Source: Candidatus Moanibacter sp.
GTDB taxonomy: Bacteria > Verrucomicrobiota > Verrucomicrobiia > Opitutales > UBA2987
Direction of reading: 5' to 3'
Length of the DNA: 64,000 bases
Assembly: GCA_965215885.1 (NCBI GenBank)
Contig: CBDCEW010000098.1
Coordinates: forward strand, 32,001-96,000
The notes under the pieces are model-generated. The model saw only the letters and a list, made by a program, of their open reading frames with translations, ran no database searches and had not been told where the DNA came from. This document shows, piece by piece, positions 1-64,000 of this stretch (positions are counted from its first letter, which is position 1; each line of letters opens with the position of its first letter). A program made the position numbers and the translations under genes.

Positions 1-173
1 TCGCTCCGTGTCGCATTCTACATTTCCTGGAATAAGAAAAAAACCCGGCCAACCAAGACCCCTGCGGCAAAAACACTCAATAGTCCGAGAGTCGCCCCAA
101 GAAACAAGAGTCGCTGAGATTTAATCATGACTTGAATTTTCAGGTGAGTGCGGCCACCCCTCCGGGCAAAGGG

Positions 174-262
174 AACCCACCCCTTACCCCTCCCAGGAGG
201 GGAACTTTATCAATGAGCCCTAAGTGCAAAGATCCCCTCCTGGGAGGGGTAAGGGGTGGGTT
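174..262. repeat. REP-like 30-bp perfect inverted repeat with a 29-nt loop
   Basis: AACCCACCCCTTACCCCTCCCAGGAGGGGA (174-203) is the exact reverse complement of 233-262. Confidence 0.85.
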
Positions 263-576
263 TCTTCAAAGCAAGATCACACCTTAGGAATTCGTAGCCG
301 ATCGACTCCGGCCACACCCCGAACAGCACACCCGACTATTCTTGCGCGGCTCAATCTGCACCACAATCGCCTCCTCCGATTTCACCATTTCCATACTCGC
401 CTTTGCGTAAACAAAGCTCTTGAGCCAATAGCACCGATTCAGTAGCGTTTTGATGAGCACTGGGTCCTCCGTGTTCAGGATGTATTTTCGGTACTACTTT
501 CATCCTCGGAACGGCCCGGTGTGCAAAGAAAACACCGACCGCCAGTCGAAGCGCATGTTACTGTAGACCCCAAAAA

Positions 577-3500
577 TCAAGTGGGTAGCGTCAGACGCGG
601 GCGTTCGCCAAAGTCTGGCAATTTCGGTGGATTCTCATCCATCTGTTTCAGAATCTCTTCGATCGCGCGATCGAGCTGCGGGTCGTTGCCCTCTTTGAAG
701 TCCTGAGGACGATAATCGACTTCGATGTCGGGATCGGTGCCGTAATTCTCCACTTCCCAGCCGACATCGGTGAACCAGAATGAATATTCGGGCTGGGTCG
801 TGAGGCCACCGTCAACGAACCGCGACTGAGGATTGATGCCGATCACCCCGCCCCAGGTCCTCTTACCTATGAGGAGCCCCAACTTCATCAGCTTGAAGCA
901 ATGCGAAAATATATCACCATCCGAACCCGCGAGTTCGTTGGTTATTGCTACCAGAGGTCCCAATACCGAATCATAGGGATACGGTACGGGTTTACCCCAA
1001 CGTTGAATGTCATATCCGATCCGTCGCCGTGCAAGTTTCTCCAGAATGAGCGGTGAGACATGCCCGCCCCTGTTAAACCGTACGTCAATGATCAAGCCGG
1101 GACAGCTTATCTCCGCGAGATAACCCCGATGAAACTCGGCAAAACCATTTCCAACCATATCGGGAATGTGAACGTAACCGACTTTTTCGTCTGTCTTCTC
1201 GCGGACATAGGTACGGTTTCTTGAGACAAATTCCCGATAACGGGCTTCACGTTCACTTCGGAGGGCTTTGACGATGACTTTCCGGTTTCCGCCACTCTCC
1301 GAATCACGAATGGTCAGCTCAACTTCCTGTCCACCGAGGTTCACCAGGAGTTCACCGGGAGAACGCTCCCTGTTAAGTCCTTGACCTCCAACCGCAATGA
1401 TGCTGTCGCCCACCTTGACGTTGATTCCGGGCTCGTTAAGTGGAGAGTCTTTCGTTTCTTCCCATGCATCGCCGTGCACGATGTGGGTGAGGCGATACTC
1501 GCTCGTCTTCTCATCGCAGACGAAATCCGCGCCGAGAAACCCCTGTTGATAGTTCGGTGAAGAACGGTAGTCCCCGCCAAACTCATAGGCGTGCGAAGTA
1601 CCGAGTTCTCCCTGCATCTCCCACAACAGGTCAGAGAATTCGGAACGCGTCGCAATCCTCTCCAGCAATGGCAGATACCGCTCATAGACGCGCTCCCAAT
1701 CGACATCCGACATGTCCTCTGTCCAGAAATAATCACGCTGGAGCCGCCATGCTTCCCGATACATCTGCTTCCACTCGGCGGTCGGCACGATGGAAGCTTT
1801 GATCCGATTGAGATCAAGCCAACCGCTGCGCCGACTCGGTTCATCACTTCCTTTAGATTTTCCGTCCTCGCTCGGTTTCTCGCCCGCCTTAATTGCGCGG
1901 AGTCGATCACCGCTTCGATAGATGAGTACTTTGCTGTCCCGCGAGAGGACAAACGAATCGACGCCAGTCACAACCTTGTCCTTTTTCTGTTCTTTGAAGT
2001 CGTAGAGGTGAAGCGTCCCTTTCGGCTCGGACTCTTTGCGGGGAAAGGTCTGAATTGCGGACTCGACCGGAAATGATGTGAACAGCACTTTATTTTTCAT
2101 CCCCGCAATCCTGCCATAGCGACCCTCTGGATATGGAAACGCAACTACTCGCTGTTCAATTCCTTCGAAATCTATCTCAATCGATTTTTCCTCTTCCTCG
2201 TCTCCATTTTCATCTTTCTTCCCTTCCCCCTTTTTCTCTTCTTCCTTCTTTTCCTCCAACGGCCGCGGCAGGGGAACGAATGGATTCAACACGTCCTTTT
2301 TCAACGTCACCAGCATTGGGCGCATGGCCTGCGGGAAGCTTAACTCGAAGTGGATGTGGTCATAGACAGGTTTAAATTCGCGATATGAAAGAAAGTAGAG
2401 CTGCTTACTTTCAGGGTCCCACGCTGGGCCGAAGTCGAAGAACTCGGCCGGTGTTACCATCCACGTCTCACCTGTTTCCACTTTGCAGACTTTGATCGAA
2501 GTAGTACGTTCAGTAGACGCGAACCCATAGGCAATCCAGCGTCCATCGGGCGACCATGAGAATCCAGCGATGTTGCCGTATTCACTTCTGTCGAGTCGTC
2601 GAAGTTCCTTTGTCTCCAGATCGACGAGTAACAGTTCGAATCGATGATTGCTTATCGCGATCTGGTCATTCTGGGGTGAGACTTCCAGTCCCGTTGATCG
2701 ACCGATGTCAATACCTTCGAGGCGCACGATATTCTCTTCAGCGTCATGGGCGTGGATCTCAACTGCTTCTTCTCCGCCCGCATCGGAGATGGTTACGAGG
2801 CGTTTCCCGTCGTTGAGGAACTGCGTCAGACGATAGCGAACGCCGTCACGCTCACCCTTCTGGAGCACGGCGCCTTCCCAATTCGCCATTGTAAACGGCT
2901 TCCCGCGCACGGTCAAAACGAGAGCGTGCCCGTCCGGATGCGCATAAAAATCCTGGAGATACTTTGCGGGACTCGTGAACTTGCGTTGACGCTGAATACG
3001 GGGACTCCGAAACTCAATATCAACAGGCACGTCTGAGTCGCTTTCGATGTCGTATACAAAAAGGTCTGCACCGGCGTGGTAGACGATACGCTTCCAATCT
3101 GTCTGTGCCCAGCGAGCGTAGTATTCTGTTTGATCGGTATGCTGCCTTAACTGTTCACCCGTCGGCAGACAGGAGTAGATATTCCCGATGCCTTCGTGGT
3201 CGGAAATGAAATAGATGCGTTCACCGATCCACATCGGGGTGGTAAAATTGCCATTTGCCGGCTCAAGCAGTTGAAAATCCCCATCGCCCTTCACATCAAC
3301 CCAGAGCCGCCCCGCCGTGCCTCCTCGATAGCGCTTCCAGGTCGCCGGATCTCGCGTCATGCGACCCAGAGCGACACCACCGGATGGACCAAAAGTAACG
3401 TGTTTGACCGGGCCGTAGGGGTGGCGCTGGGGTTCCCCACCTTCCGGTGAGACGCTCCACAACCAGGTCCAATGCGGCTCGCCGGCATCGCTCGAATAGA

Positions 3501-3798
3501 GGATTTCAGACCCATCTGGGTTCCATCCGACTACGGTTGCGTTCGATCCCTGGTAAGTCAATCGCCTCGCCTCGCCGCCTTCCGCGGGCATGCAATTGAC
3601 TTCCGGCGGACCCTCCTCGCTGCCTGTAAATGCGAGCAATTCGCCATTTGGCGATAAACAGGGACCGCCCACCTTACTGAGATTTGACGTTAGCCGACGC
3701 GCGATTCCGCCATCGACCGGAACCGTCCACAGATCGTCCTCGCTAACGAAAACAATCGTGTCTCCGCAAATCGTGGGGAATCGGTAGTATCCATGCAT
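577..3798 (-). CDS. tri: Tricorn protease homolog (S41 family; beta-propellers, PDZ and Tsp-like domain)
   Basis: 1073 aa. N-terminal GYYRFPTI..IVFVSEDDLW, plus GELGTSHAY, DVRFNRGG, AGSDGDIF (catalytic Ser) and GKRTWGGVIG motifs. Confidence 0.95.
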   Translation of the reverse strand: MHGYYRFPTICGDTIVFVSEDDLWTVPVDGGIARRLTSNLSKVGGPCLSPNGELLAFTGSEEGPPEVNCMPAEGGEARRLTYQGSNATVVGWNPDGSEILYSSDAGEPHWTWLWSVSPEGGEPQRHPYGPVKHVTFGPSGGVALGRMTRDPATWKRYRGGTAGRLWVDVKGDGDFQLLEPANGNFTTPMWIGERIYFISDHEGIGNIYSCLPTGEQLRQHTDQTEYYARWAQTDWKRIVYHAGADLFVYDIESDSDVPVDIEFRSPRIQRQRKFTSPAKYLQDFYAHPDGHALVLTVRGKPFTMANWEGAVLQKGERDGVRYRLTQFLNDGKRLVTISDAGGEEAVEIHAHDAEENIVRLEGIDIGRSTGLEVSPQNDQIAISNHRFELLLVDLETKELRRLDRSEYGNIAGFSWSPDGRWIAYGFASTERTTSIKVCKVETGETWMVTPAEFFDFGPAWDPESKQLYFLSYREFKPVYDHIHFELSFPQAMRPMLVTLKKDVLNPFVPLPRPLEEKKEEEKKGEGKKDENGDEEEEKSIEIDFEGIEQRVVAFPYPEGRYGRIAGMKNKVLFTSFPVESAIQTFPRKESEPKGTLHLYDFKEQKKDKVVTGVDSFVLSRDSKVLIYRSGDRLRAIKAGEKPSEDGKSKGSDEPSRRSGWLDLNRIKASIVPTAEWKQMYREAWRLQRDYFWTEDMSDVDWERVYERYLPLLERIATRSEFSDLLWEMQGELGTSHAYEFGGDYRSSPNYQQGFLGADFVCDEKTSEYRLTHIVHGDAWEETKDSPLNEPGINVKVGDSIIAVGGQGLNRERSPGELLVNLGGQEVELTIRDSESGGNRKVIVKALRSEREARYREFVSRNRTYVREKTDEKVGYVHIPDMVGNGFAEFHRGYLAEISCPGLIIDVRFNRGGHVSPLILEKLARRRIGYDIQRWGKPVPYPYDSVLGPLVAITNELAGSDGDIFSHCFKLMKLGLLIGKRTWGGVIGINPQSRFVDGGLTTQPEYSFWFTDVGWEVENYGTDPDIEVDYRPQDFKEGNDPQLDRAIEEILKQMDENPPKLPDFGERPRLTLPT

Positions 3799-4036
3799 TT
3801 ACAGTCGTGCTTTGAAGCTTATAGTAGGAAAAGTGTAAACAATAATCAGGGGGTCTTACCTAGAGAAGGGAGTTTAACAGAAGGAAACAAAGGTAAACGA
3901 AGAGGAACGGAAAAGAAAAAACCCAACTCGAATGCATATTATACTGAAGAAGGTTCACAGAGGGTCACCGAGTTGTACACGGAGGCACCCAGCGCAGCCG
4001 AGCCGCAACCAAAACAAACGCAGGAATAGAAGAGAA

Positions 4037-4336
4037 ACCGCGGATGACACGGATTGCACGGATAGAGATTGGATTGGAAGGAAGAGAGCAGAATTCGCTT
4101 TACTCGCGTACGCGAGTGAGGGAACGGGTTAGACAGGAATCGGCAAGAGCCGGCCGGCTTTTGCCGAATCCTGTCTAACCCGTTCAGGCGCGTCTTCACG
4201 CTAAGCGAATTCTGCTCTCTTCCTTCCAATCCCACATCCATTGGCCTGTATAATCCTCTCTTACACATTACCCTTTCTGCGTATTATATACTTCCCAACT
4301 AACATGCCATCCGTGATGATCCGTGTCATCCGTGGT
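4037..4336. repeat. Nested palindromic intergenic element
   Basis: 30-bp perfect IR 4071-4100/4203-4232 encloses a near-perfect palindrome of about 64 bp (4122-4185). Outer 9-bp periodic GGATGACAC-type repeats lie in inverted orientation at about 4041-4063 and 4309-4335. Confidence 0.8.
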
Positions 4337-4602
4337 ACTATCTCTTAGCGATCCTCAATTTTCTATCATATTAAAAACCAATACCTTATGTGTATCCGTG
4401 GAGAAAAACTTGCTAAGAAAGCAAGGTTCTGTGAAATTGTAATACGGAGAGGACACGGGTGCGCGATGTCGTGTCGATATTGGGAAACTGCATTTTATAT
4501 TTCGTGCACTGCTAGTTCCCGTTTCTTCCTGGCTCCGCATGGAACCTGCATGATATGTAGCCGACCCGCATGGCAGGACGATAACGGTGTCGCAATTAAG
4601 TG

Positions 4603-5381
4603 TCAGTCGGCTTCGTCTCGACTATCCTGTTCGGCAATCCGGAGAATGGCGGTGGGAATCTCTCTAAACTGATCCACGACCTCGTCGCAGGTCCCAGGTT
4701 GGGCAAAGAATGCACTTCTCATCCAGATTGCCTTTAATCGCTTCGGGTTTAATTCCCCGAAGCTTGCTTCGTTTCTAATTCATAAAGTCTAATATCAAAT
4801 GCCTCGGGGCTTGCCCCGAGGATCTTTACTCCGACAGTCTTAGCCGCCATCACATCGTCATCCGGATTGTCTCCGATAAAGATACTCTTTCCCGGTTCTG
4901 TCTCGAGCTCGGACAGGCATCGCAAAAAGATCTCTCTCTCCGGTTTCTTAACACCCTCTTCTCCGGAAATCTTAACTGACCTGAACAGACCGCGAATTCG
5001 TAAACTGTCGATCTTTCTATTCTGTGTTTCCCTACTTCCGTTCGTGATCATCCCCAGTTGATAGTCTTCACTAAGGTTCTTCAAGACTTCCACCGCGTTT
5101 GGAAATGGAATAGCGGCGCTTCCAAAATCGGACCGGTAATTGGAAGTTAAAGATTCGCGTAGCTCGTTACCCAAGTTAAGCTCGGATGAAAAACGTTCAT
5201 AGACTCTCTCCGCAGCTACACAACCATTCTGCTGGTATGTCATATAACGATCGATGAACGACTTCTCTGAGATATGCTGAGACAACTCAAACATACGATG
5301 CTGCTTCACCAGAAAATTGCGGAGTGTAGCACTCCTGTCATGAATGGTCTCATCGAGATCGAATATGATGGCTTCAATCAT
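4603..5381 (-). pseudogene. HAD-family hydrolase interrupted near its 3' end by a 92-bp insertion
   Basis: FDLDET, ITNG, KP and IGDNPDDD HAD motifs. Removing 4737-4828 restores ...AAKTVGVKAIWMRSAFFAQPGTCDEVVDQFREIP...DEAD* (stop 4603-4605). Confidence 0.85.
4732..4828 (-). mobile_element. 92-bp non-autonomous element with subterminal hairpins (IS200/IS605-derived PATE-like)
   Basis: Hairpins CCTCGGGGCAAGCCCCGAGG and CTTCGGGGAATTAAACCCGAAG near the ends. Bounded by a TAAAG direct repeat (plus-strand CTTTA at 4732 and 4824). Disrupts the HAD ORF. Confidence 0.7.
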
Positions 5382-5865
5382 GGATTGCTAACTCGCGCTT
5401 TTCCCTGGCTGCGTCTGGATCTTGCACGGTCTGGACTCGTTCAATTTTCTCCACGTAGGCGGACCTCAAGCCAGCATTTCTTGCCCCTATTAGAACGTGA
5501 TCTCTGTACCAAGAAAATGGGCGCAGAGATTCATTGATATTCGTAGCAAGGTAGGTGAACGCTTTCGCTTCCACCCCGTTGAAGTCAACCAGGTGCACGC
5601 TCTTCTTCTTATAGCCATGCCCCAGTCCCTCGATCTTGTCCAGTGATTCAATTTCCCCTGGATCGAGGTCGAAAATTACCCCTTCCACCACGTCGGCATC
5701 GGATCCTGTATAGAACGCATTGCATTTCGCCGAACGATCTCCCCCAACCTTATGAAATCGCAGGTCGTGACTCTTCAGTAAAAAGACACCAACACATTGT
5801 GCACTCGGTGCTCGTTCCCGAAGACGATCAATCGCCATGTTGGACCCGTATGCGAAGTACTTCAT
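5374..5865 (-). CDS. Gamma-glutamylcyclotransferase (AIG2-like) family protein
   Basis: YFAYGSNM and LDKIEG motifs; overlaps the HAD start. Confidence 0.9.
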   Translation of the reverse strand: MKYFAYGSNMAIDRLRERAPSAQCVGVFLLKSHDLRFHKVGGDRSAKCNAFYTGSDADVVEGVIFDLDPGEIESLDKIEGLGHGYKKKSVHLVDFNGVEAKAFTYLATNINESLRPFSWYRDHVLIGARNAGLRSAYVEKIERVQTVQDPDAAREKRELAIHD

Positions 5866-5968
5866 TGCACTTCCGACTATCGACCGGCCTCACCAATCGT
5901 CCAGACGGGGAATTGCGTGAGGGTCATGTTTCAAAGTCTCTTCTCTCGATTCGGGAAAATGCGAAGAT

Positions 5969-6033
5969 CGAAAAGCTTCCGCTTTCCGCTTCAATCTGAT
6001 TCGAAATGTGTAGCGGAAAGCGAAAGTTTTTCG
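5969..6033. repeat. Dispersed hairpin repeat, copy 1 (copy 2 at 61315-61379)
   Basis: CGAAAAGCTTCCGCTTTCCGCT...AGCGGAAAGCGAAAGTTTTTCG; the left arm is identical at 61315. Confidence 0.8.
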
Positions 6034-6083
6034 TCTTTCTGGCCTCGGAGCCATGCTCGAAAATTGCACGCGTTGCAGAATGT

Positions 6084-6323
6084 TCAAATCAAACGGGGTA
6101 GTTCATCAGGCGGCACCAATACCTCAATCGAGCGGGTTTGTCCCGGTTTCCTCCTGATCAATCCCTTCTCATCCAGTTTCAGTACCATCTGGTGAACAGT
6201 CGGGGGTGATACTCGAAAATAAAACTGGATATCGGCTTCGGCCGGCGGACGCCTGTGCAACTTTGTATAGGTGTGTATGTAAGCAAGGTATTGCCCTTGT
6301 CTCTCGGTATATTTTGATTCCAC
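6084..6323 (-). CDS. Small LexA-N/MarR-like winged-helix DNA-binding protein (probable GTG start at 6323)
   Basis: YTERQGQYLAYI...PPAEADIQFYFRVSPPTVHQMVLKLDEKGLIRRKPGQTRSIEV resembles the LexA DNA-binding domain. Confidence 0.75.
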   Translation of the reverse strand: MESKYTERQGQYLAYIHTYTKLHRRPPAEADIQFYFRVSPPTVHQMVLKLDEKGLIRRKPGQTRSIEVLVPPDELPRLI

Positions 6324-6568
6324 AACTAGGACATAAGTTTCACGCACATTAGTTGCTTCATGCCCTTGCATAATCTGTGAACAGTCGTTTCCCATTTCTC
6401 TGTTATACAAACTTGAAATGCTTGTTTCCTTCTGTTCAGTTCTCTTTCCGATTCGTTGCCCCTCATTCATTCGTTGCTTAATCATTCTCCCGCTCAGCGG
6501 GATTACGGCTTTGCAGCGCTGCGCTCTATGCGTTCTTCTGTGGCAATTTCTGTTTTCCTATTTCTGTC

Positions 6569-6645
6569 TTAAAACGTCGCCAATCCGGCATTCAAAAGGG
6601 GATGTCCATTTCACTTTCTGAATCGTCTGATTTGTCTTGTTGGCG
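6569..6645 (-). other. attC-like integron cassette recombination site
   Basis: Minus strand: CGCCAAC-AAGAC-AAATCAG..ATTCAGAAAG-loop-CTTTTGAAT..CGGATTG-GCGAC-GTTTTAA, i.e. AAC/GTT cores, 5-bp spacers and an imperfect stem. Confidence 0.6.
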
Positions 6646-6954
6646 TTCCTCTCGCTGATGCTTACGGGCTTTCCGCTCGGCCTGTTTCTGCTTCTTGTCT
6701 CGAACCATCTGCTCGATCGACCGGACATTGGCAGGACGCTCTTACCCGAAACGCTTGAAATAGAGAATTTCAATGAACTCCGGGAGAGGAGCCTTCCACG
6801 GTTTCTGCTTGTGGTTCGCCTTGCCACCGAACCTCTTCGGATTCATGCCGAGTTCTCGCGCCATTTGGATGTGCGCGTGGGAAAGATGGAAGCGCTTGCG
6901 CGTATCAACCCACGGCTGGTACTTGGGCGAGAGATTCTTCTTCCGTTTCGCCAT
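6592..6954 (-). pseudogene. Basic hypothetical protein with an in-frame premature TAA (6742-6744)
   Basis: After ...LYFKRFG* the same frame continues ERPANVRSIEQMVRDKKQKQAERKARK...MDIPF* to 6592. Confidence 0.65.
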
Positions 6955-6957
6955 ACC

Positions 6958-7305
6958 CTACTCCTCCACTGGAAACAATAGCTCGTTTCCATCAGGGTCC
7001 TTAATCTCAATGACGGGAAAGCCCCACCACTCTCTTGTTGTTTCTATTGATCTTGCATCAATCTCCATTTGCAAAACCTCCAATTCATCTTCTTCGAGGG
7101 CGATGAAGATACGCCCTTTTCCAGCTCGTTCAGTTTCCGTCGCAAGAATGATCTCACAATCCCCTCGGGTTACTTGAGCGACAACTTTTTTTCCGTCTTC
7201 TTCATAGCCCCATGCTTCTTTGAAACCCAAAACACCTGTGTAAAAATCAGATGCGGTTTCAAGATCAGTGACGAAGAAGACTGCTCTCGAATACCAATTA
7301 GCCAT
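6958..7305 (-). CDS. VOC/glyoxalase family protein
   Basis: FFVTDLETASDFYTGVLGF and WWG..IKDPDGNEL motifs. Confidence 0.9.
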   Translation of the reverse strand: MANWYSRAVFFVTDLETASDFYTGVLGFKEAWGYEEDGKKVVAQVTRGDCEIILATETERAGKGRIFIALEEDELEVLQMEIDARSIETTREWWGFPVIEIKDPDGNELLFPVEE

Positions 7306-7435
7306 CTCTACTTCCTACGTACTCGAATCGGCTATAAACTGGTAGGTTACGTTGAGCAATAGCAATGAAGATTCGATTTTTCCTCATCGCACCAGACGCA
7401 ATTCGTCTATTGTATCTGATTTCGGTGAAAACCCC

Positions 7436-7526
7436 CCACGTTCTTGTCACGCTGGGCGGGACGGCTACAAAGTTTCGTAAGTCGTTGATATTTGTAGCCG
7501 TCCCGCCCAGCGTGACAAGAACGTGG
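7436..7526. repeat. 36-bp perfect inverted repeat with a 19-nt loop (REPIN/MITE-like)
   Basis: 7436-7471 is the exact reverse complement of 7491-7526 and contains a GTAG-type REP motif (GTAGCCGTCCCGCCCAGCG). Confidence 0.9.
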
Positions 7527-7605
7527 ACGAGGTTTCCAAAACGACGGCTTGTTCAGCAGAATCATATCTATACATAGTACGCGAAATTACTCACGATCAG
7601 AGAAA

Positions 7606-8229
7606 ATGACTGAAGACCGTCCCAACATATTCGTAATCGTTTCACACGACATCGGCAAGCACCTCGGGTGCTACGGAGTTCCCCAGGCGGGCACTCCCCA
7701 CCTCGACCGCTTCGCCTCGGAGGGTATCCGTTTTGATCGATTCCACAGCACCTCGCCCCAGTGCAGCCCGGCGCGCGCCTCCCTCTTTACGGGGCGATAT
7801 CCGCACAGCCACGGGGTGATCGGTATCTGCGCGGCGACCTTTGAATTCGATCTCAATGAGGACGAGAGACACCTTTCGCACATCCTGCACGAAAGCGGCT
7901 ACGACACCGCCTTGGCCGGGTTTCAGCACGAGACCCTCCGTCCTCACGACCTTCCCTTCGACCGATTGACCTGCAAGGACTCCTCGTGCGACAGTGTAGC
8001 AGACTCGATCATTTCCTTCCTGCACACACAAAAAAAGGGAGGGAACCCTTTCTACCTCCAAGCCGGATGGTCTCAGGCGCACAGGCCGTTTGAGAGACAC
8101 GATACTCTTCCCTACTCCGAGGAAGGCATTTTCATTCCGCCGTGGATCGAAGACGAACCGTCGGCGCGGCCGGAAGACCGCGAGTGGGTTCTTGGAAAGA
8201 AGGCACCAAAACTGTGGCCGTTTGCCTGA
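7606..8229 (+). pseudogene. Sulfatase (S1, formylglycine type), C-terminally truncated
   Basis: RPNIFVIVSHDIG and CSPARASLFTGRYPHSHG (CxPxR) motifs. Only about 207 aa, versus typically more than 400. Homology appears to end near IPPWIEDEPSAR, where the ORF runs into cassette/attC DNA. Confidence 0.8.
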
Positions 8230-8265
8230 CTTGGGAGCCCGGGCAAAGGTGGAGCACGGTTAGCC
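8206..8265 (-). other. Degenerate attC-like site
   Basis: GGCTAAC core contains the stop codon of the upstream cassette ORF. TTTGCC..GGCAAA stem and CACAGTT end; the right L box is poor. Confidence 0.4.
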
Positions 8266-8553
8266 TTTGTACAGCAGGGTTCCGTCCGCATCCCAAGGCT
8301 CCTGAGGCAGGTGGTGTAAATTCCAAACATAACGGACCCGATCAAACTCCGCCTGATGCTTCATGATCTGGAAAATCTCCACCGAAACAGCCAGGGAGAC
8401 CAATCGCCGTGCCTCACCGGGGGAACAGCCCTCGGATTGCAGGCGCTCAATAGTCTGACGAGTCTCCGGAGGCTTATCGTCGCGTATTTGGTTTTCCACC
8501 ACTTCGAGAATGGCAGCTCTGACTACTTCGTGACGTGGTTCTTGTTCATGCAT
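8260..8553 (-). CDS. Hypothetical helical protein (cassette gene)
   Basis: 97 aa from ATG 8553 (AILEVVENQIRDDKPPETRQTIERL..., DUF1841-like appearance), flanked by attC-like sites. Confidence 0.7.
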   Translation of the reverse strand: MHEQEPRHEVVRAAILEVVENQIRDDKPPETRQTIERLQSEGCSPGEARRLVSLAVSVEIFQIMKHQAEFDRVRYVWNLHHLPQEPWDADGTLLYKG

Positions 8554-8561
8554 ATTCGATA

Positions 8562-8625
8562 AGGTAACGCTAGCGGTGTGGCGCGGCGGCGCAAGCCGAC
8601 GTTGCCCACGACCGCATTGATCTAC
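8562..8625 (-). other. attC-like site (left core AAC mutated to ATC)
   Basis: Minus strand: GTAGATC-AATG-CGGTCGTG..GTCGGC-TTGC-GCCGCC..CACACCG-CTAGC-GTTACCT. CGGTcGTG/CACACCG pairing leaves one extrahelical base, as in attC. Confidence 0.6.
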
Positions 8626-8659
8626 GTTTCTGGTAGCATTCGGAGCCTTAACTGTGAAC

Positions 8660-8860
8660 CTAGTGCCCGTCGGTTGCACTTCCTCGCTGCTTCTTCTCTA
8701 AATCGCACAGAATGTATCCGATCAAGCCGCCGCCAATTGCTACCCCTAGTAAGATTCCGACTGTACCGGCAAAATTCAGCCCGAGAATTGCGAGAACCGG
8801 CAGCGCCAAGAATGCCGCGATGGATTTCCAGTTCAGACATATGGATGAGAATTGATTCAT
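8660..8860 (-). CDS. Small membrane protein with two hydrophobic helices (first cassette)
   Basis: 66 aa with hydrophobic segments; lies between the candidate attI and the first attC. Confidence 0.55.
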   Translation of the reverse strand: MNQFSSICLNWKSIAAFLALPVLAILGLNFAGTVGILLGVAIGGGLIGYILCDLEKKQRGSATDGH

Positions 8861-8912
8861 TTTTTTCCTCCTCCTTTTCGTAGATCATACAATCGCAGAC
8901 CAGTTGCTTTTT

Positions 8913-8919
8913 ACTTAAC
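8913..8919 (-). other. Candidate attI core site GTTAAGT
   Basis: Matches GTTRRRY, in the AT-rich region between the intI remnant and the first cassette. Confidence 0.35.
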
Positions 8920-9116
8920 TGCTGATAGCCCCGATACGTTGTAAGTTTTTGGTTATTTGCTGGTTAACTCGGTTGAAACAGCGTTTAACGTCCGGTAATA
9001 TGCAACCTGTCGTCAATATTGTAATATGCGACAGGTTGCATATTACCGGAATACCGGGAAAAAGCAACAGTAGATGCTTGCAAATTGAATAAGATAGTGG
9101 ATATTTGTTCACTAGT

Positions 9117-9285
9117 ATGGAAGATGAAGTTGGGAAGCATTTCTGGGTAGGCGTTCGGGCGGCACTGACGGAAGAAGCAGGATTTGAAACATCTACGGTG
9201 AAATATCGTTGTAATTGGTTGAGACGATTTCTCGACGATGATTTACACGCATGTCTTGAACCGCGGTGGTAAAGGAGTGCGGCTT
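9117..9285 (+). pseudogene. intI: Integron integrase remnant with a large internal deletion
   Basis: N-terminal fragment MEDEVGKHFW...STVKYRCNWLRRFL joined out of frame to the IntI C-terminal signature STMIYTHVLNRGGKGVR. Divergent from the cassettes. Confidence 0.75.
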
Positions 9286-9397
9286 CCTACCCTCACGGTG
9301 ATACAGGGCAGATCGGATATATGCGGTTTCGCATTCTCTAACCCGAAGATAGGACGATTTCTTCCACTGAGGCGGGATCGGTATTGGGAATTTCGGC

Positions 9398-9540
9398 TTA
9401 GGAATCTGTCGGGCTTAGAATTCCTAACATCCCCGTGGTGCCGATTTCATCGTGACAGATCGACATTCCGACACAGATGAGACCGACAGATTCCTAGCAG
9501 CCTGATGAAAAAAGTTCGAATAAGTCCGACAGGCTGCTAG
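9398..9540. mobile_element. Two tandem YTAG-flanked MITEs (TIRs GGAATCTGTCGG and GCAGCCTG)
   Basis: TTAG-GAATCTGTCGG...CCGACAGATTC-CTAG-CAGCCTG...CAGGCTG-CTAG. The last CTAG is the oleB stop. Confidence 0.75.
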
Positions 9541-10448
9541 ACTAAAAAATCCTTAACCAACTCTGGCGTCAACTCTGACACTTCATCCCCGGCGTCTTCG
9601 AGGAGGTAATGTCCGGCATCGGGAAAGGTGTGGACCTTGGCGTTGGGAAAGCGCGCTTTCCATCCCTCGAGGAAGGCCTCGGTAAAGACAAAGTCACGCA
9701 ACCCCCAACAGATGAGCATCGGCTTGTCCTGGAGCTTGGGGAGATTCGCTTCTACGGCGCGCATCGCTCCGTGGGAGGGATGCTTCGCGTTCAAGGGTAT
9801 GTCCTGAACGAATCGATGGGTCGCGATGCGGTTTCTCCAACTGTTGTAGGGATAGAGATATCCACGCCTGACTTCGGCAGGCATCGCATTCGTCACGGCC
9901 ATGTGGACGGCCATACCGGCGAATGCGTTGAATTCGCGAATGAGATAAGCGCCGAGGAGTGGCGTTCGGCATAGCTTGAGCCGAAGCGGAATGTCCTGTG
10001 AGAGAAAGGCGGTTGTATTCAGGACGACAATCTTCTCGACTCGGTCCGGCATTTTCCCAGCCAAGGCGAATCCGATCGGACCTCCCCAATCGTGCACAAC
10101 GATGCTGAATCGCTCAAGATTGAGATAGTTCAGGAGTTCCTCCGCATTCCTGACATGGGTTTGAAGGCGATAGGGATATCGTTGAGGTTTGCTGGAAAGG
10201 CCACACCCGATATGGTCCGGCACGATACAGCGGTGGTGATCTCTCAATCTGGTGACCAGTTTGCGATAGTAGAATGACCAGGTGGGATTGCCATGGAACA
10301 TTACCACTGCCGGACCTTCTCCTTCATCTAGATAGTGGTAGCGAAGTGGAGCCGAATCTCCCCCACCCTTTTCGGCATTCCTCTCCAGATCCAGATAATG
10401 TGAGGCAAAGGGATAGAGGGGTCGGAGATCGTCCGGAAGCAGGTACAT
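9537..10448 (-). CDS. oleB: OleB beta-lactone decarboxylase (haloalkane dehalogenase-like alpha/beta hydrolase)
   Basis: LYPFASHYL, HGNPTWSFYYR, VHDWGG and AGHYLLED motifs; directly downstream of oleA. Confidence 0.8.
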   Translation of the reverse strand: MYLLPDDLRPLYPFASHYLDLERNAEKGGGDSAPLRYHYLDEGEGPAVVMFHGNPTWSFYYRKLVTRLRDHHRCIVPDHIGCGLSSKPQRYPYRLQTHVRNAEELLNYLNLERFSIVVHDWGGPIGFALAGKMPDRVEKIVVLNTTAFLSQDIPLRLKLCRTPLLGAYLIREFNAFAGMAVHMAVTNAMPAEVRRGYLYPYNSWRNRIATHRFVQDIPLNAKHPSHGAMRAVEANLPKLQDKPMLICWGLRDFVFTEAFLEGWKARFPNAKVHTFPDAGHYLLEDAGDEVSELTPELVKDFLV

Positions 10449-10504
10449 CTGTTTTTTCGCACCTCAGTTTCAATATTAGGAAAGCGTATTGTGCGAAAAA
10501 AATG

Positions 10505-11539
10505 TCACCATTCCATGGCCAGCATCATGGAGCTGAGACCGCTTCCGATGCCGAGGAGGGCGACACTGTCTCCAGTCTTTATATTTGCGGTTTCGGCGGC
10601 GAGGGCCAGGGTAAGAGGAAGGGAGACAGAGCCGACATTTCCCATCGTTTCAAACGAAGTGTAGTCCTTCTCCACATCCAACCCAAGGGCTTCGAACAGC
10701 CTTCTCTGATGGGCTCTCCCAACCTGGTGCGTAATGACTCGATCTGGAGTCGATTCATTCCAGCCGGAAATTTCCTTAAAATTCTCCCAGGCTCTCTCCG
10801 CCACCTCGATTCCCGCATTGAGCAACTCCTCTGAATTGGTCTGCATCTCAAGGCCGCTTCCACCGGCCGTGTCTCCTTCGCAGAGTTGGTTATGGCGGGT
10901 ATCGGTTTCGACGACCCCGCAGAGGAGCCGCGGCTTACTCGCGCCGACGAGAGAGTCGTGGCAGAGGACGGCCGCGGCAGAACCGGCTCCAACCGTAAGG
11001 TTGGCGAAGAACGGCTTTATGGAATTTCGATCGAGGTTCGGATCGAGGAGCTGCTCGAGGGTGCGCTCGACGAGGGGCCGGCCATCCTCTCCCGCCACAA
11101 TCAACGCCCTTCGAATCTGCCCGGAATCAATCATACTCCCAGTGAGCGCCATGGCATTGACGAAACCGAGGCAGGCATTGGATAGATCAAAGATCTGGGT
11201 ATGCGGGGCGAGGTCCAACCTCTGGTGAACATACGCCGCGGTGGCCGGCTCCAGTCGGTCGCGGCAAACACCGGTATGGACCACAAGATCAAAGTCATTC
11301 CGATCAAAGACGCTGAGCTTAAGAGCCTCTTGACCCGCCATTGCACTGGCCTCCGAGGCAAGTACAGGCCTCTCCCAGAATCGCCTCTCCCGAATACCGG
11401 TCATCAACTCGAGGCGGCCGTAAGGCAGCCCCAAACGATCATAGAGCGGCGCCAACCGCAGTTCGATCTCTTCAGATGTCCAACGCTCGGGGGGAAGCAC
11501 GTAAGCGATTGATTCAAGGCAGACGTGTCTGAAGTTCAT
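10505..11539 (-). CDS. oleA: OleA thiolase-fold acyl-CoA condensing enzyme (KAS III-like)
   Basis: RLELMTGIRERRFW, DRLEPATA (OleA Glu), SNACLG (Cys), THQVG (His) and GNVGS (Asn). Confidence 0.85.
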   Translation of the reverse strand: MNFRHVCLESIAYVLPPERWTSEEIELRLAPLYDRLGLPYGRLELMTGIRERRFWERPVLASEASAMAGQEALKLSVFDRNDFDLVVHTGVCRDRLEPATAAYVHQRLDLAPHTQIFDLSNACLGFVNAMALTGSMIDSGQIRRALIVAGEDGRPLVERTLEQLLDPNLDRNSIKPFFANLTVGAGSAAAVLCHDSLVGASKPRLLCGVVETDTRHNQLCEGDTAGGSGLEMQTNSEELLNAGIEVAERAWENFKEISGWNESTPDRVITHQVGRAHQRRLFEALGLDVEKDYTSFETMGNVGSVSLPLTLALAAETANIKTGDSVALLGIGSGLSSMMLAMEW

Positions 11540-11556
11540 CCGAAATTTTTGCCTTG

Positions 11557-11589
11557 GGAATCTGTCGGACTTAGGGTCCGACAGATTCC
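11557..11589. repeat. Minimal MITE made of fused TIRs (GGAATCTGTCGGAC-TTAGG-GTCCGACAGATTCC)
   Basis: 14-bp perfect IR with the same TIR as 9398-9497 and 34163-34258. Confidence 0.75.
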
Positions 11590-11784
11590 TCTAAAGAAAA
11601 TGAATCTGAATTCCACGACAAAGCTCACGACAAGGTTCGCGACCCGTCGCCGCTCTGCTTTGCCGAGGCATGCAAGGTTACCAGAGTTTTCCGTGCCACC
11701 TTCTCCATTCGTGTCCATTCGCGTGCATCTGCGGTTCTCTTCTTCTTTTTTGATTGCGGCTTCTCTGCGCTAGCACATCCGTGG

Positions 11785-12624
11785 TTACTCCCTCTCTTCA
11801 ACCTGTTTTGCTTCCGGCGGCCTCGTAGCCGGACGCACGACCTCCTTGTCAAAATAATTCAGATCCATTCCCGCATTTACCACAATACCCTGCCCGTTAA
11901 TTCCGCTCGAGCGTTCACTGAGGAGAAAAAGGGCGGTATCGGCAACCTCCTGCGTAAGAACGCCCCGTTTTCGAAAAGTGAGCTTCTCGGCGTAGAGGTA
12001 ATTGTCGAGATATCCCGGGATACCGGCTGAGGCACTCGTCTTTAAGGGACCCGAGTTTACGGAGTTGAATCGAATTTCGCTGTCAGCGCTGAAGGATTTG
12101 GCCAGATTCCGCACGCAGCCCTCGAGTGCGGATTTAATGGGCGACATATAGCCGTAATTCTCCGCCGTCACGAGGGTGGATGATATTCCAATCGTAACAA
12201 TGGAGGCTTTCGTATTCAAGTATGGCTTAAAGGCGTTGCTGATTTCAACGAGGGAAAAGGCGGAGATCTGGGCAGCCTGAAGAAAGTCAGCTCGATCCGT
12301 TTCGTGAAACGGCTGGAGGCCACCGCTGTAGTTGGCAAAGGCCAAACTGTGCACGATTCCGTCAAGTGGCGTGAATTCGTCCCTTACCGAGTCCATCAGT
12401 CGTCCGATCTCCTCGGAATTCTCCACGTCGCAGGTGAAGACGGCCTTGTCGGCGAGTAATCCAGCCAACGATTCGCGACGCTTGTCCGAACGAACACTGT
12501 ATACGACCCGCGCGCCCTCTTCTTCCAGGGTCCTTGCAATGGAGTATGCAACGCTTTTCTTGTTGGCTACGCCAAAGACCAGGATCGTTTTGCCTCGGAG
12601 ATTGAGAAAGCTCATAGCCCGCAT
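11785..12624 (-). CDS. fabI: Enoyl-ACP reductase (FabI-like)
   Basis: [30 protein letters not shown] (Y-x6-K) and SGPLKTSAS motifs. Confidence 0.85.
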
Positions 12625-12649
12625 TTCTAACGAATTCCTATGAAGCCGT

Positions 12650-13087
12650 TCACTCTTCGATCATGGCGAGGGTGAATTCGATACTGAGAGCGAGCTTGCC
12701 GTCCTGTCTTCTAACGGTTCCGTAGAGCCGGTGGAATTTTCCCATGAGCGTTTCTATGAATCGCGCCTCGATCAGAATCTCATCACCCGGCTTCACCATA
12801 TTTTTGAACTTTGCCTCTTTTATACGCGATAGAATGGGGGTGCGGTCTTCCACACTCTCTCCTTTTTCACGGAATTTGCCGACCAAATAAACGGCGCCCG
12901 TTTGAAAGACTGCCTCACAGAGAAGAACTCCGGGCATAATCGGATTGCCTGGATAATGCCCAATGAAGTGCGGTTCCTCACCCCTGATCTTCCTCTTTGT
13001 GACGGCTTTTTCCTCCGTCACTTCAACGATCTCATCGATGAAAAGAAACGGGGGCCGGTGCGGGATGGTCTGAACAGTCAGATTCAA
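12650..13087 (-). CDS. fabZ: 3-hydroxyacyl-ACP dehydratase (FabZ family)
   Basis: [11 protein letters not shown] and [19 protein letters not shown] motifs. Confidence 0.9.
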
Positions 13088-14583
13088 TCTCTCGGACTTT
13101 TGCCCGAATGGCTGCTCGTCATTCTTTTGGAGAGTTCGGGCTGAAGTCCCTCTTGAAAATCGCCCAAAAGCTTGTCGATCTTATTGGCAACGATAACACC
13201 GTAATTAATCGCTCCAAGCCATCCAGACATGATAATGCCGACCGACCCGGCGTGAAAAAGACCTTTTATCTGTTGGGAAAGATTCATCGACACCTTTAAT
13301 CCTTCGAATTTCGTCCCGAAGGAAGTCCCTTTCATATGTTTCGTATAGTAATTGATGGTACGAGGGGTGGCGGCTTCCAGATGGTCGATCTTTTCGCGAA
13401 TTCCCGGTATCAATTTCTCCAATGAAGCGACCGATTCCTCGCAGAGCCTCTCTTTTTCGCGACGGTACTCTTCTTCACTCATTTTGGACCAATCGTCCCA
13501 CGTGCTGTTAAGCGAACAGACGACGGTGGTACGCGGCACTTTCAAATGCGGTCGAGTGGCCGGATAATAGACGGAATAGGTGCGACTGCTGGTGTTGAGA
13601 TCGGTCAATTCTTCCATGGAGAACTCCTTCGCCTCCGACGTGAATACGAGGTCGCCGATCTCCGGGATAGATTCGCCGCGTTTAAGGCCCATATAGACCT
13701 GGCACGAGCTTGTATTCGTTCGGACACTCTCCGCCTCCTTGACGAAGTCGGGCTCAAATTGCTCCCTTCCGACCAACCTCAGGATCGTGTTCTTAATATT
13801 CGCGTTTGAGAGGACAGCCTTGCAGCGCAGGAGCCGACCATTTACACGGACACCTCTGATCTGTTTCTGGCCTTCCCTTTTCTCCACAAAAACGTTTTCT
13901 ACAAGAGCGCGTCTGCGAAGGACAACCCCGTTGCTGCGGAGCTCCTTGACCATCTTTTTTATGAGGACATCGGTGCCCCCTCGAAATGTATACACGCCTT
14001 TGTTCATGAAATTCCCGAAGACGATCCCGAAAGTTATCGCTGGATCGTCCATCGTACTTCCGTTGGCATAGGCCATCGGCTCCATGAGAAGACGATGGAC
14101 ATCGGCGCGTCCGGGAAAAAACTGCTCGAAAAGCTCTCTCGTCGTCAGTGATGTGTCATCATAGAAATTCATAGCCTTTATCTGGTTGAAAAAGGCTTCC
14201 ACCTTCTCACGGGCGATTTTGAATTTCTCGTTCAGGAGCCCGGTAAAATGCTTTCGATCAAAGGTCGTCCAAATATTGAACTGTGGATTTATGAAGCGAA
14301 CATTCCTCAGTTGCACGATCGAGTCCGCGATTTCCTTTGTCCAGTATTTGCGGCACGACTTGATCATACCGATAGGAAAGCCGTGCAGGGAGATATCGAA
14401 AATGTGTCCGCCCTTCCGCTTAAACCAGGTCGCCAATCCTCCATATTGGTAGTGATGCTCGAGAAGAAGAACGGAGTGGCCGTTCTTGGCCAGGCAATTG
14501 GCTCCCGTCAGTCCGGCCAAACCACTGCCGATAACGATCACATCGTAGTATTCGGAAACGTCTGTCAGCCAGTCGCGAGCCAT
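13084..14583 (-). CDS. FAD-dependent oxidoreductase, phytoene desaturase (CrtI)-like
   Basis: VIGSGLAGL...[10 protein letters not shown] dinucleotide-binding motif, EAATPRT, GLFHAGS. Stop overlaps the fabZ start. Confidence 0.85.
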
Positions 14584-15259
14584 GGAGTTAGATTGATAGG
14601 ACATACCCCGGGTTAGTAGATTCGTAAACCTCCTCCTATCACTATTGTCAGATGAACTTCAACAAAAAAAGAGTTCCGAGCCAGGGTTCGGAAAAAGAAA
14701 AGGGGTCACAGAGCACCACTGAGAAGCACAGAGGCACACAGAGCGGACCAAGGTGGAAGAAGTGGGAGGTATGAAAATACGATTGTTTTCTTATGAAGAA
14801 ATTTCTAAGCCGCAGATATAACCCGTTGATGGTCAAGAAATATGGTTCTGTTAATCAAAAGAGAACGTTAAGCTTAAAAGTTGAATGGATCAGAGATTTC
14901 AGATGACACAAATTGAGCCCTGCCTTGTCATTCCCCATCCGTCGTACGGCGGAGTCCCGGCGGGGTATTCTTCTCCCATATTTGCAACTTTGCGGCTTTG
15001 GTGGAGAACTCTTTCCTCTTTCTCTCCGTTTTCCTTTGTTTCCTTCTGTTCAATTCTCTTCTCCATGTAAGGACCTACGAGTTTAGTTGCAGCTACCCTG
15101 CGCCAAGCTTCCTTTGGCACGGCGCAGCGGAGCAGAGACGGCTCCGTGTTCCTCTGTGACCCTGATTTCGCAACGATTTAACCCTTTATTTCTACCATCC
15201 TTCAATACCAGTTCTTCGCATAGTGCAAAGAAGCTTCAAAGAACAGACTCCCTCGCCGT

Positions 15260-16573
15260 TCAACCCGACAGGAACCGATGAGAGAGATAAAGAATGGAGA
15301 AGCCGGTTAGATAGACCAATCCCATCCAACTCAGAATCCGCATAAAGAGGCCCGGCTGCATCTCTTTTGGGGTATGAAGTGACGTAATGAGGCGATAATT
15401 GAGAAAGGCGAGTAGCGGGGCCACAAGAAAGGCGAGTATCGTGGCCATATCAATCATTTTCGTAAGGTTGAAAAAAAGGGAATGAATGACAAAAATCTCG
15501 ATAACGAAACCCACTCCGATTACAATCCACCGCACGGTTGTCTCGCGAATACGAACCGCGGATATGGCGAGCTTTATGCCGAGGCTTATGGCACGCGGCG
15601 TTGCATCGATCACGGTAAGCGTGGTGGAATACATGGTTGTAAACGCAGCCAGTCCTATTAAGGGAAGCGCCCAGGCACCGAGAGTCTCACTATATAGGTT
15701 GAGGAGCTGCTTGACGAAAAGAGTGCCCTGATCCGAAAACTCCTCTCCAGAACCATGCAGGACAAGTGCGCCGAGCGCAAGAAAGAGGAGGGCCAGAGCA
15801 ACCGATAAGAGGAAGCCGAATCTGAAGTCGTAGATTGCTTCATCAAATCTAATTCGCCGCTGTTGCCTCCTCTCCTTGGCTCCGATCCAAAGCGATTGAA
15901 AGACGGCTAATTCAATCGGTGCCGGCATCCATCCCATGAGCGCGATAAGAAACCCCAGATTCGCCAGATTCCAAGGGGAGGGACTTCTGAATTCCGGGGC
16001 AGCCACGGGACCGTTGAAAAGGGCGATCAGGAAAGCCGCCGCGGTGGCACTCACGAGCAGAAGAATAAATACTTTCATTATTCTCTCTAACCAGATGTAT
16101 TCACCCAGGAGCAGAATACCGACGCAGGACAAGAGAATCAGGATGGCCCATATTGATAAATGCCAATTGCTCGAGAGGAGGTATTTGGCAAGGTAGGCAG
16201 TCAACACGGTGATCCCCGCGATACCAATTATGCCGACTATGATCTGAATAACGAGATAGAGATAAAGAAACCCTCTTCCCATGCGCCGATATCCGTGGAG
16301 CAGACTTTCCCGAGTCGCAACAGTGTAACGATGCCCGTATTCAAAGAACGGGTACTTGAGGAGATTTATCAGGAGCACCAGAATTAGAAGCTGAAATCCA
16401 AAGGACGCACCTGCCCGGGTTGATTGGACAAGATGTGATACCCCAATGGCAGCTCCGGCCATAAGGAGACCTGGGCCGAGTTTCCTGAGAGGACCTTCAA
16501 CAGGTGATGATTCGCCCCGCATCTTTGCACTCGCCGAATCCAATTCGATCAGATATTCGACCCTGTAGAACAT
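15260..16573 (-). CDS. NRAMP-related divalent cation transporter (true start possibly near 16522)
   Basis: LGPGLLMAGAAIGVSHLVQSTRAGA and GWMPAPIE motifs; about 11 TM segments. Confidence 0.8.
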   Translation of the reverse strand: MFYRVEYLIELDSASAKMRGESSPVEGPLRKLGPGLLMAGAAIGVSHLVQSTRAGASFGFQLLILVLLINLLKYPFFEYGHRYTVATRESLLHGYRRMGRGFLYLYLVIQIIVGIIGIAGITVLTAYLAKYLLSSNWHLSIWAILILLSCVGILLLGEYIWLERIMKVFILLLVSATAAAFLIALFNGPVAAPEFRSPSPWNLANLGFLIALMGWMPAPIELAVFQSLWIGAKERRQQRRIRFDEAIYDFRFGFLLSVALALLFLALGALVLHGSGEEFSDQGTLFVKQLLNLYSETLGAWALPLIGLAAFTTMYSTTLTVIDATPRAISLGIKLAISAVRIRETTVRWIVIGVGFVIEIFVIHSLFFNLTKMIDMATILAFLVAPLLAFLNYRLITSLHTPKEMQPGLFMRILSWMGLVYLTGFSILYLSHRFLSG

Positions 16574-16610
16574 TGCACAACACGGTCCATGGCAAGTTCG
16601 GAGTTCTAAG

Positions 16611-17666
16611 ATGAATAAAGAAGAGCTACGGGAACAGTATCCGAAGCTTCTCTTTCTTGATGAAGCGGACCTCGAATCCCTGTCCGGCTATCTTCGCGCC
16701 TTGCACGTGATCCGTGAAGGAGACCGAGTGACGGGCCGAGAGATACCGGGAGCCGGCAACATGAATTACACACTTCGGGTATTCACTCAGGAGGGCTCTT
16801 TCATTCTCAAACAAGCGCGACCGTGGGTGGAGAAATACCCGGAGATCGAGGCACCATGGGACCGCGTATTATCGGAAGCGGAATTCTATGAGCGTGCACG
16901 GGGTCAGCCCGAATTGGCCGAACGCATGCCCCATCTACTTGCGGTGGATGCACAATCGAGGATTCTCGTAATCACGGATCTTGGATCGGCGAGCGACTTT
17001 ACCGATATCTACTCGGATCGACCGCCCTCGGACCTGGAGTTTTCCGAACTGGCGGAGTGGCTTTCATCTCTGCACAACTGTGTATTCGGTGAAGCGGAGC
17101 GAAAGCGTCTCAGAAACCGGGGGATGCGCACTCTAAATCACGAACACATTTTCAACTTCCCGCTTCGAGCAGACAATGGACTCGATCTGGACTCGATCAC
17201 TTCCGGTTTAAAGGAAAAAGCAGAAGAGTTCGTGGAAGATGGCATTTTCGTGAAGGCGGTTCAGGCAGTCGGCGCAATTTACCTTTCCGATGGCCCAACA
17301 CTGGTGCACGGCGATTTTTTTCCTGGAAGCTGGTTGCGTAGCGAAAAAGGCACACACGTCATCGATGCGGAATTCTGTTTCTTTGGTGTCGGCGAATTCG
17401 ATGTAGGGGTCTGTTGCGCACACTTTTGCCTGGCGCGCCTCCACGGCGGCGCTTTGACAAAATTCCTCGAATCGTATTCCGGCAGCATTTCCTTCGATCA
17501 GCGATTAATGAAGCAATTTGCCGGCGTAGAGATTATGCGACGCCTGATCGGCGTGGCCCAACTCCCCTTGACCTATGGTCTCAAGGAGAAAGTTGAGCTG
17601 CTCTCGCTCTCCCGGCGCCTCGTCCTCAATCCAGAAGATTCCGATTTTTCAGTTGAAGAGATTTGA
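16611..17666 (+). CDS. 5-methylthioribose kinase-like phosphotransferase (APH family)
   Basis: GAGNMNY, ILKQARPWV, HGDFFPGS and IDAEFCFFG motifs. Confidence 0.8.
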   Translation: MNKEELREQYPKLLFLDEADLESLSGYLRALHVIREGDRVTGREIPGAGNMNYTLRVFTQEGSFILKQARPWVEKYPEIEAPWDRVLSEAEFYERARGQPELAERMPHLLAVDAQSRILVITDLGSASDFTDIYSDRPPSDLEFSELAEWLSSLHNCVFGEAERKRLRNRGMRTLNHEHIFNFPLRADNGLDLDSITSGLKEKAEEFVEDGIFVKAVQAVGAIYLSDGPTLVHGDFFPGSWLRSEKGTHVIDAEFCFFGVGEFDVGVCCAHFCLARLHGGALTKFLESYSGSISFDQRLMKQFAGVEIMRRLIGVAQLPLTYGLKEKVELLSLSRRLVLNPEDSDFSVEEI

Positions 17667-18196
17667 ACAGAAGGAAACAGAGGAAAACGGAGAGTAAGAG
17701 GAAAGAATTCTCACGCAACGGTCTTCGACCCGCAAGCGGCACTACGCCCTGTCAAGAAGACTATGGTCTCAAGTTGAGGCCGTTCCTCGGGAGATGAAGA
17801 GAGAGAGACACGGAGAGTAAGAGGAAAGACGACTTCGACCCGGGGATCAAGAAGACGCAAAGGGGGAGATGAAGAAGAGAGACACGGGAGATGGGGAGAG
17901 TGGGATGCTGATCGATTTTCCCGTCGTGAATCATAATCGTGGTCTCCGTCAAAATGGATTCGACAAGGTTCGGGACCCGTCGTCGCTGTGCTTTGCCGAG
18001 GCAGGCAGGGTTTCCCTTTCGGGTTGTTCCGCGTAATTGGAAAATTAAAGTAAAGGAAGGGCACTGGTCACGTTTGTTCAAACCTCGTCGCAAACGTTCT
18101 CGAGAACCTTGCATCCCTCGGCATAGCGGAGGCACGACGGATGAGGGGAATTTGGTCAATCTTTGGCTGCAATCATAATCGCAGTCGAAAAGCGGG

Positions 18197-19219
18197 CTAG
18201 CTTCTCGGATGGGCCTTACGGTGCGCTTCTTTGAGGCGGGCAACACCGACATGAGTATAAATTTGTGTAGTTGAGAGGCTGGCGTGGCCAAGTAATTCCT
18301 GAACGGATCGAAGGTCGGCTCCACGGCTAAGCAAATGGGTGGCATATGAATGGCGTATTTTGTGAGGCGACATATCCATCGGCAGTTCCGCGAGGCTGAG
18401 ATACTTCTTTACCATTTTCTGCACAAACCGCACGCTAATCCGCTTTCCGTTGCGGTGTACCAGGACGGGGCTATCGAAGCCACTATCCGGCACATATTGC
18501 TCTCTAAAAGTGCGCAGACAGGCCATAGCCACTCTTCCCAATGGACACAGCCGCTCCTTATTGCCCTTCCCAAGAATCCTCGCAACGCCGGTTTCCTCAT
18601 CGATCATACCGTTATTGAGTTGAACCAGTTCGCTCACTCTGAGTCCACCGCCGTAGAGCAGTTCCAACGCGAGCCGATCCCTCCAGGCCTGGAAAGGGGT
18701 AGCTGACTTTTCATTGAGGAGCAGCATCGGTCCCGAAAGGAGGTGAGAAATCTGACTCTCAGTAAGAAATTTCGGGAGTGATTTCCGAACCTTGGGAAGG
18801 ATCGCTCCTACGAACGGATTCGATCGCACGAACTTTTCCTGAAGAAGAAACCTGAAAAATGAACGCAGGGCTGAAATGCGGTTGTGAATGGTCCTTCTCG
18901 ATAGTTGATGCTGGCTCTCAATAATGTAATCACGAACCAGTGTCTCGTCGACTTCTCCCAGGTCTCCGCTCCAGATTCCGGTTTTCCGCAGCCACCGGAA
19001 AAAATGAGCCAGGGAATTTCGGTAATTTTTCACGGTGTGGAGCGAGAGTCTCCTCTCTAAGGACAGCTTATCCAGAAATCGCCGACTCAGGATGGTCTCC
19101 GGAGAGAGGCAGGGTTCAGGTGAACTATCCACTTTTGTCTCGGAATTACCCCGTTCCGGTATAAACGTGTTTAGCGTGATGGCAAATACCTTTGTTCGAT
19201 ATTCGAAACAAGGGTTCAA
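18197..19219 (-). CDS. xerC: Tyrosine recombinase XerC (true start probably near 19130)
   Basis: LYGGGLRVSE, GKGNKER, HKIRHSYATH and LGHASLSTTQIYTHV; ends in HPRS. Confidence 0.9.
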   Translation of the reverse strand: MNPCFEYRTKVFAITLNTFIPERGNSETKVDSSPEPCLSPETILSRRFLDKLSLERRLSLHTVKNYRNSLAHFFRWLRKTGIWSGDLGEVDETLVRDYIIESQHQLSRRTIHNRISALRSFFRFLLQEKFVRSNPFVGAILPKVRKSLPKFLTESQISHLLSGPMLLLNEKSATPFQAWRDRLALELLYGGGLRVSELVQLNNGMIDEETGVARILGKGNKERLCPLGRVAMACLRTFREQYVPDSGFDSPVLVHRNGKRISVRFVQKMVKKYLSLAELPMDMSPHKIRHSYATHLLSRGADLRSVQELLGHASLSTTQIYTHVGVARLKEAHRKAHPRS

Positions 19220-19370
19220 GCCTGAATGGCACTAACCGAATGTAAGAATCGCTCGCAAGCGAGCTTCCTACGACGAACGTAAGTTTTTGTAGGAAGGCCG
19301 CTTGCGGCCGAATCGGGAACATCGGTGATCACCGTAACGATCCCTTAATTTAGTGCCATTCGGTTCAAGC
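19213..19370. mobile_element. MITE of about 140 bp with TIR GAATGGCACTAA, flanking direct repeat GGTTCAAGC and an internal REP doublet
   Basis: GGTTCAAGC at 19213-19221 and 19362-19370. TIRs adjacent. Internal inverted GTAGGAAG.CGCTTGC REP pair. Confidence 0.75.
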
Positions 19371-19443
19371 CTTAGAAGTGAATTCTGCTGAAAACCCCCA
19401 AGTTTTTGTCCCGGATTCCGAGACCACGACTTTCTCACCTGAA

Positions 19444-19998
19444 TCAATCCAAACCCAACACTTTCCGGCCTTCTTCAGAAATCATATGTGGGGTCCAAAG
19501 CGGGTCCCAGACGATTTGCACATCCGCGGAATTCACCCTCGGTATTCCCTCGATTTTTGCTTTCGCGTCGGCTGCAATGGCCGGCCCCATTCCGCATCCT
19601 TGAGCGGTCAAAGTCATCTTTACCTCCACTCGGCAATGTCCGTCATCCTGATCGAGTATATTCAAGTCGTAAATGAGGCCCAGATCAACAATGTTAACGG
19701 GGATTTCCGGATCGTAGCAGGTCTTCAAGGCATTCCAGACCCGATCTTCACTAAAACTGTCATCTTGCGACTCCTCCAATTGAAGACCCTGGCGAAATTT
19801 CTCGGCAAAAGCATCTCCCAACGCATCGACGTCCGACCTCTCCAGGCGAAACAGGCCCATGTCGGCTCGAATTGTTATCGATCCGCCTAAGGCCTGCGTA
19901 ACAATCACTCCCGTTCCCTTCGGAAGATTGATCTCATCTCCCGCCGGTATCAAAGTTACTCGACAGTCTCGAACCAGTTCTTGCTCTCGATTTTCCAT
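19444..19998 (-). CDS. sufT: Fe-S cluster assembly protein SufT (PaaD/DUF59)
   Basis: QALGGS, CYDPEIPVNIVDLGLIY, MTLTAQGCGMG and VWDPLWT motifs. Confidence 0.9.
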   Translation of the reverse strand: MENREQELVRDCRVTLIPAGDEINLPKGTGVIVTQALGGSITIRADMGLFRLERSDVDALGDAFAEKFRQGLQLEESQDDSFSEDRVWNALKTCYDPEIPVNIVDLGLIYDLNILDQDDGHCRVEVKMTLTAQGCGMGPAIAADAKAKIEGIPRVNSADVQIVWDPLWTPHMISEEGRKVLGLD

Positions 19999-20188
19999 GG
20001 TCGCTTCGAAACCGCTAAGCGGTATCTCTACATAAAGGAATTGGAGTACTTAGTAATAAGCCCTTATTTCGGAGTAAAGCAAATCATTTCCAGCCAGGCC
20101 GTATGAAAGGAGCTGAACCCAATCCCATTTTTAGGATTTCTCCCACTTTGGGCTGCCCGCCGTTGCCCAAGGACTTCGGAGGACGGGC

Positions 20189-20319
20189 CGCCCCATACCA
20201 CCGTGCCTGCCGGTGACCACAAGTCCCCAGCTCGAACAGAGTCTCAGTTATGATTTCCTCCTTCATCCTGTGACCACCGTAAGGAACAGTGGTATGGCTA
20301 CAGCACCCGTGGGCCAACT
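20189..20319 (-). repeat. Dispersed repeat of about 130 bp, copy 1 (inverted homolog at 41774-41905)
   Basis: Shares GTAGCCAT..CAC.GTTCCTTACGGTGGTC..GGATGAAGGAGG..TTCGAGCTGGGGACT.GTGGTC.CCGGCAGGCAC.GTGG.ATGGGGCG with the second copy. Confidence 0.8.
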
Positions 20320-20580
20320 TTTTCCGGTTTATATTCCACCCGAGGGCATCGCAATCTCATTCGTAGCTCATCCACGAAGAACATTAGCTCCCCGTTACCT
20401 CCAACCTCGCTCCAACACTTCCAGAATCCTGTAGTCTTGCATGCATGAATCAGACAGCCGTGAACATCGATCTTGTGGTCTATCGAGTCTGGTCTCCGTC
20501 TTCTTGCGAAGCCGGCTACATAGGTTTTGATAGTCGATCACGTTAACCACCCACTGCGCCAGGACAGGGAATGATCAATT

Positions 20581-22416
20581 TCAAAATGCCAGATCTGGTA
20601 GCATAAAAAACGGCAGGCGAGCGTAGACACCCCTCGGATCGTTGAGAGCACGCAGGAAAGGCAATTCTCTTTCTACTCTCAGTAGCCTTTCCACCAAAGA
20701 TTCGGATTCCTGGATGAGGGGCGGACGCTTACCTCCTCCAAGGATGACCGCCAGCCATTTTGAAAGGTCGGCCGACTCCGGGACCTCCACGATACTCCAG
20801 TCTTCTTTCAACCCACCGAGTTCGGCAGCTTCTTTGATGGCCGTTCCCAACCCACCAATTCTGTCGACTAACCCAACCTTTATGGCATCCGCACCTGTCC
20901 AGACCCGGCCTTGAGCGATCTGCTCTACTTCGAGTCGGGAAAGATCTCTACCCTTCTCCACTCTTGTGAGAAACTGTTCGTAGATAAATTCAGTAAAATC
21001 CTGGAAAAGCTCCATCTCACGCGATGTCTTAGGCCTGGTGATGCTGAAGATATCAGCGAAAGGAGATGTCTTCACCCCATCAAATGTCACTCCATGTGCT
21101 TTGGCTATCTCTTTGACGTTTGGCGCAATTCCGAACACTCCAATGGACCCTGTGATAGTAGCCGATTCCGCAAAAATGGTGTCGGCATAGGCCGATATCC
21201 AATAACCACCCGAAGCAGCGTAACCGCCCATCGACACAACGACCGGCTTCTCACTTTTAAGGAGGCGCACTTCCCTTTCAATGGTTTCGGTGGCAATGAC
21301 ACTTCCTCCTGGACTGTTCACACGTAAGACGACCGCCTTGACCTTGTCGTCGTTTCGCAATCGTCGCAGTGTTCGTGAGAAGCGGTTGCCTCCAACCTGA
21401 TCGTGCTCGCCCTCACCATCTACAATCTCACCTTCCAGGTAGACGACCGCGACTTTCTGCTTTCCGTCCCCACTTATCTTGCTAAAGATAGAATTCTCTT
21501 CTCTGGAATACTGAGACATTTCAATTTGGGCAAATCCCTCCGCATCTTCTTCAAGCGGACCGAGTTCGCTCAGTTCTTCGAGGACTTCGTCGAAATAGGC
21601 CAACCTGTCTACGAGACCGAATTGAACCGCCTGTTTTGCCTGGAAAATCCCGTACTCATCAGTCAATTCGTCCAGAGTTTCCCTGGCTATCTTTCTGTCT
21701 TTCGCGATATCTTCAAGAATCGTTGACCAGATCCCTTCGAGCCACACGGAAGTCTGGCGACGATTCTCATCGCTCATCCTGTCGCGTGTAAAAACCTCCC
21801 CGTAGGACTTGTACTTGCCGGCCTGAAAGATCTGCACGCCGATGCCATATTTCTCAAAAGCGTTTCCCAGGAATAAGAGATTAGCGGCCAGCCCATTAAT
21901 TCGTAGAAAACCAAACGGATTCAAGATGATTGAGTCCGCTGCCGAGGACAGATAGTAATCGCGTATGGTCGGCCCCACCAGGTATGCAACTACCGGCTTC
22001 CCCTGCTCCCTGAAACGCAAAATGGTTTCACGCAATTCAATTAGATTTGCGAAGTTAGAACCATAATTGAATGGCTTCAGGCTACCATGCAGGAAGAGAG
22101 CCGATATTCGGTCATCTCTGCCTGCCCGATCGATTGCATCGAGGGCTGCCTTAAGATTCAATTGGTGGGAGGGAGAACCTGAATAGGGTTGCCCCAGATA
22201 CCTCCACGGGGAGTGCGAACCGGGCGCATCCGATATATTGAGGGATAGATCGAAAACGAGCACGGAGTCATCTTTTAGGTCGACTTTCTGCCGGCCGAAT
22301 ATCACTCCAAATCCGAGAAACAAAATCAGGAGAAGGACGGAAAAAGCAAGGTAGGCCAAACATAAGGCACCGAATTGCTTGAACGCAACTTTGAGGAAAT
22401 CTTTCATAGCGCACAT
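20581..22416 (-). CDS. sppA: Signal peptide peptidase SppA, 67-kDa type
   Basis: GKYKS, LRVNSPGGS, AASGGYWIS, TGSIGVFG and QGRVWTG motifs. Confidence 0.95.
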   Translation of the reverse strand: MCAMKDFLKVAFKQFGALCLAYLAFSVLLLILFLGFGVIFGRQKVDLKDDSVLVFDLSLNISDAPGSHSPWRYLGQPYSGSPSHQLNLKAALDAIDRAGRDDRISALFLHGSLKPFNYGSNFANLIELRETILRFREQGKPVVAYLVGPTIRDYYLSSAADSIILNPFGFLRINGLAANLLFLGNAFEKYGIGVQIFQAGKYKSYGEVFTRDRMSDENRRQTSVWLEGIWSTILEDIAKDRKIARETLDELTDEYGIFQAKQAVQFGLVDRLAYFDEVLEELSELGPLEEDAEGFAQIEMSQYSREENSIFSKISGDGKQKVAVVYLEGEIVDGEGEHDQVGGNRFSRTLRRLRNDDKVKAVVLRVNSPGGSVIATETIEREVRLLKSEKPVVVSMGGYAASGGYWISAYADTIFAESATITGSIGVFGIAPNVKEIAKAHGVTFDGVKTSPFADIFSITRPKTSREMELFQDFTEFIYEQFLTRVEKGRDLSRLEVEQIAQGRVWTGADAIKVGLVDRIGGLGTAIKEAAELGGLKEDWSIVEVPESADLSKWLAVILGGGKRPPLIQESESLVERLLRVERELPFLRALNDPRGVYARLPFFMLPDLAF

Positions 22417-22543
22417 GGATTAACTGCGATACTGAAAAGGACAAGCACTATAAATCTCGCTTGTCTTGAGTCTCTTTCTCCTAGTATATATCACGAGAGA
22501 TGGAATGCAGCCATAGACCCAACAGAACTCGCTTTGAGGCTTC

Positions 22544-23263
22544 ATGAGGAGTAGCGCTAAAGTAATTCTTGCTCTAGTTCTGATCGCGGCCGCATCCTCG
22601 GGATTGTATATCTGGCAGTCGGGCCGCCATCAGAAAGCACTCGATCGTGAACGCGTCCAGTCGGAAGAGTGGGAACGCCAACTGGAGCGAGCTGCAAACG
22701 AAAATGCCGATTTACTTGAGAAAGCGGAACGCAATGTCGAACGCGAAGCGGAGGCTCGGCGTCAGGCTGAAGATGCCAGACGGATGGCTGAACTTAAGGC
22801 GAAGGAGGAAGAAGAAAGGCGCCAGAAACGCATCACCGAGCTCAATGAACGATTAATTGAGGAAGCGGACGAGCGGCGAAAAGCGGAAGCTTCCCTGGTA
22901 GAACTGGCGGAAAAGATGAAGGCCCTGGAGGCGGCTCAGATAGAAGCGCAAGAGAAACTATCGATGCTGGCGGAAGCTTATGAAGGGGGAGAAGATATTG
23001 CCGGTTCCTTGGAGCAGTTGGAACGCATACGCGAAGAACTGAAAAACAAGGAGCAAGTCCTTGCGCAGATGGCTTCGGACAAGCGGGAATTGGAAGAGCG
23101 CTACGAAGAGGCCTTGCAACGCCAAGTCGCAACCGGGGAGGAAATCATCCGTGAAAGCAGCAAAGGCGATCGTCCGGCCGACCTGCTTTCTCTCATTCGT
23201 GCTTTGCTTGAGGCTCTTGGAATTAAGAAGGGTAATAAGAAGCCCAACGAGAATATTCGATGA
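22544..23263 (+). CDS. Membrane-anchored coiled-coil protein
   Basis: N-terminal TM/signal segment followed by long E/R/K/A-rich heptads. Confidence 0.8.
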   Translation: MRSSAKVILALVLIAAASSGLYIWQSGRHQKALDRERVQSEEWERQLERAANENADLLEKAERNVEREAEARRQAEDARRMAELKAKEEEERRQKRITELNERLIEEADERRKAEASLVELAEKMKALEAAQIEAQEKLSMLAEAYEGGEDIAGSLEQLERIREELKNKEQVLAQMASDKRELEERYEEALQRQVATGEEIIRESSKGDRPADLLSLIRALLEALGIKKGNKKPNENIR

Positions 23264-23507
23264 GGAAAATGCGAAACGGAGTACCAACAAAGCCGATTTG
23301 ATGCTTCCCCAAAACGTCTACAATCTGTTCCCGCCGAGCGGGACGAGGAAGAATGACGAAGCAATCCACGCTTTCGACACTCCAAGAATCCCGATTGCCA
23401 CTTCCACCGCATCGAGTTCACAGGGATAAGGGAGTAGTGACGCAGAGGTACTCATGATGGATGCGTTGGAGGGAAAGTCCGATATATTGACGGTTTGATG
23501 CTCGAGT

Positions 23508-24647
23508 ATGGGATTGAAGTTAGATTCTCGGCTTTCTTACGGTAACGCGCGCCGTATATCGATTACGGATCGTAGCGAACAACCAGAAGTAGCCTTTGCC
23601 GCTGAACCTCACCGAGGTCCGGAATGCCTCTGGTTCTGTTTTCGTCTCGTTCATACTTCCACGGAATCGGATAAGGCCCGGAAAGTAAAACTGGTCCTGA
23701 AATACTTCCAAAATCTTACGGGAAGCGATGATCCTCGGACGTGCCGGCCTGTCCTCAGAAACTCGGATCAAAACTGGATGCGCATGAAACCGGGGAAGTT
23801 GGAAATCGGGCCTGATGGACAGGTTAGTGTTACGTGGTCGATCGATTACCCGACGAAGTATACCGATATCGCTTTCTGTTATCCCTACGGTCGTCAGGAA
23901 GTTGAAAATCTGTGGAAGAAATCCCGTAAATATTGGCGATCGGACACCATCGGTTTGAGCCAGAAAGGGCGTCCTCTGGATCGCCTGAGTAACGATTATG
24001 GTGGAGCCGATTGCGAACGGCCCGGCCTCTACTTAATCGCGAGGCAGGATCCAGGAGAGACTCCTGGATCCTGGGTGTTGGATGGGATTCTTCAACAGTT
24101 GATGCGCGTTAGGAACAACCCCTGTCTGGTATGGGCACTGCCTCTGGCCGATATCGACGGTATTCTCTCCGGGGACTATGGAAGAGGTGGGGATCAATAC
24201 GAAATGAGTAATTCCTGGCGCCTACCGGCGAAACGTCACGAAACACGAGTATATCAGCAAGACATAGAGCGCTGGAAAGCTCGCTGCAAACCCCTTTTAG
24301 CGATCGATTTTCAGGCGCCAGGAGCTTGTGAAACAGAAGGTGTCCACTGCCGGATAAAGCGTGCGCAAGACAATCCCAAATCAGATAAGACTGCCCACAA
24401 ATGGGCAAATATCTTCAAAGATGCACTGTTACCGGAGTTTGCCGCCGCCGATTTTGAGAGAGTGCCTTCTGAGGAGACCTCATCCCAAGCTTCCGATTTT
24501 GCCTCCTTTTTTAATCAGAGGCTGGGAATATGCGCCCTTACGATTATGGTTCCGTATGCCATCGCGGGCACCCACCTGCTGACCTGTAAGAGCTATCGCG
24601 AAGTGGGCAAGTCAATCGCCAACGCCATCATCAAACGAGTGCGTTAG
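23508..24647 (+). CDS. M14 carboxypeptidase-fold protein with degenerate zinc ligands
   Basis: WFCFRL, AFCYPY and GLSQKGRPL are M14-like, but ARQDPGE replaces ARQHxGE and DFQ replaces DxH. Confidence 0.75.
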   Translation: MGLKLDSRLSYGNARRISITDRSEQPEVAFAAEPHRGPECLWFCFRLVHTSTESDKARKVKLVLKYFQNLTGSDDPRTCRPVLRNSDQNWMRMKPGKLEIGPDGQVSVTWSIDYPTKYTDIAFCYPYGRQEVENLWKKSRKYWRSDTIGLSQKGRPLDRLSNDYGGADCERPGLYLIARQDPGETPGSWVLDGILQQLMRVRNNPCLVWALPLADIDGILSGDYGRGGDQYEMSNSWRLPAKRHETRVYQQDIERWKARCKPLLAIDFQAPGACETEGVHCRIKRAQDNPKSDKTAHKWANIFKDALLPEFAAADFERVPSEETSSQASDFASFFNQRLGICALTIMVPYAIAGTHLLTCKSYREVGKSIANAIIKRVR

Positions 24648-24798
24648 GGTGACATGGTCAATTCGCGACTGGGAAAGGATTCTGAACAGAAGGAAACAGA
24701 GGGAAACGGAGAAGAGAGGAAGTATTTTCTGAGAAAATCTGAAAGATAGGGGCGCCTCTTCAAGCTGAAATCCCGGACGAGGCTTATGGGCAGGTGCT

Positions 24799-25035
24799 TG
24801 TTTAGCGTTTCTGAGGCTGCCCCGGTCTTGTGCCGGGGTGGCGCACGGTATACAGCTACAATACGCGATTGCCACCGCGCACTCCTCCGCCGGTCCTTTC
24901 TTGCCCTAGCCGAAACAGGGCTAGGGCAAGAAAGGACCGGCGGAGGAGTTGATAGAGGTACACGGTTTATAGCAGGGAACGCGCACCACCCCGGCACAAG
25001 ACCGGGGCAGCCGGCAATCAAAGGCACGCTAAACA
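24799..25035. mobile_element. Palindromic MITE-like repeat of about 235 bp, copy 1 (copy 2 at 58116-58350)
   Basis: Ends TGTTTAGCGT/ACGCTAAACA; internal 25-bp IR CTGCCCCGGTCTTGTGCCGGGGTGG; a near-identical copy at 58116. Confidence 0.85.
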
Positions 25036-25069
25036 CGTCCGAAGCTTTAGCAAAGGAGCACTTCCATCT

Positions 25070-26586
25070 ATGAAGACCGAATACGACGTGATCATAATGG
25101 GCGGCGGTGGGAGCGGTCTGGCCGCCGCGGTAAGCGCAGCTGAAGAGGGGCTGAGTGTGCTTCTCCTGGAGAAGCTTTCGGTCCTCGGTGGCACTACGGG
25201 AATTGCTGTAGGATCCTTTACAGCCAGCCGGACATCCCTGCAGCGCCGGCAAAAGATCGAGGACAGTCCGGCCGAGCACATCGAGGATGCCGGAAAGTTC
25301 GCTGATTGGGAAACCGAAGGAAAAAATAATGCGCCGCTGCGAAGCTACTTTCTCTCTCAGGCCGCGGATACTTATGAATGGCTCGTTGGGATGGGTTTGT
25401 CGTTTCACGGTCCAAGTCCCGAACCTCCGAATCGTGTGCCCCGTATGCATAACGTCGTACCGAATGCCAAGGCCTACATCGCTATCCTGCAGAGGAGATT
25501 TCTCGCACTGAACGGAACCATTTACTGCAATGCCAACGTAAAGAGCCTCCATCGGGAGCGCGAAAGGGTAGTTGAACTGGAGGTCGAGATGGCGAGCGAG
25601 ACAGTCCGATTCAGGGCTAAACGCGGCATCGTTCTGGCGGCGGGAGATTATGCCAATTCAAAGTCTCTCATCGCCAGTCACAAGGGGGAAGAATTCGCCG
25701 ACATTGAAGGTATCAATCCCCACTCCAGGGGCGACGGTCACCGCTTAGTGGATGCCGTCGGCGGCCGGTTGATCAACATGGAAGTAACCTGGGGACCGGA
25801 GATACGTTTTGTGCCTCCGGAAAAAAACCTTTTGTACAGCTTCTTCCCACCCACGGTCTCGCCGCGAGAATGACCGGGCTGCTTCTTCCCCTGGTTCCCA
25901 AGCTGCTCATCGATTATATCATAAAGCGATTACTCGTAACATGGCAGCACCCCGAAGAATCGCTATTTAAAGATGGGGCGATTCTGATAAATGCGGAAGG
26001 CAACAGATTCTGCAATGAGCGGGAGTTTCCTAAACGCGAAATTACTCTCGCCAGGCAACCCGGCAGGATCGCCTATATTCTCCTGGATAAGCGATTGATC
26101 GAGCGTTACTCCGAATGGCCTCACTATATTTCCACTGCTCCCGAAATCGCGTATGCCTACGTGGATGATTATCTTCGCTTGAGAAGAGACGTGACCCACT
26201 CAGGGGACAGTCTCGCTGAAATCGCTCGTCTCAGAAAGATGCCGGTTGAAAACCTGATCGCAACCGTCGATGCCTTCAATGATGCTGTTGGGAATGAAAC
26301 GCCCGATCGATTCGAACGTTCAGGCGATGAATATCCGCTCGAAGGCGACAGATGGGTATTATTGGGGCCTGCCAAGGCCTATTTCACTATCACTGAAGGC
26401 GGTGCAAGTATTAATGAAAATATGCAGGTTCTTGACAATTCCGGGAGTCCTATCGGAGGGCTTTATGCAGTCGGCTGTAATGGATTGGGAGGACAGATCC
26501 TCTTTGGTCACGGTTTGCACATCGCGTGGGCAATGACGAGCGGGCGCCTGGTGGGAAAAGTTCTTGCCGATGAGGAAGACGGGTAG
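25070..26586 (+). pseudogene. FAD-binding oxidoreductase (FrdA/flavocytochrome c/KstD-like), split by a -1 frameshift at 25821-25827
   Basis: N-terminal GGGGSGLAAA and GGTTG; C-terminal INAEGNRFCNE, TITEGG, GLYAVG and GHGLHIAWAMTSG. One extra A in the A7 run fuses 25070..25873 and 25870..26586 via PEKKPFVQLLPTHGLAARMTG. Confidence 0.8.
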
Positions 26587-26895
26587 CCCCCATATTGCAG
26601 GAGGTCTCTCGTCTTCCATCCCCCACGCTTGCTGTTGGGTCAGTTGAGGATTCGGGCTACACCAAATGACATTGAACTTCAACGAATCCCCCGGGCTCGC
26701 CCCGGGGATCGTTAGGTTTCCAAGCCACTGCAGAGCAGCCAGGCACATTTTATTTACTGTAAGATGATTAGAAAATGAGAGCGATGACTAAACCCATTGA
26801 AACAGGGAGCGAAGGAGCGGGATCGGTTGACTGTCGAGTCCTGATGAGAAGTTGACACAAACTAATGGGATTCGGGTGTCGGAATTCAGGTTTCA

Positions 26896-27140
26896 ACATC
26901 GTCGTAAGCCTCGTCGTCAGCTTTGTCGAGATCAATCTAACCGATCTCCTGACCCTTGGTCGTAGGCTTGGTCGGGGAAGGATCGACTGAAAAGTACGAC
27001 GAAGTTGACGACGAAGGTTTCCTTGCGGGTGGAGGAAGCGCTCCCAAACTTAACCGTAAGCTTCGGCGTAAGCTTAGTCGAGCGAATGACCGGAAAGTAC
27101 GACGAAGTTTACGACAAAGCTCGCGACAAAGTTTAGAACA
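26896..27140. repeat. 12-bp periodic CGACRAAG-N4 mosaic repeat, including one unit of the 116-bp family
   Basis: CGACGAAGTTGA-CGACGAAG... and the CTTAGTCGAGCGAATGACCGGAAAGTACGACGAAGTT block, also present at 28035-28071. Confidence 0.75.
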
Positions 27141-27724
27141 TCGAAGACCGAAGGTTCCCCTATTTCGATGTTGAATGTTCGACGTTCGCAATCGTAATTT
27201 CACACTGACATCGTCCAGCTATGGCATCTCTGTGTGTCTCCCTACTACAATCAGACAATTTCTTGTTTTCTAAGCAAGGTTTGGAGAAGAAGAGACTGAT
27301 ATTCAATGTATTGTGATCGACAAGGTTCGGGACGAGGTTACTACGTAAATCGGAGCCACCTTCTCAATTCGATCAAATAGGTCTTCAATGTAATCGGATT
27401 CGGCACGCTAACCGCAGGCTCGCTCGGAATTCAGCGGAGCAAACCTCGTCCCGAACCTTGTCCGTTTGGTTACGGCTTCGCTGCGCTAAGCATGATTGTG
27501 GTTCCCATCGAGCGTCATAGCCGCCAACCGCGCTCGGGTATCTGGTGGGACGTCTTCGGCGCCGAGGTGACGCACAACGACACGACCAGGAAGCTGGTGG
27601 ATGAGCACGAGGAAGGGCGGCAGGGACAACGTCTGTATTGGTAACCTGAAGGCACGACCGAGCAAGAGTGACATTTCATCGACCTACAGTGTTTGCTCGC
27701 TGTTCCTCCAGTCCGATGTCAGGT

Positions 27725-28154
27725 CACGACAAAGCTCGCGACGAAGCTTACGACAATGGTTCCCTTACGGGTGGAGGAAGCTCTCTCCAATCTTTGTCGC
27801 GAGCCTCGTCGTAAGCCTAATCGAATGAGCGACCGAATTCCACGACAAAGCTCGCGACGAAGCTTACGACAATGGTTCCCTTCCGGGTGGAGGAAGTTCC
27901 CTCCAAACTTTGTCGCGAGCCTCGTCGGAAGCCTAATCGAAAGAGCGACCGAATTTCACGACAAAGCTCGCGACGAAGCTGACGACAAAGGGCCCATACG
28001 GGTAGAAAAAGTTCCCACCAAACTTAATCGTAAGCTTAGTCGAGCGAATGACCGGAAAGTACGACGAAGTTGACGACAAAGCTCGCGACAAAGTTTACGA
28101 CGAAGGTTCCCTGACGGGTGGAGAAACTCCCACCAAACTTAATCGTAAGCTTCG
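27725..28154. repeat. Tandem array of about 3.7 x 116-bp BIME-like units
   Basis: Units start with CACGACAAAGCTCGCGACGAAG at 27725, 27841 and 27957, plus a variant near 28072. Each has direct 12-mers followed by inverted 12-mers. Confidence 0.9.
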
Positions 28155-28166
28155 TCCCGCTCAGCG

Positions 28167-29772
28167 CATACGCGTAAACCTTATTTTCGCAACTTAGTCA
28201 GATTCAAAAACTTGCGAGGTATTTTGCGGCGGAGTATGAGGGTGTCTCTATCCTCGAGGTTCCACTCCATTTGTTCGCCCTTTTCTATTTGCTTCGTTTC
28301 GACCACAGCGGTGAGGAAATTCGCAGTTGAGCGAGTGCATTTTGGCCGGGTTATCTTCTCTACTTTTACCGTCTACCCCATTTTTTTTCACTTTGGCAGC
28401 ATTTTATACTGTACATTCGTTCATATATAGGATTTATCCTTCGGATGCAAAGTATAAAAAAAGCTGATTGTATCCGTCAAACCTTCCGTAAGTTGAACCT
28501 CACAGCCCTCGCTAAACAGAGTGGTTTTAGAGAGAGGAAATCGCGCAAGATCTCCCCTCTGAACTTTGTTTTGGCTTTGCTGGCGATGGCTTCTAAGGGG
28601 GCCTTGTCCCTTGGCAAAGAAGCCGAGCTTATTGGATTCTTAGCCAACCGCACCATTTCCAGACAAGCGGTCCAAAAGTGCGCCAAAAAAGCCACCGCTT
28701 TTATGACCTTAGTGCTCCTGAGGCTTTTAGAACTTAAAGCTTATGGGCCTGTGGGCAGAGCTGTTCCAAATTGCATGAGGAGCTTTGAACGGGTTCTCAT
28801 TGCCGACAGCACTTCGATTGGCTTGCCTAAGGTCCTGGCCCCCTTCTTCCCCGGAGCGTCCAATCAGACAGGCTCCAAACAGGCTCAACTGAAGATTCAG
28901 GCCTATTACGATCTGCGCAATGAATCCTTCGTTGACTTCAGCCTCAGTAGCTTCCGAAAAAACGATCAGGCTGCTTCCAAAGACATTCTCGCTCTCGCTC
29001 AACCCAACGACTTGATCCTGCGCGACTTAGGCTATTTTGTCCTCGATGTCTTTAAGCAACTCGATCAGCGCGGCTGCTTCTTTGTGAGTCGTTTGAAAAC
29101 CGGCACTTGCCTTTTAGCCAACGAAGGCGATGAAGAGCTCGATCTACGCAAACTTTTACGTGGCCAAAAGCTTCTCGATATGCCCGTTCGGGTGGGTAAA
29201 AAAGCCAAGCTTCCGGTTCGTCTGATCGCCGTCAAACTCCCTCAGAAGGTGGCCCATAAACGCCGCCGCGAGCATAGACAAAACCGCGACAATAGACTTC
29301 GATATACCAGCCGCACCAGCTTCCTTCTCGGTTTCCAAATCTTTATTACAAACCTCCATCAGAAAGACTTTAGCCCTAAGCAGATTCTGAGCTTTTACGG
29401 GCTTCGCTGGCGCATCGAAATTTTCTTTAAGGCCTTTAAGCAACATCTTAATCTCGGTCAGGTCAAAGAGACTACTCCCTACCAGGTTGAGCTTCTTATC
29501 TACGCCCGTCTCATCCTCATTACCCACTTACTCAACTTCGTCTATGGTCCCCTTAGACACTATTCGAATACCAGTTTGTCCTCTCCTCTGAGTATCCTTA
29601 AATTCTCCTACTGGTTTGGCTTCTTTGCTCCCTACTTCTTCATCCTCTCTCACATTCCCAAAGATCAGATCATCCCCCGATGGCTCAAACAAATCCCCAA
29701 ACACTGCACCTATGAAAAGCGTTCTCGACTTGATTTCCTCTCTTGTTTCTTCTCCTTAGGTTAACGCAAATG
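28167..29772 (+). mobile_element. IS4-family insertion sequence (1606 bp) with a 9-bp TSD CGCTCAGCG
   Basis: Imperfect TIRs CATACGCGTAAACCTTA / CATTTGCGTTAACCTAA; TSD at 28158-28166 and 29773-29781. Confidence 0.9.
28445..29764 (+). CDS. IS4-family DDE transposase
   Basis: IADSTSI (D), LRDLGYF (D) and YGLRWRIEIFFKAFK (YREK motif). The stop codon lies in the right TIR. Confidence 0.95.
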   Translation: MQSIKKADCIRQTFRKLNLTALAKQSGFRERKSRKISPLNFVLALLAMASKGALSLGKEAELIGFLANRTISRQAVQKCAKKATAFMTLVLLRLLELKAYGPVGRAVPNCMRSFERVLIADSTSIGLPKVLAPFFPGASNQTGSKQAQLKIQAYYDLRNESFVDFSLSSFRKNDQAASKDILALAQPNDLILRDLGYFVLDVFKQLDQRGCFFVSRLKTGTCLLANEGDEELDLRKLLRGQKLLDMPVRVGKKAKLPVRLIAVKLPQKVAHKRRREHRQNRDNRLRYTSRTSFLLGFQIFITNLHQKDFSPKQILSFYGLRWRIEIFFKAFKQHLNLGQVKETTPYQVELLIYARLILITHLLNFVYGPLRHYSNTSLSSPLSILKFSYWFGFFAPYFFILSHIPKDQIIPRWLKQIPKHCTYEKRSRLDFLSCFFSLG

Positions 29773-29844
29773 CGCTCAGCGGGATTGCGGCCGAAGGCTA
29801 CCTTAGGTTCATGGCGAAGAAATGGTTGAGAATTTGGCGAGAGG

Positions 29845-30810
29845 ATGTTTACTAATGTCATTCCCAACGAAATGAACCAGGGCTTGAAATTCTCCGGCGC
29901 TATTCCGGCCAATCTCCTCCCCTTCAAAGAGGATTACTCGATCGATGAGCACAACTATCGCAGGCATCTCTCCTGGTTGGCGACGGTGGAAGGAGTGGAT
30001 GCCATTGTATGCAACGGTCATGCCGCGGAAGTCTCCTCGCTGAATTTGAACGAGCGGCGTGAAGCTCTCGCGTTGGCCCTGGAGGAAGTCGGTGACCGCG
30101 TATCGGTCATTTGCGGCATCTTCACCGACAATACACTGGAGGCAGCCAAAATGGCTAAAGAAGCGGAGTCCGAAGGCGCTTCCGGACTGCTTATTTTTCC
30201 CCCTACCCTCTTTATGTGGGGCGCCCAACTGCGGCCCGAAATGCCGTTGATTCATTTCCAGACAATCTCCCAGGCAACCTCTCTGCCTTTAATCGTTTTC
30301 GAGTACCCCCCTTCTTCGGGATTGGGTTACAAACCGGAGACTCTTGCACAATTAGCGGAGATTGAAAATGTCGTGGCTGTCAAGGATTGGAGTAATGACA
30401 TGGTCGCCTACGAACGCAACCTGCGCGCCCTGCGGGCTACCGGCCTTCCCGTGGCTATGCTGAGCAGTTTCACTATGTCTCTCTTTTCGAGTTATGTGCT
30501 CGGTGCGGATGGGTCCATATCCGGGATGGGGAGTGTCACCGCCGACCTCCATGTTGAGTTATTTGAGGCGGTTCAGGCGGAAGATCTCGAAAGAGGGCTC
30601 GCGCTCAACGATCGCCTGGATCCCCTCGTTCGTGTATTTTACGCTCCACCTTTCGTAGATATGCACAACCGCATGAAGGAAGCCCTTGCTCTCCTCGGCA
30701 GAATCGATAACGCGGTTGTCCGCCCTCCCCTCCGGAAAATCGGCGAAGCCGAAAGAGAAGGGATAAGAAGAGCCCTGATCGAGGCCCGGCTTCTTGACTC
30801 GGCTGTTTGA
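29845..30810 (+). CDS. DapA/NanA class I aldolase family protein (start possibly 29872)
   Basis: GAIPANLLPF, NGHAAE (in place of GTTGE), FEYP and AVKDWS (Schiff-base Lys). Confidence 0.85.
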   Translation: MFTNVIPNEMNQGLKFSGAIPANLLPFKEDYSIDEHNYRRHLSWLATVEGVDAIVCNGHAAEVSSLNLNERREALALALEEVGDRVSVICGIFTDNTLEAAKMAKEAESEGASGLLIFPPTLFMWGAQLRPEMPLIHFQTISQATSLPLIVFEYPPSSGLGYKPETLAQLAEIENVVAVKDWSNDMVAYERNLRALRATGLPVAMLSSFTMSLFSSYVLGADGSISGMGSVTADLHVELFEAVQAEDLERGLALNDRLDPLVRVFYAPPFVDMHNRMKEALALLGRIDNAVVRPPLRKIGEAEREGIRRALIEARLLDSAV

Positions 30811-31668
30811 TCCAAATTCTCGATTAGATCAGGACCACAGAGAGTTGAGCAGAAGGAAACAAAGGAGAAACGGAGAGAAAGATGAAAGAATTCTCATCCC
30901 GGCGAGCCGGGACAAAGACGCAAAGGGGGAAGAGGAAGAGTATGCCCACGGATGGCTCCGCAGTACCACGGATGGGGAATCAGTTGAACTTGGGTTGAAA
31001 GCCGACTTTTCTCCCTTCGCGAATTGCGACAAGGTTCGGGACAAGGCTTGCGACGAGGTTTGCTCGATTGAATGCCGAGCAGGCCTGCGGTGATCCCGCT
31101 GAGCGGGACGAACCCGCCTCGGCTAAATCACTCGACTCCTTCGACGTATGCTCAGGAAAAGCCCCTCGACATAAGCTTGGGAAAGGTTAGCTCGTCGAAG
31201 TACTTCCGAATCCGTCACCTGTGAGGAAATTCCTGATCAGACTGCGAAGTTTATAATTCTTCTGAATGCCCGGTATGACTTAGGCTCAGTTTCACCCGGT
31301 CAATCCGACAGAGACTGACCTTGTGACTGACGGGGCTAATTCCACTCCTATTGAGCCTACCTGCGAAAATTACATCACGGCGTAGTGCCGCCCTATGGCG
31401 GGGCGAAGACGGACCAACTTCCGGGATAGTTTCCTGAGCAAAAGCGGACCTGTCACGACGTTCCTCCCGACGAACCAGTGAAGCCGGAATGTGACTCTCA
31501 ATTCCTGTTTTACGAGCCATCTACCATGCCCTTTCATTTTTCTCTGTCTTCGAGGTAATCAAACAATTCGCAATCTGGCCCTTTCTGCGGCCCTTCTGCG
31601 GCCGGAATCGAATGTTAGAGATCCGTCTTACCACGCGCTTTAAAAGGGACTTTTGTGCGGTCCGGTTT

Positions 31669-32003
31669 TCAAGGAACCAATAATTGTGCCCAATTGACAA
31701 CGTTTGCAGCAATTTTGATCGCCTCGATGTGGTGCGCCTGTGTGGCTGGTGCGGTGAGGCCTGGGTAGCGCGCGAGAGTTGCATAAACAGTGAGCTTCCT
31801 GGCCTCGCGTACATCCGCTGGAATAGTCAGCCGTGTTGCTGGTAGACCGCCTTGATTGCGAACTCAGCGGCCTGCTGTGCCCAGTAGCATAAGTCTTCCC
31901 ACATTCCGCCCGCAGGCAACGATTGGCTTGTCAGGACCAGCTTCGCCTGCGCGCGCGCCAGCCAATCCTGAGGCGTTCCCGGAGCGGGGCTAGGAGGCGG
32001 CAC
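31669..32003 (-). pseudogene. HEPN-domain protein with an internal deletion/frameshift
   Basis: MPPPSPAPGTPQDWLARA...LCYWAQQAAEFAIKAVYQQHG* (stop 31827-31829). A second frame continues LTIPADVREARKLTVYATLARYPG...VVNWA. The central HDL segment is missing. Confidence 0.75.
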
Positions 32004-32343
32004 GGTACAATTCCTTTCCTTCAGACAAGGCCGCGTGGATGATCAAGTACGGGTTATCGCCGTGCCGTTCGACGTCGCTTTGCTGGACAACAACGATGTC
32101 CTTCGCGACCCCCAGGCCGCTCAAATAGCCGTGCAACTCTTGAGCTACCGCCAGGCAGTCACAACCGTCGGGCATGACTACCAGCAGGTCAAGGTCGCTG
32201 TGCGGCCCCATCTGACCGCGTGCGGCCGAACCGAACAGGACGATCCGCCGTGGATGAACACTCTCGACGGTGCGCTGGACCAACTCATCCAATACCTGAG
32301 CCTCCAGTTTGCCGTCGATGGTTCGGTGTTGCCGGTCGCTCAC
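31990..32343 (-). CDS. Minimal nucleotidyltransferase (MNT), partner of the HEPN gene
   Basis: IVLFGSAARG..SDLDLLVV motif; overlaps the HEPN start. Confidence 0.9.
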   Translation of the reverse strand: MSDRQHRTIDGKLEAQVLDELVQRTVESVHPRRIVLFGSAARGQMGPHSDLDLLVVMPDGCDCLAVAQELHGYLSGLGVAKDIVVVQQSDVERHGDNPYLIIHAALSEGKELYRAAS

Positions 32344-32694
32344 AGTGTCATTCTAAATCATTTGTTGGCCGTTCCAAGCCCGCTGTAAGGTGTTCTGCAT
32401 TCAAGTTGACCGCGGACCATTGGCAATTTAAGAATGGCGATACTGTAAGCTCAAGACCAAAGGGTATGCTCATTCGTGATTTCCCGTCGATCTTCTCTGC
32501 TTTCGAATTTAGATCACGATTATGATTCACGACGGAAAGATCGAACCGGTCCCCCTCTCCTCGTCTCCGCGTCCCCGCATCTCCGTTTCTCTCCGTTTCC
32601 GTCTGTTCAATTCTCTTCCCCATTCGTTGCTAACTCATACCTTTGGTTGCAGTTACGATGCGTTAGGACTCTCTCTGTCCCCTCTTCTGTTTCC

Positions 32695-33450
32695 CTACCG
32701 ATCTCCCGAAGCAACAGCAGGTTTAGCAGCAATCCAAAAGCGGCATTCATCGGAGAATTCTCTAACTTGCGGTGATTCGTTGGCGATCTGGGAGCGAAGG
32801 AAATCGCCTTCGATTTTGAAACCCGAAGCCTTCAAATCACGCCGAATTTCCTCGGTCAATGGGACATGAATAAAGTGTTTTCCATGGATTGTATCCTCAC
32901 ACCGGTCTCCAAACTCCTCTAACTCCTCCTTCTGCTTTCCATGGCGCCAGAGATGCTTTTCCTTCCGCCAGAACTTGCGATGGGCGGATATGGCGCGATC
33001 ATGAGTGGTGAAGACGAAGGAACCTCCCCTTTTCGTAATACGATAGATCTCCCCCATCGCGCGAAGGCGGTTCTCCCTTTTCGGAATGTGCATCAGCCCG
33101 TTGAAGCCAAAGATGACTCCATCAAATTTCTCCTCTGGAAATGGAAGATTCGTCGCATCCTCTACTTCAAACATGATCTCTGTTCGAAGTTGCCGTGCGA
33201 TACGTCGCGCCTCATGAATCATAGCGTTGGAAGAGTCGATTCCGGAAACGCTGCGAAAACCACATCGGTAGAGGCCGATAGCAATGCGGCCTGTCCCCGT
33301 GCCGAGGTCGAGAATGGTATCAGCGGGTCTGAAAACACGTAAGAAGACGAGCTTCTCAGACTTCCAAAGACCGATACTCGCAGTAGCCCGAGCGTATTGC
33401 CTGACCGTCCCTGCGTTACTAAAGTACTCTCTGATATGCTCGGGATTCAT
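32695..33450 (-). CDS. Class I SAM-dependent methyltransferase
   Basis: ILDLGTGTGR, DATNLPF and FDGVIFGFNGLMHI motifs. Confidence 0.9.
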   Translation of the reverse strand: MNPEHIREYFSNAGTVRQYARATASIGLWKSEKLVFLRVFRPADTILDLGTGTGRIAIGLYRCGFRSVSGIDSSNAMIHEARRIARQLRTEIMFEVEDATNLPFPEEKFDGVIFGFNGLMHIPKRENRLRAMGEIYRITKRGGSFVFTTHDRAISAHRKFWRKEKHLWRHGKQKEELEEFGDRCEDTIHGKHFIHVPLTEEIRRDLKASGFKIEGDFLRSQIANESPQVREFSDECRFWIAAKPAVASGDR

Positions 33451-33514
33451 GAGAGTGTGTGTGAATAGAGTTGCTTTTTATTAAGAGGACCCTTTATTTG
33501 AGCCACTTTTTTAA

Positions 33515-33829
33515 ATGAGAGCCACAATCAAAACCCAGGGGCGGCAATTCACTGTGAGTGAAGGCGATGTTCTTCATGTGAATCAGTATAAAAACTCCAA
33601 CGAAGGCGACGCAGTCACGATTAACGAAGTGCTGATGGTGGGCGATGGGAAAGATTCCCGGATTGGGGCGCCCTATGTCGAGGGAGCAAAAGTAGAAGCA
33701 AAGATTATTGAGAACAAGAGGGGCGATAAGGTCGTCGTCTTCAAGAAGAAAAGACGCAAAGGATACCGGCGTAAGAGCGGCCACCGGCAGGAACTTTCAG
33801 TCATAAGGATCGAATCGATAAAAGGCTGA
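33515..33829 (+). CDS. rplU: 50S ribosomal protein L21
   Basis: [10 protein letters not shown] and [16 protein letters not shown] motifs. Confidence 0.97.
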
Positions 33830-33849
33830 TACCGAGGAGAAATCAGGAT

Positions 33850-34095
33850 ATGGCACACAAAAAAGGGCAAGGCACCTCTAAGAATGGGCGCGACAGCGCG
33901 GGCAGGCGTCTCGGCGTCAAGAAATACGACGGCGAAGTTGTGCTCGCGGGAAATATCATTATGCGACAGCGAGGGACAAAGATGCACCCTGGCAAGAATG
34001 TCGGAATGGGCCGGGACTTCACTCTTTTCGCATTGTCCGAAGGTCGTGTGAAGTGGGACGGGGCCCATCGGCGGGTTTCGGTGGATCCCAACTAG
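33850..34095 (+). CDS. rpmA: 50S ribosomal protein L27
   Basis: [21 protein letters not shown] motif. Confidence 0.98.
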
Positions 34096-34258
34096 CATCC
34101 TGTCGGACTTTATGCCTCTTTCGAAACATCTACTCGGTTTCATTCCGATAGGCTGCTAGAAAGGAATCTGTCGGTATCATCTTCGTCGGAATCTACATCT
34201 CTCACTAAAAATCCTTACCTTAGGTATGTTTCGAAAGATAAGTCCGACAGATTCCTAG
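34092..34258. mobile_element. Two tandem MITEs of the CTGTCGG-TIR family at the rpmA stop codon
   Basis: CTAG-CATCCTGTCGG...CCGATAGGCTG-CTAG, then GGAATCTGTCGG...CCGACAGATTC-CTAG. Confidence 0.75.
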
Positions 34259-34507
34259 GTGTTTGCCGTTCTTCGAGTCCATGTTTTGCTTGATTGCTTT
34301 ATGGTCTTAAAGTTTTCTGCAGATTTATTCGCAGGTCGGGGTTCAAACTGTCATCCGAAACCTCGTGCTTAGGATGATTCCATAATAAAGTGGCTGTTTT
34401 ACGCTTCTCTGACTGACCCGAATAACACGCACTTCTATAGCTTGACCCTCTACTGCAAAGATCGAATTTAGTATTCGATGTCCGTATAATTTGAGATTCC
34501 GCATCGA

Positions 34508-34939
34508 TTGAAGATTACCCTACAGGAACTTCGGGAGCAAAAGGTGCTCCTCGAGAAGCAACTCGCCTGGCTGAACGCGAAAATTGCCGAGTTCGGAGAA
34601 GAAACTGAAACTGTTTCTCCCACCCAAGCGGTCGAGCAGCCTGTGCCTGTCCTGGCGGAGAGCGAAGTTGCCCTACCGGAAGCAGAACTCGCTCCTGAAG
34701 TCGAATCGATCACGCCCACGGAAGAACCCTCCGTTGTTCCTGGTGAAGATGCCTTTGCCCTCGGAACAGGCGCCACCGCTGCCGACACTAAAAAAGGGTG
34801 CCTCATGATCACGGTAATCGCTACGGCTTTGGTGATTCTATTCGGTGTGCTGCTCTACATGTTCTATCCCAGTTGGGACGAGGAAGAGGCGAAAAGGAAA
34901 CTGAAAGTCGACGAACAGGAAGAGAATGCCAGGAACTAG
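34508..34939 (+). CDS. Hypothetical membrane protein (coiled-coil N-terminus, acidic linker, one TM helix)
   Basis: KKGCLMITVIATALVILFGVLLY TM segment; abuts the next gene. Confidence 0.75.
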   Translation: MKITLQELREQKVLLEKQLAWLNAKIAEFGEETETVSPTQAVEQPVPVLAESEVALPEAELAPEVESITPTEEPSVVPGEDAFALGTGATAADTKKGCLMITVIATALVILFGVLLYMFYPSWDEEEAKRKLKVDEQEENARN

Positions 34940-35887
34940 ATGAATGTGCTAATAACAGGAGGCATGGGTAATCTCGGTTCTCGCCTTCTTGTTAATCTTG
35001 TTCAGCGAGGTGAAAGAGTCGTCCTATTCGACATCCAGGAGAAACCGCTCGTCCCTTCCCCCGAATTTGAACAGACTGAATTTTTCAAAGGGGATATCAC
35101 ACGGATCGAAAGCGTTCTTGAAGCGGTCAAGACTCACCAGATAGATATTATTTTTCACCTGGTATCCATACTCTCCGCTCAGTCCGAGAGAGATCCGGAA
35201 CTGGCGTGGAACGTCAATATGCAGGGAACCCGTAATGTTCTGGAAGCGGCACGTCGGGAAGGACTGAAGAAGGTGCTCTTTTCGAGTTCGCTTGCAACCT
35301 ACGGAGCAGGCAATCCGGAGCCACTGACAAACGACACTCCCATGTGGCCCGCTTCTCTATATGGCGTAACAAAAGTAGCGGGCGAATGCCTGGGCAATTA
35401 TTACCACAGCCGCTTTGGACTCGACTTTCGTGCCGTCCGTTTTCCAACTCTGGTCGCTCCAAAAGGGGCGATGGGCGCGGCCAGTGCATTCTGTTCCGCA
35501 ATTTTTGTGGAAGCGGTTAAGAATGGATGTTTTGAATTCAAGATCAGACCGGATTGCACTTTCCCGCTAATTTACATCGGCGATGCTATAAATGCATTCA
35601 TGCTCCTGTTCGACTGTCCACAGGAATCGCTGAGAAGACGCATTTACAGCGTGCATGGTCTCGGACTCTCCGCCGAAGAATTGGCCGCATCCGTAGTGAA
35701 GCGAATGCCCGAAGTGAAGATTACCTACGAGCCGGACCCGATGCTCACTTCGATAGTCGATAGCTGGCCGCGTCTGATCGACGATAGTGAAGCGAAAGAG
35801 GATTGGGGCTGGGAGGCGTCTTATGATCTCGATCAAATGGCGGACGAAATCATCGCTACATTGCAAAGGGAAGAGGCGGATGCATGA
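34940..35887 (+). CDS. Extended SDR NAD-dependent epimerase/dehydrogenase (L-threonine 3-dehydrogenase-like)
   Basis: TGGMGNLG, ILSAQSE, SSLATYG, YGVTK, GLDFRAVRFP and IVDSWP motifs. Confidence 0.85.
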   Translation: MNVLITGGMGNLGSRLLVNLVQRGERVVLFDIQEKPLVPSPEFEQTEFFKGDITRIESVLEAVKTHQIDIIFHLVSILSAQSERDPELAWNVNMQGTRNVLEAARREGLKKVLFSSSLATYGAGNPEPLTNDTPMWPASLYGVTKVAGECLGNYYHSRFGLDFRAVRFPTLVAPKGAMGAASAFCSAIFVEAVKNGCFEFKIRPDCTFPLIYIGDAINAFMLLFDCPQESLRRRIYSVHGLGLSAEELAASVVKRMPEVKITYEPDPMLTSIVDSWPRLIDDSEAKEDWGWEASYDLDQMADEIIATLQREEADA

Positions 35888-37079
35888 GCTTTATCGAGAA
35901 TCCATAGAAAAAGCGGTTTGGAGTCACGAGAACCGTCGCAGCGTCTTCCACATCAAGGAGGAAGACGTTATCACGGCACGCCTCTATGCCTATGCCTATC
36001 GGTCACAGACAATCGGCGCCTTTCATGGTTGTCGCGAAGCCCTTCGCGGCACGCCCGGGTTAGCCGCACCTGATTATCACCACGGTCAAGAGGCAATAAG
36101 ACTACTCCAGGAACTCCAGGATCTGGGTACACTGGAGGTGCCTGAGGACTTTCGCGCTCTCATTTTCACGCTCTACTATTACGATCACAAGGTTAAGCAA
36201 GTAGTGGCACAACTGAAAGGATTGGCCCACGAAACCGAATCTGAAGATATAGAGCGGATAATAGCGCACTTCGAAAGGAATCTTAGTCGCATAACCGAGA
36301 GCAACGGAATATTCATGGCCCGGGATGATGTTTTGCCTGACCAGGGCAGCTTTATCGTACCAAACCTCGGTATAACAATCGTTCCTTTGATCTATGGCGA
36401 CCATCACTCCTGGAACTCATCTCATCTTCCCGGTAGATGTATAGGCGTCACCAATCACCGCCATCAGCAAGGGATCGAAATTCACCTCGGCTACTCGCCT
36501 ATGCACGGAATCACAATGCTCGACGGGTATCGCACCGAGATTCGGGAAGGCTATGCCATGCCCATTCCGGTGATGTCAGATCACGGTCTCGACAACCTTT
36601 CCGAAGATGAACACTGGGTGCCTTTTATTTTCGGTTCCAAAACTCTCAGCGGATGGGGAGTCTTTTTCGACGTGGAACCGCGCCCGGTGAATGTGGCGAA
36701 TCTCCGGGAAGTCCCCCTCGAATCAAACGAAATGCGAAACAGCGTATACATCGAGAGGGCAATCGAAGAGAAGGCAACTACCGCCGGAACCGAGCGAGAG
36801 ATTGTCATCCCGGCCTCTGCCACCGCTTCAGGGAAAGTCGGCGCCCTCGAACTGGGCGTTGCCAAAGTCGATGATTCCGGATTCACCCTGACCTGTGATT
36901 CTTACAAGATCCTATCGGTCGTTAGAGGAAAGGGATCCATAGAAATCGGAGGGAGAAGGCAGACCTTGAACGTGCACGACCACGTGGGAATACCTGCCAA
37001 CGTCGATTCAAGCATCGATCGACAAGGCGAAGAGCCGCTGGTGATCCTTGATGCCGTTATCCTGGACGATCCGACCTAG
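35880..37079 (+). CDS. Uncharacterised protein with a predicted metal-binding cupin domain and a second C-terminal cupin-like domain
   Basis: NHRHQQGIEIH (HxH-x4-E-like) and SDHGLDN; C-terminal VVRGKGSIEIGG..DHVGIPA. Start overlaps the SDR stop (ATGCATGA). Confidence 0.7.
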   Translation: MHELYRESIEKAVWSHENRRSVFHIKEEDVITARLYAYAYRSQTIGAFHGCREALRGTPGLAAPDYHHGQEAIRLLQELQDLGTLEVPEDFRALIFTLYYYDHKVKQVVAQLKGLAHETESEDIERIIAHFERNLSRITESNGIFMARDDVLPDQGSFIVPNLGITIVPLIYGDHHSWNSSHLPGRCIGVTNHRHQQGIEIHLGYSPMHGITMLDGYRTEIREGYAMPIPVMSDHGLDNLSEDEHWVPFIFGSKTLSGWGVFFDVEPRPVNVANLREVPLESNEMRNSVYIERAIEEKATTAGTEREIVIPASATASGKVGALELGVAKVDDSGFTLTCDSYKILSVVRGKGSIEIGGRRQTLNVHDHVGIPANVDSSIDRQGEEPLVILDAVILDDPT

Positions 37080-37167
37080 GAACAAATGGTTGAGTCTTAA
37101 CTAAATCGGGGCCATCCCGCTGAGCGGGATCACAGAGCCGTCTCCGCTGCGCCGTGCCAAGGGAAGC

Positions 37168-37349
37168 CTAGCCCGAATATTTCACAAACCTTCTACTACG
37201 ACCGCGGATCTCGATGCGTCTCAAAGCCTTCCCTTGCCCGGCGACCTCAGAGGGTTCCAACACGCTGTCGACCGCCGTGCTGCGGAAAAGCTTTGATACG
37301 CAGCAATCTACGCAATCTCGCTACGAAATGTGTGAAATGTCCGGGCTAG
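37168..37349. mobile_element. CTAG-flanked MITE of about 180 bp (TIR CCCGRA.ATTTCACA), copy 1
   Basis: CTAGCCCGAATATTTCACA...TGTGAAATGTCCGGGCTAG; homologous to 44928-45116. Confidence 0.85.
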
Positions 37350-37522
37350 CGCACGTAGCCGCGATCAATTTGGAATATCGACGCACGAAAAAGGGGCCAC
37401 GGATGGCTCCGCAGTAGCACGAACATCCTTCGCACGGGTGGATCGGGCGCTACGCGCACGATGATGCTTGAGCATCAACAGGTTATATGTGCGGCTCAGG
37501 TGCGCTACGGCATCCTCGCCCC

Positions 37523-37547
37523 ATCGCGGGATAAACCCGCTCCTACA
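37523..37547 (-). repeat. GTAG-type REP (TGTAGGAGCGGGTTTATCCCGCGAT)
   Basis: GTAG tetranucleotide followed by a GCGGG/CCCGC hairpin. Confidence 0.65.
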
Positions 37548-38000
37548 ACCTGACGGTGATAGATGCGGTGAATTGGACTCGCCGAAAAGAGAGGGTGGAG
37601 CAGCCAATCCTTTGTCGTAAGCTTACGATGAAGTTTTTCTGGGGGATAAAGGTTCGACTAGCTCACCGCATGCCTACTCGAAACTCATTCCAGCAAACCT
37701 CGTCGCAAACCTTGCCGCGAACCTTGTCGAAACACGCATTGGGAACTATGTCAGTATCGAATGTCAGTATCGAATTCAGGTTCAACGGGACGATCCGCAA
37801 GCTTGTCAGGTGCATGCAGGAATCAGATTTCATGTCTTCGTCGTCAATCCCTCCGAGCGGGATCGTAAGCTTTGTCGACAAGGTTCGGGACGAGGTTACC
37901 AGGGAAGTAGGTGTTTCCTTCGCAATTCGATCAAGAAAACACTCACCATCAACCGATTCGCAGCTGGATCGAGCAAACCTAGTCGCAGTGAGAAGACCCC

Positions 38001-39078
38001 TCAAACCGTCGTATTGGGATAGCTTCCCAACCATTTTACCATCGAACAGGTCTTCTCAAGTTCGGCGACGGCCTCAACCACCTCGGGATCATTATTATGC
38101 CCGACGATGTCAATGAAGAAGTAATAGTCCCACAGTTTCCGGCGGCTCGGCCTCGATTCGATCTTACTGAGGTTGACATTTCGTTCGTCGAAAGGCGCCA
38201 GCGCTTTATGCAGCGCTCCGGGCTCGTCCTTAAGCGAAAATACATAACTGCTTCTGTCGAAAACACTTACCGTGTCCGAGACCTTCGGAGGAGGCTCTGC
38301 CAATTACGAAAAATCGAGTGAAATTGTCAGTCTTATCCTGAATATTTTCGGCCACTACCGGGACGGAGTAACTCTCTGCCGCGATTTTGCTCGCGATAGC
38401 GGCCGTCCCGGGATGCGATTTAGCGAATTGAACCGCCCCGGCTGTGCTCTCTGTTTCGATGCGATCAGTGCCCGGCAACATACGACCGAGCCATTGGCGA
38501 CACTGTCCCAACGCGTTATCCTTGGAATGGACGGATCTGATCTCACCGATGGGAGATTCTGAAATGAGACAGAGCGAGATTTCCAAAAAGATCTGCGCGA
38601 CAATTTTCAAGTCCGTCTCCACGAACATATCGAGTGAGTCTTCCACCGACCCTTCAGTGGAATTTTCAATCGGAATTACTCCGTAGTCGGCCTCACCTCT
38701 CTCGACCGCGGAAAATACATCCGCAATCGTACGCATTGGGAGATAGCGCAGACTGGAGCCGAAGTTCTTCACCGCAGCCTGTTGGGTATAAGTTGCTTCC
38801 GGACCCAGATACGCCACCGAAATTTGCTTTTCCAGAGCAACGCCCGCGGAGATGACTTCACGATATATCGAGCGAATCGCCTCTTCATTCAAAGGACCAT
38901 CGTTGATATCCACGAGTTTCCGAAACACTTCCTCTTCACGGCTCGGGACGTAAACCTCCTGGCCGGTCTGCTCCTTAATCTTACCTATCTCGCCGGCAAG
39001 TTTCACGCGAGTATTGAGCAGCCTGATAATATCGCGGTCGACTGCGTCGATCTGATTACGTATCGATTCGAGATCCAT
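38001..39078 (-). CDS. pheA: Chorismate mutase/prephenate dehydratase, split by a +1 frameshift at about 38257-38265 before the ACT domain
   Basis: CM domain (IRNQIDAVD), [17 protein letters not shown] and NFTRFFVIG in 38230..39078. The ACT domain ([32 protein letters not shown]) lies in the +1 frame. Confidence 0.9.
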
Positions 39079-39083
39079 TTAAC

Positions 39084-39827
39084 TTAGCGTTTTTCCTCCT
39101 CAGGTAGTCCCATATCCGCGTCCGAAAGCTCTTCTTCATGGGCGGAAACACGCCTGATCCATTCACCTATCTGGTTGGGCGAAAGCACATCTGAGGCGGG
39201 CAATTCCTCAATTGAGCTCAAGCCGCACAATTCGAGAAACTTCTTCGTTGTCCCATACTGCAAGGGGCGTCCAGGCAAGTCTGCCCTTCCCGTAACACGG
39301 ATCAATTCATTCTCCAGGAGCGTGCTCAATGCGCTGTCCGAGGAAACCCCGCGTATCGATTCAATCTCCGCCCGGGTAATCGGTTGCCGGTAGCCAATGA
39401 TAGCAAGAGTCTCAGTCGAAGCGGGGCTAAGTTTCCGCGGTCTCGGTTCCGCTCTGAGTAAACGGATCCACTCTGCATAAGCAGGGTTAACGGTGATTCG
39501 GTAGCCGCTCGGACCTTGCACGAGACGGTAAACCGCGTTGTTCTCGGTTAATTCCTGCATAATTGACTCCATCGCATCTCGGATCTGCGTCGCGGTCAGC
39601 AGTGATGGAACCTGGTCGATCAGTTCTTGCATTACGCCCTGCCCATCCCGGTCACTCAGGTTATGCCCTTTCAACGGCTTGCTTTCTGACGACGGAGTGG
39701 ATTGCCCTTCTCTATCCTCATGGTAGCGAGTAATAACAGCCTGTACATCTTTTATGGAGAGCGGTTCGGCGGTAGAAAAGAGCAACGCTTCAAGAGTATT
39801 CTTTAAGTTGAAATCCATATCGATCAC
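39084..39827 (-). CDS. scpB: SMC-Scp complex subunit ScpB
   Basis: LEALLFS, ETLAIIGYRQPITRAEIESIRGV and PGRPLQYGTT motifs. Confidence 0.95.
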   Translation of the reverse strand: MIDMDFNLKNTLEALLFSTAEPLSIKDVQAVITRYHEDREGQSTPSSESKPLKGHNLSDRDGQGVMQELIDQVPSLLTATQIRDAMESIMQELTENNAVYRLVQGPSGYRITVNPAYAEWIRLLRAEPRPRKLSPASTETLAIIGYRQPITRAEIESIRGVSSDSALSTLLENELIRVTGRADLPGRPLQYGTTKKFLELCGLSSIEELPASDVLSPNQIGEWIRRVSAHEEELSDADMGLPEEEKR

Positions 39828-40037
39828 GAAGATTCGCTTAGGAATCCGTGCTCAAGTCAACACCGTGTTTAGCGTGAATGCAAAATCCTAAGTCCGATAT
39901 TTGCTGGAAAGAAAAAGAGGTTGTGTTTAAAGAATGAAAACATGACAGTAAAGAAGGCCTTAAGATGGAGGTTCGGGAGCCACCAGGCAAGCTTCCAGTC
40001 GCACCACAGGAACGGCAAATCTCAAAAGCAAAAAGCT

Positions 40038-41732
40038 GTGAACCGAGAAAACAATACATTGAGAAAATACTCGTCAATTCTCGTTGACGGTGATGATCGC
40101 GCTCCCAACCGCTCGATGTTGAGAGCGGTCGGCTTCAGTGATGAAGACTTCCGCAAACCAATAATCGGCATAGCGTCAACCTGGAGCATGGTCACCCCGT
40201 GCAACATGCACATCGACGAACTGGCCAGGGAGTCGGCAAAAGGGGCCGACGAAGCTGAAGGCAAGTCGATTATCTTCGGCACCATAACCGTCTCCGATGG
40301 AATTTCAATGGGCACCCAGGGAATGCGCTATTCCCTGGTTTCGCGAGAAGTCATAGCTGACTCCATAGAGACAGTAGCGGGCGCAGAGGGTTTCGACGGA
40401 TTAGTCACAATTGGGGGTTGCGATAAGAACATGCCCGGCTGCCTCATGGCGATCGGAAGGATGAATCGCCCAGCCGTTTTCGTATATGGCGGCACCATAT
40501 TACCCGGAATTCACAAAGAAAAACCTGTTGATATCATTTCGGTCTTCGAAGCTGTTGGCCGTCACGCCAATAGCGAGATTGATGATGAGGAACTGAAACA
40601 GATCGAGTGTGCCTCCATACCGGGTCCGGGATCCTGTAGTGGTATGTATACGGCAAACACAATGGCTTCAGCGATCGAGGCCTTCGGAATGAGTTTGCCA
40701 AACAGTTCCACTTATCCCGCCGTTTCCAAGGACAAGCGTATTGAGTGCGCGCTTGCAGGTGCTGCCGCCGTTAACCTCGTGAAATCGGGTATCTGCCCGA
40801 GGGACATAATGACCAAAGAGGCTTTTGAGAACGCGATCACCGCGGTGATTGCGCTGGGAGGTTCAACCAACGCAGTCCTCCATCTTCTTGCTATCGCCCA
40901 CGCTACGGAAGTGCCCCTTACGATCGACGATTTCGACCGGATTGGAAAGAACGTTCCCGTGTTGGCCGATCTGAAACCGAGTGGAAAGTATAATATGGCG
41001 CACCTTTCCCGAATCGGTGGAATGCAACCGCTCATGAAAGTGCTTCTGGATAATGGGCTCATTCACGGTGATTGCCTCACCGTTACGGGAAAGACGGTTC
41101 GTGAAAACCTCGAAGACGTACAGCCATATTCGGAAGATCAGGACGTCGTCTACCCGCTCAGCAATCCGATTAAGCCCGACAGCCATCTCCTCATACTCTA
41201 CGGCAACCTCGCACCGGAGGGTGGGGTCGCAAAAATCTCCGGCAAGGAAGGGCTCGGATTTACCGGCAAGGCGATCGTTTTCGAAGGCGAAGAGGATGCC
41301 CTGGCGGCTATCCTGGACGGAACCGTTCAGGAGGGACACGTCATTGTGATTCGGCAGGAAGGGCCAAAAGGAGGTCCCGGCATGCGCGAGATGCTCGCAC
41401 CTACCTCGGCAATCATTGGACGCGGACTGGGTGACAAGGTAGCCCTCATAACAGACGGACGATTCTCCGGAGGCAGCCACGGCTTCGTGGTCGGACACAT
41501 CACTCCGGAAGCGGCTGTGGGAGGCCCCCTCGCAGTAATCGAAGCCGACGATCCTATTACGATCGATGCCGAGAAACGCGAAATTAACCTCGATATTCCG
41601 GAGGAGGATTTGAAGGAGCGCCTCGCCAACTGGCAACCCGAACCTCCCAAAGTCAAGCGTGGCGTGCTGGCAAAATACGCCAAGCTGGTCTCCTCGGCGA
41701 GCTTCGGCGCTGTTACCGACGATGCTCTTTAG
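40038..41732 (+). CDS. ilvD: Dihydroxy-acid dehydratase (start uncertain, 40038-40059)
   Basis: [38 protein letters not shown] and TDGRFSG motifs. Confidence 0.97.
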
Positions 41733-41773
41733 GAGTCGATGGAGAAGTATCCGGTGGAAAAGAAATCGCAAAT

Positions 41774-41905
41774 AGTTTGCCCACTGATGCAGTAGCCATC
41801 CCACGGTTCCTTACGGTGGTCGATGGATGAAGGAGGGATGCTCAACTGAGATTGTATTCGAGCTGGGGACTGGTGGTCGCCGGCAGGCACAGTGGGATGG
41901 GGCGA
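41774..41905 (+). repeat. Dispersed repeat of about 130 bp, copy 2
   Basis: Reverse-complement homolog of 20189-20319. Confidence 0.8.
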
Positions 41906-42141
41906 AGCCCACAGTGGGATAAATCTTAAGAAAAAGCTCTCCTTCGTTAATTTGATACGCTTGCTATAGAGAGCCGCCTCCCGTAAGTTTGGCGATCTGT
42001 GAGAAGAATCGCCGCTTCAACGCTATGATTTCATGTCACCAACGTAAAGCCTGAGATCATGTGTCGATATTAGGAATAATCTTTCTTCCAGACGTGTCCA
42101 GAAAAGATCCTGCGTTGTTCTGAAGGCAGAAAAGCCAGCCA

Positions 42142-43722
42142 ATGAGTTGGGAGCGTTTCAAGAAGTACTACCTGGACCTCCCTGAATTGGGATTGTCGCT
42201 TGATATTAGTGGGATGAACTTCCCCGAGGAGCTGCTTGAGGAAATGGAACCGCGAATGCAGGCAGCTTTCAACTCCATGAAGGAATTAGAGGAGGGCGAA
42301 ATCGCCAATTCCGATGAAGGGCGAATGGTTGGACACTACTGGCTGCGAAATCCTGCCCTCTCACCCAATGATGCTATTCGAAGTGAGATCGAGTACACTC
42401 ACAGGCGGATCCGTCGATTCACTGAAAGGATCCACCTGGGCGAGATCGCGGGCCAATCCGGCCCTTTCAGGAATCTGCTCGTTATTGGAATTGGCGGATC
42501 TGCCCTCGGCGCGCAATTAATCAGTCAGGCTTTGGGAGATTCGGAAAGCGATAAACTGGCACTCTACTTTTTCGACAACACCGATCCGGATGGATTCGAT
42601 AGTGTATTCTCTCGATTGCGAGGTAAACTTGGCGAAACCCTGGTGGTTGTAATCTCCAAATCGGGTAGCACTCCGGAGACGAGAAACGGCATGATTGAAG
42701 CGGAAGAAGCATATAAGAATGCGGGGTTGGAATTCGCCATACACGCCGCCGCCGTTACCGGTAGGAATAGCAATTTGGATCGACATGCGGCATCATCCGG
42801 TTGGCTCATCCGCCTGCCACTGTGGGATTGGGTGGGTGGACGCACGAGCGTAACCGGCCCGGTTGGACTGCTTCCCGCGGCGTTGCAGGGCTTCGCAATT
42901 GAGGGTCTGCTTAATGGGGCCGCGGCCATGGATGAAGTCACAAGGGAAGCGGAAACGAAGAGAAATCCGGCCGCCCTTCTTGCGCTAATGTGGTACTATG
43001 CAACCGATGGGCGGGGCACCAGGGATATGGTAATTCTTCCCTACAAGGACCGATTGATGCTATTTTCGAAGTATCTCCAGCAGCTTGTAATGGAGTCATT
43101 AGGGAAAGAGAAAGATCTTGATGGCGAGACGGTTAATCAGGGTATCGCAGTCTACGGAAATAAAGGCTCTACCGATCAGCACGCTTACGTGCAACAGCTC
43201 AGAGAGGGAATACCCAACTTTTTCGTAACTTTTATTGAGGTACTTAGAGACCGCGAGGGTGCATCGGTGGAAGTCGAATCGGGAAATACTTCGGGAGATT
43301 ACCTTGAAGGTTTTCTCCTCGGCACTCGGGCCGCATTGCACGAAAATGGGCGGGAGTCAATTACCATAACTGTCAGGGAATTGTCGGCCGGTACTTTGGG
43401 AATGCTGATTGCCCTGTATGAACGCGCCGTGGGATTCTACGCCGGGCTCGTAAACATCAACGCCTATAATCAGCCGGGGGTGGAAGCGGGCAAGAGAGCA
43501 GCCGCGACCCTTCTGGATTTGAAAAACAGAATCCAGGAGACGCTAAGGGAGAACTCTACCCGTTCTTTTACGGCGGAGAACATGGCCATGGAACTGCGTC
43601 GAGAAAACGAGATAATGGAGATATTCAAACTCATGGAATTCCTCGCCGCAAATCCCGACAAGAAAGTCGAGAAAACAGAGACGGAACCGCCTCATGAGGC
43701 ACGGTATCAGTATCGGAGCTAA
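42142..43722 (+). CDS. pgi: Glucose-6-phosphate isomerase
   Basis: [34 protein letters not shown] and QPGVEAGK motifs. Confidence 0.97.
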
Positions 43723-44532
43723 GTGAATAAAATATCCATCATACTTCGGATAGCGGCTGTCCTCGCCGCCGTGCTGTCGCTTTCTCTATTCCTTCTAATC
43801 AGCGACAGAGAGAAGAGCCTCGAGGGACAGATTTTGGCTTCGAAGAAAGCGGCGAAGAATGCTGAGGAAATGCGAGCCGAGTTGCAGGCCGAAAACGCAT
43901 CTATGATAGAAAAGCAAGAGAAGTTGGGCGAGCATCTGGCGGCTGAAAAGGCGAAGGCCGGATCGTTCTACCAGCAGAGTGTGGTAGCCCGCGGAGAGAT
44001 CGCCAAATTGAAAGCGGATTTGGAGGAATTCAGAGTTTCGGTCGGGGAGAAAGAAGAGGAATTGAGCCGACTCAAGAGTGAACTCATTGGTCTCACAACA
44101 TCTGCGGTTTCTCTTTCGGCAGTCTATTCCAATGGTCGTGTAAACGATGAGAACGGGCAATCGGGAAAAAGGAATGGCTCGACTAAACGAGACAATACGA
44201 GCCATCTTCAAAACGACGCGGACACTCGACAGAAAGGCAGTACCCTTCGGAAGGGTTCGACTTTAAGAGGGGCTTTCAGCCTGAAGGGAAAGGTTCTCAA
44301 TGGTACGATATTGAGAATTGGGCCGGAGAATTCGATTGTTGCTATTAGTCTCGGTTCGAGCCAAGGTGTTGCTGAAACCATGTTGCTAAGCATGCGTGAT
44401 TCTTCAGGCGAAATTGCTCGTATAGTTCTATCCAAGGTTCTACCGGATTTCAGTATTGCTTCGGTTTTACCCGGGTTCGGAAGCCCTCGTCGGCTGAAAA
44501 TCGGTGAGCAACTCTCATTTATCGTCATTTAA
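43723..44532 (+). CDS. Membrane-anchored coiled-coil protein with a C-terminal beta domain
   Basis: N-terminal TM helix, heptad region and a terminal ISLGSSQGV beta-rich segment. Confidence 0.75.
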   Translation: MNKISIILRIAAVLAAVLSLSLFLLISDREKSLEGQILASKKAAKNAEEMRAELQAENASMIEKQEKLGEHLAAEKAKAGSFYQQSVVARGEIAKLKADLEEFRVSVGEKEEELSRLKSELIGLTTSAVSLSAVYSNGRVNDENGQSGKRNGSTKRDNTSHLQNDADTRQKGSTLRKGSTLRGAFSLKGKVLNGTILRIGPENSIVAISLGSSQGVAETMLLSMRDSSGEIARIVLSKVLPDFSIASVLPGFGSPRRLKIGEQLSFIVI

Positions 44533-44538
44533 TTAACA

Positions 44539-44700
44539 ATGAAATCGAAGATTATTGCGATTCTCCTCATTGGATTAATACCTGGCTCTCTCTTCCTCGG
44601 GTGCGCTCAAGTCGAACCGGAAGAGTCACCTGTTCCATGGTCGCGCCCCGCGGAGTGGGAGGGAAGAGTCCCTGGGATGGGCGGACCGGGTAGCGAGTAG
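44539..44700 (+). CDS. Small lipoprotein (53 aa), absent from the ORF track
   Basis: MKSKIIAILLIGLIPGSLFLG-C lipobox, then AQVEPEESPVPWSRPAEWEGRVPGMGGPGSE*. Confidence 0.75.
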   Translation: MKSKIIAILLIGLIPGSLFLGCAQVEPEESPVPWSRPAEWEGRVPGMGGPGSE

Positions 44701-44927
44701 GTATACTTTAGCTTGTTATTTCCCCGTCCCGGCATACCGGAACGGGGCCGCTGACTTTTTCAAGCATCATCGTGCGCGGAGCCCTTCGACATCGCTTATG
44801 TCAGGCGCCCGATCCACCCGTAGGAAGGATGTTCGTGGTGGGACCCGTCTCCGTTGCGCGAGCGCAACTACGCCGAGGCAGGCGGGTCCGGGGACGTTCG
44901 TTTCAACTTCGAGAATACGATCACAGG

Positions 44928-45116
44928 CTAGCCCGAACTTTTCACAAACCTTCTACTACGACCGCGTATGTCACTACGTCTCAAAGCCTTCCCTTGCCCG
45001 GCGACCTCAGAGGGTCCGAACACGCTGTCACCCGCCGGCCTGCAGAGAGGCTTTGATACGCAGTCCCGGCGCGCCGGGACAGTCTCGCAAAGAAGTGTGT
45101 GAAATGTCCGGGCTAG
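44928..45116. mobile_element. CTAG-flanked MITE, copy 2
   Basis: CTAGCCCGAACTTTTCACA...TGTGAAATGTCCGGGCTAG; internal homology to 37168-37349. Confidence 0.85.
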
Positions 45117-45138
45117 CAGCTTTAATGAATAATGCAGT

Positions 45139-45828
45139 GTGATGGCTGGATGCTTGTACCTTATCTCGACGCCTATTGGAAATCTCGGAGATGTCTCATA
45201 TCGAGCGGCAGAGATCCTGGCTGCCTGCGACATCGTCGCCTGTGAAAATATCCGCAAAACAAGGCGGTTATTGAATCATCTGGGTATCTCCAAGAAAGCA
45301 GTTAAATACTACGAAAGAAATGAGTTAAAGCAGTCACTGCTGCTTGCCGAAGAAATCCAGTCAGGACAGTCGATCGCATTGGTTTCCGAAGCAGGCACCC
45401 CGGGAATAAGCGATCCGGGCTTCCGAATTGTCCGGGAATGCCGGAGGAGGAAAATACCTGTCCAGCCTATTCCTGGTGCTTCAGCCGTGTTGGCTGCTTT
45501 GTCGGCTTCCGGCCTTCCCAGTGATGGCTTTCTCTTTGTGGGTTTCCTCCCATCAAAGAAAAGCGCACGCATTAAGTTTTTCGAGAACTACAGGAATTTT
45601 GAATACACGATCGTCTGCTTCGAATCCTGTCACCGAATTGTGAAGTTTCTCGACGATCTCAAAACCGTTATCGGGAACGGGAGGGTTATCTGTGTGGCAA
45701 GAGAAGTGACCAAGATTCATGAGACTTTCTACGTGGGAAGCGCAGGCGAGGTTCAGTGTCAGGTCGTTTCAGACAGTCGCAAAGGAGAGTATGTCGTCCT
45801 CATAGCCAAGAAGGATTACGAACTGTAA
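45139..45828 (+). CDS. rsmI: 16S rRNA C1402 2'-O-methyltransferase
   Basis: LYLISTPIGNLGD, SEAGTPGISDPG and REVTKIHE motifs. Confidence 0.95.
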   Translation: MMAGCLYLISTPIGNLGDVSYRAAEILAACDIVACENIRKTRRLLNHLGISKKAVKYYERNELKQSLLLAEEIQSGQSIALVSEAGTPGISDPGFRIVRECRRRKIPVQPIPGASAVLAALSASGLPSDGFLFVGFLPSKKSARIKFFENYRNFEYTIVCFESCHRIVKFLDDLKTVIGNGRVICVAREVTKIHETFYVGSAGEVQCQVVSDSRKGEYVVLIAKKDYEL

Positions 45829-46263
45829 GAAACTGTCCGACCATTCAAAGTGAGGTGCGGTTAAGAGAGAGAGAGGAATTGGAGAGACGCAGGAATCCGT
45901 CTGCGTTTCGCTTTGCTCACTTCGCCGTGACAGGCAGGGAGATGGGGAGAATGGCAAGCCGATAGATCTACCTTTCGTGATTCATAGTCGTGATCTAGAA
46001 TCGTAAATAATGGATCGACTGAAGATCACGATTGAGAGTCACGATGGGAGAGCGAGCACGGTTTCGTTCTTCGCGACTTTCGACTACGATTACGACGATG
46101 ACCTGCTAACGGGTATCTATCTCTATTTTAATCGTGATCGTTCTCGTTCTCGAAGAGTGATGCGCGCTAAATATGCGAATACCCGCGAAAGAAGGCCAAA
46201 TGAGAGGGGTGAAATGTGAAAGTGGAGAGTGGCCATCCTGCCGTAGAGCAGAGAAGTATCAGT

Positions 46264-47190
46264 TCAGCCGCGCTTGCGAAGCTTGGACAAGACTTCCAAA
46301 AAATCGCGGGGCAACTCCGCAGTAAGTTCTAAATGTCTCCCATTTTCCGGATGTGAAAAGGCAATCTTTCTTGCGTGCAGGTAGGCGCGACTGTAGGAGC
46401 AGTCACCACGAAATCCGTAGAGCCGATCTCCAGCTACGGGATGACCGATATGGGCTAAATGAACTCGAATCTGATGGGTTCTGCCGGTACGGGGGAAAAC
46501 ACGAAGCAATGAAAAATCATCCCGAAATCTCTCCATACACTCCCAGTCAGAGTGAGCAATTCGGCCCCTTCGAGTTACCGCCATCTTGATGCGTTTAACA
46601 CGGTGTCTACCGATCGGCTCCGAAATTGAGCCGGCATTTGTGCCGGGGATTCCAGCGCAGAGAGCAAGGTATTCCTTTTGAACTTTGCGTTCCGCGAAGA
46701 GTCTGCTCAAGTGCAGAAAAGCCTCGTCGGTTTTTGCCACGACAATCACTCCGGAAGTATCCTTGTCCAATCGATGCACGATACCAGGACGTTCCACACC
46801 CGAAATCCCACTCAAGGAATCTTTGCAGTGGTATAGCAAAGCATGGACCAGGGTGTCGTCTCCCGTGCCGTTACCAGGATGCACGACCATGCCACTTGGT
46901 TTATTCACTGCTACAATGGAAGCATCTTCGTGAAGGATCTGGAGCGGTATGTCCTTCGCATTCAGTTCAAAAGGTCTTGCAGGCGGATTGGAAAATGAAA
47001 GCCGATCGCCACCCGAAACTTTCCTACTCTTGAGAATTACTTCATCCTCCAACCACACCAGTCCTGCCTCGAAGAGTCGTTGCACCTGTGATCGGCTCAT
47101 ATCGGAACAATATTCAAGAAGCACTTTGTCCGCTCGCATGCGCTTGTGCTTCTCGGGGACTTCGTAGCTGATCTGCAGAATCTCGTGCAT
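46264..47190 (-). CDS. rluD: RluA/RluD-family pseudouridine synthase
   Basis: S4-like N-terminus, NKPSGMVVHP, RPGIVHRLDKDTSG and TGRTHQIRVH motifs. Confidence 0.9.
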   Translation of the reverse strand: MHEILQISYEVPEKHKRMRADKVLLEYCSDMSRSQVQRLFEAGLVWLEDEVILKSRKVSGGDRLSFSNPPARPFELNAKDIPLQILHEDASIVAVNKPSGMVVHPGNGTGDDTLVHALLYHCKDSLSGISGVERPGIVHRLDKDTSGVIVVAKTDEAFLHLSRLFAERKVQKEYLALCAGIPGTNAGSISEPIGRHRVKRIKMAVTRRGRIAHSDWECMERFRDDFSLLRVFPRTGRTHQIRVHLAHIGHPVAGDRLYGFRGDCSYSRAYLHARKIAFSHPENGRHLELTAELPRDFLEVLSKLRKRG

Positions 47191-47210
47191 ATCTTAGAAC
47201 TCTGTCGGGC

Positions 47211-48236
47211 TTAGGATCCGACAGATTCCTCCGCAATAATCTTATCCAACTCCCGAAGATAAGGCGCCTTTTCCTCTTCATCCATGAGGGCGACTTCAAA
47301 CCCATTGCGCGCCAGCTGGGCGAGCCCCTTTCTATCAAAAAGGTCGCTCGAGAGCGCCTCGTATTCGTCGTTCAGACAATTCCCGAAAGAAATCGGATCA
47401 TCCGTGCTGATTGTACACCGAATACCTGCTTCAGAGAGTCTCCTGATAGGGTGATCCCGCATGCTCGCGACAACGTCCAGCTTGACATTGCTGATTGGAC
47501 ATGTGTCAAAAGTAGCTCCAACATCCGCAGCGAAACTCACCACTTCAGCATCTTCAATCGCCCGCACTCCATGTTGAATCCGGCGCACGCCTAATTTCTC
47601 AATGGCGTCCCTCACATAATCGGCACTGCCAAACTCGCCCGCATGGGCTTTCGTTTCGAGCCCTGCCTCGCGAGCTGCTTTCCAGACGCGCTCTGTCCAG
47701 GGTTCGATTGGCATAACCTCGACACCATGAAGGTCAATGCCGTCGAGACCTTCCCAGTTTACACAGCTATCGAGGATAGGCGCCATTTTTTCACTGTACT
47801 GATTGCGCAGCATACCGAGGAAGACTCTCACTTCCAGATTGTCAGGTACCGCGTCTTTAATCGCAGCCAGAATTTCCGGTCCCGGCACATCGAGATATTC
47901 AATAACACCAGCGTGGAAGCTCGTTTCGAGATACTTTACATTCTGCTCCACAAGTGACGCGAATATCCCCTTGGCTGCCTCGTGGTACCTCTCGGGACTC
48001 TTATACCACTTCAGCGCCATATCGAGAAGCTCATCTTCGAATTGTTTAAACGATACGAATTTGAAGTCGGGCGCCCACGAGGCAGGAGGCTCCCTGTATC
48101 TCTCGGGGTGCAGATCCTGCAAGAGGTGGAAGGGTAAAGCCCCCTCAATATGAAGATGTGTCTCCGTCTTGGGAAGACGCTGCACAAAATCGTAAGGTTC
48201 CGTATCTTCGGGGTGCGACATGGTAAGGGTTTTCAA
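47211..48236 (-). CDS. add: Adenosine/adenine deaminase family protein
   Basis: [27 protein letters not shown] and STDDP motifs. Confidence 0.9.
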
Positions 48237-48292
48237 GCCTTCCGGGCTACTGATCTCTATCGCCTACCACGCTGATCGCATTCCTGATCACT

Positions 48293-49402
48293 TTAGGTTA
48301 ACAGGTATTCGGGATTCAGCTTCTGCAGCGATTTAGGAACAAACCTGCCGTTCTTGCGGACAAGACGACCGTCAAAAAAGATTTCACCTCCACCGTAGTC
48401 AGGGCGCTGGATACACACCAAATCCCAATGCACCTGGGAGCGGTTGCCGTTGTCGGCCTCCTGGTAGGCCTGTCCGGGAGTAAAATGAAACGAACCGGCG
48501 ATTTTCTCATCAAACAAAATGTCCCTCATCGGTTCTCTGATATGAGGGTTAAATCCAAGGGCAAACTCACCGATATAGCGCGCACCCTCGTCGGAGTCGA
48601 GAATGCGATTAAGCGCCCGGGCATTATTAGCTTCTGCTTGGATGACTTTCCCTCTTTCGAATTTCAGTTTCACGTTGTCGAATGAAATCCCCTGGTAGAC
48701 CGACGGCACGTTGAATGAGATATGCCCCTCTACGCTTCGTCTCACGGGACAGGTGAACACTTCACCGTCGGGTATATTGTGTTTTCCACCACAATCGATC
48801 GCGGCGATTCCCTTGATGGAAAATTGAAGATCAGTTCCAGGTCCTTTGATGTGCACTCTGTCCGTTTTATTCATCAACCTCTGTAATGCCCGCATGCCTG
48901 GGACCATACGGGCATAATCCAATGTACAGACTCTAAAGAAGAATTCTTCGAAAGCTTCCGTGCCGTGAAGGGCCTGCTGGGCCATTGCCGGAGTAGGCCA
49001 CCTCAGCACGACCCACTTGGTAGAGTTAACACGTCTATCCAGCACTGGCTTCAGATACCGAGTAGCGAGCTTCATCTTATTCGCGGGAACGTCAGACATT
49101 TCGAAAATGTTATGAGATCCGCGCAACGCAATGTAGACATCCATATGCTTCATTCGCTGGAGTTCGAATCGCGCCCCGTTCTTGAACTGTTCTTCCCTAC
49201 CCCCGACGACCAATTCGCGTGATACGCCGCCCGAATTCAGTTCAACAAAAGGATATCCTCTTCGCTGGCGGACCGCGCGAATGAGGGCAATTACCATTTC
49301 TACAGGAACATCGTAGGCGTCGATCAGGACATTCTCGCCTCTCTTAACCTCGGTAGAGAATTTCGTCAGGACGCGGGCCAGCTTTGGATAGTTCGGATTC
49401 AT
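48293..49402 (-). CDS. M29 (thermophilic metalloprotease) aminopeptidase
   Basis: [26 protein letters not shown] and NRSQVHWD motifs. Confidence 0.92.
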
Positions 49403-50613
49403 CGCCCCCGCCGGATATCGGATCCGGGAAAACTGATCTGAAAACGAAAAGTCTCCCTTGTTTCATTAATGATGCGATTAGTTTCGGGTTCGATTCTAAC
49501 CGGCACTTCCTGGCAGGCAACATCGACCATGGGCCGAAACCCGCGCTCAGAAAAGACGTCGAGGAGCATGGCGAGAGCGAGCCGATCGGAAAAAATTGGC
49601 GCCTGGGAGCATATGACCGCAATACCGGAAAGTGCGTGCATTGTAATAACGGGGAGAAACTCCTCTCGAATATGAGTCAGAACTTCCTGAAAGAGGTTTG
49701 AATGATTTCGCTCATAATCTTCCAGCCGCCGTATCAACTCTTGCCGCCCGTGAACAGCCATATTGCTGGCAATCGGAATTGAGTGGAGTTGGCGATAGGT
49801 ATTCCCGTCCAGTTCCAGTGAACTCTGATAACGCAATTCATTGATGACGCGGTCTTGTACCTCCGCGATCGTTCCTTTCGCATCGATATAATGGTAATGA
49901 AAGACTTCCCGCAGCAATTTGAGGGATTCATGGGTAATCTCCTTGAACGTCCCGTACCGATTCCGCGCCGCGGATTCACTCAAGTCTGTCTTTCGAGCTT
50001 CTTCAATTTCGCCAATGCCGGATGTTCGCACTTGTTCATTATGTTCCATACACTCCCGCCCGCGATGCAATTGACGCTGCACGCTCTCGGCTTCGTCCAA
50101 AAAGAGGACGATAATGTGAAAGGTTGTATTCTTGTAGAGGTCTGCTTTCGGGGTATCAATGTTTTCCCGATGCAGCTGCATGATTTTGCTATAGAGGAGC
50201 TTCAGACATTGCACCTGAACCATCGTTCTGGGGTAGCCGTCCACGATTGCTCCATTCTTGTATGCCGGTTCGAGCAACTTGCGTAATACCAAACCGGTCA
50301 CTTCCCGATCACCGACCATCAGACCCGCGTCTTTCAAACGGGTCGCATCTGAGCTATGCAGCAGATCGCTTACGAGTATGGGTGGCGCCGTCAAATCACG
50401 CACCTCCATTATGTAAGGAGTCTGTGTTCCTTTCCCGCCACCAGGTGCGCCATTCAGCCAAATTGTCTCTTTGGGGAAATATATCCTATCCGAACCAAAC
50501 TCCTCTTCCAGTTCCGCCCAAATGGAATCGAAGATGATATTGGCATCCTTTATTTCCAGATCGAGCGGCTTGGTTTGAACCGGTAGTCCCCTTGTTACTG
50601 ACCTTCCTGGCAT
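49399..50613 (-). CDS. Adenylate kinase-like nucleoside monophosphate kinase with a large C-terminal extension
   Basis: [11 protein letters not shown]-loop and VDGYPRT; 404 aa. Confidence 0.85.
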
Positions 50614-50716
50614 GTTCGATACCTTGTGAATTCGACAAAAAAACCCAGCTTTCTCTTCTTAAAGCAGCGGCGTGACAATAAAAAACTCAGATAAATTGAA
50701 TTAAAAACCGTTTCAT

Positions 50717-51949
50717 CTATTCGCCCTCTCCTTCCGGAAAGGGTGGTCGTGTAGAGCGCATCTTCTTCTTCGGAAAACATATCCTCGATACCGCTTCTTC
50801 GAAGTCTTTTACTCCGCTGATTATCTCGATTTCCATCCGCAAGTAGTAAAACCGAACGCCCGTATGAAAAGTTGCAGGCACGCGTACAGCGTCCTTTTCA
50901 GTTGTTATTACAAGCTCTACTTCAGCTTTTCTGAACTTTTCGAAGAGTCGATCGAGTTCACGCGGAGTGTAGCGATGGTGGTCGAGATACCTCTCGTTGA
51001 GTACGATGTCCGCGCCGTACTCCCGAAGAAACCGTTCAAAGCTCTCAGGCACTGCAATCCCACTAAACGCTCCTACTTTCCTGCCGCTCAGTTCCGCGAG
51101 CTCGAGACGGTGGGCGCCTCCCACCTCTTTCAGAAACCTCGGTTGGTGTGTGCATTCAATAATCTCAGCGTCCGGCTTATATTGCTCGATAAGCGCTTCA
51201 AGCTCTCTGTCCGGTTTTCCGTTCGACCGAGTCAGAAATATGTAAGAGGCCCGGCGGAGGTGCTTGATCGGCTCGCGAAGGACTCCTCGCGGGAGCAAGT
51301 GACCGTTCCCAAAGGGATCAGACTTATCGATCAGAAGCAGATTGAGGCGGCCTTTAAGGGAAAGGTATTGGTAGCCATCGTCCAAAATAAGTGTGTCGAC
51401 TCCAAATTCTCTGATTGCATAGGAGCCGGCTCTCACCCGGTTCTTGTCCACAACAACAATTATCCCGGGAAGGTTCTTCGCCAACATATAGGGTTCGTCT
51501 CCGGCGCGATCCGGATCGAGAAGGACCTCATTTCCATTACTCACGACTTTTGGTGGAGGGGGCTCTCCATGAGTGATCATTCTCCACCATTTTGTAATTA
51601 TCGGTTCGTTTCTGCTCTTGTAACCACGGCTTAAGATCGCAACCTTGCGTCCCCGTTCCGCCAGGGAACGCGCAAATTTCTCCACCACCGGGGTTTTACC
51701 TGTTCCTCCCACTGTCAGATTTCCCACTACGACGACGAGACAACCCAGACTGTGATTTCGAAAAATCCTGTGACTATAGAGAAAGAGGCGTGCCTGCACC
51801 AAAACACTGAATATCTTCGAAAGACCCTTCAGCGCATTTGCATAAAGACGCACCGATCTCCCCTCTCGACGCTCGTAAACGACATCGATAGTAAACTGCT
51901 CAAAGTCCTCAACCCCTTTTATCAGGCGGTCTCTTAAATCCTGTATCAT
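50717..51949 (-). CDS. lpxK: Tetraacyldisaccharide 4'-kinase
   Basis: [37 protein letters not shown] and TTEKDAV motifs. Confidence 0.95.
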
Positions 51950-52059
51950 GTCCTCAAGCTTCCCGTTATTGCAGCGTCGAGACCTGCCAGATTTCGAACA
52001 ACAGATCCATAAAGAGTATTGACGGGTAGATATTTCAATCTTTTTTAAGGACTTCCACT

Positions 52060-54576
52060 ATGGGTAAGACACTAATCATAGCAGAAAAACCGAGCGTGGC
52101 CCGAGATCTCGCGGCATCGTTAGGAAAATTTCGGAAGGAGAAAGACCGGTTTGAAAACGAAAGTTATATAATCTCATCCGCGATTGGTCACCTCGTAGAG
52201 CTGTATATGCCGGAGGACATTGATAAGAAACTTCGCTACTGGCGTCTTGAAAATCTACCTATAATCCCATCCAAATTTGAACTCAAGCCGATCGAGAAGA
52301 CTAAGTCCAGATTCGCGGAACTCAAAAGGTTACTGAATCGAAAAGACGTCACGGATGTTGTAAACGCATGTGACGCCGGGAGGGAGGGGGAACTCATATT
52401 CATCAACATGTATGAACTGGCGAATTGCAAAAAACGGGTTCGGCGGCTCTGGATGCAGTCGATGACAAAGCAGGCGATTAGGCAGGCATTTGAAAATTTG
52501 AGGCAGGGAGAGGAAATGCGCTCTCTGCAAAACGCGGCACGTTCACGCTCCGAGGCCGATTGGCTAATAGGGATAAACGGCACTCGGGCCATCACAACGA
52601 GAATGTACGGCAGGGCCCGTGGAAATGTCGCCACCGTGGGCCGAGTGCAAACTCCTACCTTAAATCTGGTCGTCGATCGTGAAAGAGAGATACGTAATTT
52701 TGAGCCGCAATCATATTGGCGTATTGTAGGTCAGTTCGATATCGCGGCCGGTGAATACGAAGGAATATATCAGAAGAGAGGATACCGAAAGGGCGAAACA
52801 AAGACTGAAGATGCGTCTCCTTTGCGATCCGCACATGACCGCGTCGACAGGATATGGAATCGCGATCTGGCGGCACGTATCATAGATGAGACAAAGGGTT
52901 GCGAATGGGCCGGCGTAAAGGAAGAGAAAAAGCGCACCAAACAGATAGCGCCACAACTCTACGATCTAACCACCCTTCAACGCGAAGCCAACAGTCGTTT
53001 CGGCATGTCAGCCCGGCGCACTCTCCAGGTCGCGCAGGATCTATACGAGAAGCACAAGCTTATCACCTACCCTAGAACGGACTCTCGGGCTCTCCCGGAA
53101 GACTACATACCGACATGCAAAAACGTCTTGTCGATGCTTCATGGTGAGATCGAGGATTTTGCTCAGACAGTTTTGAAAAATGAGTGGGTCAGGCCAAATC
53201 GTAGAGTGTTCAACAATAAGCAGATAAGCGACCATTTCGCAGTAATTCCCACGGGCCTGCAGGGCAAGCAGCTCAGGTCCGAAGAAGTTAAAATTTTTGA
53301 CATGATATTGCGACGTTTTGTTGCCGTCTTTTTCCCGTCGGCGGAATTTGATGTGACAATCCGTCTCAGTTCCATAGGGGAACACGATTTCAAAACAGAA
53401 GGAAAAGTCCTGGTAAAGCCCGGGTGGCTGAGTGTCTACGGAAAGGATGCGACAGCCAAAGGAAATCTGGTTCCACTCTCGAGCGAAGATGGTTCGCCCC
53501 CACGGGCAAAAGTTGTGGCTGTCGAGCTGAGAGAGGAATCGACAAAGCCCCCTCCGAGGTACTCGGAAGCCTCCCTTCTATCCGCCATGGAAGGAGCGGG
53601 AAAGTTTGTCGAGGATGAAGAACTGGCGGAGGCGATGCGAGACAAGGGTCTCGGCACGCCGGCGACACGTGCACAGACTATTGAGCAGCTTATCAATCAA
53701 AAATATCTGGAACGGGAAAAGCGCGATCTGATACCTACCGCGAAAGCTGAAGGCCTTCTCGATTTTCTTAATGCCGTCCATGCTGAATCGCTTACCAGTC
53801 CGTCCATGACGGGCGACTGGGAATATAAGCTTCATCTCATCGAGACAGAAGAACTGAGTCGGGAGGAGTTCATGCGTGGCATCGCCCAAATGACCTCGGA
53901 AATTGTGGAGAGGACAAAGTCATTCAGCGAAGAGGCTGCTGGAATAAGGGAAACTTCGATAATTTCGCCAAGCGATCGAAAGCCGATTTTGGAAACCTTA
54001 CGCACTTTCAAATCTCAAGACGGCGCTATTTTAGTCTATAAGACAATGGGAAACCGCAAACTCGATGAAGAAGAGGTAAGAGTGCTCGTAAAGGAAGGAC
54101 AAGTAGGACCTCTGGAAGGATTCCGCTCGAAGGCGGGAAAGCCGTTTATCGCTAGCTTAAGGCTAAACCAGGAATCCAAAGTAGAGTTTGTTTTCCAAAA
54201 CGCCGATCGTGATGGAAATGCGAATAAGGAAGAAAACGTTGATATCTCTAAGCTTCCGATCGTAGGATCGTGCCCGAAGAGATGCTCGAAGGAAGGGGCA
54301 ATAGCGAATGTTTACGAGGCGGATAATGCTTTCGCGTGCGAGAACTCTCTAAACAACAATAGAGTTTGCGATTTCAGGATAAGTCGCAAGATTTTGGGTC
54401 AGTCATTGCCGTCGAACCAGGTCAAAAAATTGCTGCTCGAAGGAAAGACCGATCTCATCGAAAATTTTCGATCGAAGCGCACAAAAAAGTATTTCTCGGC
54501 CTATCTGGTGCTGAAGAAGCGTGGGGAGATCGGTTTCGAATTCCCTCCCCGCCCGTCTAAAGGGAGCAAAAAGTAG
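52060..54576 (+). CDS. topB: DNA topoisomerase III (type IA)
   Basis: IAEKPSVA, CDAGREGE, GRVQTPTL, LITYPRTDS and GLGTPATRA; C-terminal repeats (GFRSK). Confidence 0.92.
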   Translation: MGKTLIIAEKPSVARDLAASLGKFRKEKDRFENESYIISSAIGHLVELYMPEDIDKKLRYWRLENLPIIPSKFELKPIEKTKSRFAELKRLLNRKDVTDVVNACDAGREGELIFINMYELANCKKRVRRLWMQSMTKQAIRQAFENLRQGEEMRSLQNAARSRSEADWLIGINGTRAITTRMYGRARGNVATVGRVQTPTLNLVVDREREIRNFEPQSYWRIVGQFDIAAGEYEGIYQKRGYRKGETKTEDASPLRSAHDRVDRIWNRDLAARIIDETKGCEWAGVKEEKKRTKQIAPQLYDLTTLQREANSRFGMSARRTLQVAQDLYEKHKLITYPRTDSRALPEDYIPTCKNVLSMLHGEIEDFAQTVLKNEWVRPNRRVFNNKQISDHFAVIPTGLQGKQLRSEEVKIFDMILRRFVAVFFPSAEFDVTIRLSSIGEHDFKTEGKVLVKPGWLSVYGKDATAKGNLVPLSSEDGSPPRAKVVAVELREESTKPPPRYSEASLLSAMEGAGKFVEDEELAEAMRDKGLGTPATRAQTIEQLINQKYLEREKRDLIPTAKAEGLLDFLNAVHAESLTSPSMTGDWEYKLHLIETEELSREEFMRGIAQMTSEIVERTKSFSEEAAGIRETSIISPSDRKPILETLRTFKSQDGAILVYKTMGNRKLDEEEVRVLVKEGQVGPLEGFRSKAGKPFIASLRLNQESKVEFVFQNADRDGNANKEENVDISKLPIVGSCPKRCSKEGAIANVYEADNAFACENSLNNNRVCDFRISRKILGQSLPSNQVKKLLLEGKTDLIENFRSKRTKKYFSAYLVLKKRGEIGFEFPPRPSKGSKK

Positions 54577-54697
54577 CGGCTCCACCTGCCGGAAGCACTT
54601 CAATACAAAGATGAAACCACGCCGGACGGATTCTTGCCGAACGTAATAAAAATCATATATCGTTTCAGATAAACGAAATTCCCGAAGGAACTTTGTC

Positions 54698-55732
54698 ATG
54701 CCGATAGCATCGCCCCATCAGTTTGCGTCCATGCTCAATGCTGCCCAGGAAGGAGCCTACGCCTATCCCGCTGTAAACTGCACTTCTATCAGCACGATTA
54801 ATGCAGCTCTCATGGGATTTGCTCAAAGGAAGTCGGACGGTATCGTTCAATTCTCCACCGGTGCAGGCGAATTTGCCTCCGGTGGATTCAATAAGGATGC
54901 TGTCAGCGGCGTGATAGTCCTGGCGGAGGCGGCTCACCGCCTGGCCGCAAGGCACGATGTATTTATTGCGCTTCATACGGATCACTGCCCACCGGACAAG
55001 GCAGGCACATTTCTCAAACCGCTTATTGAGGAGACGGCGGCGAGGCGCAAAAGGGGTCTCAGTAATCTCTTTCAGGGTCATATGCTGGATGCTTCGGCCC
55101 TGCCCTTGAAGGAAAATCTGGAGATGTCCAGGGAGTATCTCAAACTTTGTACCGAGAATGACATTGTCCTCGAAGTGGAAGCCGGTGTGGTAGGTGGCGA
55201 AGAAGACGGAGCGGCCGGCACTAAGGACACTCCTCGGGAGAAGCTATATACGACACCCGAAGATATGCTCGAAGTTTTTGAGTCTCTCCAAGGTTTGGGA
55301 CGCTATATGTTTGCCGCTACTTTCGGCAATGTCCACGGCCACTACAAACCGGGTGCGGTGAAACTGCGACCCGATATTCTGAAAGAGGGTCAGCAGGCTG
55401 TGATTTCCCGTTTTGGAGAGGAGGCGGAATTCGACCTCGTTTTTCACGGTGGATCAGGTTCCCCCATGGAAGAAATACGTGAAACGCTCCAGTATGGCGT
55501 AATCAAAATGAATATCGATACGGATACTCAATATGCATTCACCCGACCCATAGTCGATCATCTCATGAGAAATTACGACGGGGCTCTCATGATCGACGGC
55601 GAAATCGGAATCAAGAAAATCTACGATCCCCGCTCCTATCTCACAAAGGCGGCCGAATCGATGGCTGCGAGAGTCGGTCGCGCCTGCGACGATCTGCTCT
55701 CTTCTGGTCGAACGATTTTTGGGAAGATTTGA
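54698..55732 (+). CDS. fbaA: Class II fructose-bisphosphate aldolase
   Basis: LHTDHC, GGEEDG, FGNVHG, FHGGSGS and KMNIDTD motifs. Confidence 0.95.
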   Translation: MPIASPHQFASMLNAAQEGAYAYPAVNCTSISTINAALMGFAQRKSDGIVQFSTGAGEFASGGFNKDAVSGVIVLAEAAHRLAARHDVFIALHTDHCPPDKAGTFLKPLIEETAARRKRGLSNLFQGHMLDASALPLKENLEMSREYLKLCTENDIVLEVEAGVVGGEEDGAAGTKDTPREKLYTTPEDMLEVFESLQGLGRYMFAATFGNVHGHYKPGAVKLRPDILKEGQQAVISRFGEEAEFDLVFHGGSGSPMEEIRETLQYGVIKMNIDTDTQYAFTRPIVDHLMRNYDGALMIDGEIGIKKIYDPRSYLTKAAESMAARVGRACDDLLSSGRTIFGKI

Positions 55733-56781
55733 CTCCGCCTATGGAGAGATCTCTTTCCGCCATTTTTTGCATTCTGCTCCGGTCCGCACCGTTCGTCATG
55801 GGCGCTGATAATGTAAACCGTACTCTCACTGCTCTCGATGGAATTGAGGTAGGTCATCACACCCTGAAGGAGCGCCTCACCGGAGTAACTGTTGTACTCG
55901 CGGAAAAGGGAGTTGTGGCCGGGGTGGACGTACGCGGTTCGTCTCCAGGCACCCGTGAGACTGATCTTCTCGATCCCGTCAATACCATAGAAAAAATCCA
56001 TGCCGTGGTATTGTCCGGCGGAAGCGCATTCGGTCTGGACAGCGCATCTGGTGTCATGCGCTATCTCGAAGAACGGGGAATCGGGTACGATGTGGGAGTG
56101 GCCAGGGTTCCCATCGTTCCAGCCGCAATACTCTTTGATCTTCGCATCGGAGATCCCAGTATCAGACCAAATGCGGATAGCGGATATCTGGCTGCGAAAG
56201 CGGCGTCCAGTGTGCCCGTAGAAGAGGGGAACATCGGCGCCGGCGCCGGCGCCACGGTCGGCAAGGCACGTGGCATGGAACGGGCCATGAAGGGCGGAAT
56301 TGGGAGCTACGCCGTCACCCTCCCAAGTGGACTGAAAGTAGCGGCACTTGTCGCTGTAAACGCCATAGGCGACATCGTAGATCCCAAATCCGGAAAAGTG
56401 ATAGCGGGGGCACGTAGCGCGGACGGCCGCGATTTGATCGACATTCGACTTCATCAAGGGGAAAGTCACCAAAAAAGGACCCACTCGATCGAAAACACCA
56501 CGATAGGCGTAGTCGCCACCAATGCCCGGCTGACGAAGGCCCAGGCAAATAAGATCGCTCAGATGGCACATGACGGGCTCGCCCGAACGATCTATCCTGC
56601 TCACACTCCACATGATGGCGATGCTCTATTTGCGTTGGCTACCGGACGCTTCGCTGGAGAGGCGGATCTTACCCTGATCGGAACATTGGCCGCGGAGGCA
56701 GTCGCGGAGGCGGTTGTTCGCGCCGTAAGGAGAGCCGCAAGCATTCCGGGATACCCCTCGGCGAGTGATCTGGAGGATTAG
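55729..56781 (+). CDS. P1 family (DmpA/ArgJ-like) peptidase
   Basis: GVDVRGSSPGTRETD, LSGGSAFGL, GAGAGATVGK, NTTIGVVATNA and HTPHDGD motifs. Confidence 0.9.
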   Translation: MTPPMERSLSAIFCILLRSAPFVMGADNVNRTLTALDGIEVGHHTLKERLTGVTVVLAEKGVVAGVDVRGSSPGTRETDLLDPVNTIEKIHAVVLSGGSAFGLDSASGVMRYLEERGIGYDVGVARVPIVPAAILFDLRIGDPSIRPNADSGYLAAKAASSVPVEEGNIGAGAGATVGKARGMERAMKGGIGSYAVTLPSGLKVAALVAVNAIGDIVDPKSGKVIAGARSADGRDLIDIRLHQGESHQKRTHSIENTTIGVVATNARLTKAQANKIAQMAHDGLARTIYPAHTPHDGDALFALATGRFAGEADLTLIGTLAAEAVAEAVVRAVRRAASIPGYPSASDLED

Positions 56782-56782
56782 T

Positions 56783-58012
56783 GTGAGTTTCTCTGTATAT
56801 CTCAAACAAGGCGGAATTTTTGTAGGCATCGTGTGTCTGACTTTTGCCTTGATTCTTCCGTTGGGAGGCTACTCGCAAGATTCGGGGGCCTTCCAGGGAG
56901 AAAAAGTTGAGCGGTCGAATCGCTATGTCGAACGCGGCGAAGAATTACAAAAGGTCGGTGATTACAAAGGCGCTTTGATGGATTACGACGAAGCTATCAG
57001 AATATACCCGAAAAACGTCGGAGCCTACGTCGCCCGGGGTAGACTCAAAGTCGAAAATGAGAACGTCGATGGAGGGTTCATGGACTACTCCGAAGCCATT
57101 GAGATCGATCCTGAATATGATCCCGCCTATTACGAGCGAAGCCGCGCCCTGAAAAAGAAGGAGGATTGGGAGGGAGCCCTGAGCGATCTCTCGCAGGCCA
57201 TAGAGTTGAATTCCTCGAATGGAGATTATTACGAGCAGCGCGCCGATTTGAGGATGAACAGACACCTTTACGCGGAAGCCGCGGAGGACTATGAACGGTT
57301 GGCCAACATACAGAAGGATTCGGCCATCCCGTTGGGTCATGCGGGAGGCGCGAAACTATTCGATGGGGATTTCGAAGGTGCCCTCGAGACCCTGAACAAG
57401 GCGTTGAAACGGAATCGTCACTATTCGGGTGCCTATCTTTTGCGAGCCAACCTGAAAGTTCTAAAGAGCCTGTACAAGAGCGCCCTCGTAGATTATGGGA
57501 AATCCATCCGCATGGACAACCGCAACGCCGGTAGCTTTTTTTCCCGTGGATTGTTCTATTTCGCCCAGGGACAAATTGAAAAGGCCCGAAAAGACATAGC
57601 GGAAGGATTGCAGTGGGCGACGGAGGAGGAATCGGTCGATTATGCCAATCTTTGGCTATTCCTGATCGACGGACAGTCCGGAAAAGAAGCATCCGCCACA
57701 GAGAAACTGCGGCTTTACTTCGAGGATCGCCCTGTTGAAAAAGAGGGAGACTGGTATGAAACGTTGGCAAATTTTCTCATTCAAAAAATTTCCGAGAGCG
57801 AGTTATTTGATTCTGCGGTCGACTCAGACCCCATCATCGAAATTGAGCAAATGTGTGAAGCCTACTTTTATACCGCTCAGTTGAATCTGCTGAACAGGAA
57901 ATATAGCGAGGCCGTCGAGTTGCTCAAAGATTGCCTGGAGTCTCGGATAATTCGCTTTTACGAATATCAGGCTGCTACGGTCCAACTCCGGAGACTTGAG
58001 GAGAGCCCCTAG
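56783..58012 (+). CDS. Exported TPR protein with an NlpI-like C-terminus
   Basis: Signal-like N-terminus after a GGAGGA RBS; repeated TPRs (GALMDYDEAI, GALSDLSQAI); CEAYFY motif. Confidence 0.85.
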   Translation: MSFSVYLKQGGIFVGIVCLTFALILPLGGYSQDSGAFQGEKVERSNRYVERGEELQKVGDYKGALMDYDEAIRIYPKNVGAYVARGRLKVENENVDGGFMDYSEAIEIDPEYDPAYYERSRALKKKEDWEGALSDLSQAIELNSSNGDYYEQRADLRMNRHLYAEAAEDYERLANIQKDSAIPLGHAGGAKLFDGDFEGALETLNKALKRNRHYSGAYLLRANLKVLKSLYKSALVDYGKSIRMDNRNAGSFFSRGLFYFAQGQIEKARKDIAEGLQWATEEESVDYANLWLFLIDGQSGKEASATEKLRLYFEDRPVEKEGDWYETLANFLIQKISESELFDSAVDSDPIIEIEQMCEAYFYTAQLNLLNRKYSEAVELLKDCLESRIIRFYEYQAATVQLRRLEESP

Positions 58013-58372
58013 CCCGCATATTTCACACACTTCGTAGCGAGATCCCGGCGCGCCGTGAATCGCTGCGTATCAAAGCCTTTCCGCATGACGGCGGGCGATC
58101 CCGGCTTTTACCACAGTTTAGCGTTTCTGAGGCTGCCCCGGTCTTGTGCCGGGGTGGCGCACGGTATACAGCTACAATATGCGATCGCCACCGCGCACCC
58201 CCCCACCGGTCCTTTCTCGCCCGAGACCGAACACGGCTGGGGCGAGAAAGGACCGGTGGGGGGGTTGGTAGAGGCACACGGTTTTAGCAGGGAACGCGCG
58301 CCACCCCGGCACAAGACCGGGGCAGCCGTCAATCAAAGGCACGCTAAGCAGGTGGTGAAATTTCCGGGCTAG
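58009..58372. mobile_element. Composite element: CTAG-flanked MITE ends enclosing the 235-bp palindromic repeat
   Basis: CTAGCCCGCATATTTCAC...GTGAAATTTCCGGGCTAG; 58116-58350 is homologous to 24799-25035. Confidence 0.85.
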
Positions 58373-58710
58373 AATGGCACATCGTCTTCAGGTTCAGAAC
58401 TGTAGTCAGTCGTGTCCTCCGGATCCGGCGTGTCCTCAGCAGGAGATTCGGTGAGCTTCTCTATCTTCCATGCCTGAAGGTTTACGTAATACCGGTCCTT
58501 GTACTCATTTCCGCGAATGTTAAACTGAACATGAACTTCATCATTAACGTTCAGATCGGCAAGAAGGTCACACCGTTCCTTAATGCACTCGATCTTGATA
58601 TCCTGCGGATAATTCTCTTCCGAAGTTAGGACGAATTCCCGCTTCGTAAATCCACTTGGGAACGTCTGTATGTCGAATATCTCTTTGATTTTTCCTTTGA
58701 GATTATGCAT
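58369..58710 (-). CDS. DUF3127 (SSB-like OB-fold) protein
   Basis: SGFTKREFVL, YPQDI, FNIRGNEY and NLQAWKI; acidic tail ending DDVPF. Confidence 0.9.
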   Translation of the reverse strand: MHNLKGKIKEIFDIQTFPSGFTKREFVLTSEENYPQDIKIECIKERCDLLADLNVNDEVHVQFNIRGNEYKDRYYVNLQAWKIEKLTESPAEDTPDPEDTTDYSSEPEDDVPF

Positions 58711-58714
58711 GTTC

Positions 58715-59398
58715 TTACTTTCTCTGGCTGACTAGATAGGCGCACCTTCTCGCGCCGGAAAGAATATGTTCCGTCCTCTCAACGACGGCGTTTTCTCCAA
58801 GCACCGTCTGGAAAACATTCAGCTCGGCCTGGCAAAGTCCCGTACATGATCGAGCCGCGCTGCATATAGGGCAATGGTTCTCAATCAAAAGGAAATCGCT
58901 CTCACTTACCTTGCATACTGCCGCCATATACCCCTCCTCCGTGCGAACTTCCGCCAGTTCCTGCAATTTTCCTCGAAGTGTGCCCTTGTTCTTCACTCTC
59001 TCTTTATACTCCTTTATCTGCCCCTCCGCCCTTACCTTCAAGAGCTTCTCAATACCCTCCTGACCGAATGTCTTACGGATTCCTTCAACAAGATTCAAGG
59101 CAAGATCCTGGTGCGCGTCCGGAAAATACTGATCTGCTTCGGCTGTTAGTCTCCACTGCTTCGCCGGCCTTCCTAACCTCCCCGGCTTCTCCTCGAAAGT
59201 CACCAGGCTCTGCTCTTTCATCTCATACAAGTGTTGCCGCACCGCCATGGCCGAAACCTTTACTACTCTGGCCAACTCCGCCGCCTCCGACGGCCCTTCG
59301 CACTTCAGTATCTCCAGTATCCTCGCCCGTGTCCGTTTCCTCGCCTTTGATTTTACCGGCATATTGTTCTTTGCTTGGGATGCCTTGCGCCTGCTCAT
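58715..59398 (-). CDS. SufR-like HTH transcriptional regulator with a C-terminal Cys cluster
   Basis: SAMAVRQHL HTH, GRPAKQW, EGYMA and ENHCPIC..CTGLC..RRC motifs. Confidence 0.85.
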   Translation of the reverse strand: MSRRKASQAKNNMPVKSKARKRTRARILEILKCEGPSEAAELARVVKVSAMAVRQHLYEMKEQSLVTFEEKPGRLGRPAKQWRLTAEADQYFPDAHQDLALNLVEGIRKTFGQEGIEKLLKVRAEGQIKEYKERVKNKGTLRGKLQELAEVRTEEGYMAAVCKVSESDFLLIENHCPICSAARSCTGLCQAELNVFQTVLGENAVVERTEHILSGARRCAYLVSQRK

Positions 59399-59430
59399 GT
59401 GAGGAAAATATGAGGGTTTTCGAGAATATT

Positions 59431-59488
59431 TAAAGATTTTTCTTTACAAATGTAAAACACGAACTACTTTTCTAAAGAAAAATCTTTA
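59431..59488. promoter_or_regulatory. Twin palindromic operators TAAAGA-N4-TCTTTA, 26 bp apart, overlapping a candidate promoter
   Basis: 59431-59446 and 59473-59488 are exact reverse complements and each is self-palindromic. TTTACA (59443) and TACTTT (59465) could be the -35 and -10 boxes. Confidence 0.7.
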
Positions 59489-59503
59489 GTAATAGGTGGC
59501 GGT

Positions 59504-61255
59504 ATGAAAAAAAATGGAAGATATATCAAGGTGGGCAAGATTGGAGAGCTGGAGGAAGGAGAGATGCAGCAGGTACGGGTTGGAGATCGCACCGTTGTTT
59601 TGATCCACCTTAACGGAGAGGTTAGAGCACTGGACAACCGATGTCCGCACATGGGGTTTCCACTGAGCCAGGGGACCGTAAAGAACGGCATACTGACATG
59701 CCATTGGCATCATGCGCGATTCGACATCTCCAGCGGCTGCACCTTTGACCTATTTGCGGACGACGTTCCTGTATACGAAACTTACGTGGAGGATGGCGAT
59801 ATTCATGTATCGAAAAATCCGACCCGGGAACCTACGCAGGAGTACTACAGCAAGCGATTGGCGAGGGGTCTCGAGCAGAATATAGGACTGATCCAAGCCA
59901 AGAGCATCATCGGGATGCTTGAATTCAACTCGGACTATCGGTCGATTGTAAGAGAGATAGCGCGCTTCGGTGGCGCCAACCACGAGAGTTGGGGAGATGG
60001 AATGACTAGCCTGGCGGTAGTGGCAAACCTGTGGCCGAATCTAGGCGAGAATAGCCGAATACATTCCTTGGCCAAAGCATCGCGAATGTTGGCCCGGAAC
60101 TGTGCCGGAATGCCGACCCGTCGTGATAGGAATGCTTTGGAAGGCACAACCGTGGCGATCGACCAACTCAAACAATGGTTTCATCACTGGGCCATGGTAC
60201 GACAGCGGGATGGAGCGGAACGCACCCTGCTGACGGCTGCGGATGTGGTGGGGGATTCTCCCGGATTCAACGACCTGGCTTTTGGAACGATCAGCGATCG
60301 CATATTTTCGAACCAGGGGCACACCCTAGATTTCTTCAATAAGGCCTGTGAGTTGCTGGGCCATATAGGCTGGGATTCCGCGGAGTCGATCTTCCCTACC
60401 CTCATGCCACAGATCGCGAATGCTCGGGGAGGCGAAGAACAGAGCGCCTGGCGAACACCGATTGATCTAATTGAAATTGTCCGTGCGGCCGAAGCTGACC
60501 TTCCCACGCTGTTAAGTGATCGTAGCAATAAGACCGTGCCGGTTAAAGAGGGCCTATTCGAGATCCTCTGGGGGGATGATCCTTACGCTGTGGCGTCTGT
60601 CTTGAAAGAGGAAATTTCCCGAGGTGCGGACATCCTGGACCTTGCGCGTTATGTCTGTTATGCGGCAGCGATGCGGCTGGCCCGTTTTCCCGAGTCAAAC
60701 GATATCAATGATTGGTTTGATCCGGTTCACACCTTGAACTACGCCAACGCGGTCTATCAAAGTCTCTCCAGGTCGATATCGGTTGATACGGTGAAAGGAT
60801 TGTATCATGCCGCCCTCTCAGTCTACAAAGACCGTTTCTTGAATATTCCCGAAGCCAAACTCCCCCATGAGCGAAACGGCTTCAAAGATCTTCCCGATGA
60901 TCCGGACGCGCTCCTGGAAAACCTTCTGGAGTTGCTCAATCACCGCCAGAATCTAACGGCTGTTACCTCGTCGGTTGCGCGATATGTCCGCCTCGATCAT
61001 CCCAGAGAGCGCCTCATTGATTCGCTCGCCTTCGCCACCCTCCGGGAAGATGTCGATTTTCACAAAATTCAAATCCTCGAAGCGGGTGTGCGGCAGGCCG
61101 AGCTTTGGCGGGGGCGTGTCGAGGAAGAGCATATCTATGTGGGGGTTGCCCGCCACCTCGCTGCCCACTGCCCTACCCGGCGTGCCGAATCACGCATGAC
61201 CGACATCGCCATTCGCCTCCACCGAGGTGAAGCCATCTATGAGGAGGATGGGTGA
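59504..61255 (+). CDS. Rieske [2Fe-2S] ferredoxin domain fused to a large helical domain of unknown function
   Basis: RCPHMG..TCHWHH Rieske motif, followed by about 480 aa of helical sequence with repeated His motifs. Confidence 0.85.
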   Translation: MKKNGRYIKVGKIGELEEGEMQQVRVGDRTVVLIHLNGEVRALDNRCPHMGFPLSQGTVKNGILTCHWHHARFDISSGCTFDLFADDVPVYETYVEDGDIHVSKNPTREPTQEYYSKRLARGLEQNIGLIQAKSIIGMLEFNSDYRSIVREIARFGGANHESWGDGMTSLAVVANLWPNLGENSRIHSLAKASRMLARNCAGMPTRRDRNALEGTTVAIDQLKQWFHHWAMVRQRDGAERTLLTAADVVGDSPGFNDLAFGTISDRIFSNQGHTLDFFNKACELLGHIGWDSAESIFPTLMPQIANARGGEEQSAWRTPIDLIEIVRAAEADLPTLLSDRSNKTVPVKEGLFEILWGDDPYAVASVLKEEISRGADILDLARYVCYAAAMRLARFPESNDINDWFDPVHTLNYANAVYQSLSRSISVDTVKGLYHAALSVYKDRFLNIPEAKLPHERNGFKDLPDDPDALLENLLELLNHRQNLTAVTSSVARYVRLDHPRERLIDSLAFATLREDVDFHKIQILEAGVRQAELWRGRVEEEHIYVGVARHLAAHCPTRRAESRMTDIAIRLHRGEAIYEEDG

Positions 61256-61314
61256 TCTGGTTCGCTTTGTCCTTCAGCAGCCTAGGCCGAGGCGAAAGAG
61301 TTCAGGGTGAGGAC

Positions 61315-61379
61315 CGAAAAGCTTCCGCTTTCCGCTACACACTTCGATTCGGAACGTAGCGGAAACCGGAAGCTTTTCG
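61315..61379. repeat. Dispersed hairpin repeat, copy 2; possible bidirectional terminator
   Basis: Homolog of 5969-6033, lying between convergent genes. Confidence 0.75.
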
Positions 61380-61421
61380 TCCCGTAACTGCGACGGGTTT
61401 CCAGCCTTCCTCTTCCATCCT

Positions 61422-61922
61422 TCATCCTTCATCCTCCAGCCTTCCCCTTCCATCCTTCCTCTTCTTCTCCCCCTTCGGATGCCACCGACGGTTTTCCCGC
61501 TTGAGAAGCATGAGTTTCTCCCGTTGCTCAGGATTGAGTTGGTTTTTTATTCTGATGACCAGGCTCAAGTGCGATTTCTTGATACCGTGTTCCAGGGTGA
61601 GAACATTCTCCAATTGTATCAGGACCGCTTCCTCATCAATCTTTTCCTGTTGCATGAGTGAAACCATTGATTGCATGGCGCTTTGAAGGTCCCACTCAAG
61701 TTCCGATACGTGGGCGCGGGCATTGACAATTTCGTTCTTGATAAAATCCTCCTGCTCCTCGCTGAGATCGAGAGCACGTTGATTGTGCATTATCAGTTCG
61801 GGAGGGAAGAGATTTTCTTCCATCGGGTTACGAGGAGGATGTTGTGCCCACAAAGTATGCCCAACAATGATTAGGGTGATAGCAGGAATAGTTTTTTTGA
61901 ACGTCATGGTAGTTACCTCCAT
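61422..61922 (-). CDS. Spy/CpxP/ZraP-like periplasmic protein
   Basis: Signal peptide; LDLSEEQ and LNPEQ (LTxxQ) motifs. Confidence 0.85.
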   Translation of the reverse strand: MEVTTMTFKKTIPAITLIIVGHTLWAQHPPRNPMEENLFPPELIMHNQRALDLSEEQEDFIKNEIVNARAHVSELEWDLQSAMQSMVSLMQQEKIDEEAVLIQLENVLTLEHGIKKSHLSLVIRIKNQLNPEQREKLMLLKRENRRWHPKGEKKRKDGRGRLEDEG

Positions 61923-62030
61923 TGAGTTAATAGCAGCCTGTTGGACATTATGTTTCTTTCGGAAAAGTTACTCAGTTTCATTCCGATCCCGCTGAGCGGG
62001 ACTAACAATAAGAAAATGAATCTGTCGGTC

Positions 62031-62450
62031 TCATTCGAAAATCCTCAAGAGTTGGTCCGTCGGTGCATCCCACCCGAAAATCAGGAATGCAGAGGATGAG
62101 GGGAGAGAATCTCCAATCCACTCATATTGTTCATCGGAGGAAGCGAGGCCGGCATTCCCAAGAAGCGCATCAGTAGGTGAATGCCAACCTTCGAAATCGG
62201 TAGATGCGCTCCGTGAACCCGAAGACGGGTATGGGTCTGAGGGTCTCTTGGGAATCATCCAGAAGGCGGCGAAAGCCAATACCGTGAGGATCACAACCGG
62301 CGCAATGGTGCGACGGCGGCCGATTTTCTCAGGATGTTCACCCCGGTCTCCACTCTTCTCACAAACATCCGCGAAAAGCGGCGCCCGATTCTTATCCAGC
62401 TGTTTGAGTTCGTGAAAGAGTCCCTTTATAGCATATTTCTCCAAGTTCAT
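62031..62450 (-). CDS. Putative anti-sigma factor (single TM helix)
   Basis: Overlaps the ECF sigma 3' end; one TM helix; repeated WxxPTDxLL motif. Confidence 0.65.
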   Translation of the reverse strand: MNLEKYAIKGLFHELKQLDKNRAPLFADVCEKSGDRGEHPEKIGRRRTIAPVVILTVLAFAAFWMIPKRPSDPYPSSGSRSASTDFEGWHSPTDALLGNAGLASSDEQYEWIGDSLPSSSAFLIFGWDAPTDQLLRIFE

Positions 62451-63024
62451 ATTCGTTGCAGAATTCTGATTTTAATATCTGGTGGCGAAGGCCCTTTTTC
62501 CCTCGCTCGTAATGCCTGCGCGCTGCACCGATGGAAATACCCATAACTTCGGCTGCTTCGCGTATACTGAGGTGATGGTAGAAGACAAGGTGCAGGACTT
62601 CGCGCTGCCTTGATGGCAAGTGGCCGAGAACTTCAATCAAAAGAGCTGCTACCTGTGAACGGTTGATCGCCTCCGAAACTGTGTCGACAGGAGGATTGAG
62701 CAGCAGGGATTTCCGAAACTTCCTGAGGCTGAAAAGATTGAGGAGATTGCGGCGCCGCATATCGGCCGCTGTGTTTCGAATAATGGCAAAAACCCAGGTT
62801 TTGTAGTTCGCTCGTTTCCTGTAATGGGTTTTGCCACTGAGGATCTTTAAATAAGCCGACTGCAACACGTCTTCGGCATCAGGCCGGTTTCTGGAGCAAC
62901 AGTGCATAGCCCACCCGAAACACTCCTCGTGGAGTTGCTCAAGGTGAGCGCGAAAGCCGGCAGTACCCTTGTCCGACTCACCGGTTGGTTTAGTTTCCAT
63001 TACCCATCTTCCCTTATTTCTCAC
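62392..63024 (-). CDS. ECF RNA polymerase sigma factor (start probably 63000)
   Basis: DAEDVLQSAY, KTWVFAIIRN and LPSRQREVLHLVFY..SIREAAEVMG motifs. Confidence 0.92.
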   Translation of the reverse strand: MRNKGRWVMETKPTGESDKGTAGFRAHLEQLHEECFGWAMHCCSRNRPDAEDVLQSAYLKILSGKTHYRKRANYKTWVFAIIRNTAADMRRRNLLNLFSLRKFRKSLLLNPPVDTVSEAINRSQVAALLIEVLGHLPSRQREVLHLVFYHHLSIREAAEVMGISIGAARRHYERGKKGLRHQILKSEFCNEYELGEICYKGTLSRTQTAG

Positions 63025-63190
63025 TTAGTCGTTCCGCACCACTGAGTATATGACATAATTGCGGAAAAAAATTACCCTCACGAAGTTGGCGGTCACTTTC
63101 TTGCGAAAACGCCTACAGATATCAACGACTTACGGTACACTATAGCCGACCCGCTCAGCGGGAAAAGCACGTGGGAATTTCTCCGCGGAA

Positions 63191-64000
63191 TCATGACATA
63201 AGGTCATTTCCCAGTGCATCCTTAAAGAGCCGGGCAATTTCGTCGGTTTCCGGACGCAATAGCAATTCCTCCCCCCTCTGCGTCCTACGAAATACTGAGA
63301 CTGGCCCGCTCTCCGCGTGTCCGATAGCAGCAGTGGGAATATTCGCACTGTCAAGCGCAAGGCGAATCTTCGTCGCTTCCGAAGGCATCGCTGTTATGAG
63401 CAGGGCCCCAGAGGCAATCGAAGCGAGGGGATCTATATGAAGGACATTACAAATCCGTTGTGAGAGTAGAGGAATTGGGACGGAATCCGGATCTATGCAC
63501 AAAGAACAATTCGCCGCTTCAGCTAATTCCCAAAGCGCTCCCAGGACACCCCCTTCCGTGGGATCATGCATAGAGGATATCTTACCTGCCTCCCGTGCGA
63601 TTTGCGCATCTCGTATTATACTTATCCCCGGATCGTAGAGAAAACCTGAACATTCATCTAGCTCTCCGGGCTTCATTTGATCTTCGAGCATTGCGCGACA
63701 CTCTCGGGCGAGAATGGAGGTCGCCTCAATGGGCACTCCTTTTGTCAGCAGGATCTCATCTCCTGTTTGCATTCCACGCGGGGTAATAAGCTCACCCTTT
63801 TTAACTTCACCAATCATTGTGCCCACCACGATCGGTCGGTCCAATCCGTGCGTGATCTCGGTATGCCCTCCAATAACCGCCACTCCCAACTCGAGGCAGG
63901 TCTCATAAATCTGTCGGCTGATTTCTTCCGTCGTTTTCGAAGTGGTCCCAATTTCAGGCAGGAGGAGAGTGGCGAGAAACCAACGTGGAGTGGCGCCCGT
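63191..64000 (-). CDS. AIR synthase-related (HypE/ThiL-like) protein, 5' end outside the window
   Basis: GATPRWFLATLLLP, IGGHTE, MHDPTEGG and IASGALLI; the frame stays open to the window edge. Confidence 0.85.
   Translation of the reverse strand, partial: TGATPRWFLATLLLPEIGTTSKTTEEISRQIYETCLELGVAVIGGHTEITHGLDRPIVVGTMIGEVKKGELITPRGMQTGDEILLTKGVPIEATSILARECRAMLEDQMKPGELDECSGFLYDPGISIIRDAQIAREAGKISSMHDPTEGGVLGALWELAEAANCSLCIDPDSVPIPLLSQRICNVLHIDPLASIASGALLITAMPSEATKIRLALDSANIPTAAIGHAESGPVSVFRRTQRGEELLLRPETDEIARLFKDALGNDLMS

Follow-up and report, generated by a model that had tools for sequence, protein, structure and literature searches.

Palindrome targeting has been described before in some IS4 relatives. 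In the extracts of PMC1525189 and PMC2266710 that bear on it, ISRm22 of Sinorhizobium meliloti (IS4 family, subgroup IS4Sa) inserts at the symmetry axis of REP palindromes, and in those of PMC5009759, IS186 of E. coli, also of the IS4 family, has the target GGGG(N6/7)CCCC. The insertion sequence (IS) described here resembles ISRm22 (PMC1525189, PMC2266710, same extracts) in that all copies lie in palindromic repeats, insertion occurs at the axis, and some of the direct repeats are unequal. Unlike ISRm22, which makes a 6-bp duplication in a long REP target, it duplicates 9 bp of an untagged 15-bp target, has CAT ends and carries an accessory gene. With IS186 it shares palindromic G+C arms, apparently read by the transposase, around a duplicated core (extracts of PMC5009759). 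The motifs of IS186 are scattered, about half of them in genes; the present target, by contrast, is an extragenic sequence that recurs as a repeat, and some of its stem belongs to the duplicated core. IS10, going by extracts of PMC4574204, likewise has a 9-bp duplication and the core NGCTNAGCN, but has CT ends and a loose target preference, whereas the present element requires the outer arms. Finally, the target itself recalls the GTAG/CGTC REPs, which are small extragenic palindromes of high copy number that serve as IS targets (PMC3733652, in extract). Those REPs measure 20–40 bp; unlike them, the 15-mer is shorter, has no terminal tag and no tie to Y1 transposases, and replaces target bases. 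The CGTC REPs, too, are without a known transposase in the extracts of PMC3733652. An earlier note on this DNA, made from the sequence alone, had cited IS3 and IS110 elements as precedents for REP targeting. Precedents do exist, but that list is incomplete, and the IS4-family elements ISRm22 (at the REP axis) and IS186 belong on it.

The insertion lies in the window (the whole stretch of DNA analysed here, 64,000 nucleotides), part of a 6.36-Mb genome in 105 contigs with 53% G+C (G000). Among the near-full-length copies in this genome (Table), 29 are 98–100% identical and two more are eroded; there are fragments besides. In three public sequencing runs, the best-matching of which may be the source sample, read depth is 80–178 over the IS and 2–9 over its flanks, so the IS is multicopy outside the assembly as well. 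The two eroded copies (C88:47775-49234 and C105:379907-381487) show many short deletions and few point changes, which may reflect either a mutational process or consensus errors at low coverage.

The transposase is encoded by a single open frame without frameshift, as in the IS4 family, and scores 198.7 bits against NF033592 (cut-off 115). Its DDE triad has spacers of 72 and 130, within the IS4 rule D(60-110)D(100-150)E, and is conserved in at least 99% of 105 aligned homologues; the IS4 motif Y(2)R(3)E(6)K is present. The IS begins with CAT and ends with ATG, and its terminal inverted repeats (TIRs) are imperfect, with 12 of the first 15 bases matching. CAT ends, YREK and size are shared with the IS231 and ISH8 subgroups as outlined in extracts of PMC2266710. 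The IS231 end signature, CAT(7)AA(2)TAA, is exact at the right end and has one mismatch at the left, and extra DNA separates the left TIR from the transposase gene, again as in IS231 (PMC2266710, in extract). The ISH8 features of CAT(11)T ends and a size of 1.4–1.8 kb are both found. IS231, however, is nearly confined to the Bacillus cereus group and has 10–12 bp repeats (PMC2266710, in extract), whereas the repeats here are 9 bp and the host is Gram-negative (LpxK present, 53% G+C). ISH8 is reported in the same extracts as lacking target specificity (PMC2266710), and its subgroup has 10-bp repeats; here the repeats are 9 bp and the target is strict. By its sequence features, then, the element is an IS4-family IS of the CAT-ended IS231/ISH8 branch, and because the IS231 and ISH8 subgroups each fail on one feature, placement stops at that branch. 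The length of the duplication, 9 bp here and 10 bp in relatives, is about one helix turn, as in the IS4 family. A search by sequence found no solved structure matching the transposase, and a single-protein scan of the genome_contigs collection gave one distant match only. An RNA-guided element of the IS110/IS1111 type was ruled out: the enzyme is DDE and not DEDD, and the leader is coding and has no Rfam match.

Table. Features of the window, in window coordinates.
Feature	Position	Strand	Remarks
IS4-family insertion sequence	28167..29772	+	1606 bp; 31 near-full-length copies in genome
Left terminal inverted repeat (CAT end)	28167..28184	+	
Right terminal inverted repeat	29755..29772	-	matches IS231 end signature
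DDE transposase, 439 aa	28445..29764	+	D121-D194-E325; Y318-R321-E325-K332; PF01609, NF033592
Candidate AbrB/MazE-like gene, divergent, 66 codons	28181..28381	-	stop in left TIR; broken: stop (TAG) at codon 3, loss of conserved residues
Sigma70-like promoter match, weak (10/12)	28451..28480	-	faces small gene, overlaps transposase start; two relatives have a comparable match
Target palindrome, left half	28155..28166		TCC + 9-bp target duplication 28158-28166
Target palindrome, right half	29773..29784		9-bp duplication 29773-29781 + GGA
Empty 15-bp palindrome	6488..6502		
Empty 15-bp palindrome	31094..31108		
Empty 15-bp palindrome	37115..37129		
Empty 15-bp palindrome	61987..62001		
Empty palindrome, one stem mismatch	63149..63163		
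Empty palindrome, loop variant CGA (one mismatch)	23329..23343		overlooked in the earlier note
Sister 16-bp palindrome	30897..30912		class unused by IS
Sister 16-bp palindrome	45064..45079		
Tandem repeats of ~116 bp	27725..28154		left flank of insertion

Every intact IS end in the genome abuts a TCCCGC-NNN-GCGGGA half-site (33/33 left and 34/34 right, 67 in total), with no more than one mismatch in any arm segment. Three damaged ends were excluded from the 67, among them that of a 96-bp fragment (C104:330992), which lies outside any palindrome. The earlier note had proposed palindrome targeting from the single insertion, and the flanks of the other genomic copies are likewise half-sites and not unrelated duplications. 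Counted genome-wide, the 15-mer occurs empty in 104 exact copies, and in 139 if any 3-nt loop is allowed, compared with 0.096 expected under a fifth-order Markov model. Only 6 of these 139 fall within ORFs of at least 250 aa, which make up 63% of the genome; one of the six lies inside a copy of the IS, and the remaining five apparently fall in spurious or upstream parts of frames. This distribution strongly supports the extragenic, safe-harbour placement that had been suggested. Miniature elements (MITEs) of 161–573 bp with the ends of the IS occupy the same palindrome at four two-ended sites (C80:24863-25435, C85:38294-38866, C100:196009-196421 and C103:189470-189630), and the interior of three of them contains palindromic repeats that also occur at other places in the genome. 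A second element, initially suggested by 20 apparent half-sites, was dropped, as these matches are internal to another repeat. Rare loops have been duplicated faithfully at four sites (C97, C10, C14 and C74), which proves that the 9-bp target-site duplications (TSDs) are genuine. Together, the data strongly support the conclusion that the IS inserts only into the centre of the 15-bp palindrome, and that it does so by sequence targeting.

Could insertion instead be broad, or loosely IS10-like, with selection retaining only those copies that land in palindromes? The 9-bp core does fit the IS10 consensus. However, 179 of the 325 CGCTNAGCG cores in the genome lack arms, and none of those 179 is used by the IS, so targeting goes beyond that consensus. 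Likewise, only arm-flanked sites are used among 1473 GCTNAGC sites, and the interiors of long ORFs leave roughly one quarter to one third of the genome free, with many neutral sites in it. We consider selection acting on untargeted insertion extremely unlikely.

Within the window, the 9-mer CGCTCAGCG is identical on both sides of the IS, and removal of the IS with one copy of it restores the palindrome TCCCGCTCAGCGGGA. The five empty palindromes listed in the earlier note are all present, four exact and the fifth with one mismatch, and all five lie outside ORFs of at least 90 aa, in line with the intergenic position given in that note. Allowing up to two mismatches, the window contains 9 matches to the palindrome, compared with 0.33 expected; none of 100 shuffles reached 9. 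One finding complicates the reconstruction of the target. The left flank of this copy comes from one repeat family and the right flank from another, so the restored site probably combines parts of two palindrome copies and is not the original target, and the copy itself looks like a product of flank exchange. The intergenic DNA to the left of the IS (26586-28154) is packed with short degenerate repeats and ~116-bp tandem repeat families. Further upstream, an FAD-binding oxidoreductase (PF00890) is apparently split into two overlapping ORFs (25070-25873 and 25870-26586), either a real split or a frameshift error.

Targeting of palindromes extends beyond this genome. A 67% homologue in genome G006 has a 10-bp TSD within a 16-mer, in the identical TCC^...^GGA register, and a 70% homologue in G451 has a third type of palindrome at its left end, its right flank being degraded. 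A much more distant homologue (31%, in G013) lies inside yet another G+C palindrome. Among close homologues, the palindrome differs but the register does not. When metagenomes were scanned with the TIR of the clade, at least 129 stretches matched, with 126 loci giving 125 distinct ends among the matches listed. Of these listed ends, 76 close a 9- or 10-mer with a 3-bp stem exactly at the junction and 49 fail to do so (shuffles: 6.4 ± 2.5, maximum 17, n = 1000; offset positions 1–16). Many of the metagenomic matches are MITEs or unverified, and a transposase match is found at only 14 of the 41 ends with long inward sequence. A laxer TIR pattern, run over 401 genomes of the phylum, performed near control level and provides leads only. 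A second genome with many full-length copies, sought among the same 401 for the TSD-asymmetry test described below, was not found. We conclude that palindrome targeting is clade-wide.

The explanation that we hold to be highly probable is that a CAT-ended IS4 element reads the arms of a host palindrome, that the palindrome has a separate origin, and that an AbrB/MazE-like gene is an optional part of the element. By analogy with the IS4 family, the autonomous IS would move by cut-and-paste, and a dimer of its transposase would recognise a short palindrome of the host by its symmetric G+C arms. Joining of the ends at staggered positions, each three bases inside the palindrome edge (TCC^...^GGA), would then duplicate the inner 9 bp, or 10 bp in relatives with 16-bp palindromes. 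Since the palindromes are nearly confined to repeat tracts outside genes, the element could multiply at little cost to its host. The palindrome cassettes would be written into many unrelated repeats by a process of their own, with the loss of about 5–7 bp, and both the IS and the MITEs would use them as landing pads. The divergent small gene in the leader would probably encode a regulator, and it is broken in the expanded lineage.

Recognition by the transposase might instead depend on the palindrome being extruded as a hairpin or cruciform, or on a host protein that binds it, and not on the arm sequence of the duplex. The 15-mer can fold as a 6-bp hairpin (-5.9 kcal/mol), the stems differ by host yet stay complementary, and the length of the TSD tracks that of the palindrome, as such recognition would predict. 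On the other hand, equally good hairpins are ignored: a sister 16-bp palindrome, commoner than the 15-mer, has 283 copies, none of them used by the IS, and a third class has 81, also passed over. The site on C97 is used despite its broken stem, and a symmetric dimer would yield a palindromic consensus without a hairpin, as in IS186. Hairpin reading is therefore unlikely in our estimation. Symmetric reading of the duplex arms by a dimer, which is also what was concluded for IS186 (extracts of PMC5009759), is the most economical mechanism.

A clean TSD model does not predict one feature of the data. Among 30 assessable copies, only 12 have identical left and right 9-mers, and 18 are unequal. The left loops mirror the spectrum of empty sites, and the right loops are skewed: TGA is found in 9/33 left and 1/34 right loops (p=0.006), and GCA in 7/34 right loops and 0/139 empty sites. 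In 5 of 6 full copies, the right loop GCA follows one internal haplotype. Movement of the IS as a whole unit together with both half-palindromes was ruled out, because left loops vary within one haplotype. Flanks are continuous at 10 of the 18 unequal sites, compared with 162 of 812 swapped pairs (20%), so flank exchange explains only part of the inequality and was rejected as its sole cause. One proposal is that the right-hand loop of the donor is carried into the new site, or exchanged by conversion. The asymmetry between left and right loops, the association of GCA with one haplotype and the flank continuity at 10 sites all favour it, and MITEs of low copy number in G000, G006, G495 and metagenomes are also unequal, often in the loop. 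Of 36 metagenomic two-ended elements, in which some pairings may be false or chimeric, 5 have perfect repeats and 7 have one mismatch. At the C30 site, on the other hand, contigs from run X2 confirm the left loop, and the right contig has the start and the two differences that an identical loop predicts, which, judged from starts and counts at this one site, points to an artefact of the assembly consensus. In run X3, a GCA junction exists at another locus. Recombination and adjacent deletion account for unequal TSDs elsewhere, and are compatible with the 8 of 18 sites where the flanks are not continuous. On balance, a combination of consensus artefact and recombination is the likely cause of the unequal TSDs; carry-over or conversion is a rather doubtful alternative, and carry-over of the donor loop taken alone slightly more so.

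The leader before the transposase gene is 278 bp long, as the earlier note had remarked, and it shows no sign of structured RNA: the predicted fold is weaker than that of shuffles (z=+1.24) and there is no Rfam match. A structured or guide RNA in the leader is accordingly not supported, the leader being coding. It contains the small divergent gene, for which related elements yielded 17 intact homologues. The small protein matches PF04014 at E 3-5e-5, just under the cut-off, has an Atlas score of 0.94, and resembles the profile of C56 of pSSVi (E 3.7e-5). A fold search gave no match at E<=0.001, with C56 and MazE in the top rows. These results, each below or near threshold, are consistent with an AbrB/MazE-like DNA-binding protein. 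The stop at codon 3 is found in at least 29 copies of the main lineage, so an element's own copy of the gene is not needed for expansion. A diverged but intact small gene on C61 could act in trans. In the three relatives with an intact gene, the element is found once per genome, which would fit a putative repressor whose loss may have released a burst of the IS. The AbrB/MazE-like family also occurs upstream of another gene in this genome, which is multicopy, transposase-like and ~400 aa long (C73:18401, C49:27464, C90:3803, C102:121620, C86:21297 and C94:15255), presumably IS701-like.

Where do the palindromes come from? By loose alignment, a sibling repeat lacking an intact palindrome exists for 90 of the 139 empty sites, though some siblings contain degraded or sister palindromes. 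Under a strict test, which required an exact 11+11-base sibling, 28 of 139 could be assessed, and in 21 of these 28 the palindrome replaces 5 or 7 bases. The sister 16-mer replaces mostly 7, 9 or 12 bases (63/283 testable). Both sister classes of mini-palindrome (16 bp; 283 and 81 copies) replace 7–12 bases at similar repeat positions. Genome-wide, empty palindromes show no flanking duplications above control and no doubled-core footprints. At C105:317575, a 15-mer interrupts the transposase gene in an older copy of the IS, where it has replaced 7 bases and shifted the frame; this fixes the direction of the change and shows that the palindrome was active after the IS arrived.

Across the order, the 15-mer is patchy: it is present in 33 of 401 genomes, with at least 9 copies in five. 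In G028, with 17 copies, the palindrome again lies within other repeat families; G495 has 10 copies and G508 has 9. No transposase match was obtained with this query in G028, G495, G508 or G542, although absence from a metagenome-assembled genome does not prove true absence, and MITEs of this IS family in G495 indicate that a transposase once acted there. Like the GTAG/CGTC REPs, the 15-mer is extragenic and of high copy number. It was nevertheless ruled out as a RAYT-mobilised REP: its 15 bp have no GTAG/CGTC terminal tag, the flanking positions are variable in 99 oriented copies, and an empty 15-mer lies near only 1 of the 28 Y1 matches listed (29 in the genome), about background. G000 and G006 do contain many 320–440-aa paralogues with partial Y1 transposase (PF01797) matches, which are candidate mobilisers though not palindrome-flanked. 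Two other multicopy repeats contain partial matches to the palindromes, one with 22 copies (e.g. C4:5887) and one with about 16 (e.g. C9:7875).

The earlier note had also raised the possibility that the palindromes are spread by activity of the IS, for example as excision footprints or minimal MITEs. Close transposases are found in both of the genomes with the most 15-mers (G000 with 104, G006 with 65), as this would predict. But empty palindromes lose target bases and lack flanking duplications, no doubled cores are seen, the palindrome sequence is absent from the IS ends, copies occur where no transposase is detectable, and the sister palindromes, unused by the IS, have spread likewise. Production or dispersal by the transposase is thus highly improbable. 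Given the replacement pattern, the genomes without a transposase match, and the lack of a tag or Y1 link, the IS most likely exploits the palindrome cassette and does not create it. The palindromes appear to behave as untagged mini-cassettes that spread apart from the IS.

In the literature searched, with most subscription journals and ISfinder outside its scope, we found no description of replacement-type palindromes, of this IS4 clade or of its small gene, and searches by sequence motif returned unrelated papers only. Since palindrome targeting was already known in IS4 relatives, novelty lies more with the palindrome cassette. As a tentative synthesis, which we put at somewhat less than even, the 15–16-bp palindromes may be minimal mobile cassettes, without tag, ends or linked transposase, written by a putative enzyme that removes 5–12 bases and active on the time scale of the IS. 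The IS4 clade and its MITEs would have specialised on them, shifting target with each host; loss of the AbrB-like gene may have released the burst to 31 copies, with carry-over of donor loops possible.

Together with relatives at 67–70% identity that use other palindromes, this DDE transposase, whose 15-bp target is apparently strict, forms a small natural series for the study of target recognition in the IS4 family, and the IS is a possible tool for site-specific integration. The larger question concerns the means by which such short palindromes spread in the absence of a transposase of their own, and has already been raised for the CGTC REPs. Because the states before and after can be read here, with 5–7 bases replaced, that question becomes testable in this genome.
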